Shown here: positions 1-25,927 of the stretch, piece by piece
How positions within the stretch are numbered: position 1 is the first letter of the stretch
Layout: each line of letters starts with the position of its first letter
Origin: Gemmatimonadota bacterium
GTDB taxonomy: Bacteria; Gemmatimonadota; Gemmatimonadetes; Gemmatimonadales; Gemmatimonadaceae
Assembly (NCBI GenBank): GCA_031372565.1
Contig: JANMLN010000007.1
Span: forward strand, 1 to 25,927
Direction: 5' to 3'
Length of the DNA stretch: 25,927 bases
The notes under the pieces: model-generated
What the model saw: the letters and a program-made list of their open reading frames with translations, nothing else
Database searches by the model: none
Told to the model about the DNA's origin: nothing
Program-made: the position numbers and the translations under genes

Positions 1-150
1 CAGCGGCGCGTCGAGGAGCTGGTGCCGGAGCTTTTCCTCTACAACACGTCCAAGATTGACGCGGTGCCTGCCACACTCGTGAACTTCAAGGGCAACCCCA
101 GAAACGCCGGACCGTTCTGGAACGTGCATGAGTGGAGCATCGCGAACGGC
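1..150 (+). CDS. 3' end of a probable peptide ABC transporter substrate-binding protein (family 5), partial; no stop codon at the expected position
   Basis: Frame 1 reads QRRVEELVPELFLYNTSKIDAVPATLVNFKGNPRNAGPFWNVHEWSI, which resembles the C-terminus of family-5 SBPs (Q..E..P..FLY ... FWN..EW). The frame stays open to 747. Confidence 0.55.
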
Positions 151-153
151 AAC

Positions 154-282
154 GTCGTCCTTAGCCCTTCGACGTCGCTCAGGTTGAACTTCGCGAAGGA
201 CCTGCTCGTGGCCCAGCGAAAAGCAGGTCCTTCGCTGCGCTCAGGACGACAGCAGCTCAGGACGACAGCAGGTCAGGATGAC
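154..282. repeat. REP-like palindromic element with a tandem 16-bp repeat tail
   Basis: Perfect 14-bp inverted repeat GCGAAGGACCTGCT (193-206) / AGCAGGTCCTTCGC (222-235). Outer arms GTCGTCCTTAGC (154-165) / GCTCAGGACGAC (239-250). TCAGGA(C/T)GAC recurs at 241, 257 and 273. Confidence 0.8.
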
Positions 283-285
283 GGG

Positions 286-717
286 CTACGACATCAACTG
301 CGGACCGGTGCGCGTTGCCACCACCGGCGCGTTCGTGCGCACGAGCAGCGGGATGTCGGCCGCGTGCGCATTGTCGATCGACAGGCGCATCGTGTACGTC
401 CCCGCGGAATCGAGCGGCAGGTCGAGACCGGCAATGAGCGGGAAGTCGAGCTCGGTAGTGCCGGGCGGCGGCGTGCCAACCCCCAGTTCCCCCTGCGACG
501 CCCAGAGTTCGGTGCCCGCCGGGTTGATCCACGCCATGCCGATCACGTGCGTGCCGATATCGGCCGTGGATCCCTTGACCCGCACGACCAGCGTGGCGCG
601 CGGATGCAGCGACGGCAGTTGGGCCGCGTGCAGGGTGTCGAAGACGCCCAAAATGTTGAGCTTGCCTTCCTGCGAGAGGTTGGCGGCGTCGGCGAAGAGG
701 GCGAAGGCGATGTGCAT
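286..717 (-). CDS. DUF6941-like small beta-sandwich protein
   Basis: 143-aa ORF beginning [27 protein letters not shown], the typical N-terminus of this family; GC3-rich codons. Confidence 0.7.
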
Positions 718-751
718 GGGAGGAAGGTAGCCGCTCCGCTAGATTGAATCC
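718..751. promoter_or_regulatory. Back-to-back -10 boxes for two probably leaderless divergent genes
   Basis: TAGATT (740-745, +) lies 6 nt before ATG 752. TACCTT (729-724, -) lies 6 nt before ATG 717. No Shine-Dalgarno on either side. Confidence 0.55.
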
Positions 752-1669
752 ATGACACTGGCAGCCCCCGCGGAGTCCGCCGCCGATCCCGTCGCCACGC
801 GCGCGCGTATTCCGTGGACTGATGTTTCGCTCGTCCTGATGGCGGTCCTCTGGGGCGCCAACTTCGCCGCCATGAAGCTGGGCGCGACGCAGTTTCCGCC
901 CTTGGCGTTCAATGCCCTGCGCCTCACGGCTGGCACGCTCATCCTCCTCGGCATCGCGGCCTTCTCGCGCGCCACGTGGCCGAGCCGCGCCGTCGCGGGA
1001 CGCCTCATGCTGCTTGGCGTGATCGGTAACGGATTGTACCAGATTCTCTTCGTCGAGGCGCTGGTGCGCACGAGCATCGCGAACGTCGCCATCATGCTCG
1101 CCTCGACGCCGATCTGGCTGGCCCTGGTGGGCAACGCCCTGGGAAGCGACCGGCTCTCGCGTCGTGCCTGGTCGGGCGTGTCCCTCTCGTTCGCCGGGAT
1201 CGCGCTGGTGGTGCTGGCTGGCGCGAACGCCGCGAGCGGCACGCATTCGTGGACCGGCGACGCACTCGCGTTCGCCGCGGTGGCCTGCTGGACGACCTTC
1301 ACGATTCTCCTGCGGCCGCTCATGCCGTCCACCGACCCGATTCCACTGCACGCCCTCACGCTGGTCGGTGGAGCGGTGCCCCTGCTCTTGATCGCGTCGC
1401 CGGAGCTGGCGCGGACCGGATGGACCACCATCAGCGGCGGCGGATGGGCCGCGCTCGGGTACGGCGCGGTGTTCGCCATCGTCATCGCCTACCTGCTCTG
1501 GTATCGGGGGGTGCGCCTCATCGGCCCCACACGCACGGCGATGTACGCCAACCTGCAGCCGATCGTGGCGCTCGTCGTGGCCGCACTCGTGCTCGGCGAA
1601 GTGCCGTCGATCGCGCAGGGCATCGGCTGCGCCGCCACCGTGGCCGGCCTGCTCCTGACGCGCTCATGA
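752..1669 (+). CDS. DMT/EamA family transporter
   Basis: 305 aa, about 10 hydrophobic helices, motifs WGANF..MK, P......R and L.P..A...A...LGE. Confidence 0.92.
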
Positions 1670-2355
1670 GAGTCATCCTGTTCGACATCGATGGCACGCT
1701 GCTGCGTACCGGTGCGGGGCGCCGTTCCATGGAGCACGCGCTCAGGACCACCTTCGGGACCCCCGGTGATCCGTCGTATCGCTACGACGGCAAGACCGAT
1801 CGGCAGATCATTCGCGAAGCGATGCGGCTCGCGGGGTTCGACGATGCGACCATCGATGCGCGCCGAGCGGAGACCGAGGCGCACTATCTGGCGTCGCTCC
1901 GCGACGAAGTGCTGAGCACCGAGCACCCGGCGGTGCTCCTCCCCGGCATCCGCGAACTGGTCGACGCCGTTGCTGCGCACGACGGGCTGTTGCTCGGCTT
2001 GCTCACCGGCAACGTGGCCGAAGGGGCGGCGCTCAAGCTGCACGCGGTCGGGCTCGATCCGCTGGCGTTCACGGTGGGTGCGTTCGGCTCCGATCATGAA
2101 GTGCGCGGTGCGTTGCCGGCCATCGCACAGGGACGCGCGCAGGCGCTGCTTGGACGCCCTGTGCCCGGCGACGCCTGCGTCATCATTGGTGATACCCCCG
2201 CCGACATCCACTGCGGGCGTGGCATCGGCGCGCGCGCGGTGGCGGTGGCCACGGGGCACTACCAGCGCGATGAACTCGCGTCGCACGGCCCGCACGCGCT
2301 GTTCGACGACCTGCGTGATACCGCAGCCGTGATCGCGACGCTGGAGCGATGCTGA
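1666..2355 (+). CDS. HAD-superfamily hydrolase (phosphoglycolate phosphatase-like)
   Basis: ATG 1666 overlaps the upstream stop (ATGA). Motif I FDIDGT, motif II LTGN, motif IV IGDTPAD. Confidence 0.92.
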   Translation: MRVILFDIDGTLLRTGAGRRSMEHALRTTFGTPGDPSYRYDGKTDRQIIREAMRLAGFDDATIDARRAETEAHYLASLRDEVLSTEHPAVLLPGIRELVDAVAAHDGLLLGLLTGNVAEGAALKLHAVGLDPLAFTVGAFGSDHEVRGALPAIAQGRAQALLGRPVPGDACVIIGDTPADIHCGRGIGARAVAVATGHYQRDELASHGPHALFDDLRDTAAVIATLERC

Positions 2356-2380
2356 TGCACCTCGAGCGGCCGTGCCCATC

Positions 2381-2983
2381 ATGAGCGCGACGCGCGAAGT
2401 CGAGCTCAAGGGGCTGATCGACGACGAAGCGATGCGCCGCGCGCTGATCGAAGCCACCGGTGCGACGCTCGTGTACGAGGGGCGGCTCGAGGACCGTCGC
2501 TTCGATACGCCAGCGCGCGCGCTCGCGCTGCGCGACTTCGTCGTGCGACTCCGCACCTGGCGTGGTCCCGGCGGCGTGCGCGCCGCGCTCGACTGGAAAG
2601 GGCCCACGCGCTACGAGGACGGCTACAAGGTGCGCGACGAGCTCACCACGTCGCTCGGGGAGCCCGACGCGCTGCAGGCGATGCTCCTGAGCCTCGGCTA
2701 CCTCATCACGCGCGAGATCGACCGGCACATCGCGCAGTACGATCTGGGTGGCGCGATGATCCGCTTCGAGCGCTATCCGCGCATGGACGTGCTCGTCGAA
2801 GTGGAGGGCACCCCCGACGCGATCGAACGCGCGATCGCGGCGCTGGGGCTGCCACGCGACCAGTTCACGACCGAGCGGCTCCCGGACTTCGTCGCCCGCT
2901 TCGAGGCGCGCACGGGACAGGAGGCGGCGCTCGCCGATATCGAACTCCTCGGGCAGCATCCGTTTCGCGTGGAGGACGCGTGA
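2381..2983 (+). CDS. CYTH-domain protein (class IV adenylate cyclase CyaB-like)
   Basis: N-terminal EVELK (ExExK), RLR, WKGP and C-terminal VEVEG motifs. Start ATG 2381 or GTG 2372. Confidence 0.85.
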   Translation: MSATREVELKGLIDDEAMRRALIEATGATLVYEGRLEDRRFDTPARALALRDFVVRLRTWRGPGGVRAALDWKGPTRYEDGYKVRDELTTSLGEPDALQAMLLSLGYLITREIDRHIAQYDLGGAMIRFERYPRMDVLVEVEGTPDAIERAIAALGLPRDQFTTERLPDFVARFEARTGQEAALADIELLGQHPFRVEDA

Positions 2984-3726
2984 ACGCGCGCGGACCGTGG
3001 GCCGTCCAGCTGCAGAGCGGCGCGGAGCGTCTCGCCGCCACTGCGCGACTGCTCGACGACGCGCTGCTGCTCGAACACGCGCTGGGCGTCACCATGGTGG
3101 AGCTCGCGACACTCGAAGGCGTGACGCTCGCCGGATCGCTCGTCTCGCTCCATCCGCACGGCGAACCGCCACTGGTGCTCGACGCCCCCGAATCCGCCGA
3201 GCTGGTGCGCGCGGTGTCCAACGCGGCCACCACGATTCCGGAACTCGCGGCGTCGCTGCGCGCGATGGGCTCACCGCGCGCGCGCCCCGGTTCGGACCAC
3301 GACCTCTGGTTTGGCGCGCTGCTCGCCGCACGACGCGTGGCGCACGCCGCTCCGACGCCGGCGGAACGGCTCGCCGCATTCGACACGCAGGCGTTGCTCG
3401 CGGCGCTCGACGCGACGATCACGCAGTTCGCCACCGCGCGCGCGCCCACGAGCGCGGCCGATGCGCGGGCGCTGGCCGAGGAGCTGCGCGAACTGTCGAC
3501 GCCGCTGCTCTTGGCGCTGCGTTCGCTCGCCTCGCGCCGGAGCGCGGTCGAGTCGGCCGATGATGCCGTGCGGCTGGCGCGCTGGCACGACTGGGTGGCG
3601 GCGTTGCGCGTCGTGTTTGCGGCCGCGGATCGCGTGTGGGAAGCGCTGTTGCCGGCGCTCGTCGATCCGCGCGGCCGTCGTGGGTCGTTCTGGCGGCGCG
3701 TGCTCGCACGCAAGGGCGGCGCATGA
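2980..3726 (+). CDS. Hypothetical alpha-helical protein
   Basis: 248-aa ORF coupled at both ends (GTGA and ATGA overlaps) within the operon; no motif recognised. Confidence 0.75.
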   Translation: MNARGPWAVQLQSGAERLAATARLLDDALLLEHALGVTMVELATLEGVTLAGSLVSLHPHGEPPLVLDAPESAELVRAVSNAATTIPELAASLRAMGSPRARPGSDHDLWFGALLAARRVAHAAPTPAERLAAFDTQALLAALDATITQFATARAPTSAADARALAEELRELSTPLLLALRSLASRRSAVESADDAVRLARWHDWVAALRVVFAAADRVWEALLPALVDPRGRRGSFWRRVLARKGGA

Positions 3727-4109
3727 TCGTCGGCATCGGGCTCGACCTGGTCGACATCGCCCGCGTGGACCGGTTGATCGTGAACAAGGGCGAACGCGCA
3801 ACGACCAAACTGTTCACTCCGGCCGAGGCGCAGTACGCCACGAGCCGCGCCTATCCGGCGCGCCACTTTGCCGCGCGCTTTGCCGCCAAGGAGGCCGCGT
3901 ACAAGGCGCTGGCCGGCAGCGAGCTCGCGCGCGGCATCGGGTGGCGCGATCTCGAAGTGCTGCGTGATGATGCCACCGGGCAGCCTCGGCTCGTGCTGCA
4001 CGGGCGTGCGGCCGAGCGCGCGGCCGAGCTGGGGGTGGTGCGCGTGCACCTGACGTTGACGCATTCGCACGAGACGGCCGCGGCCGTGGTGATTCTCGAG
4101 CGGGACTAG
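3723..4109 (+). CDS. acpS: Holo-[acyl-carrier-protein] synthase
   Basis: MIVGIGLDLVDIAR, FTPAE, AARFAAKEAAYKAL, LTLTHS motifs. Confidence 0.95.
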   Translation: MIVGIGLDLVDIARVDRLIVNKGERATTKLFTPAEAQYATSRAYPARHFAARFAAKEAAYKALAGSELARGIGWRDLEVLRDDATGQPRLVLHGRAAERAAELGVVRVHLTLTHSHETAAAVVILERD

Positions 4110-4113
4110 CGCA

Positions 4114-4668
4114 TCACGCCGCGCTGCCCGGTGCGTCCACCGGGTCCACCGCGTACACCCGGTGCGTCCACCCCGCGCGCACCGTCTCGCCCACCACGCG
4201 CATCCCGTTCCGCTCGGCCACCGCACAGGACGCCACATTCTCCGGGCGCACCAGCGAGATGATGCGACGCCCGGGATACCGCGCGACGGCCCAATCGCGC
4301 GCGGCCTGCGCCGCCTCGGTCGCGAAGCCGCGCTTCCAATGGTCGTGATGCAGCAAGTAGCCGACCTCGATCTCGGGTGCGCCGTCGACCTCCTGCACGG
4401 TTACGCCGCACTGGCCCACGGGTACGCCTGTCGCGCGCTCCTCGATGAGCCAGAGCCCGTGGCCGTCATCGCGGTAGCGCCCGCGCTGCCGCTCGATCCA
4501 CGCCAGCGACTCGTCCCGATCGAGCACCTTCGGATAGAAGCGCATGACGCGCGCGTCGCCGAGCATCGCGGCCACGAAGCTGATGTCGTACGGGTTCATC
4601 TCGCGCGCACGCAGCCGGTCGGTCATGAAGCGCCAGAGCGGGGGGTCGCCGAGCGGCGCGTGGGTCAC
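4114..4668 (-). CDS. GNAT N-acetyltransferase, RimJ/RimL-like
   Basis: TDRLRARE, G.GLW, EVGY.L...HWKRGFATEAA, PENVAS..VAERNGM. GTG 4668 overlaps the upstream stop; ATG 4626 is an alternative start. Confidence 0.9.
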   Translation of the reverse strand: MTHAPLGDPPLWRFMTDRLRAREMNPYDISFVAAMLGDARVMRFYPKVLDRDESLAWIERQRGRYRDDGHGLWLIEERATGVPVGQCGVTVQEVDGAPEIEVGYLLHHDHWKRGFATEAAQAARDWAVARYPGRRIISLVRPENVASCAVAERNGMRVVGETVRAGWTHRVYAVDPVDAPGSAA

Positions 4669-5636
4669 ACCGTCACCCACTGCGCGTCGGGGTCCTCGCG
4701 CGCTGCCTCGAACACCGCGGCCGCCGCATACACGTCCTCGATCGCGAGGCCGAGCGACTTGAACACGGTGAGTTCGCCCGCGCTCGTGCGACCGCGGAGT
4801 GCGCCGGTCACCACGTCGCCAAGTTCTCCCGCAAGCTGCGCCTCCGTGCACGCTCCTTCGGCGATCGCCATCGCCAACTCCCCGCACTCGGCGCGCGCCG
4901 CGTCCATCGAGTCGACAATCAGGCGCGCGCGCGCGATGGTCGTGCCGTCGAGTTCGCGCGTCGTGCGCGTGTGCGCACCCACGGCGTTCACATGTGCGCC
5001 ATCGGCCAGGTCGCCGCTGGCGAGCACCGGCGTGTGCGACGAGGTCACGCTGCACACGATATCCGCATCATGAACAGCGGCCTGTGCACTGTCGCACACC
5101 TGCACAGACCCGTGCTGCCGCTCCACGGCACGGGCGAACTCCTCGGCGCGCGCCCGGGTGCGGGACCAGACCCGGATTTCGGAAATGGTGCGCACCGCGC
5201 GCATGGCGGCCAGATGCGTGTGCGCCTGCACGCCGGCACCGAGGATGGCCAGGACGCCGGCGTTTTCGCGCGCCATGTGTCGGGTGGCGAGCCCCGATGC
5301 TGCGGCGGTGCGGATGGCGGTGAGTGATGCGGCATCGAGCATCGCGGCCGGGTCGCCGGTGCGCGTGTCGAAGAGGGTCACCAGTCCCTGAATGACGGGC
5401 CGGTCGGTGCCCGCGTGGTGCGGGATGTAGGTGAGCGCCTTGACCCCGGTGAAGTCGGGGGTGACGGCCGGCATCACGAAGAAGGCGCCGGTCGGCATCG
5501 GGACGACGGTGCGCACGGGTTGCGCCACCTGCCGACCGGCCCACGCACGGAACGCGGCGTCCATGGCGTCGATGGCCCGCGGCATGGTGAGGAGGCGGGT
5601 GACCTGTGCAGCCGAAGCGACGAGGACGCGTGGCAT
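4665..5636 (-). CDS. Ornithine cyclodeaminase / mu-crystallin family protein
   Basis: MPA...GVK, LTAIRTAAAS, GAGVQA, HVNAVGA, FKSLGLAIED motifs; start ATG 5636. Confidence 0.92.
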   Translation of the reverse strand: MPRVLVASAAQVTRLLTMPRAIDAMDAAFRAWAGRQVAQPVRTVVPMPTGAFFVMPAVTPDFTGVKALTYIPHHAGTDRPVIQGLVTLFDTRTGDPAAMLDAASLTAIRTAAASGLATRHMARENAGVLAILGAGVQAHTHLAAMRAVRTISEIRVWSRTRARAEEFARAVERQHGSVQVCDSAQAAVHDADIVCSVTSSHTPVLASGDLADGAHVNAVGAHTRTTRELDGTTIARARLIVDSMDAARAECGELAMAIAEGACTEAQLAGELGDVVTGALRGRTSAGELTVFKSLGLAIEDVYAAAAVFEAAREDPDAQWVTV

Positions 5637-5785
5637 GGCGGATCGGATGGCGGGGCGGGGGGGGCGCGGCTGCGGGCACCACGGGTTGACCGCGTCCGGA
5701 GGGGTCAACGGCGGTTGCGCGCGGTGGAGTGCGAACAATCTGTCGCCAGGGCTTTCGGAGCGGCTGAAACGGTCATAGACTGAAA

Positions 5786-5812
5786 TACAATGCAAATGAG
5801 AACCATTCTCAA
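5786..5812 (+). promoter_or_regulatory. -10 box (TACAAT) overlapped and followed by a Fur-box-like operator
   Basis: TACAAT at 5786-5791. TGAGAACcATTCTCA (5797-5811) matches 11/14 positions of the 7-1-7 Fur consensus TGATAATnATTATCA and is a perfect TGAGAA-N3-TTCTCA palindrome. It is an AT-rich patch at the 5' end of an iron permease gene. Confidence 0.75.
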
Positions 5813-8042
5813 TGTGACGACGTCCGCTGAGCGCCCCGCCATCGGGGCCCGCTCGCTGACGCGCTTTGTGGCCGCAGCGGTCCTTCTGTTTACGTCGGCT
5901 TCGGCGCAGACAGCAGCGGCTCAGGACCTTCCCGGCAAGCGACTCGCCGGCATCGTCGCGGTTGCCATCGATGAGTACGGCAAGGGCGTCGACCAGCGCG
6001 GTCGTCTCACCTCGAGCACCGAGTACGAAGAAGCCGTCTCCTTTCTGGTCGACGCGCGCGAAGTCGCAGGGCGCCTGACCGGCGGACACACCGCGCTCGT
6101 GCGCGCGCTCGTGGACACCCTGTCCGCTGCCGTTCGCGCCAAGGTGCCGCCGACCGCGCTCGAGATGATCCACCAGCGGCTTGTTGCCGCCCTGGGGAGC
6201 GATGCCGCGCTCGACATGCCGACCCGCCGCGTTGACGTCGCGCACGGGCAGGCGCTCTTCACCACCAACTGCGCCTCCTGCCACGGCGCGATGGCCGACG
6301 GCAACGGTCCCGCCGCCAAGGCGCTCCTCACGCCACCGCCCGCGCTCGTCGGTGTGGCCATGCGCGACAAGGCGCCGGCCACCCTGTACCGCGTGGTGAG
6401 TGTGGGCGTAGCGGGCACGCCGATGGCCGGCTGGGCATCGTCGCTCTCGCCGGATGACCGCTGGGACATTGTCCACTACCTGAACTCGTTGCGCACCAAT
6501 GGCGCCGAGGTCGCGCGCGGCGACTCGATCTGGCGTGCGCAGCACGTAGCGGTCGCCGGTCGCTCGAACAGTGCGTCGGTGCTGCCTCCCGAATTCTCCC
6601 GCTTCGCGTACACCGCCGAGAAGAGCGACGTGCAGTTGGCGCTCGCGATCAAGGATGCGGGGGCGGCAACCGGCACGGTGGCGCCGATGGCCGACGCCGA
6701 CGTGAACGCGGTGGTCGCCTACGTGCGCGCGCTTCCCGGACGCGATGCCGCCGTGCTCGCTGCCGCTCCGTCGGTCAAGGCCAAGGGCTCGACCGCAGGG
6801 CAGGCTGCCGAGGCCGCCGCTCGCTCGGTGCTCGCACTCATGGATGAAGCGCTGGCCGCCGCCAAGGCTGGACGGTCAGCCGATGCGGGCGACAAGGCGT
6901 TCGACGCCTACCTGGCCTTCGAGCCGCTCGAGACGCGTGCCCGCGCACAGGAGCCGGGCAAGGTCAGCGCGATGGAAGCGTCGTTCGCCGCGTTCAAGGC
7001 GAGCGTGAAGCAGGGGAATGTGGCGGGGGCCGCTGCGGCGCGTGACTCGATCGCGCTCGCGCTGCCGCACATGGTCGAGCTCGCACAGCCGAGCGGTGAT
7101 TTCTGGGAGCTGTTTTTGCAGAGCTTCCTGATCATCCTGCACGAAGGGTTCGAGGCCATTCTGGTGATCGGCGCGATCATCACCTTCCTGGTCAAGACCG
7201 GCCACAAGGAGCACGTGCGCTCGGTGTGGCAGGGCGTGGTTGCCGCGCTCGTCGCCAGCTTCGCCATGGCCGTCGTGCTCGCCACCGTGCTCTCGAGCAT
7301 TCCGGCGAGCCGCGAGATCGTCGAAGGGGTCACGATGCTCATCGCGGTCGTCGTGCTCTTCTCGGTCAGCTACTGGCTCATCAGCAAGGTCGAAGCGGCC
7401 AAGTGGCAGCAGTTCATCCGCGAGATGGTCAGCTCGGCGCTCACCAAGGGCGGCGGCACTGCGCTCGCGTTCACGGCCTTCCTCGCGGTCTTCCGCGAAG
7501 GGGCGGAAACGGCGCTCTTCTATCAGGCGCTGTTCCAGCAGCCGGGCGCGGTTGCACTCCCGCTCACGCTGGGCCTGGGGGTTGGCTTCGCCGCCCTCGC
7601 GGTCATCTTCGTGGCCTTCCACCGCTTCGGCGTGAAGATCCCGATGCGGCCGTTCTTCATCGGCACGAGCGGCATGCTCTACCTCATGGCCTTCATCTTC
7701 ATGGGCAAGGGGATCCGCGAGCTGCAGGAAGGGAACGCGCTCTCGCTTACGCTGCTGCCGGGATGGCCCACGGTCGATGCGCTGGGCATCTTCCCGAGCC
7801 GCGAAGGGCTGCTGGCGCAGGGGCTGCTGGTTGCGCTGCTCGCGTTCGCACTCTGGCGCTCGTGGATGCAATCCAGGGCGAATGAGGCCGAGCGCGTCGC
7901 GGCAGGTGATGACGTGCCGCAGCATGTGCACTCGGACCTGGAAGGGCGCGTGGCTGAACTCACCGCCAAGGCCAAGCTGCTCGAAGAGCGCCTCAAGAGC
8001 CTTGAGGGCGAACTACAGGACGAGAAAGCGCGGAAGTCGTAG
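5790..8042 (+). CDS. Cytochrome c / FTR1-family iron permease (PbrT/EfeU-like)
   Basis: Signal-like N-terminus, heme motif CASCH, GTPM, and a C-terminal multi-TM FTR1 domain with HEGFE and REGAE. The true start may be 5796 or GTG 5814. Confidence 0.9.
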   Translation: MQMRTILNVTTSAERPAIGARSLTRFVAAAVLLFTSASAQTAAAQDLPGKRLAGIVAVAIDEYGKGVDQRGRLTSSTEYEEAVSFLVDAREVAGRLTGGHTALVRALVDTLSAAVRAKVPPTALEMIHQRLVAALGSDAALDMPTRRVDVAHGQALFTTNCASCHGAMADGNGPAAKALLTPPPALVGVAMRDKAPATLYRVVSVGVAGTPMAGWASSLSPDDRWDIVHYLNSLRTNGAEVARGDSIWRAQHVAVAGRSNSASVLPPEFSRFAYTAEKSDVQLALAIKDAGAATGTVAPMADADVNAVVAYVRALPGRDAAVLAAAPSVKAKGSTAGQAAEAAARSVLALMDEALAAAKAGRSADAGDKAFDAYLAFEPLETRARAQEPGKVSAMEASFAAFKASVKQGNVAGAAAARDSIALALPHMVELAQPSGDFWELFLQSFLIILHEGFEAILVIGAIITFLVKTGHKEHVRSVWQGVVAALVASFAMAVVLATVLSSIPASREIVEGVTMLIAVVVLFSVSYWLISKVEAAKWQQFIREMVSSALTKGGGTALAFTAFLAVFREGAETALFYQALFQQPGAVALPLTLGLGVGFAALAVIFVAFHRFGVKIPMRPFFIGTSGMLYLMAFIFMGKGIRELQEGNALSLTLLPGWPTVDALGIFPSREGLLAQGLLVALLAFALWRSWMQSRANEAERVAAGDDVPQHVHSDLEGRVAELTAKAKLLEERLKSLEGELQDEKARKS

Positions 8043-8059
8043 CGCCGAGCGGCGCTACG
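8038..8059. terminator. Compact hairpin between convergent genes, containing both stop codons
   Basis: CGTAGCGCC-GAGC-GGCGCTACG is a perfect 9-bp stem; no U-tract. Confidence 0.4.
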
Positions 8060-8906
8060 CTTCTGCCGTCTTGTAGATCCCCGGTCGGCCGGGCCCCGGT
8101 GTGTTGCGTGCCATCATCCACCAGACGCCAACCGCTGCAATCGCGAGCGCGATGCCCTGGGCCAGCGTGAACGGCCCGAGCAGGCGGTCATCCTTGGCGC
8201 GGAAGAACTCGACGATGAACCGCTCGAGCCCCGCCAGCACGCCATACAGTCCGAACAGCCATCCCTCGGCGTGCTTGTGCTTGCGCATCTGCCAGAGGAT
8301 GAAGAAGAAGAGCAGCGCGAGCGCCGTCTCGTAGAGCTGTGTCGGGTGCACGGCCAGCACCGTGTCCAACGTGGCGCCACTCGGCATCGGCGTGCCGAAC
8401 GAGCGGTTCATGATGCCGGCCGTGGATGGAGGCGCTCCCTGCGGGAACATGACGGCGAGTGGTCCGTCCCACGGGCGGCCATAATCGTCGCCCACGGCCC
8501 AACAGCCCGTGCGCCCCACCGCGTAGCCGCCCATGATGCCAATGCCCGTGGCATCGCTCAGGCGAATGAAGTTGCCTTTGCGCCAGCGTACGGTGAGGTA
8601 CGAGAGGATGACCGAGCCGATGAACCCGCCCCAGAACACGAAGCCGCCGCGGCTGAAGAACGCGCTCGGGTCGCCCGTGAGGATGACGTAGTAGGTCTTG
8701 GCGCCGAGCAGCGTGCCGATGACGGAGGCGAGGACGACGTCGGGGATGATGCTCGCCTCGTGGTCCTGGCCGCGCCGGGTGAGTTCGCTGGCGCTGACGT
8801 GCTGCGCGACGAGGAACCCTGCGAGGACGGCGAGCCCGAAGCCGGTGAGGCGGAGGGGGCCGAAGCCGTAGTCGAGCGGATGGTGGGTGATGGGGCCGAA
8901 GAGCAT
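8055..8906 (-). CDS. lgt: Prolipoprotein diacylglyceryl transferase
   Basis: GGFVFWGG, GRTGC..GDDYG, HPTQLYE, RF.VEFFR motifs. TAGATT lies 6 nt upstream of the ATG. Confidence 0.93.
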   Translation of the reverse strand: MLFGPITHHPLDYGFGPLRLTGFGLAVLAGFLVAQHVSASELTRRGQDHEASIIPDVVLASVIGTLLGAKTYYVILTGDPSAFFSRGGFVFWGGFIGSVILSYLTVRWRKGNFIRLSDATGIGIMGGYAVGRTGCWAVGDDYGRPWDGPLAVMFPQGAPPSTAGIMNRSFGTPMPSGATLDTVLAVHPTQLYETALALLFFFILWQMRKHKHAEGWLFGLYGVLAGLERFIVEFFRAKDDRLLGPFTLAQGIALAIAAVGVWWMMARNTPGPGRPGIYKTAEA

Positions 8907-9038
8907 GGCGGGAATCTACGGTGGCTGAACACATTGCGGCCACTCTGCACTCTTTGTGACAGCAGCTCCGATCACCGCTCGAGACGGATGGCAAGGTCCC
9001 TCGCCGATGATGGTCAGTCTCGCGCCAATGGCGCCCGT

Positions 9039-9881
9039 CTAGTACGCCGGCGTGTCATCCCCCGCGAGCACGGTATCGGCGAACCGCGCTGCACGGAGCT
9101 GCCGCGGGTCCGGCGTTGGCGCCGAGAACAGGTAGTCCCCGTGATCGACGTCGAAGCGGTCCGCGATGATGGTGCTCACAACATCCTGCGGCACGGCGTC
9201 ATCACGATACGGCTTGGCGCCGAAGCGGCCGAGCGCACCGCCGGGGGAGTCCTTCCAGAAGAAGAGGAGTGACTGCACGAAGTCACCCACTGGATACGCC
9301 CACTTGAGGACGTTGTCGCGCTTGGAGCCGAGCACCGAGATGCGATTGGACCAGTCGGAGGCGGTGCGATAGGTGTCGGGGTCGCTCACGCTCCAGTCGT
9401 CCACGGCAGGGGCCATGACGCACACTTCGCGGATGCTGAACTTGGAGCGGTTCAGCGCATCGATGGCGCCGAAGACCACACGCGCGCCGAGCGAGTGGGA
9501 GACGAACGAGAGAGTGGTGCCAGAGCGGAGGACGCGATCCAGGTACGCGGTGAGCGCCTGGGCGGTGTCGTCGGCGTCGTTGCCTTCGAGTGGATAGCTC
9601 AAGAAGCTGAGCGGCCCAAGATTCACGTCGCCGGGCCAGAGCACGGCAACGACCGGCCCTGCGGGCAGTTGGCGGGTGAGGGCCGCGCAGAAGTCGCCGA
9701 GTGACTGCCGGCCGGCGGGGCGCGTGACGTTGAAGCCGTGCACGGCAATGGTGACGTGCTCGGCGATGAGGAGCTGGTCCTCGGCGGCCGTCGTGGAGAG
9801 GGTGCCGTCGCGATCGTAAGCGATGCCGTGGGTGACGGGACCACCGGCGTCGGCGTCGCGGAAGTCGAGGAAGAGGATCAC
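9039..9881 (-). CDS. Alpha/beta hydrolase (DUF900-like)
   Basis: VHGFNV, WPG, nucleophile elbow SHSLG, MAPAVD, D..L, C-terminal HGDY. Confidence 0.85.
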   Translation of the reverse strand: MILFLDFRDADAGGPVTHGIAYDRDGTLSTTAAEDQLLIAEHVTIAVHGFNVTRPAGRQSLGDFCAALTRQLPAGPVVAVLWPGDVNLGPLSFLSYPLEGNDADDTAQALTAYLDRVLRSGTTLSFVSHSLGARVVFGAIDALNRSKFSIREVCVMAPAVDDWSVSDPDTYRTASDWSNRISVLGSKRDNVLKWAYPVGDFVQSLLFFWKDSPGGALGRFGAKPYRDDAVPQDVVSTIIADRFDVDHGDYLFSAPTPDPRQLRAARFADTVLAGDDTPAY

Positions 9882-10525
9882 GCGCGCGCCTTGAGCGCTC
9901 GCGCCGCACTGTTCAGCCCCGACGCCAGATCCTTGGCGATGGGCGCGAAGGGCACAGCGGCGACGCCGATGATGAGGGCCCAGGACCAGTGGGGCTTGGG
10001 CTCATCCATGGCGAGGAAGGCACCGAGGGCCATCGCGAGCGAGGCGAACATGGCGAAGGTGCGTGCGGTGCCCGCGAAGTGGACCTTCGCGATGAGGAGG
10101 GCGGCGTCGATGCGCGCATCGGCGGCGAGCTCATAGCGGGCGAGGATGGCGCGCTCGGCGTCGGTGACGGGCTGCGCGGCGTCGCGCTTCTCGAGCACGG
10201 CGCGAAGTGCGGGGCCGTTGATGGTGCCGAGGAAGGCAGCGACGCGCTCGGCGTTGCTTGGGGTGAGGCCGACGCGGGCGCCCTGACGGAGCATGCGCGT
10301 GAGGTCGTCGTCGGAGCCCCGATAGCGATCCTCGATGGTCTCGCGCGCGGAGGGTCCGTGCGCGGCTTCGAGGGTGAGTGTGAGGGCGCCCAAGCGTGCC
10401 CAGAAGGTGGGGAAGCCCGCGAGTCCGACGGGTCGGGTCCACTTGAGGGCCTCGACGATCCCGAAGGCGGCGGTGCCGAGCGCGCCGGTGGCGAGAGTGA
10501 GGGTGGAGAGGTCGGGGGAGGGCAT
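9878..10525 (-). CDS. Hypothetical membrane protein (N-terminal hydrophobic segment and two C-terminal TM helices)
   Basis: ATG 10525 (MPSPDLSTLTLATGALGTAAFGIVEALK), hydrophobic C-terminus ending AVPFAPIAKDLAS; GTGA overlap with the hydrolase. Confidence 0.75.
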   Translation of the reverse strand: MPSPDLSTLTLATGALGTAAFGIVEALKWTRPVGLAGFPTFWARLGALTLTLEAAHGPSARETIEDRYRGSDDDLTRMLRQGARVGLTPSNAERVAAFLGTINGPALRAVLEKRDAAQPVTDAERAILARYELAADARIDAALLIAKVHFAGTARTFAMFASLAMALGAFLAMDEPKPHWSWALIIGVAAVPFAPIAKDLASGLNSAARALKARA

Positions 10526-10794
10526 GGGGGGCGGGGTGGGGGGGGTGCGGTGGTTCAAGGGTTGTGAGACGACGAGAGGTTTTGCAGAGACCGAACATAC
10601 CGACGAAGCGTGAGATAGCGTGAAGCGCCCACGGCTCGGCGACGTAGACGCCGCTCTCGCCGTCCACTTCAAAAGCTCGCGTCGCGCCCGCATCGGCCGT
10701 GCGTGGCGCACTTGGGACGATCATCGAAGGGCGTTCGAGGGCACCTGGGAGACGCCGCAGAGTGCGCGGCGAGCGCTGGTGCAGCTCGCCTGAG

Positions 10795-10985
10795 CACCCT
10801 ATTCTTCATGCAGCTGTAGGTGCTCTGGCAACTGGGAAAGCTCCAACGCGAGTCCAGTTGGGTATCCCGCGCGATGCTGCGCGAGGAGGCTCGAGGCCAG
10901 CCGATTCGGCTGAGCACCTCCGGGTGTGGGACGATGTCGCCACGCTCGCACGGGGAAGGTCGCGTACCCCCTCTGCACCTACAGC
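10795..10985 (+). ncRNA. Structured 173-nt element, copy 1 (core 10813-10985) with a conserved upstream -10-like box
   Basis: Terminal IR GCTGTAGGTGC/GCACCTACAGC, several internal hairpins, TATTCT at 10800-10805. A homologous copy lies 2089 bp downstream with structure-preserving changes. The repeat is certain; the RNA call is inferred. Confidence 0.65.
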
Positions 10986-10987
10986 GC

Positions 10988-11089
10988 CCGCCGCGCCCGC
11001 TGGCGGAGCTCGAGCAGGATATCCGGGCGATCGAAGGGGATATCGTGCGGATGCTGTCGGAGGTGACGGGTGGAAGCGTCTCGTCGTGA
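10988..11089 (+). pseudogene. hsdM: 3' stub of a type I R-M methyltransferase gene
   Basis: PPRPLAELEQDIRAIEGDIVRMLSEVTG* resembles the C-terminal helix of one HsdM subfamily (PPRPL.EI..DI...E.EI..ML.EV); nothing homologous upstream. Confidence 0.75.
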
Positions 11090-11092
11090 CGG

Positions 11093-11188
11093 CCAAGTGT
11101 CGGCACATGGCCGGAAGTGCCGACATTTGGCGTCCAGAAGTGTTACAATATGTCGGGGACTATGCATAACTACCGACGTTACGTAACA
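11093..11188 (+). promoter_or_regulatory. abiE promoter with two tandem inverted-repeat operators
   Basis: TGTCGG-N16-CCGACA (11098-11125, within a 13/14-bp IR at 11093-11130) and TGTCGG-N16-CCGACG (11151-11178, with outer arms TGTTAC/GTAACA). TACAAT at 11144-11149. Confidence 0.75.
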
Positions 11189-11196
11189 TCCCTCAA

Positions 11197-11808
11197 ATGA
11201 CACCACAGCCGACTCACGCACAGCTGAAGGCGCTTCGCGCGATTCGCCGACAGGGACTGGCGCGACCGCGCGAGCTCGCCCACCACGGCATCAACCGCGT
11301 CGAGCTTTCGCGCCTCGTCGACGCTGGCCTCGTCGAACGCGTTGCCCGGGGCGTGTACGTTGCCGCCGATCACGAATTCTCCGCCGATCTATCCGCCGCG
11401 ATTGTCGCGACCCGCGTGCCGTCGGCGGTCATCTGTCTGCTGACAGCGCTGCGTCTGCACGAGTTGACGACGCAACAACCCCACCAGGTGTGGATCGCCT
11501 TGGCCGAAAAGGCACGCCGGCCGCGGCTTGACTATCCGCGGCTGCGCGTCGCGCGGTTCTCTGGCCCTGCGCTCACCGAGGGGATCGAGACACGCCGCAT
11601 CGAAGGGGTGCCGGTTCGGCTGTATTCGGCCGCCAAGACCGTCGCTGACTGCTTCAAGTACCGGGACAAGATCGGCATCGACGTCGCCGTGGAGGCGCTG
11701 CACGACTATACGCGCAAGCACCGCGGCGGGGCGACCGCGCTCGCGCACTTTGCCCGCATCTGCCGCGTGACGCGCGTGATGCAACCCTATCTGGATTCGC
11801 TCCCGTGA
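11197..11808 (+). CDS. abiEi: Type IV TA antitoxin, AbiEi family
   Basis: N-terminal wHTH (L..G.VERVARGVY), ICLLTAL..HELTTQ.P, YSAAKTVADCFKYR; coupled to the downstream NTase. Confidence 0.92.
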   Translation: MTPQPTHAQLKALRAIRRQGLARPRELAHHGINRVELSRLVDAGLVERVARGVYVAADHEFSADLSAAIVATRVPSAVICLLTALRLHELTTQQPHQVWIALAEKARRPRLDYPRLRVARFSGPALTEGIETRRIEGVPVRLYSAAKTVADCFKYRDKIGIDVAVEALHDYTRKHRGGATALAHFARICRVTRVMQPYLDSLP

Positions 11809-12716
11809 GCGGCACGCCAAACGTCGCTGCGTCGGTGATGGCGCGACTGCTGAAGCGCGCAAAGTCGCGCGGCGAGGACTATCAGCTGCTCGTCACGGCG
11901 TATGCCTTCGAGCGGCTCCTCTATCGACTCGGGCAGTCGCCGGTGCGCGATCGCTTCGTGCTGAAGGGCGCCATGCTGTTGCGCCTCTGGTCGGAGCAAC
12001 CTTATCGCACCACGCGGGATCTCGATCTGCTGCGCCGTGGCGATGCGACGTTCGACGCCATCCGCAGTGACCTGCAGGTGATCCTCGCGACGCGCGTCCC
12101 GGACGATGGCATCACATTCGATACGGCCAGTCTGGTCCTCGAACACATCCGGGCCGACGAAGAGTACGCAGGGACGCGCGTTATCCTGTCGGCGCGGTGC
12201 GGAAAGGCGCGGCTGTCGCTGCAGGTCGACCTGGGCGTCGGTGACGCGACGTGGCCAGAACCGTTGGTGCGGCGATATCGGGCGCTGTTGGACGCGCCGG
12301 CCCCGGAGGTATTCGCCTACGAACGCGAGACGGTCGTCGCGGAGAAGCTCGAAGCGCTGGTGGTCCACGGCGATCGCAACAGCCGCATCAAGGACTTCTT
12401 CGACCTGCATATGCTCGCCACAACGTTCGCGTTCGATCGGCGCGAACTCGGCGAGTCGGTGCGACGCACATTCGCGCGCCGGCAAACGCCGATCCCCGAC
12501 GTGGCGCCGATCGGACTGACGCCAGCGTACTGGGAGAATCCATCGCGTCCGATGCAGGTGCGGGCGTTTGCCAGACGCGCGGGCCTCGCGGCCACTGCCG
12601 AGACGGGACGCGCACTCAACGGCGTGCTGTCGGCGTTCCTGCTGCCGGTGCTCGACGACGTTGCGGCAGGAGCGCCGCAGGCGGGAACGTGGGCACCGGG
12701 AGGGCCGTGGCGGTGA
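11805..12716 (+). CDS. abiEii: Type IV TA toxin, AbiEii/AbiGii nucleotidyltransferase
   Basis: FVLKGAMLL, R.TRDLDL, AEKLEA, NSRIKDFFDL motifs; GTGA overlap with abiEi. Confidence 0.93.
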   Translation: MSGTPNVAASVMARLLKRAKSRGEDYQLLVTAYAFERLLYRLGQSPVRDRFVLKGAMLLRLWSEQPYRTTRDLDLLRRGDATFDAIRSDLQVILATRVPDDGITFDTASLVLEHIRADEEYAGTRVILSARCGKARLSLQVDLGVGDATWPEPLVRRYRALLDAPAPEVFAYERETVVAEKLEALVVHGDRNSRIKDFFDLHMLATTFAFDRRELGESVRRTFARRQTPIPDVAPIGLTPAYWENPSRPMQVRAFARRAGLAATAETGRALNGVLSAFLLPVLDDVAAGAPQAGTWAPGGPWR

Positions 12717-12868
12717 ACGTGCGAGCATACACGCCGTACGCGGCGTACAAGGATTCGGGCGTGGAGTGGCTGGGAGAGATTCCGGTGGGGTCGGAGATGG
12801 CAAGGAGGTGGCGGGTCGGAAAGGCACGTCGTGGCGGCACGCCCTCGAAAGACGAGCCTGCGTACTGG
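12713..12868 (+). pseudogene. hsdS: 5' stub of a type I R-M specificity subunit gene
   Basis: GTG 12713 overlaps the abiEii stop. YAAYKDSGVEWLGEIP...GGTPSK...YW is the classic HsdS N-terminus. Homology stops after YW and the frame closes at 12901. Confidence 0.85.
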
Positions 12869-12883
12869 TGCGCACAGACAAGC

Positions 12884-13074
12884 CACCCTATCCTTCATTG
12901 AGCTGTAGGTGCTCTGGCAACTGGGAAAGCTCCAACGCGTGTCCAGTTGGGTAGTCGGCGTCCTTGTGGCGCCGGGTTCTCGAGGCCGGCTGAGATAACG
13001 CCGAGCACCTCCGGGCGTGGCGAGGGTGCCACGTTCGCACGGGGAAGGTCGCGTACCCCCTCTGCACCTACAGC
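12884..13074 (+). ncRNA. Structured 173-nt element, copy 2 (core 12902-13074)
   Basis: Same 11-bp terminal IR and same length as copy 1, TATCCT at 12889-12894, three hairpins with different sequence. Confidence 0.65.
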
Positions 13075-13236
13075 ATCCCCCATACTTGCAAACTGTACCT
13101 CCGATTCCGTAAGAACACCTGAAGTCGGTGTCTACGGAACCCGGCGCAGCCCACCCCAAGCAGGAAGTCGGGTCTGACAGTCTCGCCGCCGAGCCAACCT
13201 CGCGCGCGTGGTGCGCGCTCGTAGATTCTTCCCCAG

Positions 13237-16200
13237 ATGACCACGCATTTCCCGGCGGAGATCCCGGCTCGGCTGCGCGAGTTGGCGGAGAAGTGGCAGG
13301 ACCAGCAGGCCAACGAGCGCGCGTCGCTGCAGACGTACGTGCTCGAACTATGCGCGGCGCTCGGCGTCGAGCCTCCCTCTCCGCCCACGCCGAACTACCA
13401 GTTCGAGCGCGACGTGCAGGTTACGGAGCGCGACGGGTCGCTCACCACCAACTTCATCGACCTCTGGAAGGCGGACCACTTCGCCTTGGAGGGAAAGGCC
13501 CTGCTTGAGGCCGGCGCCGAGACGCGCGACCGCAGGCTCCGGCGGGCGTTCGGCCAGGTTCGCACCTACGTCGCGCATGTTTCGGGTACGCCTCCTCCGT
13601 TTTTGGTTGTGCTGGATGTCGCCCGAACACTCATCGTGTGGGACCGATGGAGTGGACGCTATGGTGACTATCAGGCCGGGCGGGTCATCCCGCTGCCCAA
13701 ATTGCACGAACGCCCCGACGACATCGCCCTCCTCCGCGACATGTGGATGGCGCCGGCGGAGCGCGACCCCCGCGCCAAGGCTCAGGCCGTGACCCAGGAC
13801 CTGGCCGGCCAGTTGGCGCGCTTCGCTGCGGCGCTGGAAGATCGCGGTCACGACGGCGAGAAGGTCGCGCGGTTCGTCATGCGTTGCGTCTTCTGCTGCT
13901 TTGCGGAAGACGTTGGGCTGTTGCGCGCGAACCTGTTTCGGCAGACGCTCGAAGCCGCCGCGCGGAAGGGCGACCCCAGCGAGTTCGCCGACGCGCTCAC
14001 GACGCTCTGGCGCACGATGGACACCGGCGGCCGCTTCGGCGCCGAGATCCTGAACCGGTTCAACGGGCACTTCTTCAAGACCGTCGAGGCGCTGCCGCTC
14101 GACAAGACCGACATGGCCTTGCTCATCGAGGCGTCCAAGGCTGACTGGTCCCAGGTGGAGCCCACCATCTTCGGCACCCTGCTCGTGCGGGCGCTCGACC
14201 CCGAGGAGCGCCACCGGTTGGGCGCCGAGTACACGCCGCGCACCTACATCGAGCGGCTCGTCCGTCCCACGGTGGAGGAGCCGATCCGCGAGCGGTGGAC
14301 GGCTGTGCAGGCCGATGTGCTGCAACTCGAGGAAGCCGCCGGCGTTCCTGATGGGAAGAAGCCGACCGCCGCACAGAAGAAGCAGCTCGACGCCGCCATG
14401 GCGCGTCTCCGCGACTTCCACGCGTGGATGCGCGGCCTCCACTTCCTCGATCCCGCCTGTGGCAGCGGCAACTTCCTGTACGTCACGATGGACATCGTGA
14501 AGCACATCGAGCTCGAAGTGCTCCGCGAGATCGCTCGGCTCTCCGGCGGGCAGGAGTCGGCTGTGCTCGACGAGGTGCACCCGCGCCAGTTCCACGGGAT
14601 CGAGATCAAGCCGTGGGCGCGCGAGATCGCCGAGCTGACGCTCTGGATCGGGTACCACCAGTGGTGGCGGGAGACGCATGGTGGGCGGACGCCACCGGAT
14701 CCGATTCTCGAGGACACGGGGACGATCGAGTGTCGGGATGCGGTGCTGGCGTGGGACAGCACGCGGCATGATCCGAGTCGCGATCGGCCGGATCCAACGC
14801 CGCGGATCAAGCATCCGGTGACGGGGGAGTTGGTGCCGGATCCGGCGGCGAGGATCCCTTACTTCGAGCGTGTCAACCCGCGTGTCGCAAGTTGGCCGAC
14901 GGCGGACTTTGTGATCGGGAATCCACCATACCTAGGTCAATCCCGCCAGCGAGCGGTGCTCGATGACGGGTACGTCGACGCACTGCGCAATGCGTATCCC
15001 GACCTTCCCGACACGGCGGACTTCGTTCTGTACTGGTGGCAGCGAGCGGCTCTGTTGGTGGCGGCGGGCGAACTCGGAGCGGCAGGACTGATCACCACCA
15101 ACTCGATCGCTCAAGGCCAGAATCGACTCGCGATTGAGCTAGCCATCGCGCGCGGTGCCAGCATCGTGTGGGTATGCGCCAATCACCCGTGGGTCGGTGA
15201 TGGCGACGCGGCGGCTGTGCGCGTTGCAATGACGGTCGTGACTCGCGGCGCTTCGCGAGCCGCACTCGTACACGTCGACGATGACGGACTGGTTGTATCG
15301 CAGCAGTACGTGGCCCGGATCCACTCCGATCTGACCGGCTTTGCTGACGTCGCGACTGCGAGCAGGCTTGTTCTTTGGGCCAATGCTGACTTGGCCCATG
15401 ACGGCGTCAAGCTACACGGTCGCGGCTTCCAGATATCGCCAGTCGAGGCGGCGGATCTCCTCAAGTCGGATGGCTCGCACGCTGCGGTGCTGCGCCCATT
15501 GCGCAACGGGCGCGATATTGCCGCACGCCCGCGAGGGGTTTACGCGATCGACTTTGGCCTAATGACCGAGTCCGAGGCTCGTGCGTATCCGGTCCTTTTC
15601 GATGTCGTGCGCGATCGCGTGCTTCCCACCCGCTTGGCAAATCGGAGCGAGAGTTACGCTCGCTACTGGTGGCGCTTTGGTAGGCCTCGGCCCGAGTGGC
15701 GCGTGGCCTCAGCTGGCCTTGCGCGCTTTATCGCGACAGTGGACACGTCTCCGCACCGCTATTTCGTATTCCTAGACGACACCGTTCTCGCGGACGATGG
15801 GCTGGTCCAGGTCGCGTCGGATGACGCCTACGTGCTTGGCGTCCTATCCTCGTTGATTCACCGTACATGGTCGATTGCGTCAGGTGGACGATTGGGAGTC
15901 GGCGACGATCCTCGATGGAACAAGTCGACGTGCTTTGACCCGTATCCGTTCCCGGCCGCGGGGTTGAAGCTGACCGCGTCAATTCGCGACGTGGCAACGC
16001 GCCTCGACGCGCACCGCACCGCCGCCCTCGCCCGCGACGAACGCGTCACCATGACCGGCATGTACAACGTCGTCGAGAAGCTCCGCTCCGGCGCCGCGCT
16101 CACACCTAAGGAGCGCAGCATCCACGAGATCGCCGCGTGCGGCGTCCTCAAGGACCTGCACGACGAACTCGACGTACTCGTCGCACAGGCCTACGGCTGG

Positions 16201-16605
16201 CCGTGGCCGATGCAGCGTGAGGAGATCCTCGAACGATTGGTCGCCCTTCACGACGAGCGCGTCGCCGAGGAGCAGCGCGGACTCGTGCGCTGGCTCCGCC
16301 CCGACTACCAGATCCCCCGATTCGGGAAAGACTTGGCCGCCGCGCCCGCCGAGTTCGACCTCCCCGCCTTCGTCCCTGCGTCGCCCACCCTGCAACCAGC
16401 CAAGTGGGCGCCCACCGCGGTGGAGCAACTGACCACGATCACCGCCCTGTTGGCCGAGCGCCCACGCACCTCCGCTGATCTGGTCGCGAGCTTCAGTGGG
16501 GCTCGGCCTCAGTTGATCGAGCGCCACCTCGAGACGCTCGCCCTGATGGGCGAGGTCACGCGCACACCGACGGGGCAGTTCGCGCTGGCCCAACGCGTCG
16601 GCTGA
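13237..16605 (+). CDS. MmeI-like type IIG/IIL restriction endonuclease-N6-adenine methyltransferase
   Basis: 1122 aa. N-terminal PD-(D/E)xK-like IDLWK...LEGK, FAEDVGLL, FNG.FF, IFGTL, GAEYTP, motif I DPACGSGNFL, motif IV GNPPY, and a TRD with VLSS.IH..W and CFDPYPFP. Confidence 0.92.
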   Translation: MTTHFPAEIPARLRELAEKWQDQQANERASLQTYVLELCAALGVEPPSPPTPNYQFERDVQVTERDGSLTTNFIDLWKADHFALEGKALLEAGAETRDRRLRRAFGQVRTYVAHVSGTPPPFLVVLDVARTLIVWDRWSGRYGDYQAGRVIPLPKLHERPDDIALLRDMWMAPAERDPRAKAQAVTQDLAGQLARFAAALEDRGHDGEKVARFVMRCVFCCFAEDVGLLRANLFRQTLEAAARKGDPSEFADALTTLWRTMDTGGRFGAEILNRFNGHFFKTVEALPLDKTDMALLIEASKADWSQVEPTIFGTLLVRALDPEERHRLGAEYTPRTYIERLVRPTVEEPIRERWTAVQADVLQLEEAAGVPDGKKPTAAQKKQLDAAMARLRDFHAWMRGLHFLDPACGSGNFLYVTMDIVKHIELEVLREIARLSGGQESAVLDEVHPRQFHGIEIKPWAREIAELTLWIGYHQWWRETHGGRTPPDPILEDTGTIECRDAVLAWDSTRHDPSRDRPDPTPRIKHPVTGELVPDPAARIPYFERVNPRVASWPTADFVIGNPPYLGQSRQRAVLDDGYVDALRNAYPDLPDTADFVLYWWQRAALLVAAGELGAAGLITTNSIAQGQNRLAIELAIARGASIVWVCANHPWVGDGDAAAVRVAMTVVTRGASRAALVHVDDDGLVVSQQYVARIHSDLTGFADVATASRLVLWANADLAHDGVKLHGRGFQISPVEAADLLKSDGSHAAVLRPLRNGRDIAARPRGVYAIDFGLMTESEARAYPVLFDVVRDRVLPTRLANRSESYARYWWRFGRPRPEWRVASAGLARFIATVDTSPHRYFVFLDDTVLADDGLVQVASDDAYVLGVLSSLIHRTWSIASGGRLGVGDDPRWNKSTCFDPYPFPAAGLKLTASIRDVATRLDAHRTAALARDERVTMTGMYNVVEKLRSGAALTPKERSIHEIAACGVLKDLHDELDVLVAQAYGWPWPMQREEILERLVALHDERVAEEQRGLVRWLRPDYQIPRFGKDLAAAPAEFDLPAFVPASPTLQPAKWAPTAVEQLTTITALLAERPRTSADLVASFSGARPQLIERHLETLALMGEVTRTPTGQFALAQRVG

Positions 16606-16616
16606 TCCGCGACAGC

Positions 16617-17063
16617 CTACCCCATCACCCACAGCTCAACTCGTCCGCGCGGCCGCACCTTCGACTTCAGTTCGCTTGGCGTTGGAGGGTAGAAGCGCGC
16701 AATCCACGGCCCCGTATCGTTCCGCGCAACGAAGCGCTCGATCAACTCGCGCGCGTCCGCCACGTGCGCAGCAAGCACCGGGAACGGGAGCTTGCTCACC
16801 AGCACAATGAGCCGCAGCGCCGAGGCCTCGACCGCTGCAACTTCGTTGGGCCGCCGTCGGATCTGCCGATCGTGCGTCAGCGCCACCCATCCGCGCTTAG
16901 CGACTTGAGGAATCCACTCCTCGTCTCGCGTGGTCGGGCCGAAATGGTCGTCATGTGATTCCACGGCGAACCCGGCCTCCCGAAGGGTGACGGGGAAGCC
17001 CCGGCCGAGATTTCGGTCGGAAAAGAAGGTCGTCGGTGGCGCGTCCCTACGCCGCTTGCTCGT
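16617..17063 (-). CDS. PIN-like toxin, VapC45/Rv2019-like (probable non-canonical start)
   Basis: In-frame FFSDRNLG...LREAG...HDDHF...DEEWI...GWVALTHDRQIR. The domain's first motif lies upstream of the first GTG (16964); candidate ACG start at 17063. Confidence 0.8.
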   Translation of the reverse strand, partial: TSKRRRDAPPTTFFSDRNLGRGFPVTLREAGFAVESHDDHFGPTTRDEEWIPQVAKRGWVALTHDRQIRRRPNEVAAVEASALRLIVLVSKLPFPVLAAHVADARELIERFVARNDTGPWIARFYPPTPSELKSKVRPRGRVELWVMG

Positions 17064-17742
17064 AGAACACAGCCTCTTTGACGTCCGCCGTCGTGATTCC
17101 GTAGTCGGCTGCCACGTCGTCCGCTGACTCGCCGGCGTCGATCCGCTCCACCAGAATGCGCGTGGCGATGCCTGCGCTGGCCAGAATCGGACGGCCGAAT
17201 CCGATGGCGGGATCGATCACGATCGGCCGCGCATCGGGACGCTCGTCCATAACGGCGAACGGAAACAGACGGTGAGGCAGATCGTTCGCGTCCCACTCCA
17301 CGCGGCGCAGATACGCTTCCAGCGCCGACCGCATAGCTAACTGCCCGGACTTGGTCAGGTTGATCAGCTTGCCGTAGCGCTCGATGAACAGCTCACCCGC
17401 GCTGGCCTTCAACTCCACGCTGAGCAGCAACCGCTCGATGTTGAGCTCCGACTCGGCGTAGTGAATCGCCTTCCGGATTTCGGGCAGCGCCATCCCGTGC
17501 GTCGTCCGCAGTGACCGCAGCACGTGCGCCTCGACCACATTGTTGAACGAGAGCACGTGCGACCGCGTGTCAGCTGCGCGGATCAGCGGCTGGCTGCGCC
17601 GAGTCCCCGCCGCTGACGAGGAGGCTCGACCCACAACCCAGGCGCGCAGCGTCGCTGACGCCACCCGCACGTACCGCGCCGCCTCAGCGAGTGGATACGC
17701 CGGGCGGTCGGGTGCCGTCAGTGTCGAGCGGGAAGGCTGCAT
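17047..17742 (-). CDS. DUF433-domain antitoxin, VapB45/Rv2018-like
   Basis: N-terminal HTH (Y..AEAARY..V...TLR.W), LSF..VVEAHVL, IDPAIGFGRP...GI.T, GES...VA.DYG. ATG 17742 preferred. Confidence 0.88.
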   Translation of the reverse strand: MQPSRSTLTAPDRPAYPLAEAARYVRVASATLRAWVVGRASSSAAGTRRSQPLIRAADTRSHVLSFNNVVEAHVLRSLRTTHGMALPEIRKAIHYAESELNIERLLLSVELKASAGELFIERYGKLINLTKSGQLAMRSALEAYLRRVEWDANDLPHRLFPFAVMDERPDARPIVIDPAIGFGRPILASAGIATRILVERIDAGESADDVAADYGITTADVKEAVFYEQAA

Positions 17743-17963
17743 CGTTGGTGTGGTCGGTGGCTCGGAGCTGAATTCGGACCTATGTGTCAACGAGGTTGGA
17801 CTGCAACGTCGGATGCCGACGGAGTGAAGATGAAGAACCTATGGCAGAATCTCCAGTCTCGCGCAGCCGGGTGCGCCCGAGCCAGCCCATGCCGAGACGT
17901 CGTCTGGTGAGCCTGATCGTTTCAGCATCGCCCCGACGTGAAAGCCAGCCGGGGCAAAACCCC

Positions 17964-19499
17964 TCACGCGCTGTGCTCCCCCGTCAGCCGCCGGACCTCG
18001 CGCCGTGCCTCGATCATCCGGTCCACCTCGGCGTGGAACTCGTTGGCGCGCACCACTGCGTCGGTCACGACCCCCGGGGTTTCGACGCCGGCGGTGAGCG
18101 AGAGCAGGTCCATGCGGAGTGCCTCAAGGATCGCCTGCGCGGTGTCGAGCCGCCCCTGCAGCGATTCGCGCTCCTCCCGCACGCCGGCCGCCGCGTCCGG
18201 TGTCTCGAGCGCAGAATCGAGCGCCTGGATCCGGGCGCGCAGCGCAAGGGCGCCGTTCTCGAGGCGGCGGACGACCCCCGGAACGTCAGCCAGTCGCTGC
18301 CGAGTGACCGGCGTGAGCCCGTCGAAGAGGGCCGCGGTGTCAGGCGACAGCTCCTCGGGGACCGCCAGCTCGGTGCTCGTGGTCGAGGGGAGCGACTCCA
18401 CGGGCTGCTGCCGTCGTCCGGGCAGCGCTGAGAGCACCTCGTCGCGAATCCAGCGCCGCGCTCGCGGACTCGTCGCGGCGGCCAAGCCCGCGAACGCGGT
18501 GGCGATGGTGTACCAGGACGACGCGCTGAGCTCGGCGAGCGAACCGCCTCCCGTCTGACCAGCGAGCAGCGCAAGCACGGCAGCCCAGCCGAACAGCCAG
18601 CTGTTGGGGGTCACCAGTGGTACGTCGGTCGGCTCGGCGATGAGCGTCGGAAAGAACTCGCAACGCTGCAACTCGCGCGCGACGTCGAGCGCCTCGGCGG
18701 GCCGGTCCGCGGCGCGCTTGGCGAGACAGGCTTCGAGCACCCGCGCCATCGGGGGCGGCACCGAGGGGTTGCGTTCGCGAATCGGCACGACGCGCCCGGT
18801 CAGGTGCAGCGCCATCACGCCGCCCGCGTCCGACGCGACGAACGGCGGCGACCCGCACAGCAGCTGGTAGCCGAGCACGCCGAGGGCGTAGAGGTCGGTG
18901 CGATGGTCGGGCACCGTGTCGCCCGCGACCTGCTCGGGGCTCATGTAGAGCGGCGTGCCGACCTGCGGGGCGTCCTCGGCGTCCACGTCACCCCGCAGCG
19001 CGGCGATGCCGAAGTCGAGCAGGAGCACCTTCCGCAGGGTGCCCTCGAGGATGACGTTGTCCGGCTTGATGTCGCGGTGCACGATGCCGGCGCGGTGGGC
19101 CGCGGCCAGTGCATCGCACAGCTCGAGGAGGATCCGGTGCGCCTCCTTGGGCGGCACCGTGCCGCGCCGCGCCATCCGCGAGCGCAGCGTCTCCCCCTCG
19201 ATGAAGGGCATGATGAGGTAGACGAGGTCGCCCTCCTCGCGCAGGTCGTAGATCGGGACGATCGCCGGGTGCCGCAGCTTGGCGAGGGCGACCCCTTCAC
19301 GATGGAACCGCTCGAGGAACTCCGGCGCCGTCGCCATCTCGGGCCGGAGCACCTTGATCGCCACCGCGCGGTCGAGGCGCACGTCGTACCCGCGATAGAC
19401 CTGGCCGAACCCGCCGTGCCCCACCATGCGCTCGAGGCGATAGCCCGCGCCGAGCGACTGCGCGAGCGCGTGGGCGAGCGGATCGGCGTCGAGCGACAT
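17964..19499 (-). CDS. Hanks-type Ser/Thr protein kinase with a membrane segment and helical C-terminus
   Basis: GHGGFGQVY, VAIK, HRDIKPDN, DFG, GTPLYMSPEQ, DLYALG; start ATG 19499. Confidence 0.93.
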   Translation of the reverse strand: MSLDADPLAHALAQSLGAGYRLERMVGHGGFGQVYRGYDVRLDRAVAIKVLRPEMATAPEFLERFHREGVALAKLRHPAIVPIYDLREEGDLVYLIMPFIEGETLRSRMARRGTVPPKEAHRILLELCDALAAAHRAGIVHRDIKPDNVILEGTLRKVLLLDFGIAALRGDVDAEDAPQVGTPLYMSPEQVAGDTVPDHRTDLYALGVLGYQLLCGSPPFVASDAGGVMALHLTGRVVPIRERNPSVPPPMARVLEACLAKRAADRPAEALDVARELQRCEFFPTLIAEPTDVPLVTPNSWLFGWAAVLALLAGQTGGGSLAELSASSWYTIATAFAGLAAATSPRARRWIRDEVLSALPGRRQQPVESLPSTTSTELAVPEELSPDTAALFDGLTPVTRQRLADVPGVVRRLENGALALRARIQALDSALETPDAAAGVREERESLQGRLDTAQAILEALRMDLLSLTAGVETPGVVTDAVVRANEFHAEVDRMIEARREVRRLTGEHSA

Positions 19500-19507
19500 C
19501 CGGTCGC

Positions 19508-20632
<1,125 letters not shown>

Positions 20633-20931
20633 CAGTGCGACTCACCAGCTGGGGGGGACGTCAGCCGCGACCAGTTGCCAATCTGCGTGGCGGTACCGTG
20701 CTTGTGAATACGGTGCCGTGGGCGTTACTGGGATGCCTTGCCCGGCGCGGCCATCGGCCCGGTGGGTTGCGGCGTCCCGCCTATCGGCTCGTCCGGGATG
20801 GGAATTCGGGAGAGAATTTCGATCGGGGAGATCCGGGACAATGGACCGAGGACCGAGCGTGTCGCCTGACGGGAAGTTCGCCCCGTCTCGCGAACCTCAT
20901 CGGCCGCCGATCCCCCGTCCTCGGTCCCCTG

Positions 20932-21975
20932 CTACTTGATGGACGCCATGTCGATCACGAAGCGATACTTCACGTCGCTCTTGAGCATCCGCTCGTAGGC
21001 GGAGTTGATCTCGGGCATCGGGATGAGCTCGATGTCGGCGGTGATGTGGTGCGTGCCGCAGAAGTCGAGCATCTCCTGCGTCTCCTTGATGCCGCCGATG
21101 AGGGAGCCGGCAATCGCCCGGCGTCCCATGATCAACGGGAAGACGCCGGGCGACGGATGCGGAGCCGCCGGGACGCCGACGAGGCACATGGTGCCGTCGC
21201 GCTTGAGGCAGATGACGAGCGGGTCGAGTTGGTGCGGCGCGGCGACCGTGTTGAGGATGAAGTCGAGCTGGCCGACGTAGCGCGCCATGTCGTCCGCGTT
21301 GCTGCTGATGACCACGTCGTGGGCGCCGAGCCGCTTGGCGTCGGCGACCTTGCCGGGGGACGAGGAGAAGACGACGACCTCGGCGCCCATCGCGACAGCG
21401 AGCTTGACGCCCATGTGACCGAGGCCGCCCAAGCCGACGACGCCGACCTTCGATCCCTTGCCGACCTTCCAGTGGCGCAGCGGCGAGTAGGTGGTGATCC
21501 CGGCGCAGAGCAGCGGCGCGGCGCCGGCAAGGTCGAGGCCCGTCGGCATGCGAAGGACGAAGTCCTGGTCCACCGTGATGTCGGTGGTGTAGCCGCCGTA
21601 GGTGGGCCCGCCGGTGTGCTTGTCGACGCCCATGTAGGTGCCGACCATCCCGGCGCTGCAGTAGTTCTCGAGGTGCTCCTGGCAGGAAGGGCAGGTGCGG
21701 CAGGAGTCGACCATGCAGCCGACGCCGACGGTGTCGCCGACCTTGAACCCCCCGACGCCGCTGCCGACGGCGGTGACGCGGCCGACGATTTCGTGGCCGG
21801 GAATCGCCGGGTAGGGAATCGGACCCCAGTCGCCCCGCACAAAGTGGAGGTCGGAGTGGCAGACGCCGCAATACAGGATGTCGATGGCGACGTCGGTGGG
21901 GCCGGGGGCGCGACGGGAGATCGTGTGTGGCGCAAGCGGCGTGTCGCCGGAGAAGGCGGCGTAGGCGTTCGTCAT
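20932..21975 (-). CDS. Zn-dependent NAD(P)H alcohol dehydrogenase (cinnamyl-ADH/YahK-like)
   Basis: CGVCHSD, GHEIVG, structural Zn C..C..C.......C, LCAGITTYSPL, GLGGLGH, YRFVID. Confidence 0.95.
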   Translation of the reverse strand: MTNAYAAFSGDTPLAPHTISRRAPGPTDVAIDILYCGVCHSDLHFVRGDWGPIPYPAIPGHEIVGRVTAVGSGVGGFKVGDTVGVGCMVDSCRTCPSCQEHLENYCSAGMVGTYMGVDKHTGGPTYGGYTTDITVDQDFVLRMPTGLDLAGAAPLLCAGITTYSPLRHWKVGKGSKVGVVGLGGLGHMGVKLAVAMGAEVVVFSSSPGKVADAKRLGAHDVVISSNADDMARYVGQLDFILNTVAAPHQLDPLVICLKRDGTMCLVGVPAAPHPSPGVFPLIMGRRAIAGSLIGGIKETQEMLDFCGTHHITADIELIPMPEINSAYERMLKSDVKYRFVIDMASIK

Positions 21976-22040
21976 TCGGTGGATCCGGGGTGAGGGGTCG
22001 TGGGAAGGTAGTTACGGTGCGTGTGTGCCCGGCTCGGGTC

Positions 22041-22184
22041 GCCGCCGTCGTGATTGAGCGGCGCGACGCCCACCAGCGTCGCCAGGGCGCGCGGGGTGGC
22101 CGTCGCGAGTTCGGGGAGGCGGCCGATCAAGATGGCGCTCGTGATCGGCCCGACCCCCGGGGCGCTGTGCAGCACCTCGTTCAT
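22041..22184 (-). pseudogene. IS110-family transposase fragment (Transposase_20 region)
   Basis: L.S.PGVGPITSAILIGRLPEL......LATLVGVAPLNHDGG matches the HhH to G.AP...SG stretch; no RuvC-like N-terminus. Confidence 0.8.
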
Positions 22185-22231
22185 ACACGGAACGATTCGG
22201 CCGAGCGCCTTCGTTCAGTAGAAAATCGGCG

Positions 22232-22603
22232 TCAACGCTGGGTCGCCAGCCAGAGACACAGGATCAGCACGGCCAGCGCCGGCAAGGAGCGTCGCAGCGG
22301 ATCCTTGATCTTCTGGTGCATCGCCAGCGCGCCCACCATCAGTACCGCCACCACCAGCGCGGCGGGACGTACGAGCGACGGCACCCAGAGGCCGACGATC
22401 AATGCCAGGCCTGCGATCGTCTTCAGCCCCCCCACCGCAAAAAACATCCACGCCGGCAAGCCGTACGCCTCGAACTCACCACGCAGGGTCTGCGCCTGTC
22501 CGCCGCGATACGCGGTTGGTCGCCCCCTCCGCACCAGCCAGACGTTCAGCAGGCCGAGGCCGACGATTACCTGCACGATTCCGACGATCGACAATGACGG
22601 CAT
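22232..22603 (-). CDS. DoxX-family membrane protein
   Basis: LLNVWLVR, EFEAYGLPAW...VG.LK...GLALIVG, MVGALAMH.KIKDP; ATG 22603. Confidence 0.85.
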   Translation of the reverse strand: MPSLSIVGIVQVIVGLGLLNVWLVRRGRPTAYRGGQAQTLRGEFEAYGLPAWMFFAVGGLKTIAGLALIVGLWVPSLVRPAALVVAVLMVGALAMHQKIKDPLRRSLPALAVLILCLWLATQR

Positions 22604-22666
22604 AGGTAACTCGATTGAATGAACGTATCTCGCGCGCGAACCCACTCCTGATAACTAAACGCCGTC

Positions 22667-23026
22667 ATGACGCTCGCAGTTCGCGTTTCCTTTGTGCTCT
22701 CGGTCGCGCTGTTCCTGTACTACGGCGTGAGCTGCCTGTTCATGGACGCCATGGTGGACGAGTTCGCGCGCTATAACCTGCGACAGTACCGGCGCCTGGT
22801 CGGCCTCCTTGAAGTGCTGGGCGCGCTGGGGCTGCTCGCCGGCGTCTTCATCCCGGTCCTGACCGTGCCCGCCGCCGGCGGCCTCGCACTCCTCATGCTG
22901 CTGGGAGTCATCACGCGCCTACGCGTCCGGGACCCGTGGTTCGAGGCGGTTCCCGCCGCTCTGCTTCTGGCCATCAACCTGTTTCTGGTGCTCGCGTCCC
23001 TGCAGGGGGTCCGCGTCCGCGGGTGA
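22667..23026 (+). CDS. DoxX-family membrane protein
   Basis: FLYYG, M..EFARY.L...R.LVG.LEVLGALGLL, LM..G...R.RVRDP. Confidence 0.85.
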   Translation: MTLAVRVSFVLSVALFLYYGVSCLFMDAMVDEFARYNLRQYRRLVGLLEVLGALGLLAGVFIPVLTVPAAGGLALLMLLGVITRLRVRDPWFEAVPAALLLAINLFLVLASLQGVRVRG

Positions 23027-23060
23027 GCGCCCCGCCGTCGCACCGTCAGCATCGTCGGCG

Positions 23061-25514
23061 TCACCCCGGGTCGCCCGGCAGCTCCTCGTGCTGTTTGCGC
23101 TGGCGGCCGAAGGTCCAGTTGGCGCTCAGCAGCAGACCACGGATCACGCGCAGCCGGTTGGACTGCTGGATGAAGCGCGGATCGATGGTGGTCGAGATGT
23201 CGGTGGCCGAGTTGAACGGGTCGATGATGCGGAGGGTGAGCGCGAGGCGGTCGTCCATCAGCTTCTGGCGGATGGCGAAGCTGGGGCGAAGCTGCGCGCC
23301 CTGCGTGCCCTGCTCGACCGTCTGCGGCGCGCGGTAGGTGACGAGGCCCTGCACGTCGAGGGTGCGCGAGACGCGCCACGCGAGGTTGGCGCGCGCGGTC
23401 CACACGAAGGCATCGGCGGAGAGGCCGCTTCCCAGGTTGGCGGCGTCGCTCACCTGGCGGAATCCGCTGGCGCCGACGAAGCCGGTGAGAAAGCCGACGC
23501 TGCGCCCGATGGTGAGGTCGACGCCGTAGGCGTCGCTCGTGGCGACGTTGGCGAAGGTGCGCGTGGCGACGCCGAGCGAGTCGATGGTGCGGATGGGGCG
23601 AATGGCGTCGGTGGTGCGACGGAAGAATGGGGAGAGCTGCACCGTGACGTTGCCGCTCTGGTGCTGGTAGCCGGCCTCGTAGGCGCGGGTGTACTCGGGC
23701 TGCAGGTACGGGTTGCCGCGCGAGACGTTGAGCGGGTCGGTGTAGACGAGCGACGGATCCACCTGGAAGCCGGGATCGGGGCGGCGGATGCGCTCGGAGA
23801 CGCTGACCTTCAGCTGGTCGTTGTCGGTGAGGTTGTACGCGACGAGCGCGCTCGCGAAGTGGCTGCGGTACTGGTTGTCGTAGGTCGAGTCGCGCGTGCG
23901 GAGGTGGAACGACGTCGCGGCGTCCTCGAGGCGGAGTCCGGCCTGCAGCAGCCAGTGGCCGACCTGTGCGTTCAACACGCCGTACACCGAGTGGGTGCGC
24001 TGCGAGAACTCGAAGTTGCTGATGCGGTTGGAGTCCGGCGCGTAGAGGCCCGTACCGAGGTTCTGCATCTGCACGTCGTAGAGCGTCTCCCAGCCCTGCC
24101 GCAGCCACTTGTAGCCGGCGTCCACGCGCAGCCAGGGCGTGAGCGGCTTGACCCAGTCCACCTTCACGAACGTCTCGCTCGGCGCCTCGAGGCCGTACTG
24201 CTGCTCGACGGTGGGGAGGCCGGTGCGCATGAAGTCGAGCGCGAGCGTGTGCGCCTTGACGTCGCGCGGGCCTTCTTCGTTTGCGCGGTAGAGGCGCGCG
24301 TCCACGGTGAGCTTGTGCCCCTTCTCCTCGAAGAGGTGCCGCCAGCCGGTGTTGAGGTCGAGGTTGTAGCGGTGATTGCCGTTGATGGTGATGCGGTCGT
24401 TGGCAGACGCGACGGCGTGCGCGGCGTCGAGGTTGCGGTAGACGTTGCTGTCCACCTCGAACTCGTAGCGATGGGAGAAGAGGACGTCGAAGTTGAGCTC
24501 ATCCTGCTTCGTGGCCTGGTAGGCGACGCGTCCCGTCAGCGTCGTCCCGTACTGGCGCGTGTCCTGCTGCGCGTGCTCCGCCAAGAAGGTGAGCGGCGAG
24601 ACCTGCAGGTTGTCGCGATTGATGATGTCGGTGCGCAGCCACGCGGTGCGGTTGCCGCTCGCGCTGCCGAAGATGGTCCACTTGCCCTTCTGCACGCCGA
24701 CGCTGCCGCCGGCGGTGAAGTTGCCGGTGGTGGCGCTCGAGACGGTGAGTCCGCCGCTCGTGCCGGCATCGGGCTCGCGCTTGAGGACGATGTTGATGAT
24801 GCCGGCGCTGCCGTCGGGGTCGTCCCTGGCGGACGGATTGGGGATGACCTCGACGCGCTCGACGATGTCGGCCGGGAGCGAGGCGAGATAGTCGCCGAGC
24901 TGCTGCGCCTTGAGCGGGCTCGGGCGGCCGTTGATCTGGAGGGTGACGCCGGAGTTGCCGCGGAGGCTCACGACGTTGTCGATGTCCACGTCCACCGAGG
25001 GGACGTTGCGCAGCACGTCGAGGGCGTTGCCGCCGCGCACGGACGGCATGTCCTTGACGACGTACTGGTTGCGGTCTGGGGCGAGCGTGACGAGGTCGGC
25101 CTCGCTGGAGACGGTGACCTTGGTGAGCTCGGGTGGGCGGACGACGAGGGCGAGGGTGCCGAGGTCGGTGGTTTCGCCATCGCGCACCTCGACGCCGGGG
25201 ACCTCCCGCGGGGCGTGGCCGATGGCGAGGAGGCGCACGCGGTAGCGGCCGCTGGCCACGCGCGCGCGGAACACGCCGTCCTCGCCCGCCGCGGTCCGCG
25301 CGACCGGGGCGAGCGTGCCGGCGCGCAGCACCTCGACCCGAGCGCCCACGATGGGCGTGAGCGCGCCCTCGGCGACCACGCGGGCGCGGAGTTCGCCCGT
25401 GCCCGGCTGGGCCGAGAGCAGGGAGAAGGGCAGGAGGACGAGCGCGAGAAGCGGGCGAAGGAGCACGGTGGGGCGGCGCGAGGCGGTGGACCGGCACGCG
25501 AGCGGTGAACGCAT
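23061..25514 (-). CDS. TonB-dependent receptor (carboxypeptidase-regulatory-like N-domain, plug, beta-barrel)
   Basis: Signal peptide, plug motifs DVLRNVPSV, LRG, INGRP, VERVEVIPNPSAR.D.DG.AGIINIVLK, and GNPYLQPE. Start ATG 25514 or GTG 25466. Confidence 0.9.
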   Translation of the reverse strand: MRSPLACRSTASRRPTVLLRPLLALVLLPFSLLSAQPGTGELRARVVAEGALTPIVGARVEVLRAGTLAPVARTAAGEDGVFRARVASGRYRVRLLAIGHAPREVPGVEVRDGETTDLGTLALVVRPPELTKVTVSSEADLVTLAPDRNQYVVKDMPSVRGGNALDVLRNVPSVDVDIDNVVSLRGNSGVTLQINGRPSPLKAQQLGDYLASLPADIVERVEVIPNPSARDDPDGSAGIINIVLKREPDAGTSGGLTVSSATTGNFTAGGSVGVQKGKWTIFGSASGNRTAWLRTDIINRDNLQVSPLTFLAEHAQQDTRQYGTTLTGRVAYQATKQDELNFDVLFSHRYEFEVDSNVYRNLDAAHAVASANDRITINGNHRYNLDLNTGWRHLFEEKGHKLTVDARLYRANEEGPRDVKAHTLALDFMRTGLPTVEQQYGLEAPSETFVKVDWVKPLTPWLRVDAGYKWLRQGWETLYDVQMQNLGTGLYAPDSNRISNFEFSQRTHSVYGVLNAQVGHWLLQAGLRLEDAATSFHLRTRDSTYDNQYRSHFASALVAYNLTDNDQLKVSVSERIRRPDPGFQVDPSLVYTDPLNVSRGNPYLQPEYTRAYEAGYQHQSGNVTVQLSPFFRRTTDAIRPIRTIDSLGVATRTFANVATSDAYGVDLTIGRSVGFLTGFVGASGFRQVSDAANLGSGLSADAFVWTARANLAWRVSRTLDVQGLVTYRAPQTVEQGTQGAQLRPSFAIRQKLMDDRLALTLRIIDPFNSATDISTTIDPRFIQQSNRLRVIRGLLLSANWTFGRQRKQHEELPGDPG

Positions 25515-25609
25515 CAACCAGTCGCTGACCACGGCTTGACGGCCCAAAGCGCTAGCACGATTGCATACGGGCCGGGCGCGGTGAGCGTTGGGCCGCGCTT
25601 CCGGCCTTC

Positions 25610-25719
25610 ACGATCCCGGCCTCATGTCGCCCGTGACGGTGAGCGCGTTCGTGGCGACGGTCGATGAGATCACGCAGTTTCGCACCGCGCACGAGTTGGA
25701 GGCGTACCTCGGCGTGACG
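25610..25719 (+). pseudogene. Second IS110-family transposase fragment
   Basis: From 25624 the frame reads MSPVTVSAFVATVDEITQFRTAHELEAYLGVT, matching GP.TA.AF.A..D...RF.SA....AYLG..P; a degenerate TIP/PG lies just upstream. Confidence 0.72.
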
Positions 25720-25734
25720 CGAAAGCGCTCGACC

Positions 25735-25927
25735 TCAGAACTTCGGGTTGATCCCAGTCGCCACGTAGAGATCCCGCGTCCGGTACACGCGCCCCGCCCG
25801 CACCACGCGCTCGGTCTTCCGCAAATCCGTCACACGCTCGTACGGCTTCCCCAACACGATCGCGAGGTCCGCGATCTTGCCCACCGCGATCGAGCCGTAA
25901 TTGGCCGTGTCACCCATGACGCGCGCC
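25735..25927 (-). CDS. Amidohydrolase-family protein, C-terminal part (partial)
   Basis: ARVMG....GSIAVGKIADLAIV.G.P......L.....V...GRVY is the typical amidohydrolase C-terminus; runs off the window. Confidence 0.8.
   Translation of the reverse strand, partial: ARVMGDTANYGSIAVGKIADLAIVLGKPYERVTDLRKTERVVRAGRVYRTRDLYVATGINPKF

Follow-up and report, generated by a model that had tools for sequence, protein, structure and literature searches.

The bridge RNAs of IS110-family insertion sequences are among the closest described counterparts of the repeats analyzed here. As far as the available parts of the two reports describe it, the bridge RNA of IS621 is 177 nt long, is encoded at the left end of the element behind a promoter with its -35 region at the core, and carries, in this order, a right-target guide, the core and a handshake guide, with CT as the core dinucleotide (PMC11208160, PMC11208158). 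In Pseudomonas putida, the small-RNA module ssr9 of ISPpu9 is, according to the accessible text, flanked by IS end boxes, occurs in orphan copies and excises alone as a circle; it was reported to be dispensable for transposition and adjoins identifiable ISPpu9 copies in the same genome (PMC12288879). The available portion of a preprint (bioRxiv 10.64898/2026.08.14.744561) outlines expanded IS110 loci, in which cargo and directly repeated non-coding units occur together with half-matched boundaries.

In the present study, we analyzed a stretch of 25,927 nucleotides (the window) from a Gemmatimonadota genome (assembly GCA_031372565.1, contig JANMLN010000007.1). A sequence-only reading of this DNA had noted two copies of a structured element and had likened them to IS110 bridge RNA ends. 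The two copies bracket an operon fragment and have no match in the RNA family library, and thus behave like a small mobile element that would need a recombinase encoded elsewhere.

Results

Structure of the repeats

Sequence and alignment confirmed two cores of 173 nt on the + strand, copy 1 at 10813-10985 and copy 2 at 12902-13074, which scored 182.4 and 198.3 bits, respectively, with covariance model R1. Each core comprises four constant blocks and three variable hairpins. The constant blocks, 113 nt in total, differ between the copies at a single position (A10851/T12940), and the end blocks of 22-23 nt each occur exactly twice in the window, the expectation from 100 shuffles being 0. In the variable blocks, 13/25, 7/13-15, and 15/20-22 positions are identical; they represent three hairpins that were rewritten between the copies, each of them still folding in each copy. 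On the length of the cores, the near-identity of the constant blocks and the folding of the variable ones, the sequence-only reading was thus correct.

When the two copies were aligned with a third one (see below), conservation reached further upstream, to a GGTGC at 10778 in copy 1 and at 12867 in copy 2. The left end of copy 1 (10778-10812, + strand) consists of GGTGC, an unconserved spacer and a conserved C(A/G)CCCTATyCTTCAT block with TATTCT, the spacer being located between GGTGC and the TATyCT box. The left end of copy 2 (12867-12901, + strand) likewise contains GGTGC, the spacer and a TATCCT at 12889-12894. An 11-bp terminal complement (GCTGTAGGTGC/GCACCTACAGC) is present in both window cores. 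Its previous description as a perfect closing stem holds only in part: in the third copy, the 3' arm ends with 5-7 nt of native flanking DNA, and the "closing stem" is probably to some extent a complementarity of element and flank rather than a fixed RNA helix.

A protein-coding reading of the element was rejected, since the open frame of copy 1 is not open in copy 2. When the reverse frame of the element, which is open and GC3-rich, was compared with 1.84 billion representative proteins, 2 weak multi-stretch matches were obtained and the window's own ORF was missed, which showed that the method was powerless for this question.

Search for relatives and the copy in a second genome

A genome scan for further copies, which demanded 21 exact bases, returned 20 loci. 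Nineteen of these were chance matches according to blastn and covariance model R1 (next best score 17.4 bits) and one was a further copy, located in a Gemmatimonadetes MAG (L015). The known distribution of three copies in two genomes is a lower bound. A blastn comparison of the element with 72,556 plasmid and 50,697 phage records was negative. At gathering thresholds, the whole window was devoid of Rfam 15 matches, and at E<=10 the region 10700-13200 yielded two chance matches, both outside the element; the Rfam comparison proposed previously was thus negative for the element at either setting. The window and L015 were both devoid of recognizable tRNA and tmRNA genes. No description of the element was retrieved in a literature search, which is weak evidence for its being unpublished, and the available part of a further preprint (bioRxiv 10.64898/2026.10.21.760802) makes no mention of Gemmatimonad, non-autonomous elements or AbiE.

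The window and L015 have no other detectable DNA similarity and no synteny. Their constant blocks differ at only 1-3 positions per 113 nt, whereas the hairpins form a mosaic, with hairpin 1 of L015 resembling that of copy 1 and hairpin 2 that of copy 2. Mosaic hairpins and near-invariant constant blocks in otherwise dissimilar genomes are consistent with an exchange between copies.

In L015, the element lies directly against the stop codon, still intact, of a MuF-like phage head gene. This gene is full length, since the three closest homologs of its product (98%, 61%, and 61% identity) also have 441 aa and end with WGAL; among the 31 MuF-like homologs listed, the C-terminus is GAL in 9 and G-x-L in 11 more. 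The last codons, GCG CTG T(AG), correspond to (CT)ACAGCGC on the top strand, and deletion of the element together with one CT leaves the gene end intact. The gene downstream of the element is a phage gene in convergent orientation. A Pfam scan of 20 L015 ORFs revealed no recombinase of any kind. The check proposed previously, whether relatives lie directly upstream of IS110 genes, was thus negative for the L015 copy.

Genomic neighborhood and search for a recombinase

The G+C content is 0.63-0.69 across 10.7-17.9 kb of the window and higher, 0.71-0.73, in both flanks. Both window copies precede + strand defence genes, and all copies border defence or phage DNA. Downstream of copy 2, a type IIG (MmeI-like) restriction-modification gene (13237-16605, + strand) was identified by five Pfam MmeI/Eco57I domains and the PADLOC model REase_MTase_IIG (1256.6 bits); we regard it as a neighbor rather than a demonstrated part of the element.

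Among the 34 window ORFs scanned, Pfam detected no recombinase with the exception of a Transposase_20 relic of 38 residues, located at about 25624-25737 and 12.5 kb away from copy 2, in agreement with the earlier statement that no recombinase gene follows either copy. The relic attests to earlier visits of IS110-family elements to this genome; a tblastn search with it against plasmids gave no matches. Domains of integrases, Y1 transposases, TnpB/IscB or DDE transposases were absent from the scanned ORFs of both the window and L015, and a reverse transcriptase domain, as would be indicative of a retron, was absent from the window ORFs scanned.

The DNA between the two copies

Between the two copies lies an internal piece of a type I restriction operon, which is cut at the element ends. 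It starts with an hsdM remnant (10988-11089, + strand) consisting of the last 33 codons and the stop codon, which aligns with residues 687-719 of a type I M protein of 719 aa, 27 of the 33 positions matching. The homology begins at 10988, 3 nt past the end of the copy 1 core. Out of 28 candidates, 8 HsdM homologs matched at E<=0.1, all of which end alike and contain the reading FYRY(T/D)(P/A)PRPL; the usual codons for this motif would put CT-ACAC at the break, which resembles the target. The remnant is followed by a 14-nt inverted repeat (11093-11130; 13/14 complementary, arms 10 nt apart), which overlaps an abiE promoter-like site predicted by a sigma-70 scan (11120-11149) and might serve as AbiEi operator.

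Two genes follow on the + strand, abiEi for an antitoxin and regulator (11197-11808; Pfam AbiEi_4, E = 7.4e-12; PADLOC AbiEi, E = 3e-78) and abiEii for a nucleotidyltransferase toxin (11805-12716; Pfam AbiEii, E = 4.9e-38; PADLOC AbiEii, E = 5.9e-101). The GTG start codon of an hsdS remnant (12713-12868, + strand; first 52 codons) overlaps the abiEii stop codon (GTGA). This remnant was matched by 434 of 454 candidates at E<=0.01, and PF01420 was present in all 120 of the matches listed. Its homology stops at a conserved (Y/F)W motif, with TGG at 12866-12868, where the conservation of copy 2 starts. Neither remnant was recognized by Pfam and NCBIfam, whereas homology searches recognized both; the remainder of hsdM and hsdS is absent from the window.

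Junctions of the element

In all three copies, the GGTGC at the left end is preceded by CT, located at 10776-10777 in copy 1, 12865-12866 in copy 2, and 9943-9944 in L015. The CT of copy 1 is a candidate crossover core or a 2-bp duplication. At the right end, GCAC is followed by CT and then by ACAGC, again in all three copies. The right junction of copy 1 (10975-10985, + strand) is composed of GCAC (10975-10978), CT (10979-10980), and ACAGC (10981-10985), that of copy 2 (13064-13074, + strand) of GCAC (13064-13067), CT (13068-13069), and ACAGC (13070-13074). The termini GGTGC and GCACC are inverted repeats. Moreover, GCAC-CT-ACAGC is in every copy complementary to the first 11 nt of the core (GCUGU-AG-GUGC), which are located at the predicted 5' end of the RNA; the same pairing can also be read as a simple terminal stem. 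The 2 nt common to both junctions suggest a crossover at CT.

With respect to the position of ACAGC, the junction of copy 1 favors its being within the element, whereas that of L015 favors the flank, so that an extra event must be assumed. The ACAGC at copy 1 does not belong to native hsdM, whose expected sequence is 2 nt out of register, nor would ACAGC be the native sequence to the right of the hsdS junction. The overlaps of 4-7 nt at the junctions could instead represent microhomology from illegitimate recombination.

Promoter-like boxes, folding and strand

As noted previously, a -10-like box is located 7 nt upstream of both cores, TATTCT (10800-10805) in copy 1 and the above-mentioned TATCCT in copy 2. 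A -35-like TGGTGC (10777-10782) spans the junction CT in copy 1, and the spacing between the -35-like box and TATyCT is 17 nt in all three copies. The boxes are weak and the sigma-70 scan made no call there; a scan downstream of the element found no terminator.

The + strand folds of the entire element were better than those of shuffled sequences for the two window copies (z = -3.81 and -2.57), and their - strand folds departed from the shuffles to the same extent. The L015 copy was indistinguishable from shuffles (z = -1.48), 17 of 200 of which folded equally well. Minimum-energy and consensus folds predicted a terminal stem or an alternative 8-bp stem around hairpins, followed by two simple hairpins. 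Hairpin 3 was the only one clearly favoring the + strand (-16.2 versus -8.8, -16.4 versus -11.0, and -11.3 versus -9.6 kcal/mol for the + and - strand, respectively); hairpin 2 was marginally more stable on the - strand, and in L015 hairpin 1 and the whole element folded better as - strand. The strand argument of the sequence-only reading, that stem mismatches are G-U pairs on the + strand and A-C on the - strand, is hence weaker than it had appeared, with clear support from hairpin 3 only. Likewise, of the proposed structured + strand ncRNA, the structured element is real, and the strand is suggested by the promoter-like boxes and one hairpin. In the aligned helices, only 2 pairs are changed on both sides (n = 3 copies, two genomes); since only three copies in two genomes are known, statistical power is low and no covariation statistics are possible.

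A search for a left-target guide yielded no CU-anchored match of a copy to its own left flank that was better than to the flanks of the other copies; consistent k-mer matches were not found either, and a re-check by eye in the right register revealed none. Guide-like matches of the variable hairpins to the flanks were also inconsistent between copies. Hairpin 1 of copy 2 complements positions 13137-13147 over 11 nt, and a counterpart of this match is missing in the other copies.

Discussion

We favor, with not quite even confidence, the explanation that the repeats are non-autonomous mobile elements of about 200 bp, which insert site-specifically, form a structured + strand RNA and depend on a recombinase acting in trans, and that the locus arose by two insertions and recombination. 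The observations behind this explanation are the repeats with their block structure, the breakpoints, the common CT and ACAGC, and the complementarity of the right junction to the core. A non-autonomous element had been considered as an alternative in the sequence-only reading, and it gains support from the breaks in hsdM and hsdS at the inner ends of the copies and from the common CT and ACAGC. The element proper would extend from GGTGC to GCAC (10778-10978 and 12867-13067), with CT on both sides and ACAGC to the right. Starting from the promoter-like boxes at the left end, nearly all of the remaining element might be transcribed into a compact + strand RNA, in which three spacer hairpins vary freely within an invariant scaffold. 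A recombinase encoded elsewhere would use this RNA or the folded element to recognize the ends and the CT-ACAGC target, with strand exchange occurring at CT, and the 5' 11 nt of the RNA (GCUGU-AG-GUGC) could pair with the top strand of element end, CT and right flank. Two insertions into a type I restriction operon and subsequent recombination between copies could have created a portable unit (copy, hsdM tail, abiEi, abiEii, hsdS head, copy), which now has a resident gene at 9878-10711 on one side and the type IIG gene on the other.

Promoter-like boxes at fixed spacing in 3/3 copies, an extremely conserved scaffold with spacer hairpins free to vary, and defence or phage DNA beside all copies without a recombinase gene nearby would also be expected of a stand-alone gene for a trans-acting small RNA with its own promoter, which is carried by the host or by a mobile element, at whose ends mobile DNA repeatedly lands or breaks, so that it marks island borders, and which was duplicated when an incoming copy recombined with the resident one. 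We consider this unlikely, as integration at RNA genes normally duplicates the 3' segment alone, whereas here two whole promoter-bearing units flank a fragment that is broken inside two genes; furthermore, synteny between the window and L015 is lacking, Rfam has no match, and defined DNA ends, rather than a gene that happens to be close by, are indicated by the CT and ACAGC common to the copies and by the native end of the gene in L015. If the repeats are merely such a gene at island borders, the find would be of modest interest, yet it would still add a strongly conserved, structured and unannotated RNA to a phylum that has been little studied. Less probable again is an element of the IS200/IS605 or REP type, with hairpins acting in single-stranded DNA and without RNA function, which would be moved by an HUH transposase encoded elsewhere and, read on the - strand, inserted just 3' of GCTGTAG. 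It would account for the absence of a target duplication of more than 2 nt, the fixed motif at one flank in 3/3 copies, the good folding of both strands, and the GTAG/CTAC motif at the ends, which we take to be as in REP sequences. On the other hand, no Y1 transposase or TnpB gene is present in the window or L015, the subterminal hairpins of the two ends are dissimilar by inspection, Rfam, which contains IS605- and IscB-associated RNA models, gave nothing at E<=10, and the fixed spacing of the promoter-like boxes would be left unexplained.

The inverted termini with CT on both sides and the two direct copies around captured DNA recall an ordinary cut-and-paste MITE with 5-7-bp TIRs (GGTGC/GCACC) and a 2-bp CT duplication, the copies forming a composite transposon around abiE and the interior being incidental or regulatory. 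This is doubtful in several respects, and we rate it as quite improbable: the identical dinucleotide and 5-nt right flank of all copies (n = 3) imply a strong target choice, whereas target duplications of MITEs have a fixed length and a sequence that varies from copy to copy, the terminal repeats are very short, no DDE transposase is nearby, and the interior scaffold is conserved with 1-3 differences in 113 nt, whereas MITE interiors are usually far less strictly conserved. Hardly any weight can be given to an integron-like attC site or to a riboswitch or other leader that acts in cis on defence genes. Conserved ends around a variable, still-folding middle and a toxin-antitoxin cassette between two sites are reminiscent of attC, and both window copies are located upstream of + strand defence genes. 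However, the element contains one internal GTTGGGT, no RYYYAAC and no R''/R' pair at its ends, an integrase is missing, and the "cassette" consists of truncated genes. A leader should be linked to a constant regulated gene, but the copies are followed by abiEi, by the type IIG gene and, in L015, by a convergent phage gene. We saw neither arrays of such sites beside a tyrosine recombinase gene nor signs of ligand-dependent control of a gene downstream.

Going beyond the mobile-element explanation that we favor, it is conceivable, though we would not expect it, that the repeats are recombinase-less RNA-guided modules. The whole transposon would then consist of a promoter and one guide-and-scaffold RNA, which borrows an IS110-type or another recombinase, reads CT-ACAGC with its 5' end and assembles portable defence cassettes, in this case from the abiE genes of a restriction operon. 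If true, RNA-guided DNA mobility would have a new and minimal architecture here, the scaffold of which differs from those of known bridge RNAs. If the explanation that we favor holds, the unit of about 200 bp, in essence a single RNA gene whose ends are defined, would be among the smallest site-specific mobile elements. It would illustrate the way in which such units excise defence genes from operons and move them, and provide a compact guide scaffold, with a fold unrelated to the IS621 bridge RNA, to be paired with whichever recombinase it uses.

Among the known systems, integron attC sites are characterized by the boxes R'' (RYYYAAC) and R' (GTTRRRY). The repeats share with them the conserved ends, the variable, still-folding middle and the flanked toxin-antitoxin unit, but have no R''/R' boxes at their ends and no integrase, are longer and branched, and flank truncated genes. 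Palindrome-associated elements derived from IS200/IS605 and REP doublets are short, recombinase-less and hairpin-rich, cause no target duplication and have a fixed motif at one flank. In contrast to these, the ends described here lack matching subterminal hairpins, the interior contains a multi-helix scaffold and promoter-like boxes, and there is no HUH transposase. Expanded IS110 loci, as far as described in the accessible text, are similar in their repeated non-coding units, captured cargo and half-canonical boundaries; they contain the transposase inside, whereas here the 10.8 kb preceding copy 1 and the 12.8 kb following copy 2 revealed none. The ssr9 module, in the available account, sets a precedent for the favored explanation in that it is likewise a modular, non-autonomous, recombinase-less RNA unit, a likeness by description and not by sequence comparison; in contrast to ssr9, no parent element was identified here.

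Membership in the IS110 bridge RNA family, which the sequence-only reading had brought up, is not supported: there is no DEDD/Transposase_20 recombinase gene in or near the element, no left-target guide was found, and the predicted multi-branch domain lacks the two stem-loops with large internal loops, i.e., guide loops, of bridge RNAs. In addition, the guide-like 11-mer is located at the predicted 5' end, whereas in IS621 it is on the 3' side of an internal loop, and the element stops right after the RNA. The predicted fold thus gives no support to the likeness that had been noted. The order of segments may resemble that of IS621, in that the 5' 11-mer would correspond to the guide, core and handshake, the RNA of the element containing successively the complement of the right target, of CT and of the left-donor end, although this complementarity also fits a plain terminal stem. 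Other similarities to IS621 are the size (173 versus 177 nt), a predicted RNA at the left end with a -35-like box that straddles CT, the CT at both junctions in 3/3 copies, a match of only 2 nt, and a sequence-specific target.

Two Copies of a Structured Element and Their Predicted Folds

The window contains two copies of a structured element in direct orientation, with cores of 173 nt at 10813-10985 (copy 1) and 12902-13074 (copy 2) and a start-to-start distance of 2089 nt. A third copy was found on L015, a Gemmatimonadetes MAG contig. The blocks at the core ends occur exactly twice each in the window (zero expected). The description of constant linkers and three rewritten hairpins given by the sequence-only reading was confirmed: split at the common linkers, the four constant blocks of the window copies comprise 113 nt with a single difference, and the variable blocks, identical at 13/25, 7/13-15 and 15/20-22 positions between copy 1 and copy 2, are each predicted to form a hairpin despite the sequence change. 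Whole-element folds of the + strand reached -88.4 kcal/mol (z = -3.81) for copy 1 and -85.0 kcal/mol (z = -2.57) for copy 2. The - strand folded nearly as well (z = -3.95 and -3.46), and a clear + strand preference was confined to hairpin 3. The proposed + strand structured RNA is plausible and unproven.

Conservation extends 5' of the cores, with GGTGC followed by a non-conserved spacer and C(A/G)CCCTATyCTTCAT. A -35-like TGGTGC spans a CT dinucleotide and lies 17 nt before TATyCT in 3/3 copies (counted by hand). When the flank is excluded from the fold, AGGUGCUC in the 5' segment of the core is predicted to pair with GAGCACCU of the third constant block in all three copies, so that the terminal stem has a competing internal partner. 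Every copy also carries the heptamer GTTGGGT inside a conserved hairpin (window 10857 and 12946; L015 10024); it matches the integron R' consensus, but as the partner box is absent, the match is taken as coincidence. By eye, a 7-bp inverted repeat crosses the left junction of copy 1 (GGCGAGC, 10768-10774; GCTCGCC, 10785-10791), joining the left flank to the variable spacer of the element; copy 2 and the L015 copy do not have it. Hairpin 1 of copy 2 has in its 3' arm (12969-12979) a perfect 11-nt complement to 13137-13147 in the leader of the type IIG gene, which may be chance, since no equivalent exists at copy 1 or in L015.

Relatives of the Element

As the term unannotated had implied, Rfam 15 gave no match to the element, whether with gathering thresholds or with the cutoff relaxed to E ≤ 10. 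Neither a tRNA nor a tmRNA was found, and the plasmid and phage collections contained no match to the element. A genome scan yielded 20 loci, among which the L015 copy (9980-10156, 177 nt) was the sole true relative; the scan demanded 21 exact bases, and the copies found are therefore a lower bound that does not establish rarity. In a covariance-model search of the kind suggested earlier, R1, a model built from the three copies, scored them at 182-198 bits and nothing else in 342 kb above 17.4 bits. The L015 copy is 82-85% identical to the window copies across about 190-230 nt. Its constant blocks differ from theirs at merely 2-3/113 positions, despite the absence of DNA similarity between window and L015 outside the element. 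The hairpins are mosaic, with hairpin 1 of L015 resembling that of copy 1 and hairpin 2 that of copy 2.

Genomic Surroundings and an Operon Fragment Between the Copies

The G+C content of the window is 68%, with a drop spanning 10.7-17.9 kb. Left of copy 1 lie lgt, a DUF900 gene and an unassigned gene on the - strand. The toxin-antitoxin pair abiEi and abiEii is located between the copies, and copy 2 is followed by a type IIG restriction-modification gene (1122 aa), directly beyond which a PIN_10 gene and then a DUF433/HTH_66 gene are found on the - strand (16617-17790), PIN_10 being the second of the two in reading direction. These two, neither with a PADLOC match, resemble a second toxin-antitoxin-like pair. 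Farther on come a kinase gene and genes of housekeeping type. Just 5' of abiEi, a 14-nt inverted repeat (11093-11106/11117-11130, 13/14 complementary) overlaps 11120-11149, the only stretch of this region called as a sigma-70-like promoter, and is probably an operator for AbiEi autoregulation. Elsewhere, 5790-8042 (+) encodes a 750-aa protein in which an FTR1 iron permease domain is joined to cytochrome c domains.

In agreement with the earlier statement that no recombinase gene follows either copy, a domain scan of 34 window ORFs detected no recombinase or transposase domain except a 38-residue IS110-family Transposase_20 relic at about 25.6 kb (25588-25926, match at about 25624-25737, + strand; Pfam E = 4e-5). 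No intact recombinase gene is present there, and the relic was unmatched in the plasmid collection. By eye, it adjoins the apparent 3' end of a convergent gene.

The 102 nt 3' of copy 1 specify the 33 C-terminal residues of a type I methylase subunit (HsdM), 27 of which match a 719-aa HsdM at its extreme C-terminus, with the same ending in 8/8 matches. HsdS is represented by its 52 N-terminal residues, the product of an ORF whose start overlaps the abiEii stop codon (GTGA); a search with this ORF gave 434 matches, and PF01420 is present in all 120 among those listed. The HsdS homology ends at a conserved (Y/F)W motif (TGG, 12866-12868), and the following residue is Cys in the window, never Cys in 108 instances of the motif. 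Since the rest of hsdM and hsdS was not found in the window, the 1.9 kb between the copies is identified as an internal fragment of an hsdM-abiEi-abiEii-hsdS operon, with both cuts no more than about 3 nt away from an element end, on the right for copy 1 and on the left for copy 2. Neither ordinary gene duplication nor a cis-regulatory role accounts for a fragment cut at the element ends, which requires DNA ends that recombine. With the copies as breakpoints in hsdM and hsdS, the non-autonomous element offered earlier as an alternative is the best supported reading. That the element is mobile is a tentative conclusion, which we rate as slightly less than an even chance; it rests on three copies and four informative junctions.

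Element Boundaries

Adjacent to the element in L015 is an oppositely oriented head gene of the MuF/SPP1 gp7-like type. This gene is full length: its three closest homologs (98, 61, and 61% identity) likewise have 441 aa and end in WGAL, and among 31 homolog ends shown, 9 have GAL and 11 others G-x-L. Its own last codons, GCG CTG T(AG), correspond to (CT)ACAGCGC on the complementary top strand, so that ACAGC, at a minimum, appears to be native flank in L015. Of the 11-bp closing stem reported between the two core ends, at least the last 5 nt would thus lie outside the element there. Aligned in the L015 register, all three copies share the order left flank-CT-GGTGC...GCAC-CT-ACAGC-right flank. 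GGTGC/GCACC form terminal inverted repeats, and the predicted circle junction GCACC-T-GGTGC is a palindrome. If the element and one CT are taken out of L015, the head gene is whole, stop codon included. The copy 1 junction is at odds with this register, as the hsdM tail comes after ACAGC; the native hsdM expected there from invariant RYT codons reads CT-ACAC, which is target-like and 2 nt off the observed register. Two accounts fit the three copies: an extra event at copy 1, or an ACAGC carried by the element, in which case the match in L015 would be microhomology.

The L015 portal and MuF-like head genes (10153-12224) extend as far as the element and no farther. On its left side PHROGs identified no phage genes, and about 400 nt there (9560-9940) are non-coding and AT-richer; the phage region has hence been truncated, or the element marks its end.

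Proposed Mechanism

The core opens with 11 nt (RNA: GCUGU-AG-GUGC) complementary to top-strand GCAC-CT-ACAGC, which comprises element end, CT, and right flank. We propose that the element is non-autonomous and that its RNA, or its DNA in folded form, would assist a recombinase encoded elsewhere in locating the element ends and a CT-ACAGC target. For the abiE composite we infer a two-step history: two insertions into a single restriction operon would have been followed by recombination between the copies, which produced a circle with the cargo and a single copy, and by integration of this circle into a resident copy. Exchange of this kind between copies is in keeping with the mosaic hairpins.

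Comparison With Known Systems

Several known classes were considered. Integron attC sites are excluded because the boxes are missing and no integrase was found among the window ORFs scanned, and a riboswitch or leader because the downstream genes are inconsistent among the copies. A hairpin element of the IS200/IS605 type or an ordinary MITE is possible and less likely than the non-autonomous unit proposed here. The IS110 bridge RNA, to which the sequence-only reading had likened the element, is the closest system in logic. Membership fails on four points: no adjacent recombinase gene was found among the ORFs scanned in the window or L015, the predicted folds do not have the two-loop architecture, a left-target guide was searched for in the copies and not found, and the guide-like segment is at another place in the RNA.

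In IS621, the right-target guide is still paired to target positions 10-14 after strand exchange and then pairs the incoming donor CT core, while handshake bases pair donor positions 6-7; the same guide, core, and handshake order runs along the 5' 11 nt of the element. IS621 likewise has a CT core with a promoter across it, as the -35-like TGGTGC lies across CT here. In expanded IS110 loci, cargo and repeat units of non-coding DNA build up, and the boundaries match the canonical site over one half only (bioRxiv 10.64898/2026.08.14.744561). The ssr9 module of ISPpu9 is a small-RNA gene with flanking end boxes, orphan copies, and self-sufficient excision, and provides a precedent for orphan small-RNA units bounded by end boxes (PMC12288879).
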